A DNA stretch of 64,000 nucleotides from NCBI GenBank assembly GCA_963845755.1, contig CAWJTV010000047.1, positions 96,001-160,000 of the forward strand. Reading direction: 5' to 3'. Positions 1-64,000 of the stretch are shown here, piece by piece. Every line of letters begins with the position of its first letter. Position 1 is the stretch's first letter. The DNA comes from an uncultured Planctomycetota bacterium. GTDB lineage: Bacteria > Planctomycetota > Planctomycetia > Isosphaerales > Isosphaeraceae. The notes beneath the pieces are model-generated. The model made no database searches. It had not been told where the DNA came from and saw only the letters and a program-made list of their open reading frames with translations. The translations under genes were made by a program, and so were the position numbers.

Positions 1-1186
1 GGACGCCGACGACCACTTCAATCTCGCCCGAGGCGATGCTTTGCCAGTGACGATGTCGCTCGGCGTCGCTGAGATGGCTGTGCAGCACGGCGACCCGGGC
101 GAACCGGCGGCGAAACCGGCGGATCGTCTGCGGCGTCAGGCTGATCTCGGGGACCAGGACGATCGCCTCCCGGTCCCGGGCCACGACACGCTCGATCGCC
201 GAAAGATACACTTCCGTCTTCCCGCTGCCGGTCACTCCCTGGATCAGGAACGGAGCGAACCCCCCGGCGTCCAGCGCCGGCTCGATCCGAGCCAGCGTCG
301 CCGCCTGATCGTCGGTCAGAGTCCATGGGGACCCCTCGGGCGAGTCTCCCGTCGATCGCCCGGCCGTGCTGCTGCCCGCCTCCAGCCCCTCCGGCGAGCC
401 ATCGGACGCGACCTGATGTCGTCGGCCAACCGTGGACGGGGGTCCCAGTCCCAGCGGAAGCCGCCTGCGAATCGAATGGACCAGTCCCATCTTCTGGAGC
501 GCCTGAATCGGCACGGGACTGCATTTGGCCAGCCTGCAAACATCGGCCGTCGTGAGTGGTTCGTCGCTCCGGGCGAGGATCTCCAGCACGGCGGCTTGCT
601 TCGCCGACAGCCGGGGCTCGACGGCGTGGGCCTTCATCGCCTCTCGGGTCTCCTCGGGTACGACCAGAAACGTCCCCACGCGAGTGCCCGCGTGCCTCTT
701 GACGCCCGCCGGCACGGCGGAATCCAGCGCCTGACCCCAGGAGCAAACATAATAGTCCGCCAGCCATCGCGTCAGGTCGAGCATCTTGCGGTCGATCAGG
801 GGGGTCGGGTCCAGAACCTCGACCACCGCCTTGATCCGTGTCGGATCGAGCCGCTCGGGGGCGCGATCCTCGACCTGCACACAGTAGCCTACCGCCAGCT
901 TGTCGCCCCTCCCCAAGGGGGCGCGTACACGCTGGCCGGCACGGATGACCTTGGCGAGGCGGTCCGGCACTCGATAGGTGAGCACTTGCTCGATCGGGCG
1001 GTTGAAGACCACGCCGGCGTACACACCGCCTGCCAGCAACTCACCCTCATCGGCCATCCCGAACCAAGCGATCTGGTGCCCGCCATTGGAGCGGTCCACG
1101 CCACGCGTCGGATCGTCAGAGTGGACGCGGCGGTCGTCATCGTGTCCGGGTGGTTGCTGGTCACCCTGCTCGGGGATCATGCTCAT
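1..1186 (-). CDS. priA: Primosomal protein N' (replication restart helicase), 5' part; runs off the window start
   Basis: Minus-strand frame absent from the ORF track: N-terminal YAGVVFNRPIEQVLTYRVP, Walker A PFLIQGVTGSGKTEVYL (~200-255), then VLVPEISLTPQ and LHSHLSD. Confidence 0.93.
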   Translation of the reverse strand, partial: MSMIPEQGDQQPPGHDDDRRVHSDDPTRGVDRSNGGHQIAWFGMADEGELLAGGVYAGVVFNRPIEQVLTYRVPDRLAKVIRAGQRVRAPLGRGDKLAVGYCVQVEDRAPERLDPTRIKAVVEVLDPTPLIDRKMLDLTRWLADYYVCSWGQALDSAVPAGVKRHAGTRVGTFLVVPEETREAMKAHAVEPRLSAKQAAVLEILARSDEPLTTADVCRLAKCSPVPIQALQKMGLVHSIRRRLPLGLGPPSTVGRRHQVASDGSPEGLEAGSSTAGRSTGDSPEGSPWTLTDDQAATLARIEPALDAGGFAPFLIQGVTGSGKTEVYLSAIERVVARDREAIVLVPEISLTPQTIRRFRRRFARVAVLHSHLSDAERHRHWQSIASGEIEVVVGV

Positions 1187-1507
1187 GGACAGGACCTATC
1201 GCCTCGGATCGTGAACCGATTAAAGCGGTCGAAGGTTACCCCTCCCGTTGATACGATCGTAGCCTTGGCTCTGGCGTTGACAAGGCTGATCGACAAGACC
1301 TATCGTCAGGATGGCTGGTCCCCAGGCGCCGACATTAACCGCACCCAACCGCCGGTCGGCTCGGTTGGCAGCTCCGGGGCGTACCAGAACGGATCCTGTA
1401 TCAACAGTACACCGGATTTCTAAACGTCTGTCCACAGCGGATTGGCTCGCGCACGTTCGCTGAAGTCGGCCATTGCGGGTCGGGAAAAGAATAAGGGCTG
1501 GTTGGCG

Positions 1508-2143
1508 ATGCGACTAGGTCTCTTCGGCGGGACATTCGACCCGATCCATCTCGGGCATCTGATCCTTGCCGATCAGTGCCGTGAGGAGTGCCGGCTCGAT
1601 CGGGTCTGGATGGTGGTGGCCGGCTCGCCGCCACACAAGCCCGGAGGGCGGACTGCGGTGGGCCATCGCCTGGAGATGGTCCGCATCGCCATCGCCGGCA
1701 ACTCGGCCTTGGTGGTCTCCGACATCGAGACAAGGCGCCCCGGTCCCCACTACAGCGTCGACACACTGGAGGCAGTCCGTCGCGAGCATCCCGACGATGA
1801 CCTCTACTTCTTGATTGGCGCCGACAGTTTGAAGGATCTCCCCGCATGGCGAGAGCCGTCGCGGATTGCTCAATTGGCGACTATCGTGGTGGTCAATCGC
1901 CCCGGTATCGAGGAGGTCGACGAATCGGCATTGCCGGACTTCGGCCAGGCCGCACGCGCGCTCAGATCCGTCACCATTCCACCAATCGGCATCGCTTCGA
2001 GCGATCTGCGCCTTCGTCTCGCCGAGGGCCGGAGCATTCGATATATGGTCCCGCGAGGCGTCGAAGCGTACATCGATGCCCAGGCGCTGTACCGCGGGGA
2101 GCGAGTGACACTCATGACCGGAATGGGACATGCGCGCTCGTGA
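1508..2143 (+). CDS. nadD: Nicotinate-nucleotide adenylyltransferase
   Basis: MRLGLFGGTFDPIHLGHL (HxGH), PPHK, LIGADS, IASSDLR. Confidence 0.95.
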   Translation: MRLGLFGGTFDPIHLGHLILADQCREECRLDRVWMVVAGSPPHKPGGRTAVGHRLEMVRIAIAGNSALVVSDIETRRPGPHYSVDTLEAVRREHPDDDLYFLIGADSLKDLPAWREPSRIAQLATIVVVNRPGIEEVDESALPDFGQAARALRSVTIPPIGIASSDLRLRLAEGRSIRYMVPRGVEAYIDAQALYRGERVTLMTGMGHARS

Positions 2144-2194
2144 ACGCCGGGAACTTGCGCCGACATGGCCAGCCGTCCTGATAGGAGTTCGGGT

Positions 2195-2581
2195 ATGAGA
2201 TTCTTGCGGACGCATCACGTCGCCATCATATGCTCGAACTATGCGGACTCCAAGCGGTTCTACACCGAAATCTTGGGGCTCGAGATCGTGAGTGAAGTCC
2301 TTCGAGGAGAACGCAACTCCTATAAGCTAGACCTGCGGGTTCCCGACGGCACGCAGATCGAGCTCTTCTCCTTCCCGGACCCGCCCCGGCGATCGAGCTA
2401 TCCCGAGGCATGTGGACTGCGACACCTGGCCTTCGAGGTCAACGACATCGACGAGGTCGTGGTGCACCTCCAGGTTAAAGGCGTCGCCGTCGAGGCGATC
2501 CGGGTGGACGAGCATACGGGAAAGCGCTTCACTTTCTTCGCCGACCCAGATGGGCTACCCTTGGAATTGTATGAGCGATGA
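2195..2581 (+). CDS. VOC/glyoxalase family protein (YaeR-like)
   Basis: HHVAII, IELFSFP, RHLAFEV, FFADPDGLPLELYE. Confidence 0.88.
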   Translation: MRFLRTHHVAIICSNYADSKRFYTEILGLEIVSEVLRGERNSYKLDLRVPDGTQIELFSFPDPPRRSSYPEACGLRHLAFEVNDIDEVVVHLQVKGVAVEAIRVDEHTGKRFTFFADPDGLPLELYER

Positions 2582-2752
2582 CGTCAAACCGGATCGGTGA
2601 TAGGCTCGACGAGACGATGACACGACGCGGAGTCAGACCGATCGCCGGACCGGTGCGCCTCCGTGAGGATTCTATGAGCGGGGTCTCCGCATAGCGACTT
2701 GGGACTCCTACGGAGGGCCCTCAGGCAGAATCAGAACTTGAGCTCAGGTGCT

Positions 2753-5116
2753 TTAAGTTCCGCCCCAGCTCCAGTTTCGGATCTCCGGCATATCCTGGCC
2801 ATGTTTATTGATGTACTGCCTGTGCTCGATCAACTTGTCGCGGACGGCCTGTTTGGCGTACGCCGCGGTGGTGCTCAGCTTCGGAACGCGATCTACCACG
2901 TCGGCGACCAGGTGGAAGCGGTCGAGGTCGTTCATCACGGCCATGTCGAACGGCGTGCTGATCGTCCCCTCTTCCTTGTAGCCGCGCACGTGGAGGTTCT
3001 TGTGATTGGTGCGGCGGTAGGTCAATCGGTGAATCAACCAGGGGTAGCCGTGATACGCGAAGATGATCGGCTTGTCCCTGGTGAAGAGCGTGTCGAAGTC
3101 CTGGTCGGACAGCCCGTGGGGGTGCTCGGTCGCCGGCTGGAGTCGCATCAGGTTGACGACGTTGATGACGCGGATCTTCAGCTCGGGTATCTGTGCGCGG
3201 AGTAACTTGACGGCGGCAAGGGTCTCCAGCGTCGGCACGTCGCCGGCGCAGGCCATGACGACATCGGGCTCGTCTCCTCTGTCGTTGCTGGCCCATTCCC
3301 AGATGCCGATCCTGGCCGTGCAATGCTTGATCGCCGCTTCCATGTCGAGCCACTGGGGCGAGGGGTGCTTGCTCGCCACCACGACGTTGACGTAATGCCG
3401 GCTGCGCAGGCAGTGATCCATCACGGAGAGGAGTGTGTTCGTGTCCGGAGGGAGGTAGACGCGGGTGACCTCCGCCTTCTTGTTGCAAACATGATCGATG
3501 AATCCGGGGTCCTGGTGCGTGAAGCCGTTGTGGTCCTGTCGCCACACGTGGGAGGCGAGCAGGATGTTCAGGCTCGCGATTGGCCGGCGCCACCGGATGT
3601 GCCGCGTCACCTTCAACCACTTCGCGTGCTGATTGAACATTGAATCAATGATGTGGATGAACGCTTCATAACAATTGAACAATCCATGCCGTCCCGTCAG
3701 CAGGTATCCTTCGAGCCATCCCTCGCATTGGTGCTCGCTGAGCATCTCCATGACGCGTCCCGAGCGGGACAGGTGGTCGTCGGTCGCGATTACCTCGGCC
3801 TCCCACTGCTTGTTCGTCGCGTCCAGAACGGCGGTCAGCCGGTTGGACGCCGTCTCGTCGGGTCCGAAGATGCGGAAGTTCCGCAGGTCCCCGTTGCGCT
3901 CGATCACGTCGCGGAGGAACTGGCCGAGCGTGCGAGTGTCTTCCCCCTTGACATCTCCGGGCCGCGGTACGTCGAACCCGTACTCGCGGAAGTCCGGCAG
4001 CCGCAGGTCGCGGAGTAGGATGCCTCCGTTCGCGTGCGGGTTCGCGCCCATGCGGCGCTCTCCCACAGGGGCCAGTTCGGCCAGTTCGGGCCGGAGTCGG
4101 CCACCCTGGTCGAAGAGCTCCTCGGGTTTGTAGCTACGCAGCCAGTCCTCGAGTTGCTTGAGGTGCTCCGGGTGATCCCTCGGCTCCGAGAGAGGAACTT
4201 GGTGTGCGCGGTTCGTGCCTTCGACCGGTAGGCCATCGACCAACTTGGGACCGGTCCAGCCCTTGGGCGTATTCAGGACGATCATCGGCCATCGGGGCCG
4301 ATCGGTTACCCCATGATTTCGGGCGTCCGACTGGATCCGCCGGATCTCGGCGACGACCTTCTCGAGCGTCGCCGCCATCAGTACGTGCATATTCTCGGGC
4401 TCGTGCCCCTCCACGAAATAGGGGAGGTAGCCATAGCCTCGAAATAAGGACTCGAGCTCGTCGCTGCCGATGCGCGCCAGCACGGTCGGATTGGCGATTT
4501 TGTAGCCGTTCAGGTGGAGGATCGGCAGGACGGCTCCGTCGTGCTCCGCGTCGAGGAACTTGTTGCTGTGCCAGCTCGTGGCCAGCGGGCCGGTCTCGGC
4601 TTCGCCGTCGCCGACGACGCAAGCAACAATCAGGTCGGGGTTGTCGAATGCCGCGCCGAAGGCATGGCTCAGACTATAACCTAGCTCACCCCCTTCGTGG
4701 ATCGAGCCTGGCGTCTCCGGCGCCGCGTGGCTGGGGATCCCGCCCGGGAACGAGAACTGCTTGAACAGCCGCGTCAGTCCCGCCTCATCTCTCGTGATGT
4801 TCGAATACAGCTCGCTGTAGGTCCCCTCGAGATAGGTGTTGGCCACCACCGCCGGTCCGCCGTGACCGGGCCCCGAAATATAGATCATATTTAGATTATG
4901 TTTTTTGATTATTCTGTTGAGATGGACATAGACGAAATTCTGACCTGGGGTTGTCCCCCAGTGGCCCAGCAGCCGCGACTTGACGTGTTCGAGCTGGAGG
5001 GGCTCTCGCAGCAGGGGATTGTCGAGGAGGTAAATCTGGCCGACGGACAGGTAATTGGCAGCGCGCCAGTAGCCGTCCAAAAGGCGGATTATTTCGGAGT
5101 CGAGTCGGGTATCCAT
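2753..5116 (-). CDS. xfp: Phosphoketolase (xylulose-5-P/fructose-6-P)
   Basis: [34 protein letters not shown] motif [21 protein letters not shown]; start taken at MDTRLD. Confidence 0.96.
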
Positions 5117-5257
5117 GAACGTCTTCCCTGGTGGCGAAGCCGCAATCAACGAGAACTTCCAACTTTGAATTCCGAATGGAGGACTTATCCTAATCTGGAG
5201 TTCACACACCGTCCTACGCTGAGATGTGATCCAGCGGACTTCAAGCACGGTGACTCC

Positions 5258-5876
5258 TCAATCCGGGGACGATCCCGACCAGAATGGCCCGAGAGGGCCA
5301 TGGGGCGAAGGATCGATGGGCCGTCCGGCCTGGGGATAATCGCCGAGGTTCAGCTTCAGCAGCTTTTGGGCGTCCTCCGTCGCCTGGTGGGCGAAGCGGT
5401 CGGAGTAGCCGATGGCATCGGCGGCCTCGATGGCCGCCATGAAGGCGTCTCGCGCGGCCAGGTCAGCCGTGATGTCCCCCAGGTGGGCGAATGGATTCGG
5501 TGGCGGGATGCTCACCAGGCGGGATTCTCCCGGCTCTTCACGAAGCTCCAGGGCTTGCAAGCCGCATACCGCCGCATGGGCCGTCCGGACGGCGGCGGCC
5601 ATCGCGCAGTCGCGCATGACCGCTCCATCCTCGATTGCCCGGCACGCCTCGACATCACGCACGACGGAATCGTAGGACGAACCACATTCCCCTCTGGCGA
5701 AGTCCTCGGCCAGTCCGATGGCGTTCGCGACGGCCAATCGGCACCGTTCTCGCTCAGGATGACCTTCGGCGAGCAGAGCCAGATGTTCCACTCGGCGCGC
5801 AGCGTGCGGCGAAGGCGACGATAGCCCGGAGTGGCAGTCGTTTCAGATCTTCGATGGTGTAATCGCTGATGATCAT
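5258..5876 (-). CDS. Hypothetical helical protein; apparent frameshift near 5795
   Basis: ATG 5876 gives MIISDYTIEDLKRLPLRAIVAFAARCA, joining ORF 5258..5791 after an indel in a GCGC run; lies between ackA and xfp. Confidence 0.55.
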
Positions 5877-5980
5877 ATTCGTCCCCAAGAATCGGGATCG
5901 AGGAGATTGTCTCCCCAATCCGGCCTCGTACTCTCCGCCGCGATCGCATGTGTACTTCGAAATCGATCTTCTTCAACCGA

Positions 5981-7190
5981 TCAGATCAACTCCGCCAGCA
6001 GCTTGGCAGCAGCCCTGGCCATCATGGATTCTTCATTGGTGGGGATGACGCGAACCTGCGCAGGAGCCTCGTCCGTCGAAATCACAGCGACTCTGGCGGA
6101 GTTCCGAGACTCGTCGAGAACAATGCCGAGGAACCCCAGTCCCTCGCAGATGCGGGCGCGGATCTCCGGGGAGTTCTCGCCGATGCCGCCGGCGAAGACG
6201 AGGATATCGAGACCTCCCAACGCGGCGGCCAGGGCGCCGATCTCCTTCTTGATGCGGTACACGAAGAGGGCGACGGCCTCGGCGGCACGGACATCGTGCT
6301 CCTCGGCCTTCAGGAGGTCGCGAAGATCGGAGCTGGTCTCGGAAACGCCCAACAGGCCCGACTGGTGGTTCATCATCGCATCGAACTGCTCGACGGTGGT
6401 CCCTTCGGTGCGGGCAAGGAAGCCGGGAAGACCCGGGTCAATGTCGCCGGACCGGGTGCCCATGACAAGACCGGCAGCCGGCGTCAGCGCCATGGTCGTA
6501 TCGATCGGACGTCCATTATGGACAGCAGCCAGGCTGGCCCCCGAGCCAAGGTGGGCCAGTACAATCCGGCCGGAGGCCGCGCGGGCCGGCGTCCCGTGTC
6601 AGAGCCTCCATCAGGTAGGCGTAGGACAGGCCATGGAAGCCGTAGCGTCTCACACCTCTGGCCTGGAAGCGCCGTGGGATCGGCACGATCTGGGCGACGC
6701 GGGGCATCTCGTGATGGAACGCTGTATCGAAGCACGCGAATTGCGGTATGGCGGGCCGACGGTCCCGGATTCGCTCAATCACCGAAATCTCGCCCGGCAG
6801 GTGATCGGGATCCATCGGGGTGAGCCGGCGCAGCTCCGTGAGCAACTCTTCCGTGACACGCACAGGACGGAAATACTTCGAGCCTCCATGCACGACGCGA
6901 TGTGCGATGCCAGCGATCGAGGCCCAACCCAGGCGTTCCTCCACCCAATCGATGAGCCAACTCGCTGCGGAGACCAGGTCGGGGACGTTCACGGACAGGG
7001 TTTCGGGACCAGCTTCAGACGACCCGTGGACGACCGCCGTGGCGTTGTCTCGTCCGATTGGCTCGAGCGTTCCCGACATCAGGGGCGGGAGCGCTTCGGT
7101 CGCATTCAGAGGGAAGATGGCGAACTTGAGGCTGGACGATCCGCCGTTGACCGTTAGCAGACACGAGCGTTCAGGCTGGTGCATCCGCAT
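5981..7190 (-). CDS. ackA: Acetate/propionate kinase; apparent frameshift near 6585
   Basis: [32 protein letters not shown], then in a second frame [32 protein letters not shown]. Confidence 0.93.
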
Positions 7191-7601
7191 TGTGTCGCCT
7201 CCCTGCCGGCGGTGGGCAGCACACCGAAAACGCCCTCCGGCAGTTGTCCGGGGTGACTTCGTACCCACACGGGACAGTATAATGTGAGGGGTCGGCGTCA
7301 CACAATCGATTGCGGACTGGTCGACCGCAGGGCACCCGTCATAGCGGTCTCGGGATTGGAGTGCCGGTGGAAAAGCTGTCAGTTCAGAGTGTCGCCGCAC
7401 ACGATGTCGATTTTGGAGACAACCGGGTCCGGGTCCGGGGATTTGACGCCTATTGGGTATAGAGGCAGGGCCGCAAGACCAGTCGGGATGGGGCGTATCT
7501 TCGGAGCGCCGGCTCCACCCGGCATCCAACCTCCTGGCCCGAAATCGATCCGATCCCATGGCCTCAGCCCGCGGTTACCCTCGGAACGAAAGCCGAAGTT
7601 G

Positions 7602-8267
7602 ATGGCCGCCGGACCGATCGAATTACTGTCCCGAGCGCGCGCAGGTGAAACCGAGGCGCTAGGGGAATTGTGCGCCCTGTATCGGAACTATCTTCGCATG
7701 GTGGTGCGAACCGGCCTGGGACCTCGGTTGAAGGAGCGGGTGGAGCTGTCCGACGTAGTCCAGGAGGCGCTGGTGGAGGTGGTTCGGCAGTTCCCCCAGT
7801 TTACTGGCCAGAACGAGGCGGCGCTGCTGGGCTGGCTGCGCCGGCTGGTGGGCCAGAAGCTTGCGGACCTGGGTCGATACCATAGTCGTGCCAAGCGAGC
7901 CGGTGGTGCTACGGCCGTGCCCCTGGATGCGGCACTCGACTCCGGCGGCGGGGGCCGATCGGGCGAGGAGAGCGGCCGATTGCTGGATATGCTCGCCCTG
8001 AGCCAGACCAGCCCGAGCCAGGCTGTCAGCAAGCGCGAGATGCTCGGCCTGCTGGCCGACGCCTTCGCCGGACTCCCCGAGCAAGAGGCGGACGTCCTCT
8101 GGTTATACTACGCTGACAGCCTTTCGTTCGAAGCCATCGGTCAAAGACTGGAACTGAGCCGGAAGTCCGTTCGCGGCATCTACGCCCGAGGCCTGAAGCA
8201 CCTGAAACGCACGCTCGAAGGGCCGCCTGGCGGCCTCCTGAGGTATGACGATGGTTCAGCGCATTGA
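7602..8267 (+). CDS. ECF sigma-70 factor (planctomycete type)
   Basis: LLSRARAG, YRNYLR, SDVVQE, WLRRL, region 4 HTH; overlaps the downstream kinase start. Confidence 0.88.
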   Translation: MAAGPIELLSRARAGETEALGELCALYRNYLRMVVRTGLGPRLKERVELSDVVQEALVEVVRQFPQFTGQNEAALLGWLRRLVGQKLADLGRYHSRAKRAGGATAVPLDAALDSGGGGRSGEESGRLLDMLALSQTSPSQAVSKREMLGLLADAFAGLPEQEADVLWLYYADSLSFEAIGQRLELSRKSVRGIYARGLKHLKRTLEGPPGGLLRYDDGSAH

Positions 8268-11200
8268 CGACTCGCGGCCGATCGATGGCGGCATTCCGCC
8301 CGGGGCCGACGATATGGACGACCGCCTGGGCGAGGCCATCGAGGAGTATCTGACCCTGGCCGAACGGGAGCAGGCGCCCGAGCTGGAGGAATTCCTCGCG
8401 CGTTACCCAGACCTGACAGACGACCTGCGTGCCGCGATGGAGGGCCTGGAACTCGTGCACGGACTGGTCGGGCGCGGTGTCTCGCCATCCTCCGCCTCGT
8501 CGCGCGGATCCGGATGGGACCGACGGCTGGAATCGGGCCACCGGATCGCTGGTTACCGGGTGGTGCGCGAACTGGGACGCGGGGGCATGGGGACGGTCTA
8601 CGAGGCGGTGCACGTCGGCCTGGACCGCCCTGTGGCCTTGAAGGTGCTTGGGACGCACGCGGCCCCGGACTCCTCGGCGCGACGCCGGTTTCTCAACGAG
8701 GCCAAGACCGCCGCCGGCTTGCACCACACGCATATCGTCCCGGTCTTCGATGTCGGCCAGGTGGGCGGGCTCTGCTACTACGCCATGCAGCGCATCGAAG
8801 GGAGCGGGCTGGACCGGGTCATCCGTCATCTGAGGCGCACCCGGCCGACGGGCGGATCCGGAAGTGGCGTGGTCCCGTCCGGCCTGCCGGCCTCTCCAGG
8901 CGAGAGTCTGTCGGCCCCGGGGCATTCGACAAGCAGCTCGCGGTTCGGCAGGCTCTGGTACCGCGTCTCGACGGGCTGGCTCTGGCGGTCGACCCAGCAA
9001 CTGCCCGATGCTCCAGGCGGCGTGAGGATGACCTGGGACCGTGCGGATGCACCCCCGTTCTCAGTGGCCCGGTCCGGCCGGGAAGGGCGCGGTGTATTCC
9101 CCACGAGTCCCGCGAACGATTCGACGGCTTCGTGGGCCAGCCGCTGCGGAGATCGCGAATCTCATGCATCGAGGCGGCCGATCGAGGATCCATCCGGCAC
9201 GACGGCGGGCGCGGTCCCCGCTTGCGAGCTGGCTGGGCCCGGATCGCTCCGCCGCGACGATGAGCCGCCGCCTTTCGATCCGCCGCGCGGCTCGGCCTAT
9301 TTCCGTTGGGTGGCCGCGGTCGGACTCCAGGCCGCCGATGCGCTGGCGCACGCCCATCAACAAGGAGTGATCCACCGCGACGTCAAGCCGTCGAATCTCC
9401 TGATCGACGCCAAGGGGGGTATCTGGGTCACGGATTTCGGACTGGCCCGTCGGCTGGCCGACCCGGGACTGACCCAGCACGACAGCCTGCTGGGGACGCC
9501 ACGCTATATGAGCCCCGAGCAGGCGCGGACCGGCTCGATCGACGGCCGGACCGATGTCTACAGCCTGGGCGCGACGCTCTACGAGCTGCTGACCTCGCGC
9601 CCGCCGTTCGACGGTCAATCGGCGGCCGAGCTGATCGATCAGATTGGCCGGGATGAGCCGACGCCGCCGCGTAGGGTGCAGCCACGGCTGCCGCGTGATC
9701 TGGAGACGATCGTGCTCAAGGCGCTGGCCAAGCGCCCGGTCAACCGGTACGCGACGGGCACCGAGTTGGCCGAAGACCTCGCACGGTTCTTGAGCCATGA
9801 GCCAGTCAAGGCGCGACGGATCAGCCCGATCGGACGGCTGTGGCGGATCGCCCGCCGTCATCCCGGGATCGCCAGTGTTTCCACCGCGGCCGCGGCGATC
9901 GTTCTGGCCATTGCCACGTTCGCTTATGTGAGCATTCTCGCTCAGAAAAACGCGGCGGTCCTCGCCAACAAGGAGAAGGACCGCGCCTTGGAGTCGCAAG
10001 AGGAGGCCAATCGCCAGTTACACGCGACCTTGCTCAAACAGTACCGGTCCGAGGCCGACGTCATGCGGGGTTCGAATTTTCCCGACCGTCGCAACCGGGG
10101 TCTGGAATCGATCAAGCAGGCGGTATCACTGGGACCTGATGCCGCGATGCGATCCGAGTTACGCGACGAAGCGGTCGAGTTCCTGGTCCTTCGGGATGTA
10201 CCCCGTCGTCCCGAACTGGCGACGAACCGGACTCAGGGTGTAGTCTTCAGCCCCGGAGGGAATCGGTTGGCCGCCCTCTCCGAGGACGGCGAACAGATCG
10301 ACTTCTGGGACATTGAACATCGTCTTCGGCTCGCGACGCTTCCGACCCACTCCGACCCGGGCACCACGCCTGGGCTCTCCGTGTCCCAAGCAGGTCGCGA
10401 GCCGAACCCACTGGAGTTCTCGGGGGACAAGCGAGCCGATCGCAGTCAGGAAGCGGCGCCGGAGGCGGGTGACGGGACGACCTCGCGACGGACTGGTCCC
10501 CGCTCTGGCGCCGCGGGCTCCCGGCGCAGCCCGTCGTACCCACGCCTCGCCCTGACAGGTCGATGTCTCGTCGTGGTCTCACCCGATAACCGGGGCTTTC
10601 GGCTATTGGATGCCCTCTCGGGTGCCCCGCTCCGAGCCGTGAATCGTTCCGATCGCGAGCCGGCCGGGAAAACGCGCGACGTACTCGGCCTCATCGCGGA
10701 TTCCGCGGGTCACCGATTCGTGACGGTCGAGCGGGTCTTCGACGAAGCCCCGCTCCCGGAGATGGCTGACCTCGGCGCCTATGACTCTCACGGCGAGTAT
10801 CAGGTGATCCTCTGGGATATGGAACACCTCGATCAGCCTCTGCCGACCCTGAGACCCATCATGGCACGCTCGGGACCGCCTCGGTCCAATCAGGCGCCTC
10901 GCCCGTTGCTTACGGCGCCACTGGTGGCGATTAGTCCCGATGGATGGCATGTCGCGGTTTCGGAAAGGCATGGTAAGATCGTCTCTCTCTTCTCGGGGGT
11001 GGATGGGCGAAGGGGGCGCGACGAGCGTGGCGCCCCGCGAGAGGAGCGTAACCCTGCTTCAACCTCGACGCCGAGTAACCTCGCTCCGATCCCGACGCCG
11101 ATCGAGCTCAATGCCCTGGCCCTGGGGCCGAACGGCCTCCTGGCGATGGCCGGCGGTTCGGGGATGGCGGGGGGCGGCACCGTGCAGCTCTACGACCTGG

Positions 11201-12702
11201 AGACGCGGCGGTTTCTGGCGACCCTGCCGCCCACTCAGAGCGTGACCTGGCAGATGCGATTCAGCCCGCAGGGGACCTTGCTCGCCCTTGTCGGGATGGG
11301 CCCCATCGAGTTGTGGGACCCGGCAGCCCACAGTCTGGTTGCCGTGTTGCGGATGTCACAGCCCGACCCGCCGACGGACCTGGCGTTCTCGCCCGACGGC
11401 CGGACCCTCGCCGCTGGGGGCCGGGGCGCCTCAACTTCGATCTGGACGGTGACCGAGTCCGTTGCCCGGACCCAGCTCAGTGGTTTCGACGCGCGTCTCT
11501 CGTCGCTCACCTTTGGCAGCGACGGCACGCTGGCCGGAGGGCTCTGGGATGGCGCGGTGTGGTACTGGCGTCATGGCCGTTGCCCGGAAATCGGCACGGC
11601 GCTGGCGGAATCTCTGAAGTCCGGCACCGAGGCGCCGGACACACGGACCGGTCCGAAAGTCTCCCCCGCACCTCCTCTGGCCCAGGAGCCCGTTCGGGAC
11701 GCAGATTCCTCGCAGTCGTCCCACTCTTCGAACCGCGCCGGACACCCCGATCGACGATCCGAACCAGCGGGGCGCGGAGGGCTCAGTCGCGGCGGTGTCA
11801 TGAACCCCGCTTTGGTTGCCTTTGATTCGGAGGGTCGCCTCGTCGCGCACGACAGCCAGGGCCTGCGAATCTGGCCTGCGGGCTCGATCGAGATGCAGGC
11901 TCCTGCGATCCTTCGCCTCGCGCTGCCGAATGCGGAGGGACCCCTATGGCAGAGGACGACTCCCATGGCACGAACACCCGATGGGCGTTCGTTCGTCCTC
12001 GCCAGGTCCTCCGCCGTCTACCTCTGGCACCCCGAGTCACCGAACCGATTCGAGCTGGTAATCTCCCCGCCGAGGTCGGCCGTCGAGACGGCAATCGCCT
12101 CGAAGACCGGCCCGCGCCGCAAGTCGCCCGTTGCGACCGAATCGCCGGGTCCTCGATTCTGGGCTGTCCAGGTCTCACCGCACGGTGATCGCATCTATCT
12201 CATTGATGAGAATAATACGTTACAGACCTGGGCGCTGGACACGACTCCCGAGGGCTGCCATGCTCGCGCCTTGATCTGGAAAACGCCGCTTCCGACCGGA
12301 ATCTCCGGACTGGCCCTGCGTCCCGACGGAGGACTCCTGGCGGTGGTGGACCGCTCCTGGAACGTGACCCTTCTGGATACCAACCGGCTGACCGCTGCGA
12401 GCTGGATCAAGCTCCCGAGCGAGGAAACTGTGGGCATGGTGCTCGCGATGGCCTTCTCACCCGACGGCCGCGAACTCGCCGTCGGTATCCCGACAGGTTC
12501 GATCTTGATCTGGTCACTCGCACGGCCCAACCCCGCGGAGCCCAGACTGCGTCTCCCCGGCAACCGCGGGATGATTGCCGCACTGGCTTACGATGCCCGC
12601 GGCCAACGGCTGGCCAGTGCCATGATGATGGATCCCCTGGTCGAGGTCTGGGACCTCGACCACATCCGGCATGAGCTGGTCGAGCTGGGCCTGTCGGATT
12701 GA
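8245..12702 (+). CDS. Ser/Thr protein kinase with C-terminal WD40-like propeller
   Basis: LGRGGMGTVY, VALK, HRDVKPSN, DFGLA, GTPRYMSPEQ; one hydrophobic segment; repeated (A)FSPDG...W motifs. Confidence 0.93.
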   Translation: MTMVQRIDDSRPIDGGIPPGADDMDDRLGEAIEEYLTLAEREQAPELEEFLARYPDLTDDLRAAMEGLELVHGLVGRGVSPSSASSRGSGWDRRLESGHRIAGYRVVRELGRGGMGTVYEAVHVGLDRPVALKVLGTHAAPDSSARRRFLNEAKTAAGLHHTHIVPVFDVGQVGGLCYYAMQRIEGSGLDRVIRHLRRTRPTGGSGSGVVPSGLPASPGESLSAPGHSTSSSRFGRLWYRVSTGWLWRSTQQLPDAPGGVRMTWDRADAPPFSVARSGREGRGVFPTSPANDSTASWASRCGDRESHASRRPIEDPSGTTAGAVPACELAGPGSLRRDDEPPPFDPPRGSAYFRWVAAVGLQAADALAHAHQQGVIHRDVKPSNLLIDAKGGIWVTDFGLARRLADPGLTQHDSLLGTPRYMSPEQARTGSIDGRTDVYSLGATLYELLTSRPPFDGQSAAELIDQIGRDEPTPPRRVQPRLPRDLETIVLKALAKRPVNRYATGTELAEDLARFLSHEPVKARRISPIGRLWRIARRHPGIASVSTAAAAIVLAIATFAYVSILAQKNAAVLANKEKDRALESQEEANRQLHATLLKQYRSEADVMRGSNFPDRRNRGLESIKQAVSLGPDAAMRSELRDEAVEFLVLRDVPRRPELATNRTQGVVFSPGGNRLAALSEDGEQIDFWDIEHRLRLATLPTHSDPGTTPGLSVSQAGREPNPLEFSGDKRADRSQEAAPEAGDGTTSRRTGPRSGAAGSRRSPSYPRLALTGRCLVVVSPDNRGFRLLDALSGAPLRAVNRSDREPAGKTRDVLGLIADSAGHRFVTVERVFDEAPLPEMADLGAYDSHGEYQVILWDMEHLDQPLPTLRPIMARSGPPRSNQAPRPLLTAPLVAISPDGWHVAVSERHGKIVSLFSGVDGRRGRDERGAPREERNPASTSTPSNLAPIPTPIELNALALGPNGLLAMAGGSGMAGGGTVQLYDLETRRFLATLPPTQSVTWQMRFSPQGTLLALVGMGPIELWDPAAHSLVAVLRMSQPDPPTDLAFSPDGRTLAAGGRGASTSIWTVTESVARTQLSGFDARLSSLTFGSDGTLAGGLWDGAVWYWRHGRCPEIGTALAESLKSGTEAPDTRTGPKVSPAPPLAQEPVRDADSSQSSHSSNRAGHPDRRSEPAGRGGLSRGGVMNPALVAFDSEGRLVAHDSQGLRIWPAGSIEMQAPAILRLALPNAEGPLWQRTTPMARTPDGRSFVLARSSAVYLWHPESPNRFELVISPPRSAVETAIASKTGPRRKSPVATESPGPRFWAVQVSPHGDRIYLIDENNTLQTWALDTTPEGCHARALIWKTPLPTGISGLALRPDGGLLAVVDRSWNVTLLDTNRLTAASWIKLPSEETVGMVLAMAFSPDGRELAVGIPTGSILIWSLARPNPAEPRLRLPGNRGMIAALAYDARGQRLASAMMMDPLVEVWDLDHIRHELVELGLSD

Positions 12703-12764
12703 TCCGGATGGCGCCTGGCCGTCATCGTGCGGATCGATCGCCTGCGAGCGAGAGATAACGACCG

Positions 12765-13775
12765 CTATTCCGGATTGCGAGACGCCTCAGCATTCAGGTC
12801 GCCGCCGTGCACGAACTCGAACCCGAACCGCCCCTTGATGCAGAGGTGGCCGCGCGTGACCTCGACATCCATCGGCGAGGTCACCTTGACAATCCGGTTT
12901 TCCTGCACGTGGAGCGACAGCGTACAGCCGACTCCACAATAGGGACAGATCGTGTCGGTCTTCCTTTGCCGCGACTCGTCCCACGAGCCGGCCTTGCGCA
13001 TTTCATACTCGCTGCGAAACATCAGCGCCCCGGTCGGACAGACGCCAATGCAGTTGCCGCAGTAGACACACGCCGAATCGGGCAGCGGAACCGCGGCTTC
13101 GGTCGAGATCCTCGCGTCGAATCCACGGCCCGCCACCGCAATCGCGAACGTGTTCTGAGCATCGGTGCCACACGCCTCGACGCACTTGTAGCAGAGGATG
13201 CATTTCCCGTAGTCGCGAACATACAGGTCATTATCGACCTTGACCGGCTGGGCGACAGTCTCTGCGGTCGTCCCGTCAGAGGCGTGGTGATGGCCTGGTT
13301 CGCGATCATCGCGCGCCCCGGCATTTGCCGGGAGCATCGACGGCCCGTAGCGCTCCGGGCAAGCGCCGTAGCGCGCGGCGTATTCCCGGGCCTGGGGAGC
13401 CGTCGACAGGTCCACGGACGAGCCGAGGAACTCGAGGACCATCTTCCGCGCCAGACGGACGCGCGGCGTGTCGGTGCGGATTTCCATCGCCGGCTCGACG
13501 CGACGCGAACAGGCCGGGACCAGGGTCCGCGCACCGGCGAGTTCGACGACGCAGACGCGGCAGGCATTGACCGGCGTGAGGTTCTCGAGGTAGCAGAGCG
13601 TGGGCGTGTCGATTCCGCGCGACCGGCATGCGTCGAGGATCGTCGCGGAGGCCGGCACCAGGACCGGCTCACCATCGATGACGATCTCGAGGAGTGCGGG
13701 CTCCGGACGCCACGGAGGTGCCGGAAGCTCCCTGGGCGGCGGCGGTGATCGGAAGAAGATGGAGTCGTCGCTCAT
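12765..13775 (-). CDS. Formate dehydrogenase Fe-S subunit (2Fe-2S, 2x4Fe-4S and C-terminal molybdopterin-oxidoreductase Fe4S4 domain)
   Basis: PTLC..CRVC..PAC; CILCYKCVEAC; CVYCGNCIGVCP; TICPYCGVGC...LCIKGRFG. Confidence 0.9.
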   Translation of the reverse strand: MSDDSIFFRSPPPPRELPAPPWRPEPALLEIVIDGEPVLVPASATILDACRSRGIDTPTLCYLENLTPVNACRVCVVELAGARTLVPACSRRVEPAMEIRTDTPRVRLARKMVLEFLGSSVDLSTAPQAREYAARYGACPERYGPSMLPANAGARDDREPGHHHASDGTTAETVAQPVKVDNDLYVRDYGKCILCYKCVEACGTDAQNTFAIAVAGRGFDARISTEAAVPLPDSACVYCGNCIGVCPTGALMFRSEYEMRKAGSWDESRQRKTDTICPYCGVGCTLSLHVQENRIVKVTSPMDVEVTRGHLCIKGRFGFEFVHGGDLNAEASRNPE

Positions 13776-15646
13776 GACGGACTCTCCGATTCAGGTATTG
13801 GATCGAGCGTGGCCAGGGCCGACTCGATGGCACTGGAGGCGGTCTGTCCCAATCCGCAGATCGACGCATCGCGCATGACCTGGCCGATCTCCGCGAGCAA
13901 GGCCAACTCCTGGGCGCGACTGCCGATCATCCGGCCCGCCCGCAGTCGCTGCAACAGCTCTTCCTGACGCACAGTCCCCACACGGCAAGGGACGCATTGG
14001 CCGCACGACTCGTCGCGGAAGAAGGCCGCGATCCGCGCCAGGATATCTCCGAGCTCTACCGATTCGTCGAAGACCAGTATCACGCCCGAGCCGAGCGTGG
14101 CTCCGGCCGCGCGTGTTCCCTCGAAGGTCAGAGGCATGTTCAGCTTGTCCGGACCGACGAACACACCGGCGGCGCCACCGAGCAGCACCGCGCGAATCGG
14201 CTTCTCGCCCGGAACTCCGCCGGCCATCGCGATCAGCTCGCGAAGAGTGATGCCGAAATCGACCTCGTAGACGCCGGGCCGCGCCACGTGCCCCGAGACG
14301 CAGAAAAGCTTCGGTCCGCTGGACCCCGAGGTCCCGATGCCCGCATAAGCCGCGCCGCCTTGCATGAGGATCGGCGGGATGTTCACGAGGGTCTCGACGT
14401 TGTTGATCACCGTCGGCTTGCCGAACAGGCCGGATTGAACCGGGAAAGGAGGCTTGTTACGCGGCTCGCCGCGTCGACCCTCGATCGAGTTGAACAAGGC
14501 CGTCTCTTCGCCGCAGATATAAGCGCCTGCGCCGCGACGCAGCTCCACGTCGAACGTGAAGCCCGCGTTCTGGACGTTCTTACCTAGCCGGCCTGCGGCT
14601 CGGGCCGTGTCGATCGCCGCGGCCATCCGTCGCGTTGCGAGCGGATACTCTCCTCGCACGTAGAGGTATCCGCGCTCGCTGCCGGTCGCGAAGCCCGCGA
14701 TGCTCATTCCTTCGAGAACGGCGAACGGATCGCCCTCCATCAGGACGCGATCCTTGAACGTGCCGGGCTCCGACTCGTCGGCATTGCAGACAACGTAGTG
14801 AGGCCGGCCACTCGCTTTGGCCACGGCGTCCCACTTGCGTCCCGTGGGGAAGGCCGCACCACCTCGGCCCACGAGCTTCGAGGCCAACACCTCGCGAATG
14901 ACCCCGGCGGGGCCGATCTCGATCGCCCGGTCCAATGCGGCATAGCCACCCGAGGCGCAGTAGGCCTCAAGGCTCTCGGGGTCGATCCGGCCGATCCTGT
15001 GTAGCAGGCGAAGTGTTGGAGTGCCGGACTGCGGTACTGACCGTCGCATCGATTCGAAGTTAGCACCCTCGGCCGGGCCGGTAGAACCCCGCGCCGCGAG
15101 GATCTCGGCGGCTGTTGCCGGAGCGAGCGCGATCGCGCCGGGCAACTCGCCTGCATTCAGAACCAAGGCGGCCGGGGCCCGCTCACAAGAGCCCAGGCAG
15201 GGGCTGCGCTTCCAAGAACCTTCGCTTTCGTGACCGAGCGCCTGCTTCAGCTCGGCGCAGAGGTTCTCCGCCCCTTTGATCCGGCAGGCGATGTCGTCGC
15301 AGACGTGGGCGACGAACTGAGGACGCGGCGAGAGCGAGAAGAGGTGATAGAACGTGACGACTCCGTGCGCCTCGGCGGGCGGTATGGTCAGGCGCCGGCA
15401 GATGTAGTCCAGCGCGCCCGGCGGTATCCATCCGAACCGGGACTGGACTGCGTGGAGGGCGGGCAGGAGGAGATCGCGGCGGGACCGGGCCGCGTGGCCG
15501 CCGAGCGCGAAACCATGGCCTTCGGCCTCCACGTTCCGGAATCCACCGGCCCAGGCGGAGGTGGGTGGTCCCAGGACGGAATCGACGGCCGCTCGCTCGG
15601 TCGCCGTGGCTTCGGGGCCGTGAAAGTGAAGGTCCATCGTCCTCAT
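13772..15646 (-). CDS. NuoE-NuoF (FdsG-FdsB)-like fused NADH/FMN diaphorase subunit
   Basis: VCDDIAC...CLGSC; GRGGAAFPTG, NADESEPG, GAGAYICGEETAL, ESCGQCVPC...ICGLG. Confidence 0.92.
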   Translation of the reverse strand: MRTMDLHFHGPEATATERAAVDSVLGPPTSAWAGGFRNVEAEGHGFALGGHAARSRRDLLLPALHAVQSRFGWIPPGALDYICRRLTIPPAEAHGVVTFYHLFSLSPRPQFVAHVCDDIACRIKGAENLCAELKQALGHESEGSWKRSPCLGSCERAPAALVLNAGELPGAIALAPATAAEILAARGSTGPAEGANFESMRRSVPQSGTPTLRLLHRIGRIDPESLEAYCASGGYAALDRAIEIGPAGVIREVLASKLVGRGGAAFPTGRKWDAVAKASGRPHYVVCNADESEPGTFKDRVLMEGDPFAVLEGMSIAGFATGSERGYLYVRGEYPLATRRMAAAIDTARAAGRLGKNVQNAGFTFDVELRRGAGAYICGEETALFNSIEGRRGEPRNKPPFPVQSGLFGKPTVINNVETLVNIPPILMQGGAAYAGIGTSGSSGPKLFCVSGHVARPGVYEVDFGITLRELIAMAGGVPGEKPIRAVLLGGAAGVFVGPDKLNMPLTFEGTRAAGATLGSGVILVFDESVELGDILARIAAFFRDESCGQCVPCRVGTVRQEELLQRLRAGRMIGSRAQELALLAEIGQVMRDASICGLGQTASSAIESALATLDPIPESESPS

Positions 15647-17555
15647 TGAGCTCCCAGCCGCTCGACCCGGATTGCGGCGGCCTTGAACTCCGCGGTCCCC
15701 GACGTAGGGTCCGTGGCGTCAATCGTCAGGATATTCGTGGCGACCTCATCCTGGAAGTGAGGCGTCATGAACGTGAGCCCGGGGCGTAGGCCCTCGTCGA
15801 TGCGTATGGGGACCTCGATCCGACCCCGCCGCGAGGTGACTCGCACCACCTCGCCGTTCCGGACCCCGAGCCGGTCGGCGTCCTCCGGCGAGATGTCGAG
15901 GCTCTCGCCCCGGCGCATGGGCGAGGCGTAGCCCGAGGATTGCACGCCGGTGTTGTACTCGTCGAGCCGGCGCCCCGTCGTGAGCCGTAGCGGAAACTCG
16001 TCGGTCAATCGCTCGACCGGCGGGTCGTGCGCAACCGGGTGGAACGCGACTCTCGGGCCATTGAGCGGCCGCTCCCAGAGCCGGCTATGAAGAAACAATT
16101 CGCCCGGATGATCCTCGTCATAACAGGGCCACTGGAGCCCGTGCCGGGCTTCCAGGCGTGCGTAGCTCATCCCGGCGTAGGCGGGACAGAGTGTGCGCAC
16201 CTCGTTCCAGATGGTCTCGGCGTCCGGTTCGCCCCAATCGTGTCCCATCCGGTTCGCGAGGTCGAAGAGGATGCGGACGTCGTCCCGGGCGCCGCCGGGT
16301 GGGCCCAGGGCCTTCCGCACGCGCTGGACCCGCCGCTCGCTGTTGGTCACGGTTCCGTCCGATTCGCACCAGCCTGCCGAGGCCGGGAACACCACATCGG
16401 CCATCTCTGCGGTCGCGGTGAGGAAGATGTCCTGCACGACCAGGAAGTCGAGGCATTCGAGCCGATGCCGCGTCTGGACCTGGTCGGCTTCCGATTGGAG
16501 CGGGTTCTCGCCGAGGACGTAGAGGGCCCGGAAATCGCCCCGTTCCATCGCCTCGAACATCTCCGAGAGATGCCATCCGCGCGTCGCAGGGATCGACACG
16601 CCCCAGTGCCGCTCGAACTTCGAACGAAGCTCGTCGATCTCGACGTGCTGGAACCCGGGGAGCCGATCGGGGAGCGCGCCGATATCGCCACCGCCCTGGA
16701 CATTGTTCTGACCGCGCAACGGGTTGAGGCCGGATCCGTAGCGTCCCACGTGACCGGTCAGCAGAGACAGGTTGATCAGCGCGAGGACGTTATCGACCGC
16801 GTTGTGGTGCTCCGTGATCCCCAGCGTCCAGCAGATCATGGCTCGACCGGCCCTGGCGTAGGCGTGGGCCATCTCCCGGATCGACGATGCGGGGACCCCC
16901 GTCTCCCGCTCGGCGTAGGCAAGCGTATAGGGTTCCACGGCCCGCTGGTACGATTCGAAACCGGTTGTCGCCTGCGCGATGAACTCGCGATTCTCGAGTC
17001 CCGCGGCGATAATCTCGCGACCCACCGCATTGGCCAGCGCGATGTCGGAACCGACATCCAGGCCTAACCACGCATCGGCCCAGCCGCGGAGCTGGTCCGG
17101 CGCGGATCGATCGCGTAGAGACGGGCACCGTGATGGATGCCCTTGAGCAGGTGATGGAAGAAGATCGGATGCGTTTCGCGCGCGTTCGAGCCCCAGAGGA
17201 GAATCGTGTCCGTCTCCTCGATCTCGCGGTAGGAGCTCGTGCCCCCGCCCGCGCCGAACACCGTCGCCAGACCGGCGACACTCGGTGCGTGTCACGTACG
17301 ATTACAGCTATCGATGTTATTGCTGCCGATCACGACCCGCGCGAACTTCTGCGCGATGTAGTTCAGTTCGTTCGTGGTCTTGGAGCAACTGAACATCCCG
17401 AACGCTCGCGAGCCATGCCGCTCGATGGTCTGGCTCAGTCCACTCGCCGCGCGGTCGAGGGCCTCGTCCCAGCTCGCCGGGCGCAACGCGTCACCGTCGC
17501 GGACCAGCGGATCCCTCAGCCTGGCATATCGCCCCGCTTTGGTCTTGGTCTTCAT
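15643..17555 (-). CDS. fdhF: Mo/W-bisPGD formate dehydrogenase catalytic subunit, putative selenoprotein (Sec at TGA 17292-17294); apparent frameshift near 17085
   Basis: RLRDPLVR..ASWDEAL; NNIDSCNRT-U-HAPSVAGL; PLRGQNNVQG; DGTVTNSERRVQ; LTTGR; TAEFK. Confidence 0.9.
17250..17291 (-). promoter_or_regulatory. Putative bacterial SECIS hairpin immediately 3' of the in-frame UGA
   Basis: mRNA: UGA CA CGCACCGAG U GUCGCC GGUCU GGCGAC GGUG UUCGG CGCG; 6-bp upper stem, GGUCU loop, lower stem CCGAG/UUCGG. Confidence 0.72.
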
Positions 17556-17940
17556 CGTTCTCGTGCCGGTTGGAAGATGCGTGGGTAGGATACCGCCAGT
17601 TTCATTGTACGCGAATGAGGTCCGGACTCAAGCCGGCTTCTCGCGCGGCGGACCTGTTCGCCGGCACGGATTCGCAGCGAACTCGAAAGGCGATCGCTTA
17701 AATTGATTATATTTATATTAAAATATAATAAATAATTATTATAATGCGGTCCGGTATGTGCACGGGATGAACGGATTCCTCCGAAGCCGCGCGTGTTAGG
17801 TACGACGCGCGGTGCAGTCATCCCAGAGCATTCGCCACGGTTGTTCCGTTCGACGGTCTTGCCACGCCCCGACAATCGTGTTACCGAGAGAGAGGTGTCA
17901 CGGTTCAGACAACACGTGGGCAACGTTGAGGGGGACCCCG

Positions 17941-19075
17941 ATGAGCCAGATCGAGAAGATGTCTCGGAGCAGGGCGACGGACCAGGACCAGGCTACCACC
18001 GATCGTCGCGGGTTTCTGAGCGGAGCCGCGGCCGCGCTCGCGACGACCGCCATGGCCGCCGGCACCGCCGCCAGGGCCCAGACCCCGCGCCAGTACGGCC
18101 CACACGCCGAGCCCGTGCGCTATCCCGATCCCGACATCATGGTTCTCGACAAACGTTTCGCGAAGATCAAGATCGGTAACACTCCCATCCGGCGCCTGCA
18201 CACGGGCATGCTCTGGGCCGAAGGGCCGGCCTGGAACGGTGTGGGCAAGTATCTCGTCTGGTCCGATATCCCCAACGACGTCCAGCTCCGCTGGCTCGAG
18301 GATGACGGCCACGTCAGCGTGATGCGTCACCCGTCCGGCAACTCCAACGGCAACACCTTCGATCGCGAGGGCCGGCAGATCTCCTGCGAGCACGGCAACC
18401 GCCGGATGGTGCGCTACGAGCACGACGGCCAGACGACCATCCTGGCCGACCGCTTCGAGGGCAAGCCGCTCAACGCCCCCAACGACGCTGTCGTTCACCC
18501 CGACGGCGGAATCTGGTTCACCGATCCCGGATACGGCTCGCTCCTGGATTACGAAGGCCGCAAAGGAAAGCTCGAGATCAAGGAGGCCGTCTACCGGATC
18601 GACCCGACCAGCGGCAAGCTCGCCAAGGTCACCGACGAACTCTTCAAACCCAACGGCCTTTGCTTCTCCCCCGACTACAAGACGCTCTACATCGCCGACA
18701 CCGGCGCATCCCACTATCCCGAGGCGCCGCGCAACATTCGCGCGTATGACGTCGTCGACGGCACGAAGCTCGCGCGCGGACGGGAGTTCGTCTCGATGAA
18801 GATGTTCGACGGCCGGTGGCGAATTCGCCGGCTTCGCCGACGGCATCCGCTGCGACGAGGAGGGCAACCTCTACGCGGCCGGCGGCTGGGTCGGACCCGG
18901 CTACGACGGCGTCCACATCTTCGCCCCCGACGGCGTCCGGATTGGTCTGATCCTCCTGCCGGAGATCTGTGGAAACCTCTGCTTCGGAGGCCCCAAGCGG
19001 AACCGCCTCTTCGTGGTTGCCGGCCAGTCGCTCTACGCCGTTTACCTCGACACGCGCGGTGGCCATTTCGCCTGA
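17941..19075 (+). CDS. SMP-30/gluconolactonase family protein with Tat signal; apparent frameshift near 18810
   Basis: DRRGFLSGAAAA Tat motif; WAEGPAW, SNGNTFD, LNAPND, PNGLCFSPD; second frame ADGIRCD...NLCFGG. Confidence 0.9.
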
Positions 19076-19652
19076 CCACGAGTTCCTCTGAAACTGAGTT
19101 CCCGGAGGATCGCATACGTGCCTTCTGGAACCAGAACGCGAGCCCAGACGAGGTCCTCGGATCAGGCGACGGGCCTCCTTCCTCACGCGGCGGAGTCGCG
19201 CCCGGGAGTTGGCACATCGACTCGGGAACCCCTCTGTGACATAACACCCATTCGTTCCTGGATTTCGGGCGAAAAACCGACCGCACAGGATGGCGCTTTG
19301 TGGCAGCTTTTCGGACGATCTTCCGCGCTGGGTGCTCGATCTTCGACTCGCAGTGGGTCGGCGGAAACGGCAATCGTGGTCCGTGAGGATGGGAGGCGGG
19401 CCTACCTGAGATGGGGATGCCAGGCTGAGCGGAACCAGACCGCTCGCGCACACGCCACCCCCTAACTATTAGGATGCCACAGCTTTTCGAATCCGTTAAT
19501 GCACCTATCGAGAATTGGGCGCGGTTTCGAGTCACAACTCCTGGCGCGATTGAGATATAAAAATTTTCACAAAAAAAAGTAAGCGGTAGACTGTTTCCCC
19601 CGGACTGGAGCGTCGGTGGCTCCCGGGACCTGGGGCGGCGCGGCGGAAGACA

Positions 19653-22600
19653 TCAATCAAGGACCGGCCGGCCTGCGGCATCCCTCTGGAAAGCCTCCTC
19701 GGCGCGGCGGTGGGGCGGCTGGACCAGGATCTCGATCATCCGGAAGAACCCAGCCCTCTGAAGATTCCGATTCTTGCTCGCCTCGGCGGCGGCGAGCTCG
19801 GCCTCGAAGACGATCTCGGCCTTCTTGAGGTCGACCAGGGCCCAGGCGCGGAGCAAGTCGCGGCCGGCGACCTCGGCGAGCTTGGCGGGATCCAGTCCGC
19901 TGCGGGCCTCGAGTTGCTGGAGCAGCACGCGGGCCGCGCCAGGGTTGACCAGTGCCAGGCGGGCCGCGGCGATCGTAGACGCTCGGATCTGCCAGGCGGG
20001 ATCCTGGAAGCCGGAGCCGAACGGGTTGAGCCGGGTCGTCATCACCCGCATGATCACGCTGTTCATGTCGGGATAGCCGATCAGCCGGGCGGCGTCGGCC
20101 ATCCGTGCGGCGGACGCCGTCGCGCCGCCGGAATTGATCGAGCTCTCGTATCGTTCAAGGTGGTCGACCGGCGAGGCCAGGGCGCGGTCGATCAGGGCGA
20201 AGGCGCGCGGCCGGTCGCGTGGGGCGATCGCCATGGCCAGCCAGGCAAACGCCTCGGCCCGCGCATGGTCGGCCATGAAGCTTTTCATCCCATCGATCAC
20301 GCGGATCGCCTCGTCTGTACGGTCGGCACCGATCCGGCTGGCGATCTCCGTCCTGGCATGATCGGGATACGGCCCGTTGCCAACCATCGCGTCGGCCAGG
20401 GCGACGGCCCGGTCTGTATCTTTCTCGGCGATCGCGGCGGCGACGAAACCGGTGTAACGGTCCTTGGAATCGGTCGATTCGACGAGCGCCAGGGCGCGAT
20501 TGGCATCGAACGGAGCCAGCGCCCTGGCGACGACACCGCGCGTATAGCCGTCCATGACCCTGGTCCCCAGGTGCGCGGCGGCCTCAGCGGCCTCGTCGAT
20601 CAGCTTTAGACCCGCCTCGGCGCGACCGAGCCGGATGAGGACCGTCCCGGCCCGGGCCAGCGCGGCGGCGCCGTTGGGCTGCTGGAGCGCGCGGGCGCGG
20701 ACGACCGCCTCCTCGGCGAAGAGCAGGGACTTCTTTGGATCGGTCGGCGCGAACCGGTCGGCCAGCCGCTGCAAGGTGTACTGGCTCTCGCTCGGAGCGG
20801 CCGGGGCCAGCATCGCCAGCGCCTCCGGGCCGTCCTGCTCGGCGAGCATCTCGGCCGCCGCCTGGCGGACCCGCCCGTCATAACGATGTCCGTGCTGGGC
20901 CGACCGTTGCAAGGCGAGCTCCGGGTCGATCCGGGCCATGTCCGGGATGCAGGACGATGCACCGTTTTGCTCGGCGTTCTCACCGAATTTGTCCCAGAGC
21001 CGGATCAGGATCCGCCGGGCGAAGGCCCGCTGATCTTCGAAGGTCGCCGTCGCGTCGGGCTTCCAGACGGGGGGCGGCTCCGTCGTCTTGTGCATCGTGA
21101 CGGTCAGCTCGCCGCCTTCGGCTTCGGCCTTTTCGCCGGTGAAGCGGTAACCGTCCTTGCGAGCGAACGCGTACTTGACCCCCGGGAACAGGCCCTCGAG
21201 CCGGAACCGGCCCTGGTCGTCGGTCAGGGCCTCGACCGCTCTGGGACCATCGCCGCGATTGAAGACCGTCGCGCTGGCGATGGGCCGGCCGTCGGAGCCG
21301 ACCACGCGGCCAGCGAGGTAGCCGTCGATCCCGGTCAGGACGATCGAGCCGACGAGGTGCGTCTCGCCGGCCTTGCCGGTGACTTCGGGCACCTCGGCCT
21401 TGCCCCGGCCCGGCGCCTCGATGACGACCTTGTACCGATCGCCCGGCCAGAGGTCCCGGAAAACGAACCAGCCGGCCTTGGAGGTCGTGAACGACTCCAG
21501 CATCCCGCTGATCCCCTTGCCCAGCGCATCCGGCTTCCCGCTGACGAATTGGCGCGACCACCAGAGCTGGGCCCTGGCCTCCGCGATCGGCTTGCCCGAG
21601 GGGTCGGTCACTTGCCCTCGAATCCGGAACGCGAACTTCGGGTCGATCGTGAGCTTGAGCTTCCCATCGACCAGCCTCGGCGTGATCACAATGGTGCCGT
21701 CGGTCGTCGCCTCCTTGGTCCGGGCGCGAAGGGGGATCGTGTCGTTGGGGTCGAGCTGCTCGAGGTGGAACGTGCCGCCGGGTCCGGTCTGGATCCTGGT
21801 CCCGCCAAAGCCGAACCCCCGGGGATTGGGCGCGGTCACGACGACTTCGGCCCCGACGACCGGCTGACCGTCCGCATCAACGACCACACCGTCGAGCTCG
21901 GTCGCGCGGTGGAGCTTCAGGTCGGGCCAGGTCCGGTCGGCCGTGATTTCCAGCCTGGGGCATTCGTGCGACCAGAGTCCCAGATAGGTCTTCGGTAGCG
22001 TCGAGGGCTGCACCTGGATGTTCCCCGGCGGCGCCTCGATCGTGTAACGGCCGTCGGCGTCGGTCTTGGCCTGACCGATGAAAAAGAGGGAATTCTGAGG
22101 GGTGAGCAGTGTGGAGCGGAGGCCAATCCCCGGGATGCCCTTGCCTGTCTGTGCGTCGAGAATCCGCCCCGTGATCGTCACGAGCCGATGGACCGGCATG
22201 CCGACCCGGGCGACGGCCTTCGGTCCGACCTCGACCTCCTGGGCCTCCTCGGTTGCTGAGCGGGAACTGCCGTCGAGGACGGGAATGACCTCATAGCGGC
22301 CCGGTGGCACGTCGTCGAACCGGAACGCGCCATCCTGATCGGCGAGGACGGTCTGAGAGTAATACATCTGGAACGGGGCCGAGCCGCGATCCTCGCGCGT
22401 ATCTTGCGGCGCAACGAGACCGAGAGCTTCCCCGAGCGCCCGCGATCATCGGGCGGCTTCAGCCGGCCTTCGATCCGCCCGAGCCGTCCATCGAGGACGA
22501 TCGACACGGGCCGGGAGGCATCCCAGGAAATCGTGGGCTTTCCGAAACCTGGGGCGGAGATCCTCGCGTCGACCCGGCAGCCCGGCGGGATGCCGTCGAG

Positions 22601-23197
22601 TGCGAACGAGCCGTCCGGGGCGGTTTTGGTTCGGAACGGCCCGGCCAGTTCGGGGCTGAGCCGGAGGAGATCTTGCCCCGGGTGTTCCTCCGCGCGCCGG
22701 CCGAGGCTCAACGGCATGACCTCGGCGCCGGCGATCGGCCGGCCGGATTGATCGTTCAACCGGCCCCGGACCTGGCCGACGGGGCCCAGGACGAGCGTGA
22801 CCTCATGTCCATTTGTGTGAATGAACCAGATGCTGCTCCGCCAGCCGATCCGCCCATCGCCGACGCGGGCGAACACGTTGAGGAAACGAGAAGGTTGAGG
22901 GCCGGCGGGTCCCCAGGCGCGCGGAAACACGAAGTAGCCCCGGTCGGCGGAGGTCGTGGTCGCGATCGTCTCAGGTGCCTCCCAATCGCCACCGATGGCC
23001 CAGATCTTGGCTCCGGGGACTCCCACGCCGGCCTTGTCCACGACCCGCCCGGAGAGGTCCTCCGCCTGCGCCGCGCAGGGGCGCGGAAATCCGCAAGCCA
23101 GCCCGGCCAGGCCCAGCACGACGACTGCCAGACGAGCCGCGCCTGCATGAGCCCGCGGGCGAACGTCAGGAAGTCGCACGATTGGAGAAACCGACAT
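19653..23197 (-). CDS. Secreted protein with multiple carboxypeptidase-regulatory-like (beta-sandwich) repeats and a helical C-terminus; apparent frameshift near 22385
   Basis: Signal-like N-terminus; repeated GRVVD..G.P..GA.V ... TD..G.F motifs across ORFs 22178..23251 and 19653..22367. Confidence 0.75.
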
Positions 23198-23266
23198 ATT
23201 CCGGCCTCCCGATTGAAGTAACCGTAGGTCGGGCTGTCCAGCCTGACCCACTTTCCAGCCGCTATC

Positions 23267-23570
23267 CTAACGCGGCCTCCGGCCGCAACCCAAGAGGGAT
23301 TCCCGATTCGAGATTCCGGATTCCCGAAGAGGAATGATTCCGGAATCGGGAATCGCGAATCCGGAATTCGGAATCCCCAAAGGCGCGCACGGCGCAAGGG
23401 ATCCTACGGGGGAGAACTCTAACGCGGCCTCCGGCCGCAACCCAAGAGGGATTCCCGATTCGAGATTCCGGATTCCCGAAGAGGAATGGATCCGGAATCG
23501 GGAATCGCGAATCCGGAATTCGGAATCCCCAGATGCGCGCACGGCGCGGGGAGCCTACAGAGGAAGACAC
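23267..23570. repeat. Two tandem copies (152-bp period) of composite palindromic repeat family A
   Basis: Units start CTAACGCGGCCTCCGGCCGCAACCC at 23267 and 23419; GATTCNN heptamers followed by GAATCNN heptamers. Confidence 0.92.
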
Positions 23571-23572
23571 GA

Positions 23573-24589
23573 TCAGCGCCGGGCCGTCTCGGCATGCTGG
23601 TAGACAGCCCGGGTGATGTCCGCCACGAGCTTGTGGGCCCGCGGTGGCTCCTTGATCCCGCGCGTCAGGACGACCAGGACAAACGGCTTTCCCCGGGCCG
23701 GCTCGACGATCGCCGCGTCGTGATAGACCTGCCCGAACGCCCCGGTCTTGTGCGCGACGGTGACGCCCTTGGGCAGCCCGGCGGGGATTCCCTCGGCGAA
23801 CTTCTGACCGCGCAGAATCGCGATCATCTCCTCGGAAGCCTTCATGGAGACGACCTTCCGTTCGGCCAACTGCTTGAGGATCTGCATGAGGCCGCGCGGC
23901 GTGAGCGTGTTACTGAGCCCCCGCGCATACGCCTGATTGTCCTCGACGCCGCGCAGGACCCGGATGTTCTTGGCTCCGAGCTGCTTCATGTATTCCGAAG
24001 TCCGGGCCGCGCCGACTCGCTCCACGAGCATATTCGTGGCGACATTGCTGCTCTCGGTGATCATCAGCCGCATGAGCTCCCGGATGGTCAACCGCTCGCC
24101 CAGCCGCCGATAGAGGCCCGTCTCGGAGTCGTCCTCGACCTTGAGCAAGAACGGCTTCCCGTCGACGATGCTGGTAAATTCTTTTTTTACCGCCATTCGG
24201 TCGTCCAGGGAGAGCGTCTTATCCTCGGCCTGGCGAAACACCTCCATCATGACCGGCACCTTCATCGTGCTGGCCGCGTGAAACGTGTCATCCGCATGAT
24301 TGAGCAATTCCTCACCGGTCGCCAGGTCGTGGTAGGCCACGCCGACCTCTTCGGCGCCAGCAACGCGGATCAGCGCCTCGACGGCCTTGGTCAGAGCCTC
24401 GAGGCCGTTCGTGGGCTTGGCGGCATCTTGCTCGCTCGACCATCCCACGCGCGGCCCACAGCCGAGCCACGCCGACAGGACGCCGAGGCATACCCTGCGC
24501 GTCACAGAGGGCGGGTCGATCGAACGGTCCGACCGGGGAAACTCGTCGTTCGTTGGAGCAGTCGTATGGCGGATCTCGGAGCCAAGCAT
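23573..24589 (-). CDS. Serine hydrolase, class A beta-lactamase-like; start uncertain
   Basis: AASTMK (SxxK), ESSN (SxN), HKTG; possible twin-Arg signal TRRVCL. Confidence 0.85.
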   Translation of the reverse strand: MLGSEIRHTTAPTNDEFPRSDRSIDPPSVTRRVCLGVLSAWLGCGPRVGWSSEQDAAKPTNGLEALTKAVEALIRVAGAEEVGVAYHDLATGEELLNHADDTFHAASTMKVPVMMEVFRQAEDKTLSLDDRMAVKKEFTSIVDGKPFLLKVEDDSETGLYRRLGERLTIRELMRLMITESSNVATNMLVERVGAARTSEYMKQLGAKNIRVLRGVEDNQAYARGLSNTLTPRGLMQILKQLAERKVVSMKASEEMIAILRGQKFAEGIPAGLPKGVTVAHKTGAFGQVYHDAAIVEPARGKPFVLVVLTRGIKEPPRAHKLVADITRAVYQHAETARR

Positions 24590-24807
24590 GGGCAATCCTT
24601 CAAGAAACCGGATGACCGTGTCGCTGGTAACCACCGTTCACCTCGCGATCGAGGTCGATCGGATCGACCGAGGTCTTCCTCGATCGTATCAGACCGTTGC
24701 GCGAAGTCGACGAGTGATTGCTCCGAGACATCGGAGGACCGGGGTCAACCGCTGGTGACAACGCACGTGAGTGTGTGCTTCGAACCGGACTTCGCGTGCG
24801 GGATGGC

Positions 24808-27800
24808 TCAGGGTTGATCGCCCAAAGCCTTCGTCGAGAGCGCCTCGACGTCCTCCCACAGGCCACGCCAGGCCGGGCGTTCTCCCTCCGGGAGCTTCGC
24901 CAGGCTTGCCGGTTCGCGCAGGCCCGCCAGGGCGGGATCGGTCTTCCAGTTCTCCAGGGCCTGGCGCACCATGCCGCGTCTCTCGGGCTCGCACTGATCG
25001 AGCGTTCTGGACCAGGTCCGAACCTCGCCACGGAGCCAGCCGAGCGCCTGGCCGCGAAGCCTGGCCCGTGCGGCTTCATCCGTCGGTGGAACATCTTTGC
25101 CCAGGCCGCAGCCGGCCAGTGCGGCGTTGCGGGCGGCGAAGTAGGCGTGGCCGGCATGGCGGTCGTCTGCCAGCTTGGGCTCGGCCCGCAGGGCATCGGC
25201 GTAGAGCCGGGCTGCTGCGGCGTGGCGGCGCATCTCGGAGCAGATCCGAGCGAACTCCAGGCATTCGGAAGGGTCCGTGGGGATGTTGTCTCCCTCGAGC
25301 ACGGCCAGCAGCCTGCGCGACAGGACCACCGCGCGCTCGGCATCGCGGACCCACTGGCCCGAGGGATAACGCCAGTCGGGCCGACTCGAGCCGAGCTGGT
25401 GCCCCGCGCGGAGCTCGGCGAGAGCTTCCTCGAATCTCCCCTGCGCCCGGAGCACTCGACCCAGGTTGCAGTGGGCGTCGGCCCGGCTGGGCTCGAGCTT
25501 CAGGGCCGCCCGGAGTTCGGCCTCGGACTCGGCCAGTTCCCCCCGGCGTTGCAAGCCGACAGCGAGGTTGGAGTGGGCCTCGGCATCGTCGGGCCGGAGC
25601 CGGATGGCGGTGCGGAACTCGGCGATGGCCTCCGTCAGCTTCCCCAGGTGCCCCAGGGCGATGCCGAGGCCGGTGTGGGCCTGGACGTCGTCGGGCCGGA
25701 GGCGGACGGCCGTGCGGAGGCGCATCGACACCGCCGTGGTAGTCACGCTGGGCGTTGCACAGGAGCGAGCCCAGGTTGACGTAGGAGCTCGCGTCGTCGG
25801 GGCGGAGGCGGACGGCCGTGCGGAACTCGGCGATCGCCTCGGCCAGCTTCCCCCGGGACCGCAGCGCCACGCCGAGGTTGGCGTGGGTCCGGGCGTCGCC
25901 GGGCCGGAGGCGGATGGCGGTCCGATACGCGGCGATCGCCCCCGCCAAATCCCCCCGAAGTTGCAGGGCGTTGCCGAGGTTGTCGTAAGCACGCCCGTCG
26001 TCGGGCCGGAGCCGGATGGCGGTGCGGAATTCGGCGATCGCCTCGGCCAGCTCCCCCCGAAACTGCAGGGCGACGCCGAGGTTCATGTGGGCGTCCGGAG
26101 CCTCGGGCCGGAGGCGGACGGCGGTGCGGAGCGCGGCGACCGCGCCGTCGTAGTCGTGCTCGGCGTCGATCAGGATCGCGCCGAGGTTGGAGTAGGCCTG
26201 GGCGTCGTCGGGCCGGAGCCGGATGGCGGTGCGGACCTCGGCGGTCGCCTCCGCCAGCTTCCCCGCGGCGGTCAGGGCGAGGGCGAGGCCGGTATGGGCA
26301 TCGGCGTCGTCGGGGCGGAGGCGGACGGCCCCACGCAGGATCGCGACCCCCTTGGCCGCGGCCGCCAGCGAACCGGGGCGATCGCCTCGTTCCCGCAGCA
26401 GTTCACTGTAATGGGCGTAGTTGCGGCCATCGTCGGGACGCCGTCGCAACAGGTCCTCGAACACCGCGAGCGCCTCGTCCGAGTCCCCGGAGTCTTTCAG
26501 CGCAATGGCCAGGGCGAGCGCCGTCTCGGGCCGGAGGGCGCGGGCGATGGAATAGTGGCGGATCGCCTCCTCGCGACGCGACCGGCCCTCCAGGACGCGA
26601 GCCAGGTCGTAGTTGAGCCAAACGTCCTCCGGGAACCTCCGCCGGCCGGCCCGCAGCACGTGGTCCGCCGCCTCCGACTCCCCGGCTTCAGAGAGGGCCG
26701 TGCCCAGGAGATCCAGGTCGACCGCGGGCAGGGCCTCCAGCTTCGCGGACGCGGCGATGGTCCGGAGCGCCTTGCCCCGCGATGCCCGGTCGGCCAGGTC
26801 GAGCGCGCGGCGGAGCCCGACCCGCCAGGGGGCCGGATCGACGGCATTCGCGACCTCGGCGAGCCGCAGCGCCCCAGCTTGATCGTGGCGCAGCGATCGT
26901 CGCACCGAGGCCCAGTCGTCCAGCGCCGCGGTCAGCGCCCCGGCCACGGCCGCGGGTCGGGCCTTGATCCCGGTGCCCGCCTCGGCCGGCGGTGGTCCCG
27001 CGACGTCGATCCCGGCGTCCCGGAAGGCCCGGGCGTAATCCGCGTCGGTCCGCGAGCCGTCGGAGTCGTCGGCCTTGGCCGAGCGGATATCGACCAGCTT
27101 CTCCAGGAGCTTCCGGTCGGCCCTCTCGCCCCGGGCAGCCGCCTCGGCCGCTTGCTTGTCGGCCGTGATGTCGGCCAGCAGCGACTCGACCTGCGCCGCC
27201 AGCACCGGGTCGGAACGCGGCTCGAGGAGGCCCATGGCCTTGTCGGCAGCGGCCAGAGCCTCGACCCAGGGTGTCAAGTCGCCGGCCGCCGCCCGTTGGG
27301 CCTGGCCCTTCAACCGCGTGGCCTCCTGCAACGCCGCGTTGACGCGGGCCGAGATCAACCCCCTCTGCCGGATCCGGTCCAACTCCACCCACCGCCAGCC
27401 GGCGACGCCGAGCGCAGTCGCGATCAAGACCGTGGCGGCCAGACCTGCGGTCATCCGTCGCGCCCGCCCCTCGGCCCGCGCCCGCCCCTCGGCCGCCGCG
27501 GCGGTTGCCCGCGCCTCCTCGGCTCGGGCCGCCTCGGCCGCCCGGGCCTGCTCGGCCTCGCGGATCCGCCGGTGGACGCCGTCGAGGTACACTTGCATGC
27601 GGTCGGCGACCACCTGGGCATCGCGCGGGCGGTCGTCCCAGGCGGGGGCCAGGCAGGCCCGCGCCAGGCGGACCAGCTCGTCGTCCGCGCCGCAGGTCGC
27701 CAGCCGGGCGAAGGCGCCCGAGAGGTCGGCCCGGCGGGCCGATCGCAGGACCTCGTCCGAGGAGCGGCCGGTGAACGCCGGGTGGCCCGTGAGGATCTCG

Positions 27801-28946
27801 CACAGGATCGACCCCAGCGCGAAGACGTCGGCCCGCTCGTCCACCCGCTCGATCTGCCCGTCGGCCTGCTCGGGGGCCATGTAGGAGGGCGTGCCCAGGA
27901 CGCTCCCCGCGCGCGAGCGGTCGACATCCGAGTCGCTCCGCGCCGTCGCGACGACCCTCTCCCGCTCGTCGCCGTCTCCAACCTCCGGATCGTCGGCGTC
28001 GCCGCCGCGGGGCAGGACCTTGGCCAGGCCCCAGTCCATCACCTGCACCTCGCCGAACGGCCCCACCATGATGTTCGACGGCTTGAGGTCACGGTGGACG
28101 ACGCCCCGCGCATGGGCGTAGGCCACCGTCTGGGCCACCCGGAGGAACGTCTCCAGGAACCGGGGCAGCTCGGATGAGGGAGCCGTCCGCGCGGCCAGCA
28201 GCCCGGCGAGGGTGTGGCCCTTGACCAGCTTCATCGTGAAGTAGGGCCGCGCGTCGCCGAAGACGCCCAGCTCATACACCGGGACGATTCCGGGATGCTG
28301 GAGTTGGCCTCCGATCTGCGCCTCTTCGACGAAGCGCCGGATCAGGTCGGGCCGATGGTGATGCTCCTCGAGCAGGACCTTGACGGCCAGGTCGCGGCCG
28401 AGATCGGGATCGCGCCCCTTGAGCACGACCCCCATCGCGCCGCGGGCGATCTCGCCCAGCAGTTGCACCCGCGCCGGGCGGTCCGCCGACACGGGCCGTT
28501 CGGCCGACGATGGCCGGACCGTCGGGGCCTCGGCGCCACCCCGGATGTCGCCCAGCAGGACGCGTGGCAGGGGGCCGGCCGAGCGGTCGAGGGTCTCGAG
28601 CACGCGGCCTCCGGGGTGAGGCCAGTTCGCGCCGGATGGACCGGTGTCGGTCCAGGGCTGCGCCTCGGCGAAGGCCTCGTGGATGAGCGAGGGGTGAGCC
28701 GGGAAACGGTCCAGGTAGTCGCCCGCCGTCGGCGTCTCGCCGCGGCGCCGGCGGTGGGCAACCTCGACCGCCAGCGCGTGTCGGAGCAGTTCATCCCGGT
28801 CATCGGCGCCGGCCGTTGGCGAGCCAGTTTTCCAGGGGAGTCGGGGAGCCGGCGACCCACCCGTCCTCGAACGACTCGATGAGGCGGAGGATGCACAGAT
28901 CGTGGTTGCCGTCGTCGCCTGACACATTCGAATCGGGGCGGACCAT
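24808..28946 (-). CDS. Ser/Thr protein kinase with TPR repeats; apparent frameshifts near 28810 and 25725
   Basis: IARGAMGVV, HRDLKPSN, DWGLAK, GTPSYMAPEQ; many 34-aa TPR units (AIAEFRTAIRLRPDD..AY.NLG). Confidence 0.9.
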
Positions 28947-28996
28947 GGCGAGCCTCGAGTGGCAAGAGTGGCGGTTCGCGGCCGGGTGGATGGTGG

Positions 28997-29635
28997 TCAG
29001 GAGTCCTCCGGCTCGTCGTCCAGCGCGACCACGTCCCGCAGGTGGGGACCCAGGAGGCTCCGGATCGTCCGCAGCTTCAGCTCCACGGTTCGCTCGACGC
29101 GGCCGATCTCCACGGCGATCTCGGCATTCGAATAACCCTCGATCCGCATCGCCAGGACGCGGCGGAGGTCGTCGGGCAGGACGTCCAGCAGGCGGTCGAA
29201 CTCCTCCCGAGCGGCGGCCTCCTCGTCCGGGGCTCGGTTGCGGAAGTCGACCGGCTCGGCCGGGCCGAGATGGTCGCCGACGAGTTGCTCGCGGCGGACG
29301 TCCCGTCGCCCGGCGCGGTGGCGGTCGGCCGTGTTGGCGATCTTGTAGAGCGTGAACCGGACCAGGCGCCGCCAGAGCTCGACCCGGTCGCGGGGCGGGC
29401 CGTTCGGCCCGGGACCAGCCGCGAAATAGTCGGCAAACAGGCTTTGCATCACATCCTCGAGTCCCGCCCGCCGGAGGATCCGCGGATCGAGCCGACGTCG
29501 CACGATCGTCGCGATCCGGTCCGAGAAGCGAAGCCACATCTGTCGGGCCGCTTCGTCCCTCCGGATTGGGTCCGGCGAATACACCTCGTGGGCCAGCCGC
29601 GTCAGCGATCCATCCAGGTTCACATCGGGTTCCAT
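28997..29635 (-). CDS. ECF-type sigma factor
   Basis: EDVMQSLF, LWRRLVRFT..KI, EGYSNAEIA.EIGRVERTVELKL; directly upstream of the kinase. Confidence 0.87.
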   Translation of the reverse strand: MEPDVNLDGSLTRLAHEVYSPDPIRRDEAARQMWLRFSDRIATIVRRRLDPRILRRAGLEDVMQSLFADYFAAGPGPNGPPRDRVELWRRLVRFTLYKIANTADRHRAGRRDVRREQLVGDHLGPAEPVDFRNRAPDEEAAAREEFDRLLDVLPDDLRRVLAMRIEGYSNAEIAVEIGRVERTVELKLRTIRSLLGPHLRDVVALDDEPEDS

Positions 29636-29798
29636 GGGACCGGTTCCTGTGCGATCGTCGGGTGCCGGCCTCGCGCGAAGCACGTCGGCGCGCAATGCCC
29701 GCTTGTTCCAGTGGGATTTGGCGGCCGCAGCCCGAAATTCGGGGCCGAATCCATCCATCGCGGCGCGAAGAGCCCATCCGCGTGGGCTGTCCTCCATC

Positions 29799-30380
29799 CT
29801 AACGCGGCCTTCGGCCGCAACCCAATCGGGATTCCCGATTCGCGATTCCCGATTCCCGAAGGGGAATGATTCCAGAATCGGGAATCTCGAATCCGGAATC
29901 CCCAGATGCGCAGGCGGCAGGGATCCTACGGAGGACGACTCTAACGCGGCCATCGGCCGCAACCCAATCGGGATTCCCGATTCGCGATTCCGGATTCCCG
30001 AAGGGGAATGATTCCAGAATCGGGAATCTCGAATCCGGAATCCCCAGATGCGCACGGCGCAGGGATCCTACGGAGGACGACTCTGACGCGGCCTTCGGCC
30101 GCAACCCCATCGGGATTCCCGATTCGCGATTCCCGATTCCCGAAGGGGAATGATCCGGGAATTCGGAATCGCGAATCGGGAATCCCCAGATGCGCACGGC
30201 GCAGGGATCCTACGGAGGACGACTCTGACGCGGCCTTCGGCCGCAACCCCATCGGGATTCCCGATTCGCGATTCCGGATTCCCGAAGGGGAATGATCCGG
30301 GAATCCGGAATCGCGAATCCGGAATTCGGAATCCCCAGAGGCGCGCAGGGCGCAAGGGATCCTACGGAAGACGACTCTAA
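29799..30380. repeat. Four tandem copies (142, 142, 142, 152 bp) of repeat family A
   Basis: Unit starts CTAA/CTGA-CGCGGCC at 29799, 29941, 30083, 30225; array closes with CTAA at 30377. Confidence 0.93.
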
Positions 30381-30422
30381 GAGCGGCCAATCGACGCGGT
30401 CAACCCCTCGGCGGCGATCGGA

Positions 30423-30542
30423 TCAGAGTCTGTTCCGGAAAGGCGAGCGGGGGGCGTCAGCCCCCTGTCATCGAGGGCCGTCACTCGCCGGACAGGGGGC
30501 TGACGCCCCCCGCTCGCCAGGACCTGCCCCTTCCGGAACAGA
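30423..30542. repeat. Nested inverted repeat (REP/MITE-like)
   Basis: Outer TCTGTTCCGGAA/TTCCGGAACAGA; inner perfect GGCGAGCGGGGGGCGTCAGCCCCCTGTC and its reverse complement. Confidence 0.85.
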
Positions 30543-30768
30543 TTGTCCGTCCGTCGCGACCGGCCCGACTGCCCAGGCCGATGGGATCCCCGAACCAGGA
30601 CCTCAAGAATCGGTTTCGGGCATCGCGGCCGGATTCCCATACCACCGGAACCGGAGCCGCAGCCCCCAGGCTGTCAACGAGAGTCACCCCACGCTCCGGG
30701 CGAGCAACGCATTCATCGACAATTCGATGCAATTGCACACCCTTTGTCGTGCAGCGGGAGGCTACACC

Positions 30769-33282
30769 ATGTTCGTTCGCGGATTCCGAGCAGCGCAGAA
30801 TCACTCACCCAGGCGGTCCCGGATCGGCGCTCGTCGTGAGCGTCGGCGGCGATTCGCGCCCGGCCTCCTTCCGCTGGAGGCCCGCGCCCTGTTGAGCACG
30901 CTCACCGTCACCAACGACGCCGACAGCGGCAAGGGCTCGCTCCGCGCCGAGCTGGCCCTGGCCCAGAACGACGACACCATCGTCTTCGCGCCCCGGGCCT
31001 ACGGCACCATCACGCTCTCCAGCGGCCCGCTCGAGGTCGCAACCGGGGTCAAGATCCAGGGGCCGGGCGCGAGCAAGGTCACTGTCAGCGGGGACGACAA
31101 CTCCACCGTCTTCGACATCGACAGCGGGGTGACGGCCTCGATCTCGGGACTGACGATCACCGACGGCACGAGTGGCGGCGTGTACTACACCGGCGGCGGG
31201 ATCTTCAACCAGGGCACGCTGACCCTGAGCGACGCGATCGTCACCGGCAACACGACCTCGTTCCGGTTTTTCTACTCGGGCGCAGGCGGCATCGTCAATG
31301 AAGGCACGATGAAGATCGCCGACAGTACCATCTCCGGCAATTCCGGCGTCGGCGCCGGCGGCATCGAGAACTCCGGGTCGTTGGCCATCACCGGCTGCAC
31401 CATCTCCGGCAATACCGACGGCGGCATCGAGGGCACCGGGTCGTTGACCATCACCGACAGCATCATCTCCGGCAACTCCGGCAGCGGCATCGGGAGCAGC
31501 GGGTACATCGGGAGCAACGCGTCGTTGACGATCACCGGCTGCACCATCTCCGGCAATACCGGCGGCGGCATCGACAGTAACCACCCGTTGACCATCACCG
31601 GCAGCACCATCTCGGGCAACTCCGGCGTCGGCAGCGGTGGCATCTATTGCTACGAGTCGTTGAGCATCACCGGCAGCACCATCTCGGGCAACTCCGGCTC
31701 GGATACCGGCGGTATCATCGCCAAGAACGGACTGGACCTCGTCGCCAGCGTCGTGAGCGGCAACGCGGGTGGCGGCATCTCGTGCGGGGGCACGTCAACG
31801 ATCACCGGCAGCCAGATCGTGAACAACACGAACCACCCGACGCAGCCCTACGCCGAATCGGCCGAGGGTGGCGGCATCGCCGTCTACTACGGCAACTTGA
31901 CCATCACCGGGAGCAGGATCTCGGGCAACACGGTCGAATGCGAGTTCGCCTCCGGCGGCGGAATTTACATGAACGCCAACCTGGGCGATGTCCTGACGGT
32001 CCGCGACTGTACGTTCCACGACAACCAGGCCATCGGAGTCGGCGACTTCGACGGCGCCGGCGGCGCCGGCGCGATTGGAGTCGGCAGCGGCGGCGGCACC
32101 GGCGGTGCGATCGTCACGATCACCGACAGCTCGTTCGTGGACAACTCCGCGAGCGGGACGACCTCCGCGAGCGGGACCGAGCTCGCGGGAGACGGAGCCA
32201 TCGGCCTCAGCGGTGCGTCCACGACCATCACCGGCTGTACGTTCACCGGCAACCAGGCGGTGGCCGGTAGCGACACCACTCCTCTGAGCTTTACCGGCGG
32301 GCAGGCGACTGGCGGGGCGATCGGCAACTCGTCGATAACCTCTTACCAATACCCCGGTGGTACGACGGTCTTGGTGCCCGGCTCGCTGACGATCAGCGGC
32401 AGCACGTTCATCGACAACATCGCGGAGGGTGGCCTCGGCATCCAATCCAGCCAGGGCGGCGCGATCGCCAATGCGAACCTGGGGACGACGCTGAACGTCT
32501 CGTCCTGCCTCTTCATGGGCAACAGCGCCATCGGCGGCGCAGGCTACGTCCCCGTCTCCGGACTCGGCACGGGAGGCGGCACGGGCGCGGGAGGTGCCCT
32601 GTGGAACTTCCTCGGGGCCACCGCGACGGTGACCGGCTCGACCTTCATCGGCAACAGCGCTGTCGGTGGCGCCACCGGACCGGCCACCGGCCCCTTCCAT
32701 TATCAGGCCGGCAACGGCGAGGGGGGCGCCATCGACAACTCCTCTGGCAGCTCGCTCACCGTGACCGGATGCATCATCGCCGGCAACTCCGCCACCGGCG
32801 GGAACGGCGCCATCGGCATCCCGGTCAACGACGAGACTGCCGGCGCAGGCCAAGGCGGCGGCATTTTCAGCCGCGACGGCTCGCTCCAGGTCACCGACAG
32901 CACGATCTCGGGCAACGCCGCCGTCGCCGGCAACAACGCCTACAGCTTCTTCAACGGCGGCGGCATTTTCGACTACGGCGGCTCGCTCCAGGTCACCGAC
33001 AGTACGATCTCGGGCAACGCCGCGGTTGCCGGCACCAATGGCTACAGCGTCAACAACGGCGGCGGCGGCGTACGCGTCTCGGGGAGCTCGGCTCACGCCT
33101 CGTTCACCGACGTTCTGATCATCCTCAACTCGGCGACCGTCACCCCCGGCGACGGCAAAGCTTACGGCGGCGGACTCTACATCGGCACCGGCGCCATCAC
33201 CGTGCTGACCAACACCGAGGTCGTCGGCAACAAGGCCACCACCGGCGACAACAACATCTACGGCACCTATACCGACGGCTAG
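30769..33282 (+). CDS. Extracellular Gly/Ser/Thr-rich beta-helix (Pmp/adhesin-like) repeat protein
   Basis: Arg-rich N-terminus, LEARALLS planctomycete extracellular motif, VTNDADSGKGSLR, repeated GGGI/GGAI and ISGN/FxxN. Confidence 0.85.
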   Translation: MFVRGFRAAQNHSPRRSRIGARRERRRRFAPGLLPLEARALLSTLTVTNDADSGKGSLRAELALAQNDDTIVFAPRAYGTITLSSGPLEVATGVKIQGPGASKVTVSGDDNSTVFDIDSGVTASISGLTITDGTSGGVYYTGGGIFNQGTLTLSDAIVTGNTTSFRFFYSGAGGIVNEGTMKIADSTISGNSGVGAGGIENSGSLAITGCTISGNTDGGIEGTGSLTITDSIISGNSGSGIGSSGYIGSNASLTITGCTISGNTGGGIDSNHPLTITGSTISGNSGVGSGGIYCYESLSITGSTISGNSGSDTGGIIAKNGLDLVASVVSGNAGGGISCGGTSTITGSQIVNNTNHPTQPYAESAEGGGIAVYYGNLTITGSRISGNTVECEFASGGGIYMNANLGDVLTVRDCTFHDNQAIGVGDFDGAGGAGAIGVGSGGGTGGAIVTITDSSFVDNSASGTTSASGTELAGDGAIGLSGASTTITGCTFTGNQAVAGSDTTPLSFTGGQATGGAIGNSSITSYQYPGGTTVLVPGSLTISGSTFIDNIAEGGLGIQSSQGGAIANANLGTTLNVSSCLFMGNSAIGGAGYVPVSGLGTGGGTGAGGALWNFLGATATVTGSTFIGNSAVGGATGPATGPFHYQAGNGEGGAIDNSSGSSLTVTGCIIAGNSATGGNGAIGIPVNDETAGAGQGGGIFSRDGSLQVTDSTISGNAAVAGNNAYSFFNGGGIFDYGGSLQVTDSTISGNAAVAGTNGYSVNNGGGGVRVSGSSAHASFTDVLIILNSATVTPGDGKAYGGGLYIGTGAITVLTNTEVVGNKATTGDNNIYGTYTDG

Positions 33283-33533
33283 GAGGAGTCGACCGAGGTG
33301 CCCCGGATGTGGCGTGAGTCTCCCCGGTAAGGTGCCAGACCTATGTCTTCGCGGGCGTCGGAAGGAGCGGAAGCCATTGGCGATCCGCTCCGGACATCAC
33401 GGCGTCCGCACCTCGCTGCCCACATCTTCCCGAGGGAGAGAAAGCATCTGCAGTCCGCGCCGGTCGCCGCACTCACGGCGGTGGCGCATCGCTCCGACGC
33501 GAACCGATCCCGGCGCGTTCGACCGGCGTTTTC

Positions 33534-33788
33534 GTGACGTTTCACGTTCCTGGACGAACAACAAGAATCTCCATAGTGGGCCTGCGCGGATCCCGGACTT
33601 CGCACGGTCTCTCTCCCGCGCAGTCTCCTATCGCCGGGCGCCGGGTGCAACGGCGGCGGCGATTGGCGCCCGGTCGTCTGCCGCTGGAGGCCCGCGCCCT
33701 GTTGAGCACGCTCACCGTCACCAACGACGCCGACCTAGGTGTACCGAACCACCGGCCCGGAGATGAAACCGGACTAGCGGTCTGGTAG
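33534..33788 (+). pseudogene. Truncated paralogous N-terminal fragment of the upstream extracellular protein
   Basis: 33681-33734 identical to 30871-30924 (PLEARALLSTLTVTNDAD); similarity then stops abruptly. Confidence 0.65.
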
Positions 33789-33868
33789 ACTCGGATCCGG
33801 ACGCGGGTGGCAAACCCGCGGAAGGAACCCGGATTGGAAGTTCAAATGAGACGACCTGGACACGACTT

Positions 33869-34975
33869 ATGTCCACCTTGGGGCCTCGTCGATATCGGCT
33901 CACAGACTACGCCGTTCCGCCGCGGACGCGGCTGGCGCACGGGACGGTCTGGCGCACCTCGCGGCTCGTGCTTCAGGTCGTCTGCTGGATCTATGTTGGG
34001 ATCGTGCTGGTATTATACGGCGCGATGATATCGTCGTCACCCGAGTCCTGGATGGCGCACCTGTTGCTTTACTGCCCGCGCTGGCCGGTCTCCGTCCCGA
34101 CCCTCCTGCTGGTCCCCCTAGTCGTCTGGATGCGATTGCGATGGGAGGCATTAGCACTACTGGCGGTCGCGGCGACCATGTTCTTCGGGATCTGGGGATT
34201 CAACATCCCTTACGGGAACCTATTGCCCGTTGGCGTGCCAGCGAGACCGAGGCTGCGACTGTTGACTTTTAACGTCCAGAGAGGGGACCTGGATGTCCAG
34301 GGATTGGCCGGCGTGATCCTGGAAAGTGAGCCGGACCTTGTTTTACTCCAGGAGTATGGTCATGTCGATCCACATGTCATCCTGGGCCGGGGCGAATGGT
34401 ATGTGAGAACAGACGGAGAGTTTTGCCTGGCCAGTCGGCACCCGATCGAGAGTTTCGAGGCGCTGACCCGACCGGACAAGGACTATCGCATCATCGCGGT
34501 GCGGGCGAACGTCTCTTGGTTCGGTAAGCGGCTCCCGATCGTCTCCGTCCATCTCATGACACCTCGTCGAGGGATCGAGGCGGTCCTCTACGGGAAATGG
34601 CGAGGCATCGACGAAGTCCGGAAGATCGCGGCGGTCCAGCGATACGAGTCGGATCTCGTCCGGAGTTGGGTCGCCGGCAGCCCGGGATCGATACTGCTCG
34701 CCGGCGACTTCAACCTGACCTCGGAGCACTCCCTGTTTCGGCGAGACTGGTCGAATTACACCGATGCGTTTTCCCGCACATCCTGGGGACTCGGCCAAAC
34801 GATGTTCACCCGACGCATCGGATTGCGGATCGACCACATCCTCAGCGGGGAGGAATGGCGTCCGATCCGATGCTGGGTCGTCGATACGGACCTCGGCTCA
34901 GCCCATCGGGCCGTCATCGCCGATCTCATCGAAGACACCTACGAGGACGCTCCCGTCGGTGTCGAAGTGGAATAG
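33869..34975 (+). CDS. Membrane-anchored endonuclease/exonuclease/phosphatase (EEP) family protein
   Basis: N-terminal TM helices; LLTFNV, LLQE, AGDFN, RIDHIL, SAHRAV. Confidence 0.87.
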   Translation: MSTLGPRRYRLTDYAVPPRTRLAHGTVWRTSRLVLQVVCWIYVGIVLVLYGAMISSSPESWMAHLLLYCPRWPVSVPTLLLVPLVVWMRLRWEALALLAVAATMFFGIWGFNIPYGNLLPVGVPARPRLRLLTFNVQRGDLDVQGLAGVILESEPDLVLLQEYGHVDPHVILGRGEWYVRTDGEFCLASRHPIESFEALTRPDKDYRIIAVRANVSWFGKRLPIVSVHLMTPRRGIEAVLYGKWRGIDEVRKIAAVQRYESDLVRSWVAGSPGSILLAGDFNLTSEHSLFRRDWSNYTDAFSRTSWGLGQTMFTRRIGLRIDHILSGEEWRPIRCWVVDTDLGSAHRAVIADLIEDTYEDAPVGVEVE

Positions 34976-35025
34976 ACAAGGACCGAACTCGTGTCTCTCA
35001 GAGTCTGTTCCCTAAGTCCCCGCCT

Positions 35026-35241
35026 GAGCCCCCGGATGGGGGCGGAAGCACGTAGCCAGGGGCGTGAGCCCCTGGACGAGGCGAGTACCTCCGATCCGGG
35101 AAGCCCCGGAGGGGCGACAGAAACCCTGTGGCCCTGAGGACTTCTGTCGCCCCTGCGGGGCTCAAACGACGTTCGAGGGGGTCGCGGTCGATCGTCCAGG
35201 GGCTTACGCCCCTGGCTACGTCCGGTCGCCCCTCTGGGGCT
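35026..35241. repeat. REPIN-like element: two inverted GTAG-type REPs around a central hairpin
   Basis: CGTAGCCAGGGGCGTGAGCCCCTGGACGA (35051-35079) and a 28/29 inverted copy (35192-35220); central AGCCCCGGAGGGGCGACAGAA...TTCTGTCGCCCCTGCGGGGCT. Confidence 0.85.
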
Positions 35242-35269
35242 CTTGGAACCGACACTCAGTAGGCAGTAG

Positions 35270-35423
35270 AGTCTTCCTCCGTAGGCTCCCTGCGCCGTGC
35301 GCGCGCCTCTGGGGATTCCGAATTCCGGATTCGCGATTCCCGATTCCCGGATCATTCCCCTTCGGGAATCCGGAATCGCGAATCGGGAATCCCGATCGGG
35401 TTGCGGCCGAAAGGTCGCGTTAG
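35270..35423. repeat. Single inverted copy of repeat family A
   Basis: Reverse complement of the 23267/29799 units; ends GGTTGCGGCCGAAAGGTCGCGTTAG. Confidence 0.9.
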
Positions 35424-35516
35424 GAGCTGCTCGATCGGGTCTGACTACATTTCCGCTCTCTGCTCGAGCCGCCTATCGAGATTCGGTCTTCTCTTCGGGA
35501 TGGCCGGCCGATAGAA

Positions 35517-35534
35517 TAACTATCCGGTCAGTTA
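35517..35534. promoter_or_regulatory. Putative TetR operator palindrome
   Basis: TAACTATCCGGTCAGTTA, 14/18 self-complementary, ~22 bp upstream of the tetR ATG. Confidence 0.5.
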
Positions 35535-35556
35535 GTTACTGCTCGGAGACCTCTTG

Positions 35557-36235
35557 ATGGAAGACCCGATCGACCGTCCGCTGGCGCCGTCGCAAGGATT
35601 CCCGGCCGGGTGAGATCCTGGAGTCCGCCCTGGATTGCTTCGCCGAGCGGGGGTTCGCCGCCACGCGGCTCGAGGACGTCGCGGCCAGGGCCGGCGTCAC
35701 CAAGGGGACGGCTTACCTCTACTTCAAGAACAAGGAGGAGCTGTTCAAGGCGGTGGTGAGCCGCTACATCGTGCCGGTCATCCAGCAGCTTGAGTCCGCG
35801 GCAGAGGCCCCGGGGCCGGTGTCCGAGCTCTTGACGAAGGTCGCCGGGATGTTCGTCGAGAAGGTATACAGTACGCGCTTCTCGGCGCTTCCCAAGCTGG
35901 TGATCGCCGAGGCGAGCAATTTCCCCGAGCTGGCGCAGTTCTACCTCGACGAGGTCGTCGGCCGCGGCCGGCGGCTGCTCGCCTCGTTGCTGCGCCGGGG
36001 GATCAAGGACGGCGAGTTCCGCGCGGTCGACGTCGAGCACACGGTCTATTGCATGATCGCGCCGCTGGTGTTCTCGGCCTTGTGGAAGCATTCCCTGGGT
36101 CCCTACGACGTGAAGCCGCTCGACGCGGGTGCCCTGGTGCGCTGCCATATCGAGCTGCTGCTGCGTGGCCTCGCACCCGAGGAGCCCGTCGGCCGTGCGG
36201 GCGCCGCAAAACCGCGCTCCCGAAGAAAGACGTGA
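35557..36235 (+). CDS. TetR/AcrR family regulator; apparent frameshift just after the ATG
   Basis: RWRRRKDSRPGEILESALDCFAERGFAATRLEDVAARAGVTKGTAYLYF HTH in frame with ORF 35753..36235; GGAG upstream. Confidence 0.85.
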
Positions 36236-36278
36236 CAGTGCGGGAGGACAACCCGGCCGCCCGGCATGACCTCCCTTC

Positions 36279-36346
36279 GAGCACCCAAAAAAAGGGGGAC
36301 AGGCACCTCGAAGACTCGGAGCCAGTCCCCGTTTTTTTGGGTGCTC
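36279..36346. mobile_element. 68-bp miniature inverted-repeat element with TTC flanking direct repeat
   Basis: GAGCACCCAAAAAAA...TTTTTTTGGGTGCTC 15-bp terminal IR; inner GGGGAC..GTCCCC; TTC on both sides. Confidence 0.6.
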
Positions 36347-36366
36347 TTCGCGAAAGGCCATTTGGC

Positions 36367-37462
36367 ATGACCAATCCCTCAGTGGAGCCACGTCGCGGAA
36401 CGGGTCCGGCCGCACAGGAGCCGCGGGATCCTCCGAGCCCCGCGCCACGCTACCGACCGCGACGACGAATCCTCCCCCGGCTGATCGTACTCCTGATCAT
36501 CGCCGGCGCCGTGGGAGGGGGAGCCTGGTACTACTTCGAGCACGGCAAGAAGGACGACGACAGACTCGTCCTCCAGGGAAACGTCGACGTCCGCCAGGTC
36601 AACCTCGCCTTCAAGGTCGAAGGACGGATCGAGGCCCTCACGGTTGACGAGGGCGATACGGTGAAACCGGGTCAGGTCATCGCAAGCCTCGATAAGCGTT
36701 ACTTCGACGACGAGTTACGATTCGCGCGCGCCCGGCGCGACAACCAGAAAGCGGTCCTCGATCGGCTCGAACATGGCTCGCGGCCGGAGGAGATCGCCGA
36801 GGCGAAGGCCATGGTCGCCGAGCGCCAGGCGACTCGGGACAATGCGCGGTTGGCCCTCGAACGGCGAGAGGCGCTGATGAAGCGAGGGTCTCTGACTCGC
36901 GAGGAGTACGACAACGCGCGGACCGCCACGAAGGAAGCCGAGGCCCGGATGAAGACGGCCGAGGAGTCGTTGCGGCTGGCCGAGATCGGACCGCGGCAGG
37001 AGGACATCGCGGGCGCCCGTGCCCAGCTCCGGGCCGAGGAGGCTTCCGTCAGTCAGGCCGAGCGCCGGCTGGCCGACAGCGACCTGCTCGCGCCGGGAGC
37101 CGGTGAGATCCTGACTCGGGCACGGGAACGCGGCGCGATCGTGTCGCCGGGCGAGACGGTCTTCACCCTGACGCTTTCCTCACCCGTCTGGGTCCGGACC
37201 TATGTCAACGAGACCGACCTCGGCCGGGTCGAGCCCAACATGGCCGCCTACGTCCGGACCGACTCCGCGCCGGGAAAGTCCTACCGGGGACACGTCGGGT
37301 TCATCTCGCCGACGGCCGAGTTTACTCCCAAGTCCGTCGAGACGCGCGAGCTGCGCACGGACCTGGTCTACCGACTTCGGATTGTCGTCGACAACCCCGA
37401 CGGCGGCTTGCGGCAGGGTATGCCGGTCACCGTCCGCTTCGACGAAACCGGCGGAGGTGCCC

Positions 37463-37473
<11 letters not shown>
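36367..37473 (+). CDS. ybhG: HlyD-family membrane fusion protein (YbhG-like)
   Basis: TM anchor, GNVDVRQVNLAFKVEGRI, AEFTPKSVET.ELRTDLVYR, LRQGMPV. Confidence 0.87.
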
Positions 37474-39187
<1,714 letters not shown>

Positions 39188-39207
<20 letters not shown>

Positions 39208-40346
39208 TTGGTCCGGCCGGCTCCGTCGCATCGTCGGCCTGATCCGCAAGGAGTCCTTGCAGATCGTTCGCGACCCCAGCAGCTACTTGATCGCCGTCGT
39301 ACTGCCGCTCCTGCTCCTGTTCATCTTCGGCTACGGAGTGTCGCTCGACCTGCAAGACGTGCCCGTCGGTCTGGTGATCGAGCAGCCGTCGCCCGAGGCC
39401 GAGAGCCTGACGGCCTCGTTCCGCAACTCGCGCGTATTCCACGATCCGCATCGCACGGCACCGCTCCGAGGTGGAGGACGACCTGGTTTCCGGCCGGCTC
39501 AAGGCGGTGGTCGTCCTGGCGGCCGACTTCGCCGAGCGACTGGGCCGCGGTGAGACCGCGCCGGTGCAGGTCATCGTCGACGGCAGCGACCCGAACACCG
39601 CCGGGCTCGCCGAGAACTACGTGCAGGGCGTCTGGGCCAACTGGCTCCAGCAGGAGGCTGTCTCGGCCGGTGGACTTGCCGTCCGGCCCACGGCAGCGCC
39701 TCGGATCATTGCCCAGCCGCGGTTCTGGTTCAACCCGCAGATCGACAGCCGCGACTTCCTGATCCCGGGCGCCGTTGCGATCAACATGACGCTGATTGGC
39801 ACGCTGCTGACCGCGCTCGTCGTGGCCCGCGAGTGGGAGCGCGGGACGATGGAGGCGCTGATGGCGACCCCGGCGGGCGTCGCCGACTTTTTGCTCGGCA
39901 AGCTCATCCCCTACTTCGTGCTGGGGATGGCCGCGATGGTCCTCTCGGTGATCACGTCCATCACCGTTTTCCGGGTGCCGTTCCGCGGCTCGGCCGCGGC
40001 GCTTGCGATGGTGTCCGCCGCGTTCCTTTCCGCGATGCTGCCGCTGGGCTTGTTGATCTCGACGGTGACGAAGAACCAGTTCGCCGCCAGCCAGGCTGCG
40101 CTGATGGCCGCCTTCTTGCCCGCGTTCCAGCTCTCGGGCTTCATCTTCGAGATCGACAGCATGCCCGCGCCGATCCGGCTCTTCACCCGGATCTTGCCGG
40201 CCCGTTATTTCGTATCGAGCCTCCAGACGCTCTTCCTCGCCGGTGACGTGGCCAGCGTCCTGATCCCGGACACGCTGGCCCTCCTGACCATCGCGGCCGT
40301 GCTCAACCTGTTGCTCGTCCGCTCGACCCGCATGAGGCTGGAGTGA
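39188..40346 (+). CDS. ybhS: ABC-2 permease (YbhS-like); apparent frameshift near 39440
   Basis: KESLQIVRDP, VDGSDPNTA, AREWERGTMEAL. Confidence 0.86.
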
Positions 40347-40350
40347 GGCC

Positions 40351-41460
40351 ATGTGGCAGCGCATTCGCTCGCTCATCGTCAAGGAACTCCTCGCCGTCCT
40401 GCGTGACCCGCGCGGCCGCTATATCCTCATCGTGCCGCCGATCCTCCAGATGCTCGTCTTTTCCTTTGCCGCCACGGAAGAGGTGAAGAACGTGCGGATG
40501 GCCGTCCTGAACGAGGACTACGGCACCGCCGCGCGCGACCTGGTTGCGCGGTTCGAGGGCTCGACAAACTTCACCGAGATCCGGTATCTCCGCGGCGAGG
40601 CCGAGATCGCCCCGGCCATCGACTCGCGGAGCGTGCTCATGGTCCTCCGCTTCGGACCGGACTTCTCGCGGAGGCTGGTGGGCGAGATGCCGGCCGAGGT
40701 CCAGCTCATCCTCGACGGCCGGCGCTCCAACGCGGCCCAGATCGTCGCCGGTTATTCGCAAGCCATCTTCGATGCGTTTGACCGGGAGCTCGCCGCCACG
40801 CGACGCACGCCGCCGCCGCCGAGTGTCGTCGCCGCACGCGTGTGGTTCAACCCGAACCTGGAAACCACATGGAACACCGTGCCCAGCCTGGTGGCCATCC
40901 TCACGACCCTGATGGGACTGGTCGTCACGGCGCTCTCCGTCGCCCGCGAACGCGAGCTCGGCACGTTCGAGCAGCTCCTCGTCTCGCCGCTCGAACCGTT
41001 CGAGATCGTCATCGGCAAGACGGTGCCATCGCTGATCATCGGGCTGGCCGAGGGAACCATCATGCTCCTGGTCGGGATCTTCTGCTTCCGCGTCCCATTC
41101 CAGGGGTCGTTCGTGCTGCTCTATCTGGCCATGACGGTCTTTCTCGCGGCCGTGATCGGTGTTGGGCTCTTTATCTCGTCGCTGGCGACGACCCAGCAGC
41201 AGGGGATCCTGGGTGCGTTCGTGTTCATGGTGCCGTCAATCCTGCTGTCCGGCTTCGCCACGCCGATCGAAAACATGCCCGAGTGGCTCCAGACTCTGAC
41301 CCTGGCGAACCCGTTGCGATATTACCTGGCGATCATCAAGGGCGTGTTCCTCAAGGGCATGCCCGCGACGATCGTGATCCAACTACTTTGGCCATTAGCC
41401 GTGATCGCGCTGGTGACGCTCTCGGCGTCAACCTGGCTTTTCCGCCACCGCGTCGAGTGA
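40351..41460 (+). CDS. ybhR: ABC-2 permease (YbhR-like)
   Basis: KELLAVLRDP, LDGRRSN, ARERELGTFEQL, PIENMP. Confidence 0.9.
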   Translation: MWQRIRSLIVKELLAVLRDPRGRYILIVPPILQMLVFSFAATEEVKNVRMAVLNEDYGTAARDLVARFEGSTNFTEIRYLRGEAEIAPAIDSRSVLMVLRFGPDFSRRLVGEMPAEVQLILDGRRSNAAQIVAGYSQAIFDAFDRELAATRRTPPPPSVVAARVWFNPNLETTWNTVPSLVAILTTLMGLVVTALSVARERELGTFEQLLVSPLEPFEIVIGKTVPSLIIGLAEGTIMLLVGIFCFRVPFQGSFVLLYLAMTVFLAAVIGVGLFISSLATTQQQGILGAFVFMVPSILLSGFATPIENMPEWLQTLTLANPLRYYLAIIKGVFLKGMPATIVIQLLWPLAVIALVTLSASTWLFRHRVE

Positions 41461-41478
41461 AGACTGGGGAGTCCTGAT

Positions 41479-42180
41479 TCACGCCTCATCGTCCGCAAAC
41501 AGGTCGCTCAGGGGTAGGACGAAGCCCGGCAAGACGTCGCCGCCGTCGAGCGATTCCTCTTCCTTGATCAGGACCGACTGGTTAACCGCCGTATAGACGC
41601 GTGCGGTCCGCTTCCTCGGGTCGATCATCCAGACCAATCGCACGACAGCGGCGAAGTATTCCCCGAGTTTCTTCTTCATTTCGGCCTTGGTGTTGCTCTT
41701 GCCGAGTACCTCAACCGCGAGGTCCGGGGCCAGTTCGGGAATCGGCTCCTTGGGCCGCTTGCGATTCGGGAGCCGGTCCCACGAGGTGAAGGCCACGTCA
41801 GGAATGCGGACGAGGCCGGCGAAGAGCCGAATTGTGCCGGCTTCGCCCGTCACGATCCCCAGCTTGTGCCGGCGCACGAACGAGCCTAATAAGATGATGA
41901 CCGTCACTGCGATCGCCGACTCTTCGTAGCCCATGGGCTTCTCCACCAGCGTACGCTCGACGAGCTCACAGGGCCGGTTCTCTCGATCGAGGATCTTAAT
42001 CACATCCTTCTCCGTTGCTGTGCCGGGAGTGGGACGAAGCCGCACGCGCTCGGGCGGAATATCTCCCAGCCGCTTCAGGAGGTCGCCCATCGTCGTCACG
42101 TCCTCCAGAGGTGCAAGGGGAGCCGAGAGAGTCTTGGGCTTCCGCCGCGGCCTGGATTTCAAGGCAGGTGTTGGAGCCAT
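41479..42180 (-). CDS. Uma2 family PD-(D/E)xK endonuclease-like protein
   Basis: RIPDVAF, PDLAVEVLGKSNT, VWMIDP, LDGGDVLPGF. Confidence 0.88.
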   Translation of the reverse strand: MAPTPALKSRPRRKPKTLSAPLAPLEDVTTMGDLLKRLGDIPPERVRLRPTPGTATEKDVIKILDRENRPCELVERTLVEKPMGYEESAIAVTVIILLGSFVRRHKLGIVTGEAGTIRLFAGLVRIPDVAFTSWDRLPNRKRPKEPIPELAPDLAVEVLGKSNTKAEMKKKLGEYFAAVVRLVWMIDPRKRTARVYTAVNQSVLIKEEESLDGGDVLPGFVLPLSDLFADDEA

Positions 42181-42300
42181 CGCGAGGGAACCTCCGGTCT
42201 GGATTTTGTCCCGCCGAGGAAGTGAGCATTCCTATTATACGATGGGCCTTGGCCCGCGTCTCGGCGACAGCGGACCGCGTATCGATGAAATCGCGGATCC

Positions 42301-43419
42301 TCACGCATTGCCCTTCTGCCAGGCCAGGCCGATCGTCGCCACGGCCGCAGCCAGGGCGGGATCCGCATTGATGCGGACCACGGCTGCCTGGCAGGCATGT
42401 CGGACGGTGGCCGGGTCCCGGCCGCCGAAATAGCTCCCGATCACGGCGAAGCTGGAACCGGTGTGCGTCCGGGCGAGATGCATGGCCAGGTGGCGCGCCT
42501 CGACGATCGACGCCCGCCGACTCGGTCCGCGCAAGACGCTGAGGCGAACGCCGAACTTCGTCGCCACGGATCGGGCGACCGCCTCAACGGTCAAAGTCCG
42601 CCCGGCCAGTAGGGTCTCCTCCGCCAGGATCGCGGCGACCGACTCCAGGTCGAGCGCGCGGGTTGCGCGACCCAGGCGGCGACCCTCCGTCGCGCGCGTA
42701 CCGTGCGGCGCATGCCCGAGCCGGGCTTCCAGGGCCAGCCGCGCGATCCAGCCGTCGAGGGTGCGGTAGCCGTCGGCCGCCTCCGCAAGCCGCTCGACGG
42801 CGTCGGCCAGGAGGGTCACTTCGTGCTGGGCGGCAGCGTGGAGGATAAAACGTCGCCGCGAGGCGAGGGCGGGCGGGTCGATCCGGACCGTCAAACCACC
42901 GAGCAAGCGATTGATCAGCCGGGCCGGCCACTCGCGTCGCGGCCACGTCGCGGGCGCGGACCGGGCCGAGGTCGCGATGCCGGCCCCGGCGGCCTCGAGC
43001 GCATCGAGCGTGTGGGCCAGCTCCTCGCGGGCCGACGGGGTGCGCTCCAGGCCCTCCAGGTCTTCGATGATGAAGAGGTTGACACCGCGCAGTCGATCCC
43101 GCAGAGCCGCCCAGCCGTCGCCCTCTCCAGCCGCCTCGACACACGCCGCGGCGAACGTCTCGGCGTTCAAATGCGCCACCGCCGAACCCGGCTCCCGGCG
43201 CAGCCGCTCGACCACCAGGCCCGCCAGGAGTCGCGACTTTCCCACGCCCGAGCCGCCGTGCACGACCAGCGGCGAGATCCCCTGTGGATCTCCCCGCGCG
43301 ATCGCCTGAGCACCCGCCATCGCCAGCTCGTTCTCCGGGCCAACGACGTAACCGTCCCAGGGATGGGGCGCTCGTCCCGGGATCGCGGGTGTCCGCGATA
43401 TCGGCCGGCGAGCTGTCAT
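42301..43419 (-). CDS. dnaA: DnaA-family AAA+ protein with C-terminal HTH (divergent paralog lacking domain I)
   Basis: YVVGPENELA, PLVVHGGSGVGKSRL, FIIEDLE, RLINRL; domain IV ARHLAMHLAR..IGSYFGGRDPATVRHA. Confidence 0.75.
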   Translation of the reverse strand: MTARRPISRTPAIPGRAPHPWDGYVVGPENELAMAGAQAIARGDPQGISPLVVHGGSGVGKSRLLAGLVVERLRREPGSAVAHLNAETFAAACVEAAGEGDGWAALRDRLRGVNLFIIEDLEGLERTPSAREELAHTLDALEAAGAGIATSARSAPATWPRREWPARLINRLLGGLTVRIDPPALASRRRFILHAAAQHEVTLLADAVERLAEAADGYRTLDGWIARLALEARLGHAPHGTRATEGRRLGRATRALDLESVAAILAEETLLAGRTLTVEAVARSVATKFGVRLSVLRGPSRRASIVEARHLAMHLARTHTGSSFAVIGSYFGGRDPATVRHACQAAVVRINADPALAAAVATIGLAWQKGNA

Positions 43420-43529
43420 CCAGGCTTCCCGGCTCCGTGGTCGGATTCGCGGTCACGATCGTTTTCGTCGCGGGTTCCATGCCGGTTGACGGCCTCCTGC
43501 CGGGGGGCCAGCATTCGACACTTCCTCGA

Positions 43530-44493
43530 TCACGAGCCTTCCATCGGCGTGACGGTCAGGGTCATCTCCTGGCCGTCGCGAAGGATGACCACGGCGGCCG
43601 CATGGCCGGGTTCGGCATCCGCGGCGGCGGCGTAGACGTCCGTTATCGAGGCGGTCCAGCGGCCGTCGAGTGTCGTGATGACATCGCCTGCTTTCAGGCC
43701 TCCCTTCTCGGCGGGCGAGCCGGCCACGACGGCCATGATGGGGACGCCCGGCGCATCGATGCCGCCGATCGGCCCCCCCAGCCGGATCCCCCACAGACCC
43801 AGCGGCGCCAGCACACGGTGCCGCGCGACCTTCGGGCCCATCAGCCGGTCCTGGAGGTCCTTGACCAGGTCGCGGACCACGAAGTTGACCGGTTCGAATG
43901 TCATCTGATGGGCCTGGTAGTCGATCGTTGTCTTGTACCGGGCGAACAGGGTGAAGCCCATGATGCCATCGATCTTCTTGCCCATATTGTCGCCCAAGGC
44001 CTTCAGGAGCGGATGATCGAAGACGATCACCGGCAGTTTGTTGACGGTGAGCTCGCCGGCCTCGAGTTTCTCGACCTCGGCCTCACCCCGCATACCGAAC
44101 AAGAACGCGCGGGGGGCGTCGTCCTTGACCACACCCGAGGCCTCGCACACATGGTTGTTCAGGAGCGTAATCGGTGCACCCAGGTCGAAGATCAGATGAT
44201 ACGGCCCCTTTCCGTTGATCCGCGCCGAGACGAGCATGTGGTTCGACGGCAACATCACGAAGGGGACGACGGCCTTTTTCGACTTGGCCGGGCTCTTCGC
44301 CCCCTTCGCAACTGGAACCGACGCCGGTTGGGGAGCAGTTCGGAGCTGAGCCGCACGTCAGACTGGCCCCGAGAGTGAGGACGATCGCGGCGCTCAGGGC
44401 GACCGAGCTCCTCAGAACGATCCTTCCGATCGGAGCCGGTCTGGACTGATCGGCATGGTCGGTTGTGTCGCGCGCGATGAATCGTCGGTCCAT
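43530..44493 (-). CDS. Retropepsin-like aspartic protease fold plus PDZ domain; apparent frameshift near 44340
   Basis: INGKGPYHLIFDLGAP, IDGIMGF, GSPAEKGGLKAGDVI. Confidence 0.75.
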
Positions 44494-44496
44494 GGC

Positions 44497-45448
44497 TCAG
44501 AGTCCCTCCCCGGCTGTGATCTCGAGTTGCAGCTCGCGGGCATCGGGCCCCGGGCCGCGGCGGATGGTGAGCGAGACGATTTCGCCCTCCCGGATCTCGG
44601 CCATGGCGGTGCGGACAGCTTTGATGTCGTCGAACGCGCCGGCCGAGGATCCGGAGGATCTGGTCGCCGGCCTTGAGACCGGCCGTCGCGGCGGGCGAGC
44701 CGTCGAGTACGCGGAGGACCCGGGGCCTGGATTGCCCCGACTTCGCCTTAGAGGTGGTATCCCATTCCAGGCCCAGGAAGCCCCGGGGATGCTGCTCCTC
44801 CTCCGGCTGTTTTCCCATGAACAAGGCAAGTCCCTTGGCGAGTGGCCCGAGCATATTCATCGCCTGCACACCCGCTGGTGCGCGGGCATCGTCGCCCCGC
44901 CCTCGACGCGCGACCCGCGGCTCGCGCGGTTCGGCATCCAGGCGGGTCCAGGTCATCCGATCCTGGGTCGGGTCGATCTCCAGGCGGAACCGCGCCAGGA
45001 TGGTGAACCCCAGAATCCCGTCGATCGTCTTGCCGGGCAGGCCCAGGGCGTTCATCCCCACGAGCTGGAAGATGTCCTCGACCCGCGCGTTGATCTTCGA
45101 CAGCCGCGCGCCCCCTTCGATGTCGAGCCGATCGATCGCAGTAAAGAGGTTATCCGCGTCCGGTTTCACGCCCGACTTCCTGGCCGTCTCGGTGGCGAGG
45201 TACAAGGCCGGCGCGCCTGAATCGACCAGGAAGTTGAATGGTCCCTTGCCGTTGATCCGGACTCGCACCAGGAAGTGGTTGGTATCCGTGAGGTGATACG
45301 GAACCCGGAACGACCGGCCGATCTGCGGGTCGCGCGGCGCCGACTGCCCGCGGCCTGCGGGGTCAACGGCCAGGACCATGGTCATGGCCGTCGCCGCCGT
45401 GGCCAGGGCCAGCCCCAGCCGCCACACTCGTCGAATCATGGAGCGCAC
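44497..45448 (-). CDS. Secreted retropepsin-like aspartic protease plus PDZ domain; apparent frameshift near 44640
   Basis: Signal-like N-terminus, INGKGPFNFLVDSGAP, IDGILGF, GSPAATAGLKAGDQI. Confidence 0.8.
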
Positions 45449-45802
45449 CGCTTTCCGTCCAGAATGGGACCAGAGGGCATCCAGCGAACCAACCCATTAT
45501 CCCAGATCGGCCGAAACGCGGTCTACCGGAAACACCCCAGGATCTCGACAGACGGATCCCAATTCAGCAACGTGGCTGTCGTCCTGGAGGTCTACTGGAG
45601 TCCTCCGTGGCTTCCAGGTACGACGAATTGGCGTTCCGTCCACACAACGGCGTGAGGAGATGCGATCGCCGCAGGTCCCGTAGGGGTTCCGGCGTCGATT
45701 CCCTCCGGTTAGCCGAGTCGCGAGTCTCAGTGACAACCCATGCCGGATGGACCACCGGGTCGCTCTATCGATCGCGAAGAAAGGAATGAGTGAACTGTGC
45801 GT

Positions 45803-47005
45803 TCAATCTCCGCCTTCGTGCAGTGGCCAATCCCAGAGATGGATGGTGCCGTCGAAGCCGCCCGTGGCCAGGCTGAGGCCGTCGGGGGCGAAGGCCAGCG
45901 AGCGGGTACCGGCATGATTGAGTTGCACCGGGCGCACAGCCAGGGTTGCGAAGTCCCAGAACGTGATCCGACCATGGAGGCCGGCGGCGGCGAGTGTCGT
46001 GCCGTCGGGACTGATCGCCACCGCAACGACGGGTCCCTCCGTCCCGCGCACGGCTGCGCGTTCGATCCCGGCGGAGACATCCCAGAGTCGCACGACCGGA
46101 CTGACCGGGTCCGCCAGGGCCAGCAACCGGCTGTCGGGAGAGTAAGACAGGGCGACGACCGTGTTCGACGGGCTGCGGATCGCCAGACGCTCGCGGCCCG
46201 TTGCCGGCTCCCAGACCCGCACGCTGCGATCGCCGCCCGAGGAGGCCAGCGTGGTGCCGTCCGGCGCGAAGCTCAGTGCGGCAACAAAGTCATCGTGACC
46301 TTCCAAGGCCGACCGCAATTTTCCCGTGGCCACGTCCCAGAACGTGATTCTCCCATCCTGTTGCCCGACGGCCAGCGTGGTGCCGTCGGGAGCGAACGCC
46401 AGGCTCGCAGCACCGACCGTAACATCCGCCTCGTCATCAAGGGACTGTTGTACCTCTGTGTTGAGGACGTGTAGCGCAACTGGTGCCGTCCGGCTCCCCG
46501 TCGCCATGACCTTGCCGTCGGGGGTGAATGACAGGCACCGAACCGGGACCGAGCCCGACTGCTGGAGGGGATACCCCCGTAGCGCCGATGGCTCGCGGAG
46601 TACCACCGAGCCATCGCCACCGACCGTCGCCAGCAGGCTCCCATCGGGCGAAAACGCGACCGACATGATCGCACCGACATGTTCTACCAGAGTCGCGTGA
46701 GGCCGAGTCGTCTCACGCTGTGGACATTCCCCCAGAAGGAAGGCCGCCGTCGCGATCATCGCTCCCACGAACGACATCGTCTGCCACGTCACCAGCCTCA
46801 GCCGGGTCGGATGACTTCGAGACTCCCGGTGACACCGGGAGTTCGACTTCCCACCGATTCGTTCCATGGGCTCGGCGATCCCTCTACCTGACATCATCGT
46901 GGCTCCATGGCCGAGGTTGGTCTCAGTTCGGGAGTCATTCACAGCTCCCTCGCCTACTTTCGTTTTCGCCGGGATCCGCACATTATTGAGCAACTCAACC
47001 CGCAA
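45803..47005 (-). CDS. WD40-repeat protein (true start probably downstream of 47005)
   Basis: About seven (A)FSPDG..LA...D..(I/V)..WD repeats after a hydrophobic segment. Confidence 0.85.
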   Translation of the reverse strand: MRVELLNNVRIPAKTKVGEGAVNDSRTETNLGHGATMMSGRGIAEPMERIGGKSNSRCHRESRSHPTRLRLVTWQTMSFVGAMIATAAFLLGECPQRETTRPHATLVEHVGAIMSVAFSPDGSLLATVGGDGSVVLREPSALRGYPLQQSGSVPVRCLSFTPDGKVMATGSRTAPVALHVLNTEVQQSLDDEADVTVGAASLAFAPDGTTLAVGQQDGRITFWDVATGKLRSALEGHDDFVAALSFAPDGTTLASSGGDRSVRVWEPATGRERLAIRSPSNTVVALSYSPDSRLLALADPVSPVVRLWDVSAGIERAAVRGTEGPVVAVAISPDGTTLAAAGLHGRITFWDFATLAVRPVQLNHAGTRSLAFAPDGLSLATGGFDGTIHLWDWPLHEGGD

Positions 47006-47531
47006 TGGGTTCGCGATGACGATGCGGATTGTTTTCTCCGGCGCGACTCGAATGCGATTCGCCGACTATATGGTAGAATGCGAACCAGGACCGAGCGTCC
47101 ACCGCATTCCGTCAAAATCGCTGATGAGTCCACGCGTGCGACGATGCGGATTGAGAACAATGACAACCCGATTCGAAAGATTCGCGGCGTTCGTGGCGTT
47201 CCGCAGAAGCTTCCACGAGAGGGCCAATGCACCGTGCACTCATCTCGGAGATTCCCAATTCAACATTCCCGATTCCCTGGCTCCAACTGCGCCGAACCCA
47301 TGCGTGAATCGCCGCTAGACTGCGCCGGATTCTTCACTTTTTGTCAGTATGACAACTGTCGGGGAGGTTCATCCCAGGCAAGAACTGACCGAATGGATTG
47401 GGAGCGGGGAATCCGCCTTCGATCGCGACGGGGGCGTCATCAGGCCGCCGCCGGGAACGAATTCGCGGATTTCGACGGTGGTCGGTGGACGATCGGTTCC
47501 CGGCTGCATTCCTACTTGTAGAGGGACACCG

Positions 47532-48167
47532 ATGATTCCGGGCTCGGACGACTCCGAAGACCTCCTGTTTCGCGCCGCCGGAGGAGAAGACGCGGCCCTC
47601 GCTGCGCTCTGGGAGCGCCACAGGGCCCGGCTCCGGCAGATGGTCCGGCTGCGGCTGGACCGCCGGCTCCAGGGGCGGATCGACCCTTCCGACGTCCTCC
47701 AGGAGGCGTATCTCGACCTGGCCGCCCGACTGCCGGACTACGCGCGCGACCACCCGATGCCGCCCTATCTGTGGCTGCGGTTGGTCACCGGTCAACGGCT
47801 TGCGCAGGAACATCGCCGCCACCTGGGCACGGCCATGCGCGATGCCGGCCGTGAGGTGGTTCTCCACGCCGGTCCGTGGCCCCAGGCCAGCTCCGCAACG
47901 CTTGCCACTCAGTTGCTCGGACGGCTGACCACTCCGAGCCAGGCGGCCATCCGTGCCGAGCGGCAACTCCAGCTCCAGGAGGTCCTCAACCGTATGGACC
48001 CGATCGACCGCGAGATCCTGGCCCTCCGCCACTTCGAGGAACTCTCCAACGGCGAGGCCGCCGAGGTCCTGGGGCTCGCCAAGACCGCCGCCAATAATCG
48101 ATATGTCCGCGCCCTCGACCGACTTCGCGACCTCCTCGAGCAGACACCTGGCCTCTTCGACGAATAA
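47532..48167 (+). CDS. ECF sigma-70 factor (planctomycete type)
   Basis: RLRQMVRLRLD, DPSDVLQEA, LRHFEELSNGEAA. Confidence 0.9.
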   Translation: MIPGSDDSEDLLFRAAGGEDAALAALWERHRARLRQMVRLRLDRRLQGRIDPSDVLQEAYLDLAARLPDYARDHPMPPYLWLRLVTGQRLAQEHRRHLGTAMRDAGREVVLHAGPWPQASSATLATQLLGRLTTPSQAAIRAERQLQLQEVLNRMDPIDREILALRHFEELSNGEAAEVLGLAKTAANNRYVRALDRLRDLLEQTPGLFDE

Positions 48168-48329
48168 GCCGGAAGGCCGCCCGATCCAGGCTCGCAAATT
48201 TACTAATATTAATTTACATAATTATGTCAAATTATTTATCGGACTTTGAACGGCCTCGGGATCGGGGATCCGCCGGGCACGACGGCGTCAAGTCCGGCCG
48301 AGGACGCCGCATTGGTGGGAGGGGCAACG

Positions 48330-50687
48330 ATGCGGGAACCGGGTGACACGAGGACGAAGTGTTGCGACGGTGGGCTATCGCCCGACGGCGCTCGACCGGA
48401 GTTGAGGGGCGACCGGATCGGTGAGCTGGCGGAGTCATTCCTGACGCGTCATCGCCGGGGTGAGCAACCCTCGGTCGAGGACGATGCCGCGGCCTACCCC
48501 GAGTTGGCCGCCGACATCCGGCGCCTGTTCCCGGCGCTCTTGCTGATGGAAGAGCTCAAACCCGCTGCGTCCGACGACGCCTTCACGAGTGCGCCGGAGC
48601 GTCTGGGCGACTTCCGGATCCTCCGCGAAGTAGGCCGGGGAGGTATGGGAATCGTCTACGAGGCGGAGCAAGAGTCGCTCGGCCGCCATGTCGCCCTGAA
48701 GGTCCTGGGCGTGAACGGCCCGCGCGACGCCAAGCAACTCCTGCGGTTCCAGCGCGAGGCTCGTGCTGCGGCCAAGCTGCACCACACCAACATCGTGCCG
48801 GTCTTCGGCGTCGGCGAGTCTGAGGGCATGCACTATTATGTCATGCAATTCATCCCGGGACTGGGACTCGACGCGGTGCTGGGTGAGATCCAGCGGCTCC
48901 GGGAGCCGGAGTCAAAAGACGACTCGTGTTGTGTGATCCGTCGCGGCCGGGCGCGAGCCGTCGTCATGGCGCGCAGTCTGCTCTCGGGCCGAATCTCGTT
49001 CCCGTGCGCGCGAAGCGAATCGGCTCCGCGACAGGAGACTGCCTCCTCCGGCACTTCTGAGCTCGCCTCCACGACATCAGCGGTCTTGCCCGGGGAGTCC
49101 GGTACGTCGCCGGCAGACGCTCACCGCCGCTATACGCGCAGTGTCGCGATGATCGGCATCCAGGTCGCCGAGGCGCTGGAGTACGCACATCATCAGGGGA
49201 CACTCCATCGCGACATCAAGCCCTCGAATTTGCTGCTCGACGGCCAGGGGACCGTCTGGGTCGCCGACTTCGGGCTGGCCAAGGCGTCCGACAGCGACGA
49301 CCTGACGCACACCGGCGACATCGTCGGGACGCTTCGCTACATGGCACCCGAGCGGTTCCAGGGCCGTTGCGATGCAGGCTCCGACGTCTACTCTCTGGGC
49401 CTGACGCTCTACGAGCTGCTGGCGCGTCGGCCCGCGTTCAACAAAGTCGACCGGGCCGAACTGATTCGCCAGGTTACGTGCGAGGAACCGCCGCGACTGA
49501 GACGGCTGGACCCCACCGTCCCGCGCGACATGGAGACGATCGTGCACACGGCGATCGAGCGGGAGCCTGCCCGGCGCTATCCGGGCGCGGCGGCGCTGGC
49601 GGACGACTTGCGGCGGTTCCTGGCCGGCCGTCCGGTCCGCGCGCGGCGGATCAGCCGGGCGGAGCACGCCTGGCGCTGGTGCCGCCGCAACCCTGCGGCA
49701 GCGGCCCTGGTGGCGACCGTTCTGGCCCTGTGCGCGATGGCCGTCGCATGGTGGACGGAAGCCGCCCACCGCCAGGGTCGGGCGCGACAGTCGGTCGAGT
49801 CGGCGGTGGAACAGGTCGCCGTCTGGATGCGGCAGGGCCGCTGGACGGAGGCGAAGGCGGTGCTCCTCCAGGCCGACAGCCGGCTCTACGACGCCGGCCT
49901 GCTTCGAATGCGCGTCCGCTTCCAGCACTGGCTCTACGACCTGGAGCTTGCGGCCAAGCTGGAAGACATCCGGCTTCGCCGCACGGGGCTACTCGAAGAC
50001 CCGTCCCACCACCGAGCCACGGCCCGCGAGTACGCCGCGGTGATTCTGGAGGCGCGATCGAAGGTCTCGGACGATCGAACCGCCGCGGTACTCATCCGCA
50101 ACTCGCCGATCCGGGAACCGCTTGTCGCGGCCCTCGACGAATGGGCGATTATCGAGGAAGACGCGGACATGCGGTCACGGCTGCTGCAAGTCGCACGTTG
50201 GGCTGACCCCGACCCCGTGTGGCGTGACCGCGTGCGAAACGTGGCGGTCTGGCACGATCGCAAGGCCCTGGAGCGACTGGCGGCCGAGGCGCCCGAGACT
50301 GACGCGCCGCCCCAGTTGTTGACCACCCTCGGCGTCCTGCTCGAGCAGGCCGGCGGCGACGCCGAGCCGCTTCTGCGTGCGGCCCAGCGCCGCCGACCGA
50401 CCGACTTCTGGCTCAACTTCGAACTCGGTCGGATGCTCGCCCAGGCCAAGCCCTGGCAGGCCATCGGCTTCTTCCGCGCCGCGCTGGTGCTTCGTCCCCA
50501 GACCAGCTCGGTCTACTACAACCTCGGACTGGCCCAGGTGGCCGCGGGCGACCGAGAGGAGGCGCGGGAATCCTATCGCCAGGCCATCGCGATCGACCCC
50601 GGCATGGCCGTCGTCGGCACGCACCTCGGCGAACTCCTCGCCGCACCCGCCAAGCCGGCACCCGCATCGGACCGCTCGAGGCGATAA
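48330..50687 (+). CDS. Ser/Thr protein kinase with C-terminal TPR
   Basis: VGRGGMGIVY, HRDIKPSN, DFGLAK, GTLRYMAPE; C-terminal YYNLG...YRQAIAIDP. Confidence 0.92.
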   Translation: MREPGDTRTKCCDGGLSPDGARPELRGDRIGELAESFLTRHRRGEQPSVEDDAAAYPELAADIRRLFPALLLMEELKPAASDDAFTSAPERLGDFRILREVGRGGMGIVYEAEQESLGRHVALKVLGVNGPRDAKQLLRFQREARAAAKLHHTNIVPVFGVGESEGMHYYVMQFIPGLGLDAVLGEIQRLREPESKDDSCCVIRRGRARAVVMARSLLSGRISFPCARSESAPRQETASSGTSELASTTSAVLPGESGTSPADAHRRYTRSVAMIGIQVAEALEYAHHQGTLHRDIKPSNLLLDGQGTVWVADFGLAKASDSDDLTHTGDIVGTLRYMAPERFQGRCDAGSDVYSLGLTLYELLARRPAFNKVDRAELIRQVTCEEPPRLRRLDPTVPRDMETIVHTAIEREPARRYPGAAALADDLRRFLAGRPVRARRISRAEHAWRWCRRNPAAAALVATVLALCAMAVAWWTEAAHRQGRARQSVESAVEQVAVWMRQGRWTEAKAVLLQADSRLYDAGLLRMRVRFQHWLYDLELAAKLEDIRLRRTGLLEDPSHHRATAREYAAVILEARSKVSDDRTAAVLIRNSPIREPLVAALDEWAIIEEDADMRSRLLQVARWADPDPVWRDRVRNVAVWHDRKALERLAAEAPETDAPPQLLTTLGVLLEQAGGDAEPLLRAAQRRRPTDFWLNFELGRMLAQAKPWQAIGFFRAALVLRPQTSSVYYNLGLAQVAAGDREEARESYRQAIAIDPGMAVVGTHLGELLAAPAKPAPASDRSRR

Positions 50688-50902
50688 CTCGATCCTGGCT
50701 CCTGGCCACCGACGCCCGACCACGGACCTAAAGTGTTTGCCCCGGCACGTGTAACGTGTTACGCTCGAAGTTCGTGCGTGTACGAAAGGTCGGACCGACG
50801 CGGGAGGTGCCTCCCCTGCGCCGACCCTTGCGCCTCAGTGATCCCCGCCCTCAGCGCGACGTGACGTGACGACATCCCTCTGACCTGCCGCGAGTCTGCC
50901 CC

Positions 50903-52333
50903 ATGGCCACCCCTGCTGCGACCATCAGTCCGCTGGACCGCGCCGATCCAAGGCCTATTTCCGGCTCTTGCCTCTGTTATTCCTCGGCTACGCCATCGCT
51001 TACGTCGATCGCATCAACATATCTCTGGCCGCGCTCAGGATGACCGAGGACCTGCCGGGCTTCAACAACGAAGTCATCGGCTTCGGCGGGATCTTCTTCA
51101 TCGGCTACTTCATCCTGGAGATCCCTGGCACGCTCCTGGTCGAGAAGTGGAGCGCGCGGAAATGGATCTTCCGGATCATGGTCACCTGGGGGATCGTGGC
51201 GGCGCTGACGGCGTTCGTGAAGACGCCGGTCCAGTTCTACGCAGTGCGGTTCGCGCTCGGCCTGGCCGAGGCCGGGTTCTTTCCGGGGGTGATCGTCTAC
51301 CTGACCCACTGGTTCCCCGCGCGCGATCGAGGGCGGGCCCTCTCCTGGTTCTTCATCGCCACGCCGGTCGCGCAGTTCGTCAGCCCCAAGCTCTCGTACT
51401 TCCTGCTGCGGATCGGCACCACGGAGACGGCCGGAGGCGTGACGGTCCATCACCCGCCGCTCTGGGGGATGCAAGGCTGGCAGTGGATGTACATCGCGTG
51501 GGGGATCCCGGCGGTGATCCTGGGAATCCTGGTCCTGTTCAAACTGCCCGACTGGCCCAAGGACGCGCCCTGGCTCGAGCCCGACGAGCGCGATGCCCTG
51601 GAGCAGGAACTGAAGCGCGAGAAGGAACAGCACAAGAAGGGGCGCGGTCATATGTCGGTCCTCGACGCGCTCCAGCACCCCAAGGTGCTGCTGCTGGCCG
51701 CCGCGTATTTCTTCGTGGTGTCGACCAGCTACGGTGTCGAGACCTTCTTGCCCAAGATCCTCGAGAGATGGTACGAGCTGAACCTGAGCGACCTGACCTG
51801 GGCGCTGATGATCCCGCCGCTGGGAGGGCTGTTCGGACAGCTCCTGGTCGGCTGGAGTTCGGACCGCACCGGCGAGCGCCGGCTGCACGGCTCGATCCCG
51901 ATCTATATCGGCGCCGCCGCGCTCGCCGGAGCGTTGGTGATCCCCGCGTCATTCTCATTCAACTGCGCGGCTGGCCATGGCCGTGGCGCTGTTCACGATG
52001 GCGCTCATGGGGCTGAAGTCGTACATGCCGGCGTTCTGGGCCCTACCCAGCCTGCTCTTGACGGAGGCGGCCGCCGCGGGGAGCATCGGCCTGATCAATT
52101 CATTGGGCAACCTGGGGGGATTCGTCGGCCCGTCCCTGCTCGGGATGATCGAGACCAAGACCGGCTCGTTCGTGTACGGCCTGCTCTACCTGTGCGTCTC
52201 GATGGCCATCTCGGCCACGATCATCTTAACCCTGGGACTGGGCCATCGCGTCGCCAAGGCTTCGGTCGAGGAGACGGCGCATGCGCTCCCTCTGTTCGAC
52301 GAAGAAACCGACTCGCTCGTCGAGCCGGTCTGA
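50903..52333 (+). CDS. MFS transporter (anion:cation symporter-like); apparent frameshifts near 50945 and 51965
   Basis: YVDRINISLA, GLAEAGFFPG, WFP..DRG, INSLGNLGGFVGP. Confidence 0.88.
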
Positions 52334-52652
52334 GCGAGGGTCTGCCTCCGGACCGCGATCCATGCGGCCAAACCCAATTCATCCCGTACAGCCGATTCCA
52401 TCCTTGCGTGTAGACTGTCCCCAGGGATCGACCGGCCCGGTCATCTTCGTCACTTTCTCACAAAAACCACGCGACAATCTGCGATTTCCAACTCTATAAT
52501 AATTGGTCTTCATAGAACTGTCCCGTGTCTTGTGCCGACGATCGACACCGAACCGACCAGGGTGTTGCCCACCATGAAGTGGCCGCCGAATCCGGCGAGG
52601 GTGCCCCGGCATGACTTCGATTCTTCATCCAAGGGATGGGGGGAAAGCCGAG

Positions 52653-53804
52653 ATGAAACCGATGCGCAGACCCCGAGGCTTCACATTGATCGAACTGCTA
52701 GTGGTCATCGCGATCATCGCCGTACTGATCGCACTGCTCCTGCCGGCCGTGCAGGCGGCACGTGAAGCGGCGCGCCGCATGCAGTGCACCAACAACCTCA
52801 AGCAGATCACGCTCGCCATCGCCAATTACGTTGACGTCAATCAAACGACGCCACTGCACGAGTACCGCTACACCTACGACCCCGAGGCCGGCGGCGACAC
52901 GTCGCGAGGCTACTCGGGCGACCATTCCTGGTACTGCGGCATCATGGCCTTCATGGACCAGATGACGATGTACAACTCCATGAACTTCTCTTACACTCAA
53001 GAATGGGCATACGGCGGTGCCATCCTCGGTCCCAGCCCGACCGACATGACCGTTATCAGGGCATCCGTGGCGACCCTACTCTGCCCTTCTGACGGGGTGA
53101 TCAACACGTGCTCGGGGGACACCACCGACAGCTATCCCAACGGCAACTTCAACTACGTCGGCAATACCGGGCACCCGCGGAACATCTTGCTCCCCGGCGA
53201 TTCGAAGACGAACGGCAACGTACCCCAACTGACCGGCATCATGTCGATGAATCGGATGTACACAGGTCAGGGCGCCTGCCAGAGCGCGGCCTATGCCGCG
53301 ACCACGAACGTGAACGTCACGCTGGCGAGCATCACCGACGGCACGTCGAACACCGCCGCAGTCAGCGAGTCGCTGGTCAACGACGGCACCGGCGCCATGG
53401 GTGACGGCCGGCGCAACCTGAATTATACGAACTCGGGCCTGGTGGAAGCCATCGACGTGCCCGCGCTGGCGGTCGTCCAGGACGGCCTGGCCGGGCCGGT
53501 CAACTGGCAACCCTGGAGCATCTACAAAGGGTTGAGCTGGGCCTACACCGACGCCTGGCAGAAGCACGTCTACGCCCACCTACTCCCGCCCAACGTGCCG
53601 CCAATCATCACCTACTACACCGATACCTTCCGTTGCCTGGAAGGCGACGGTGCCATGAACCCCACGAGTAACCATCCCGGCGGCGTGAACGTGTCGTTCA
53701 TGGACGGATCGGTGCATTTCATCAAAAACTCGATCAACCTCCAGACCTGGTGGTTCATGGGAACCCGCGGCCGGGGCGAGATCATTTCGGCCGATACCTA
53801 CTGA
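52653..53804 (+). CDS. DUF1559 prepilin-type N-terminal cleavage/methylation protein
   Basis: [61 protein letters not shown] (H-X9-DG). Confidence 0.95.
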
Positions 53805-53862
53805 GGACACGCCCCTGCGCCGGCCACCTGGCGCGGGGGGACCGTAGCGAGACGAAACCGCG

Positions 53863-54340
53863 ATGAAGCTACCTCGAATTACGATCCCGGCCGTCCTGGT
53901 CCTGGCCATCGCGCTGTCGGTACTCGGCGATGGCTGCAGCCAGGGCGAGCCCGAAGTTGACAAGTCCGCCGAGTACACCCCCGAGTCGCTCGCACAGGAA
54001 CTGGCGTTTCGATTCAGCGGCCTCAGCCCCGAATCGAAGAAGTTGAACTCGCAGACCGCTCCGCCGATCGAAGTCCGACAAGAGCGTCGCCGACCTCGAG
54101 CGCAGCGAGAAGTCCAACAAGAAAAGTCAGAGCGCCCCGTTGGCCAAGGAACGCTCCGGGCCTCCGACCGTTGACGACCTGCTGGACGATGTCGGCTCCA
54201 AGTTGGACAAGATCAAGGCAACGCCCCGTGCCGAGTCGTACAAGAACCTCATCGAGGCGATTTCGAAAGACAGCTCCCTCAACGACTCGGACAGGAAGTT
54301 CCTCGCGGAGAAGCTCAAGGAGCAGAGCGAGGCGCCGTGA
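53863..54340 (+). CDS. Putative lipoprotein; apparent frameshift near 54055
   Basis: Hydrophobic N-terminus ending in GC; continues into ORF 54140..54340. Confidence 0.55.
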
Positions 54341-54365
54341 AATCTCGAGGCATCTCGATCGACGG

Positions 54366-55420
54366 TCAGGGCGCCCCGAGTTCGGCGATCAAACGGCGAT
54401 AGACTTCGAACGCCGGCTTGGGCGTGTAGTCGTCGCGGAGGACGCCGAACTGGTAGAAGATGTCCGGATTCGAGCTGTCGGCATCGCGCAGATCGAATAA
54501 GTGATAGTGCGTGATGTGATAAGTTCCTCGATAGGTGTGAATCGTCCGGATGATGGTCTCGATCGCTGCGGCCTGCCGCTCGTAGGAGCGATCGGGGCTG
54601 GTCGGCCAGCCGTTCTCGGCGATATGGAGGGGCACCGACGCCGGGATGCCGGCGGCGGGCATCCACGTCTCGCGGATCGCCCGCAAGATGAACACGACCA
54701 TCCGGCGCAGGTCTCCCGGCTGACCGTCGGCCGCCGCGGGCCGGAACACGTCGGGGAAGAAGTCCAGGCCGACGTAGTCGAGAGCCTCCACGAACGGCTC
54801 TCGACCCAGCTCGCCGATCGTGCGCGCAGAAATCGTTGGCGGGATCGAAGGACGGGACCGCGTTGAAGCCGACCTTGAGATGGTCATAGCCGAGTCGCCT
54901 GGCCTCGTCCTTCGCGGCCAGCACGCCGTTGACCAGCGCCGTGCGGCACGTTTGGAAACGTGCCGTCGATCACCGGCGGTCCGTCCGTGAAGTTGGCCTC
55001 CTCGGTGACCTGTACGCTCTCCGCGAACTTTCCCAGCCGGCGGACTTGCCATCGGACGAAATCCAGATAGGCCTCAACATCGCCGCTCGCTGACTGGTAT
55101 TGCAGGACCACGTTGAGACGGCGTCCGTCGCGGGCATACTGCTCGACGTCCTGGGGGGTCGGGCTGCTGAGCGGCCTCGCGGACGACGCGTCATGAAACG
55201 GGATATAGCCCCGTACGATCAACGGTCCCCGATCGCCCTGAAGCTCGCTCAACGCGGCCTGGATCCGCGCGGGATCGTCGGGCGGCCCGACGAGGATCAC
55301 CGGGGAATCCGACCCGGTGGCGCTCCCCGGGTAGATCCCGAAGATCAATCGCGGAGCGGAATCGGATTGCGAGTCGGGCATATCATTCATAGGCGATGAT
55401 GATTGCGAGCCATCGCTCAT
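54366..55420 (-). CDS. Hypothetical protein, possibly glycoside-hydrolase-like TIM barrel; apparent frameshifts near 54945 and 54820
   Basis: Joined frames give VTEEAN, DYVGLDFFPD, IAENGW, FDLRDA, FGVLRDDYTPKPAF. Confidence 0.6.
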
Positions 55421-55439
55421 CGATACCTCCTGGCCTGGG

Positions 55440-56138
55440 TCACGACTTCTTCGGATTCCTGCGACCGCGAGGCGGACTGCCGGAATTCGCGCGATCGGCT
55501 GCGGGTTTCCGGCTCGCCCGCTTCGGGCTCGCTCGAGGTGATGGGGACTCCGGAGTGTGAACCGCCTCCCCGATCTCCGACCTGGCTTGGCTCGACGGCT
55601 CCGGGAGCGAGGGTAGGACCGGCTCGAATTCGTCGTGCCAGCGGAGTTCCGCCTCGAGCTGCATGGCCCTTCGGCGGAACAGGGACACGTCGATCGGTCC
55701 GATGGCACCCCTGGCCTCGAGGTGGGTGCATTCCGCCTTGACCCCTTCCAGGGCGTTCGCGAGCGCCTGCCGCCGTGCGCGCAGGAGACCGATCAGTTCG
55801 GTCCGGTCCCAGGTGCGGCCGAACAGGAGTGCCACACCGAATGCGTCTGGACCGAAATGCAACTCGCGGATCGCGCGTTCCCGGAGAATGCGAAGCTCCC
55901 GGCGGCCCTCGTCGCTGATCTGGTAGACCGTCCGGGCCGGTCGCCGCCCCACCTGCTCGGTGCGCAACGGCTCGACCAGGCCCTCACCCTCCATCTCGCG
56001 GAGTTCCCGATACAGCGCGCCCACGCTCACCCCGCCCCAGTTGCCGACGTTCGTCTGCTCCGCATCCCGCCGGATCTGGTGGCCGTGGCGCGGGCCGTGC
56101 GCGAGCAAGCCGAGCACCATCAGTCGTGATAGATTCAT
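55440..56138 (-). CDS. PadR family transcriptional regulator
   Basis: VLGLLAHGPRHGHQI, GALYRELREME.EGLV, RTVYQISDEG. Confidence 0.9.
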   Translation of the reverse strand: MNLSRLMVLGLLAHGPRHGHQIRRDAEQTNVGNWGGVSVGALYRELREMEGEGLVEPLRTEQVGRRPARTVYQISDEGRRELRILRERAIRELHFGPDAFGVALLFGRTWDRTELIGLLRARRQALANALEGVKAECTHLEARGAIGPIDVSLFRRRAMQLEAELRWHDEFEPVLPSLPEPSSQARSEIGEAVHTPESPSPRASPKRASRKPAADRANSGSPPRGRRNPKKS

Positions 56139-56173
56139 AGAATTAGTATCAGGAGACTAATCGCGATTGTCAA
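56139..56173 (-). promoter_or_regulatory. Sigma70-like promoter (TTGACA-17-GATACT) for a leaderless padR mRNA, overlapped by a palindrome
   Basis: -35 at 56173-56168, -10 at 56150-56145, ATG at 56138; palindrome ATTAGTATCAGGAGACTAAT 56142-56161. Confidence 0.6.
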
Positions 56174-56540
56174 GTCGTGGCAACCGATTCGCAGGAATCA
56201 CTGGTTGTTCCCAAGGATAACGATGCTGAAACGGAACGAGGATGGCGTACGGTATTCGCATACACCGCAATCCTGTGTGGTCCGCTGCTTGGAGCCTGCC
56301 TGGTGGGATTAGTCGACTCATCTCGACCGGGTGAATTCGGCGGATGCTCGAGATACGTATCGCGTGTACATATCCCTCGCGACGATGGCCGGATCCTTGA
56401 CCGGATGTGCCTTCGCGGTGACAACCCTGTTCTCGCCGCGAGCCGACGGCAAGAACCTTCCGCAGGGGAAGTTGACCGAGTCTTGGGGTGCGCTCCAGGG
56501 CACGCGATGCTCGATCACCCGGACGATCCCAGGTGCGACC

Positions 56541-57914
56541 TCACGGAGGAGGATTATCGATCGTCAGGGGAGGTTGACCCAGGCGTTTTTCATCAGACCA
56601 GTGCGGCACGTCGATGTACTCGATCTCTGTCCGCTGCACATGGTTCGCCACGTCCTGGGCCGAGTTGATTCGCTCTCCATCGATCTTCACGATCATGTCG
56701 CCCGACTCCAGGCCAACGAAACTCAGCGGGGAGTTCGGCGGCACCATCCGGGTGAGCCGAGCGCCGAACTGCTTCCCGAACGGGATCAGATGGAAGGACA
56801 TGGCGAAGTTCTGGGCGTAGAGCTCCTTCGGGACTTCGGGAGGATACGGAGTGTACTCGGGCAGGAAGGCCGTGTTGGTCAACAGCCGTCCATCCCGGTA
56901 GAACTCGACTTTGGTATCCAGATGGTGACTGTAAACGTCGATAGGACCCCAGATGGGCTGGTCGTCGAGTGTGTCGAGGATGTCTCCGGCTTTGAGACCG
57001 ACACGGCCGGCCGGCGTGCTCGGCTCCGGATCTCGGGTCAGCCTGGCTGAGAATTTTCTGAAGTTCACTGAGACGATCGTGAAGTTAAGTCCGAAGTTCG
57101 CCGCATAGTGATCGGGCTCGACTTCGCGAGGGGCGGTACCGAGCGAGAATGCATAAGGACGCTGGGCCTTCTGAGACCGTTCGTAGGTCGCCTCGGCGAG
57201 CCTCGGGAAGAATTCTCTCCACGAGACAAAGCCATCTTTATTGGCGTCGTAGGCTTCGAAGCTCGATTCGGACTCGATGAGGTTCTCGAGGATGTACGAG
57301 AACAATGCGCCGTCCTTGCCAACGGCAGCCCGCTCGCCGTAGCTGCACGAGTTGAAATCTACAAGTCCGGCGTGGTCCAGCAGGAGATTCTCGAGCAAGT
57401 TCCTGTTGGGCACCTTCTCGCCGAGCGCGAGCCCAAAAATGGGGAAAGGCACGAATTTGGGAGGAGCCCTTTCCGGGGCACAGCACTCCGTCATGACCAG
57501 GGTCAGTTTCGGCCGGACCCGTGAGGCACTCAGCAAGGTATTCCGGATCTCGTCCCGAGAGAACTTACCGACGGACGTATCCAGAATGTGAACACCCTGT
57601 CGGGATTCCCCGTGGCCCACATAGTAGAAAAGCAATGTGTCATTGCCATCGATCGGAAACGCGGAGACGCACCGCTGGATCTCTGCCAGCCCGATCCTCT
57701 CCCCGGGTATGTAAGCCGGCGTTGCGCAGGGAAGACCGCGTTGGTGGAATACCTTGATCATGGAGAGGAAGTTCTCTCCGCAGGTCCTCGCCTCGGCCTC
57801 CACCCCCTCCGCATTCGTATCACACATCACCAACGTGTAGACCGTTCGATCGGCAAACGCCGCGTCGCCGATTGCAAGCATCAGTATGCCGAGAACGAGA
57901 ACCGGTTTCCACAT
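56541..57914 (-). CDS. Secreted caspase-like (peptidase C14 fold) protein with two PDZ-like repeats
   Basis: Signal peptide MWKPVLVLGILMLAIGDAAFA; LLFYYVGHG and VMTECC dyad motifs; GLKAGDIL and GLESGDMI repeats. Confidence 0.68.
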   Translation of the reverse strand: MWKPVLVLGILMLAIGDAAFADRTVYTLVMCDTNAEGVEAEARTCGENFLSMIKVFHQRGLPCATPAYIPGERIGLAEIQRCVSAFPIDGNDTLLFYYVGHGESRQGVHILDTSVGKFSRDEIRNTLLSASRVRPKLTLVMTECCAPERAPPKFVPFPIFGLALGEKVPNRNLLENLLLDHAGLVDFNSCSYGERAAVGKDGALFSYILENLIESESSFEAYDANKDGFVSWREFFPRLAEATYERSQKAQRPYAFSLGTAPREVEPDHYAANFGLNFTIVSVNFRKFSARLTRDPEPSTPAGRVGLKAGDILDTLDDQPIWGPIDVYSHHLDTKVEFYRDGRLLTNTAFLPEYTPYPPEVPKELYAQNFAMSFHLIPFGKQFGARLTRMVPPNSPLSFVGLESGDMIVKIDGERINSAQDVANHVQRTEIEYIDVPHWSDEKRLGQPPLTIDNPPP

Positions 57915-58579
57915 AGCATATCCTCGACGTGTTCGCTTCGCGGAACCTGTTCGCAGCAACTCAAATGTAGAAGCCGGGAATCGGGGTTTGCAAGCGGAAT
58001 CTTCAGTGCGTGCGCCGAATCCATCCAACTGCGGTTGACGCGCCTCACCGCAGGAGCGTCCCGGAAGGTCGTGACGCACCTTCCCATCAGAATCCCGCGA
58101 AGTTCCCGTTCGGTGCGCTGCGGCTCCGATCACGTCTGGAACTCAGTATGTCATCCCATCGTGCTCGCATAAGTCGATTGTCACAAGGCAGTTGGCTCTT
58201 GGCAGAATTGCGAGCTTAAGTGAGGCTCGAACGGATATGACCCGTCCAAATATCGACGACAGGTCAGCTCAGCCCCTTGCAATCGGCGACGAAGTCCATG
58301 CCAGCGATCGTGGCTGTGTTCTCGTCAAACTTCAAGAGACTAAGGATTTCGAGGCAGCTCCTCGATAACTCCTGCTCTCTCACGAAAACGTCCGCAGCCC
58401 TGCAAGTGGCTTGACATCGACAGTCAACATCGAGAAAATCTGCCTAGTCCTCTGAAGCTCACCATTTTTCCCAGAGGTCGCAGTCGACGATCTTGTATAC
58501 TGGAGCAGACCTGACACGGACTGGTGCGTTTCCAGCGTCTGTTGTTGGGTTGACAGTCTCTTCTCGGGAGAAGGCACCT

Positions 58580-59305
58580 ATGAACGTCTGCCGCTTGTCG
58601 GGTCTGGCCGCCATCGCCGTGGTGGCTCATGCCCTGACCACCTCTGCGATTGCGCAAGCTCCCTCAAGGTCCCCGCAAGGGGAAGTCGGCCAGGTCCTCC
58701 AGGAGACCGGAGTCACGCCGGCCCAGCAGCCCGGCGTCACGCCGGCCCAGCAGCCCGGAGTCGCCCCGGTCCAGCAGCCCGGAGTCGCCCCGGCCCAACA
58801 GCGCGGAGTAGGCCCGACCAAGGTTACCCCCCAGTCACAGTACCCGACCAAGGTTACCCCCCCGTCACAGCACCCGACCAAGGTCATGCCGTCCCCGCAT
58901 GCTCCGAGCAAGGTGACGCCGGTCGCGCAGCATCCGACGTATGGACAGCCGGGCGTCGGCCCGTCGAAGCAGCAACCGGTCGTCGGACAGCCGGGCGTCG
59001 GCCCGTCGAAGCAACAGCCGGTCGTCGGACAGCCGGGCGTTGGCCCGTCGAAACAGCAACCGGTCGTCGGACAGCCGGGCGTTGGCCCGTCGAAGCAGCA
59101 GCCAGTTGTGGGTCAGCCGGGCGTCGGCCCGTCGAAGCAGCAGCCGGCTTACGGACAGCCGGGTGTCGGGCCGTCCAAGGTAACTCCTCAGTCGCAGTAT
59201 CCGGGCAAGGCCATGCCGGCCTCCCAGACCCAGCCGGGAGAGCCAGTCAAGTCCATGGAACCTCCGATCGCACCGCAGACAACCCCGGGTGCGAAGAAGG
59301 CTTGA
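58580..59305 (+). CDS. Secreted Pro/Gln/Val-rich tandem-repeat protein
   Basis: GGAG upstream, signal peptide, repeats with synonymous third-position variation, terminator downstream. Confidence 0.78.
   Translation: MNVCRLSGLAAIAVVAHALTTSAIAQAPSRSPQGEVGQVLQETGVTPAQQPGVTPAQQPGVAPVQQPGVAPAQQRGVGPTKVTPQSQYPTKVTPPSQHPTKVMPSPHAPSKVTPVAQHPTYGQPGVGPSKQQPVVGQPGVGPSKQQPVVGQPGVGPSKQQPVVGQPGVGPSKQQPVVGQPGVGPSKQQPAYGQPGVGPSKVTPQSQYPGKAMPASQTQPGEPVKSMEPPIAPQTTPGAKKA
58943..59178 (+). repeat. 42-bp coding tandem repeat (GQPGVGPSKQQPVV) x5 plus a partial copy
   Basis: Units start at 58943, 58985, 59027, 59069, 59111, 59153. Confidence 0.9.
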
Positions 59306-59339
59306 TCTGGCCTGAAGATGGATCATCGCAGAGTCACGA

Positions 59340-59372
59340 GACCCCGGTCACTGAACGACCGGGGTTTTCTTG
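59340..59372 (+). terminator. Intrinsic terminator
   Basis: ACCCCGGTC-ACTGAAC-GACCGGGGT followed by TTTCTT, ~35 bp after the stop. Confidence 0.7.
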
Positions 59373-59829
59373 TTCCCGCTGGAGCCGAAGACCCTCGCGA
59401 CGACATGCGATCGCCTGGCCGGAGCGGAGATGCCTCCAGGTTGAAGACGAGCGCGACCTAAGAAGAGGCTTTCCTCTCGTTCGCGGGCCAGTTCACCGGT
59501 CGTGAGGAGGCCGAGAAGGATCCGAAGTTGATCCTTGAGGGCGACGGGTCCATCGTGTCCCTTAGTACAACGTCGCCCCGTGTGTGGGAGAGGAAGGATC
59601 CGTCTACGTTGACGGCGGATGGGCTCATCTGTCAGTTCGAGTCATCTCCGCGTCGCTCGAACCCCCGTAAGAGAGGTCCGGGCGATCGCGTCTCGTGAAG
59701 CAATTTCCGCGGCTTTCCGTGTCGCAAGACCCGTTGGGCGACCCTCCGTAAGCGACTTGCCTGTGCGAATTCCCTCTCAACGGATCCGGCCGACCCTCAT
59801 GCCGGGATGATCCCGGCATGAGGCGTGGC

Positions 59830-61017
59830 TCAATGGCCGGCTTGAGGAGTCGGTTGCGGTCCGGCAACGGCCAGGGATGCCGCCGGAACCATGACCTGCC
59901 GGGTCACGGCAACCTGGTGAGCGACGGGACGCGTCTGCGTCGTCATGGTCGTCACGGGGACCTGGTACGGGACGCAGACCTGCACCTGGCGGGTGACCGT
60001 TTCCGTGACCGGGCGGCAACGCACGGTCGGAACGACGATGGTTTTCTGCTCGGGGACCATCCGCGTGATGGTCACGGGGATCGTCTCGGTGATCGGCTTG
60101 GGCCGGATTTCCGTCACGGTCACATCGTAGGGCTTCATATCGATTGTGGTCACGCACTGAACGATGGTGAACGGAATCTTCTCGGTCTTCACCTCACAGA
60201 CCTGGATGGTCTCCTGGACCGGCGTGAAGGTGGTACGTTGGCGCGGGACCTTGATCGTCTCGGGTACGTGACGGACCACCTGCTTCGTGACCGCGACCTG
60301 TTGTTCGTAGCAGGTCGTGACCGGACGGTATCGCACGCAAGTCGTCGTCCCGCCGCATTGGCCACAACCCCCACCGCACTGGTGGCCGCACGGATGAGAG
60401 CAGGTCACGAACGGAACCATCGTCGTGACGGGCACCTTCTGCGTGACATAGCAGACCTGCGGCTCCACCACGGGGATCATCCGCGTCACAGGGACCATCT
60501 CGGTGACGCACTGCGGGATCATCCGCGTCACTTGCTTGGTCGCGATCACCGGCGTACAACGGGTCTGGTAGATGACCCTTTCCACGTTCTTCGTGACCGG
60601 GACCGGCTGGTAGCATTTCTTCACAACCTGGACCGGCTCGCAGACGATCCGCGTCACTCTCTGATTAATCCGCTCTTCCTTGGGGGTGCACACCGTCACC
60701 GTCCGTGTCTCATTGACCACCTCGGGGATCATCCGCGTCACAGGGACGTTCTCGGTGCGGCACTCCGTCCGATACAGCGTCTGCATATGCGTGACGGGCA
60801 CCTGGACACATTCGTACGACTGCACCGTTTCGTAGACGACCTGACATTGAGGCACCATCACCGTCGGTGCGTTCGCCTGCGCCGTGGCGACGGCCCCCGT
60901 CGGCGGTGTTGATTTTTGTTCGGCAGCCGTTTCTGACGTCCCGTAACTTGCCTGAAATTCGCCAACCACGCAGAATACGAACAGCGCAACCATACTGACC
61001 CATCTGATTCCCAGCAT
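59830..61017 (-). CDS. Secreted Val/Thr/Pro/Cys-rich repeat protein (YTV-like planctomycete envelope protein)
   Basis: Signal peptide; recurring VPVTRMIP-type units; central CSHPCGHQCGGGCGQCGG. Confidence 0.72.
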   Translation of the reverse strand: MLGIRWVSMVALFVFCVVGEFQASYGTSETAAEQKSTPPTGAVATAQANAPTVMVPQCQVVYETVQSYECVQVPVTHMQTLYRTECRTENVPVTRMIPEVVNETRTVTVCTPKEERINQRVTRIVCEPVQVVKKCYQPVPVTKNVERVIYQTRCTPVIATKQVTRMIPQCVTEMVPVTRMIPVVEPQVCYVTQKVPVTTMVPFVTCSHPCGHQCGGGCGQCGGTTTCVRYRPVTTCYEQQVAVTKQVVRHVPETIKVPRQRTTFTPVQETIQVCEVKTEKIPFTIVQCVTTIDMKPYDVTVTEIRPKPITETIPVTITRMVPEQKTIVVPTVRCRPVTETVTRQVQVCVPYQVPVTTMTTQTRPVAHQVAVTRQVMVPAASLAVAGPQPTPQAGH

Positions 61018-61420
61018 TTATCTCACCCCCTGGTGTCAATCTTTGCCTAAAGCCTGCAACCCAGTCCGCCCGCCTCGAGCCCGATTATAGCTTAGAACTA
61101 CTTGGTTGCCAGAGTCTACCCAATATTTCCAAGTTGACGTTCCAGGGTTGCGGGTTACGTCGATCAGGAGGTCTGCCGATCGGCCGTGGGCGACCGCGGC
61201 AGGACAGAGTGCCGTGGCCTGGCGAGAGGTCGGGGAGAGAGGCGAAACATCCTGGCTTCTCTCGGGTTGCGGACTCTGCCTGAGTTCAGTATCGTCAGGA
61301 GGACGAAGTCGCGGCCCCCTATCGCGTCCCCCCCTGATCACGGGTTGGGCCGGTCGATCGTCCGTTTTCTCCGCCGAGCTTGAGGAATCTCAACCACAGT
61401 CCATTGCGGAGCCAGTCATC

Positions 61421-62323
61421 TTGTCTATAGCCAAGGCGGAACGCGAACGCAGCCTCGCCGTCTTCATCGACCTGGAGAACCTGGCGATCGGCTTCCAGAA
61501 CCAGCGGAAGATCAAGTTCGAGATCCAGAAGGTGCTGGAGCGGCTCGTTGAGAAGGGAAAACTGATCGTCAAGAAAGCCTATGCGGATTGGAGTCGGTAT
61601 CCGAGCTATACGGCCCCGTTTCACGAGGCCGCCATCGAGTTGATCGAGATCCCCAAGCGATCGCAGACCGGCAAGAACTCGGCGGACATCCGCCTGGTGG
61701 TCAACGCAATCGACCTGGCCTGGAGCAAGCCCCATGTCAACACGTTCGTGATCGTATCGGGCGATTCCGACTTCTCGCCGCTGGTTTCCAAGCTCAAGGA
61801 GAACGGCAAGCACGTGATCGGGTTGGGTATGAAAGGCTCGACGTCCGACCTGCTGCGCGACAACTGCGACGAGTTCATCTATTACGAGGATCTCGAGCGT
61901 CAGGAGCAGAACGAGCAACAGTTGGTGACCGACCTGAACTCGTACCTGCCGCCGAACCTCCCGGAGAAGCAGCGGGAGGTCTTCAGCCTGTTCATCGAGG
62001 CGTGCCATGCGCTGCGTCGCGAGAACCATGAGCAGCTCTACGCATCGATGATCAAGGACACCATGAAACGGAAGAAGCCGTCCTTCGACGAGAGCTACTT
62101 CGGATATCGCAGTTTCACCCATCTCCTGGAAGAGGCGGATAATCTCGCGCTGGCGGATATCGAGCGGAATCCCAAGAGCGGTACGTACGTCGTGACCCGC
62201 TTTTGCGGCGAACCCGAGGCGAAGACCCCGGTAGGCGGGGCCGTGGCGACTCCCGGCTCGGTTCCGGCGGCCGATCACCCGCCTCGACGCAACCGAAAGG
62301 GCCTCGGCCGTCGCAGGCGCTGA
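61421..62323 (+). CDS. NYN (LabA/DUF88) domain protein with C-terminal OST-HTH/LOTUS
   Basis: VFIDLENL, KAYADW, GKNSADI, VSGDSDFSPL, CDEFIYY; FDESYFGYRSFTHLL. Confidence 0.9.
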   Translation: MSIAKAERERSLAVFIDLENLAIGFQNQRKIKFEIQKVLERLVEKGKLIVKKAYADWSRYPSYTAPFHEAAIELIEIPKRSQTGKNSADIRLVVNAIDLAWSKPHVNTFVIVSGDSDFSPLVSKLKENGKHVIGLGMKGSTSDLLRDNCDEFIYYEDLERQEQNEQQLVTDLNSYLPPNLPEKQREVFSLFIEACHALRRENHEQLYASMIKDTMKRKKPSFDESYFGYRSFTHLLEEADNLALADIERNPKSGTYVVTRFCGEPEAKTPVGGAVATPGSVPAADHPPRRNRKGLGRRRR

Positions 62324-62475
62324 CCGTTCCCGAGCCCGGCTCTCCCCGGCCCACGGCCGTCGCGATGACTCCTGAATCCACGTCCTCTACTCGACGCGGC
62401 ACCTGGGACGTATGATAAGAAAGTGCGTAACTATCAGGTCAGGATGCGAAAGCCGGCGGTACGGGGAGTACATCC

Positions 62476-63309
62476 ATGTTCCCATATCGAGTCGAGCGGA
62501 CCTTGGGACTCTGGGCGGTTTTGATGGCATGGAGCGCCGGAGCGGGGCTTCAGGCGGGCGAGACTCAGACCGGAGACGCGCTCGCAAAATTCGGCCTGAA
62601 ACAGGCTGGGACCGTGCTCGTCCTGGATGAAGAGTCGGAGGTGCACGAGAAGACCAAAGAGGTCCGTCGGCTGTCCCGGGAACTCAGCAATGCCGTGATG
62701 CTGCAACGCAGTACCCTGAGTGAGAAAGGCTATAAAGACACGATCAAGCAACTGGGCACGGAGAACAACCAGTTCAAGGCGGAGCTCAACGCCACGAATC
62801 AGACGATCTCCCGGCTCCCCAGGTACCGTGGTCGGTTCATGAACAACATGGTCGCGGAGCAAAACTATGAGCTGAACCTCTACAAGAATCAGCTCCAGTG
62901 GGAGATCAATCAGAGGAACGCCTTCCTGACGCGGCTCAAGAGCCAGCCGTTCGACCCCAAGGCGCGTCTCAAGCGCGACTACGAGGTGCGTGACAAGGGC
63001 GAAGCGCTGCACCAGGCCGGCCAGGACCTGCGCCAGGCCGTCGATGCGATCAAGCAGAAATACGAGGAGATCGGCAAGGATCCCGCATTCAAGAAGGCGC
63101 TGAGTCCCGTGGAGCGCAAAGCGGGCTCGCGGCTCAAATTGGGCCCTTCCCACCAGTTCCAGCTCGACGTCAAGCTGCTGGAGCGGCTCGAGGCACAAGA
63201 GTCGCCCGGCGACTCGACAGCCAAAGGAACACGGAAGACCCATCGGACCAGCAAGGAGCGACGATCGACCAAGGCGGCCGGCGACGCGGACTCGGGGACC
63301 CCGTTCTGA
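62476..63309 (+). CDS. Secreted coiled-coil hypothetical protein
   Basis: GGAG RBS, signal-like N-terminus, L.K.GTV.VL..ESEV then a long helical region. Confidence 0.7.
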   Translation: MFPYRVERTLGLWAVLMAWSAGAGLQAGETQTGDALAKFGLKQAGTVLVLDEESEVHEKTKEVRRLSRELSNAVMLQRSTLSEKGYKDTIKQLGTENNQFKAELNATNQTISRLPRYRGRFMNNMVAEQNYELNLYKNQLQWEINQRNAFLTRLKSQPFDPKARLKRDYEVRDKGEALHQAGQDLRQAVDAIKQKYEEIGKDPAFKKALSPVERKAGSRLKLGPSHQFQLDVKLLERLEAQESPGDSTAKGTRKTHRTSKERRSTKAAGDADSGTPF

Positions 63310-63362
63310 CGTCGCGATCGGTCCCGGACAACGGTGTCTCGACCTCGGGAGGAGATCTCACC

Positions 63363-64000
63363 ATGGTTCCGTTCCGGCTGCGGTGGCTTCCGGGCTTCAC
63401 GATCCTGCTCACGGCATCCGCCACGAGCGGGCTGAGGGCCTCCGACGCCTCGCCCGAGGAGGTGCTCAAGTCGCATCACCTGAAGCGGGTGGGCACGACT
63501 TACGTCATCCCCGCCGACTCCGAGGTTCAGAAGAAGACCAGTGCACTCAAGGTCCTCTCGGGACAATTGAACCTGGCTGTGCGCCGGCAACAGAACAACG
63601 AGCGGGAGATCGAGGACCAGCAAGTCATGTTGCGCGAGCTGATCCAGCGTCGCGTCGCGCTCCATGACACGATCGTCGGGTTGGACCAGCAGCTCAACGC
63701 CTCGGCCGGGCCGGCTCGCGTCAATCCGTTCGTCGCCGCCCAGCGCAATGACGTGGTCATTCAACGCAATCAGCTCGTCGCGAACATCAATGGGGTCTCG
63801 GATCGAATCGGGCTTCTCCAGACCAGCGAAGCGGCCGATCCCAAGGTCCGAAATCAGATCGAGGGAGAACTCTCGCGGCGGCGCGAGTCGTTCATCCAGG
63901 CCGTCCTGGACCTCCGCCAACTGGTCAACGCCGCGACCAGCGCATACGTCGAGCTCGGCCACGATGACGAGGTTCAAGGGGCGCTCGCCGCCCTCGGCCG
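63363..64000 (+). CDS. Paralogous secreted coiled-coil protein, partial (runs off window end)
   Basis: GGAGGAG RBS; MVPFRLRWLPGFTILL...EEVLKSHHLKRVGTTYVIPADSEVQKKT resembles the preceding gene; open to the end. Confidence 0.7.
   Translation, partial: MVPFRLRWLPGFTILLTASATSGLRASDASPEEVLKSHHLKRVGTTYVIPADSEVQKKTSALKVLSGQLNLAVRRQQNNEREIEDQQVMLRELIQRRVALHDTIVGLDQQLNASAGPARVNPFVAAQRNDVVIQRNQLVANINGVSDRIGLLQTSEAADPKVRNQIEGELSRRRESFIQAVLDLRQLVNAATSAYVELGHDDEVQGALAALG

Follow-up and report, generated by a model that had tools for sequence, protein, structure and literature searches.

A formate dehydrogenase gene with an internal UGA that almost certainly encodes selenocysteine, aided by a small conserved RNA hairpin

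Does the in-frame UGA that interrupts a formate dehydrogenase (FDH) gene in an uncultured Isosphaeraceae bacterium end the protein, or does it encode selenocysteine (Sec)? The codon lies on the minus strand of the window, the whole stretch of 64,000 nt that was analysed (Table 1), where an open reading frame of 87 residues (17555..17292) ends in NNIDSCNRT-TGA and the same frame then carries on HAPSVAGLATVFGAGGG. The initial annotation had placed this UGA at the active site of an FDH. The alignment agrees with that placement: the Sec/Cys column that ligates the metal in solved FDHs falls on the TGA, which is codon 88 of the catalytic subunit, and homology runs past it, the Pfam Molybdopterin match lengthening from model positions 1–80 without read-through to 1–149 with it. 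In addition, the Sec/Cys-His ligand motif and the active-site Arg of a TIGR01591-type alpha subunit are both present. The precedent that had been cited, a Sec followed by His in E. coli FdhF, is found in the fetched K-12 fdhF gene, where codon 140 is TGA and the next residue is His141. From these comparisons and those below, we conclude that the internal stop of the FDH gene is almost certainly read as Sec, aided by a small conserved RNA hairpin.

Homologues were compared at the same column. A close orthologue (72–90% identity) occurs in 7 of 60 related genomes, and all seven have TGA. A scan with an intact orthologue, taking one genome per species, confirmed 211 stretches, the best 80 of which were kept and gave 78 loci; three of these end before the Sec site, and the remaining 75 include one that is identical to the query. 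Within this best-80-of-211 sample, the Sec column is TGA in 73 of the 75 loci and TGC in two, both from Nocardiopsis, and in most TGA loci the frame stays open for ~550 codons beyond the TGA. The sample probably under-counts Cys versions, because its loci were the best 80 of the 211 by likeness to a TGA-type query. Carriers bear nine phylum labels (Acidobacteriota, Actinomycetota, Planctomycetota, Pseudomonadota, Dormiibacterota, Vulcanimicrobiota and three phyla with a single row each), and on a quick tree the window protein groups with named Isosphaeraceae and other Planctomycetota rows. This tree, which includes two rows with late frameshifts (L101 and L122) and a distant outgroup, was used for placement and for the clustering of compensatory changes, not to infer the direction of transfer or of Sec-to-Cys change. 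The short-read contigs that reach the TGA codon come from relatives and end beside it.

Downstream of the UGA, at nt 16–32 (the U of UGA being 1), the RNA is predicted to form the stem-loop GUCGCC-GGUCU-GGCGAC, with pair probabilities of 0.93–1.0 in 48- and 60-nt folds. Scoring this hairpin against bacterial SECIS models, as had been suggested, gave a divided answer. With its GGUCU loop, a stem of 6–7 bp and a spacing of 18 nt, it falls within the consensus rules set out in the accessible text of PMC13188914 (loop of 3–9 nt, stem of 4–16 bp, G in loop position 1 or 2, 16–37 nt from the UGA, MFE ≤ −7.5). The same rules, in our own coding, are not discriminating, since 361 of 2201 random TGA sites (16%; the genome is 64% GC) also pass them. 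The Rfam model SECIS_3 (RF01989) matches over its full length and in the right place, with 16.6 bits (E 1.8) against a gathering threshold of 63. The folding energy is unremarkable, with z = −1.70 for a 45-nt stretch and 12 of 200 shuffles as stable. Energy z-scores and the Rfam score were both rejected as proof of a SECIS, being too weak. Taken by itself, then, the hairpin would suit an alternative in which a Cys codon has mutated to a nonsense TGA and GC-rich coding sequence happens to fold into a hairpin, a reading favoured by the modest z-score and by the pass rate of random sites. That the hairpin goes beyond chance emerges through comparison with the orthologues.

Synonymous variation was examined in 67 TGA genes that have no other stop (69 of the 75 loci passed the filter, two of them TGC; two rows carry a late frameshift). 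Codons +5 to +9 after the UGA hold ranks 1–5 among 211 four-fold-degenerate columns for constancy of the third base, their third-base entropies being 0–0.26 bit where the median is 1.48. GGT encodes Gly+7 in 66 of the 67 genes, whereas the median share of GGT across 37 Gly columns is 12%. The third bases of codons +2, +3, +10, +11 and +13 to +17 are free, so the freezing is confined to the hairpin. Likewise, with the structure taken from the window's own fold, 99.0% of cells in the 6-bp stem are paired among 69 distinct sequences, a level reached by none of 500 shuffles and by none of the slid controls (16–81%). Two stem pairs show compensatory change (n = 2): C18-G30 becomes G-C in three sequences and C20-G28 becomes U-A in three. 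These six cells probably represent about three events, because their carriers cluster on the quick tree; of the two pair changes, one affects the amino acid sequence as well. In both TGC genes of Nocardiopsis, the loop U and the 18-30 pair are lost. From this pattern of substitution, we conclude that the predicted SECIS is under selection. The minimum-energy fold also has a long lower stem, which was rejected as a conserved element, being unsupported at wobble positions: 79.7% of its cells are paired, most of its wobble-position pairs are broken, and its pairing is mostly fixed by the protein; four of its pairs were retained in a further fold analysis. We note that in one locus labelled Nitrospinota (L084:7259–7306) the loop is GGGCU instead of GGUCU, with the TGA and the stem kept.

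The initial annotation had expected a hairpin like that of E. coli fdhF at this place. Its position and conservation stand; its identity as a copy of the E. coli element does not. GGUCUG occupies nt 22–27 after the U of UGA in both RNAs, and G23-U24 of the loop is present here, but G27 pairs with C20 in E. coli and with C21 in the window, a register shift of one base. A bulged U in the upper stem is important in SECIS elements of the E. coli fdhF type. The corresponding U17 takes part in a base pair in 67 of the 69 distinct rows, and the E. coli-type bulge is absent.

Reading the UGA as Sec had implied that the source genome (14.27 Mb in 49 contigs, 87.9% complete) encodes the Sec machinery, and selA, selB, selD and the tRNA-Sec gene (selC) were all detected. 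SelA is encoded on the same contig as the FDH (C47:43097–44299; 471.6 bits, cut-off 267.9), selD, in its Cys form, on C5 (376.2 bits, cut-off 125), and selB on C29, where its first piece scores 298.5 bits (cut-off 242.25) and its last piece contains the mRNA-binding winged-helix domain PF09107. The tRNA-Sec gene scores 78.4 bits (gathering threshold 47) and is the sole tRNA with a UCA anticodon among 102. Genes moaA, modA and fdhD are also found in the genome. Among 25 TGA genomes, comprising the seven relatives and 18 of the 73 loci hand-picked for spread, selB scores above the cut-off in 23 and was not found in two, one of which is 74% complete. SelA and selB were not found in either of the two TGC genomes, both Nocardiopsis, whose completeness is not given. 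The sharing of TGA across nearly all orthologous loci, a synonymous freezing limited to the hairpin, and sel genes that are present here and were not detected in the TGC genomes make a nonsense mutation with a chance fold extremely improbable.

We consider it just as hard to credit that the UGA is decoded as some other residue, either Trp through a changed code or Cys or Ser through a suppressor-like tRNA. Cys would suit the site, as the two Nocardiopsis genes illustrate. However, TGA terminates this same FDH gene and the next gene of the operon in ATGA overlaps, the only tRNA that could read it by a UCA anticodon is tRNA-Sec, and SelA and SelD are present. As a separate observation, sel genes adjoin the FDH operon in several alphaproteobacterial loci; selA, selB or selD does so in Afipia, Hyphomicrobium, Xanthobacteraceae and Mesorhizobium (L113, L115, L118, L121, L124 and L130), and on the quick tree the FDHs of these six loci fall together with the two Cys-type proteins of Nocardiopsis.

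The gene that contains the Sec codon does not encode a whole FdhF. The Sec assignment of codon 88 in an FdhF-like gene is upheld by the homologues and the sel genes; the likeness to FdhF stops at the N-terminus, where the gene starts just ahead of the RLxxPL motif and the [4Fe-4S] domain is absent. The missing Fe4S4 domain forms the C-terminal end of an Fe-S protein encoded two genes downstream, past a NuoE-NuoF fusion, the order being catalytic–NuoEF–FeS with ATGA overlaps. This Fe-S protein has the four cysteines and the equivalent of Lys44 of E. coli FdhF, and is without the motif for the His-ligated cluster of FdsA. In accordance with the split, the intact catalytic orthologue P0001 matches TIGR01591 at positions 52–672 and scores 654, just under the cut-off of 666.25, its Fe4S4 domain being absent. 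As in NAD-dependent FDHs, the catalytic gene is accompanied by NuoE- and NuoF-like diaphorase modules.

Table 1. Features of the FDH operon in the window (positions count from the first letter of the window)
Feature	Position	Strand	Basis
In-frame UGA, codon 88; predicted Sec, Mo/W ligand	17292..17294	-	Ligand-column alignment; TGA in 73/75 loci
FDH catalytic (molybdopterin) subunit, ~637 aa, without N-terminal Fe4S4 domain	15643..17555	-	Matches of intact orthologue P0001
Putative promoter-like consensus match, 9/12, ~50 nt upstream of the start codon	17604..17631	-	
Predicted SECIS upper stem-loop, 6 bp, loop GGUCU starting 18 nt after UGA	17263..17279	-	Fold; synonymous freezing; 99.0% pairing
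Longer predicted hairpin with lower stem (nt 6–14 with 37–45), weakly conserved	17250..17289	-	MFE fold
NuoE-NuoF fusion, diaphorase subunit ([2Fe-2S], FMN, [4Fe-4S]), 624 aa	13772..15646	-	ATG overlaps stop of catalytic gene (ATGA)
Fe-S subunit, 336 aa: [2Fe-2S], 2x[4Fe-4S], C-terminal Mo-proximal Fe4S4 domain	12765..13775	-	TIGR01591 positions 1–50; FdsA 20–303
One-base deletion shifting the frame, probably an assembly error	17084..17085	.	Gap against 6/6 aligned orthologues; short-read contig with extra base

The same layout recurs among the orthologous loci. None of the 69 loci with upstream room has an Fe4S4 match before the catalytic gene, NuoEF follows the catalytic gene directly in 74 of 74, and in 61 of 61 the Fe4S4 domain lies downstream, with a stop codon within 56–89 codons after it. 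No locus long enough to be judged has the one-piece alpha subunit that characterizes FdsABG and MeFDH1.

The read-through frame closes 76 codons past the TGA because of the one-base deletion near 17084. This deletion is probably an assembly error, since rpoB (one frame change) and rpoC (two), on C34 of the same assembly, are broken likewise, and a 151-nt short-read contig (run X4, record 28) has an extra base at the site and is otherwise identical to the window. The short-read support is modest, being a single contig at depth 2. In the assembly, selB lies in three frames (two breaks, C29), selA shifts near its 3′ end (C47) and moaA is frameshifted (C12); with these and the FDH gene itself broken, we infer, rather than read, an intact FDH gene in the source strain. 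As single-base indels are frequent and extend to essential genes, the broken frames of this genome are not to be called pseudogenes without reads. A genome-wide frameshift rate (8 changes in 31.6 kb) was set aside, because overlapping regions and antisense frames had been counted twice.

These breaks raise the alternative that the Sec codon is genuine in the lineage and the copy in the source strain is dead, the deletion or the selB breaks being real. The deletion does stand in the assembly, selB is in pieces, and a second TGA-containing FDH (at C9:260614) could stand in for the first. On the other hand, the essential rpoB and rpoC are broken in the same way, the short-read contig has the extra base over 151 nt of identity, the NuoEF and Fe-S genes are open, and the 3′ part of the FDH gene has a short end branch on the quick tree (0.076 against a median of 0.12), with no long branch. 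A dead copy is thus quite improbable. We hold instead, with high confidence and on sequence evidence, that the UGA and the hairpin represent the Sec codon and the SECIS of a working cytoplasmic, NAD-linked FDH operon with a split large subunit, the frameshift being taken as an error of assembly.

By analogy with known systems, SelD would supply selenophosphate and SelA would convert Ser-tRNA(Sec), as described for the E. coli pathway in the accessible text of PMC1794560. Recognition of the loop would then fall to the C-terminal winged-helix domain of SelB, which, bound to GTP and Sec-tRNA(UCA), would deliver Sec to the UGA. In the folded protein, Sec88 may ligate Mo (W being less likely) of the bis-PGD cofactor, and His89 and the RGQNN arginine would also belong to the active site. 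The three proteins would assemble into an MeFDH1-like enzyme, in which electrons would pass from formate to the Fe-S subunit, on to FMN, and finally to NAD+.

Among characterized enzymes, E. coli FDH-H (fdhF; PDB 1AA6) likewise has UGA at this column and His next to it, and the intact orthologue is 39% identical to it over 631 residues, with Arg333 kept. The [4Fe-4S] domain of FdhF, however, is part of the same chain, and FdhF acts together with hydrogenase 3; here the domain resides on a different protein, and NuoEF is the partner. MeFDH1 of Methylorubrum extorquens (Fdh1AB; PDB 7VW6, 7E5Z and 7XQW) is matched by all three window proteins, and the predicted cluster content of the operon is the same as that of MeFDH1, in which the alpha subunit contains three [4Fe-4S] and one [2Fe-2S] cluster and the beta subunit FMN, one [4Fe-4S] and one [2Fe-2S] (PMC13397495, accessible text). 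Unlike the window operon, which has Sec and an alpha subunit divided between two genes that flank the beta gene, MeFDH1 has Cys, W and a one-piece alpha subunit. In the FdsABG(D) enzymes of Rhodobacter capsulatus and Cupriavidus necator (PDB 6TG9 and 6TGA), NuoE- and NuoF-like modules are likewise found, and R. capsulatus FdsA is covered by the Fe-S protein (residues 20–303) and by P0001 (residues 307–931). FdsA differs in being a single chain that has Cys and contains an additional, fourth [4Fe-4S] cluster with a His ligand; the motif for that cluster is absent here. FdsG and FdsB are separate proteins but are fused in the window operon, where no fdsD was seen.

The Sec decoding could be right and the enzyme itself different, with W in place of Mo, operation in the CO2-reducing direction, or another substrate. 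We found no assay of any member of the split family in the literature, the cluster content resembles that of the W enzyme MeFDH1, and among solved structures the W-type HDCR FdhF matches best. Against this stand the equivalents of the FDH residues Sec-His, Arg333 and Lys44, all of which are kept, the presence of fdhD inside 30 of the 78 loci and elsewhere in the source genome, and the presence of modA; we regard a differing enzyme as unlikely. PF12849, which bears on the Mo-versus-W question, has one match in the genome. A probably Mo-type, formate-oxidizing enzyme remains our preferred reading.

Sec-containing FDHs as such are well documented. In the accessible texts, FdhA is described as the most widespread bacterial selenoprotein (PMC1794560 and PMC13188914), a mycobacterial Sec-FDH with a SECIS is reported (PMC13449736), and full sel sets occur in several Planctomycetes together with a Sec-fdhA operon that includes nuoEF (PMC4807772). 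A possibly comparable case is planctomycete P1 of the last of these sources, which has a full, scattered sel set and a nuoEF-containing operon with a Sec-type fdhA. In contrast to the layout here, that operon is stated to be shared with Plesiocystis pacifica only, and the accessible text does not describe a split subunit (PMC4807772). Sec-FDHs, including those of Planctomycetes, are therefore already published, and the unusual trait of this locus is a large subunit encoded as two genes. Certain locus tags of Streptomyces coelicolor may belong to such an operon, and the literature search found no paper on them. No description of the split layout was found in the literature covered, which includes few subscription journals.

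On balance we lean towards the view that the loci form a widespread, undescribed subfamily of NAD-linked Sec-FDHs in soil-type bacteria. Its catalytic chain would bind no Fe-S cluster, the proximal [4Fe-4S] cluster and the Lys44 equivalent would be supplied in trans by a separate subunit, and its SECIS would be an unbulged GUCG(C/U)C-GGUCU-G(G/A)(C/U)GAC element, unlike that of E. coli. The Sec codon itself is ordinary, and its practical value lies in annotation: formate oxidation is likely under-counted in such genomes, because gene callers truncate the gene at the UGA and the NCBIfam FDH cut-off narrowly excludes even the intact protein. Of greater consequence is the split layout, as the metal-adjacent cluster and the lysine would come from another polypeptide. 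In the accessible text of PMC12176258, this lysine is reported to be required for E. coli FDH-H to be active. Supply in trans would bear on the maturation of these FDHs and on their use for CO2 reduction. If the proposal is true, the operon would provide a naturally modular FDH, whose pterin module and electron wire could each be produced and swapped on its own, and would allow a direct test of what a SelB from outside the enteric bacteria recognizes.

Several minor observations were made along the way. The second FDH gene (C9:260614, minus strand, outside the window) is FdnG-like, ~27–31% identical, and has an in-frame TGA (ENQART-TGA-HSASVPGL). A possible 7-bp stem with a GGUCU loop lies at the same distance from this TGA and has two flipped pairs; in folds of 48 and 60 nt a competing structure prevails. 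Beside the FDH operon, the plus strand at 17812–19076 contains a divergent SMP-30/gluconolactonase gene with a Tat-like RRGFL leader, whose frame appears to shift near 18810, probably through another assembly indel. Between this gene and the operon, 50 nt at 17700–17750 are very AT-rich and partly palindromic, with promoter-like matches on both strands (three found against 0.4 expected), and may be a regulator site. At 23260–23600, short repeated units give GNPES and GIPDSRF words in overlapping ORF translations on both strands, by their look an intergenic repeat array. Elsewhere in the genome, tRNA genes are gathered in an array of ~36 genes within 3.4 kb (C41:590256–593662) and in a smaller, split set (C20:431840–451106).
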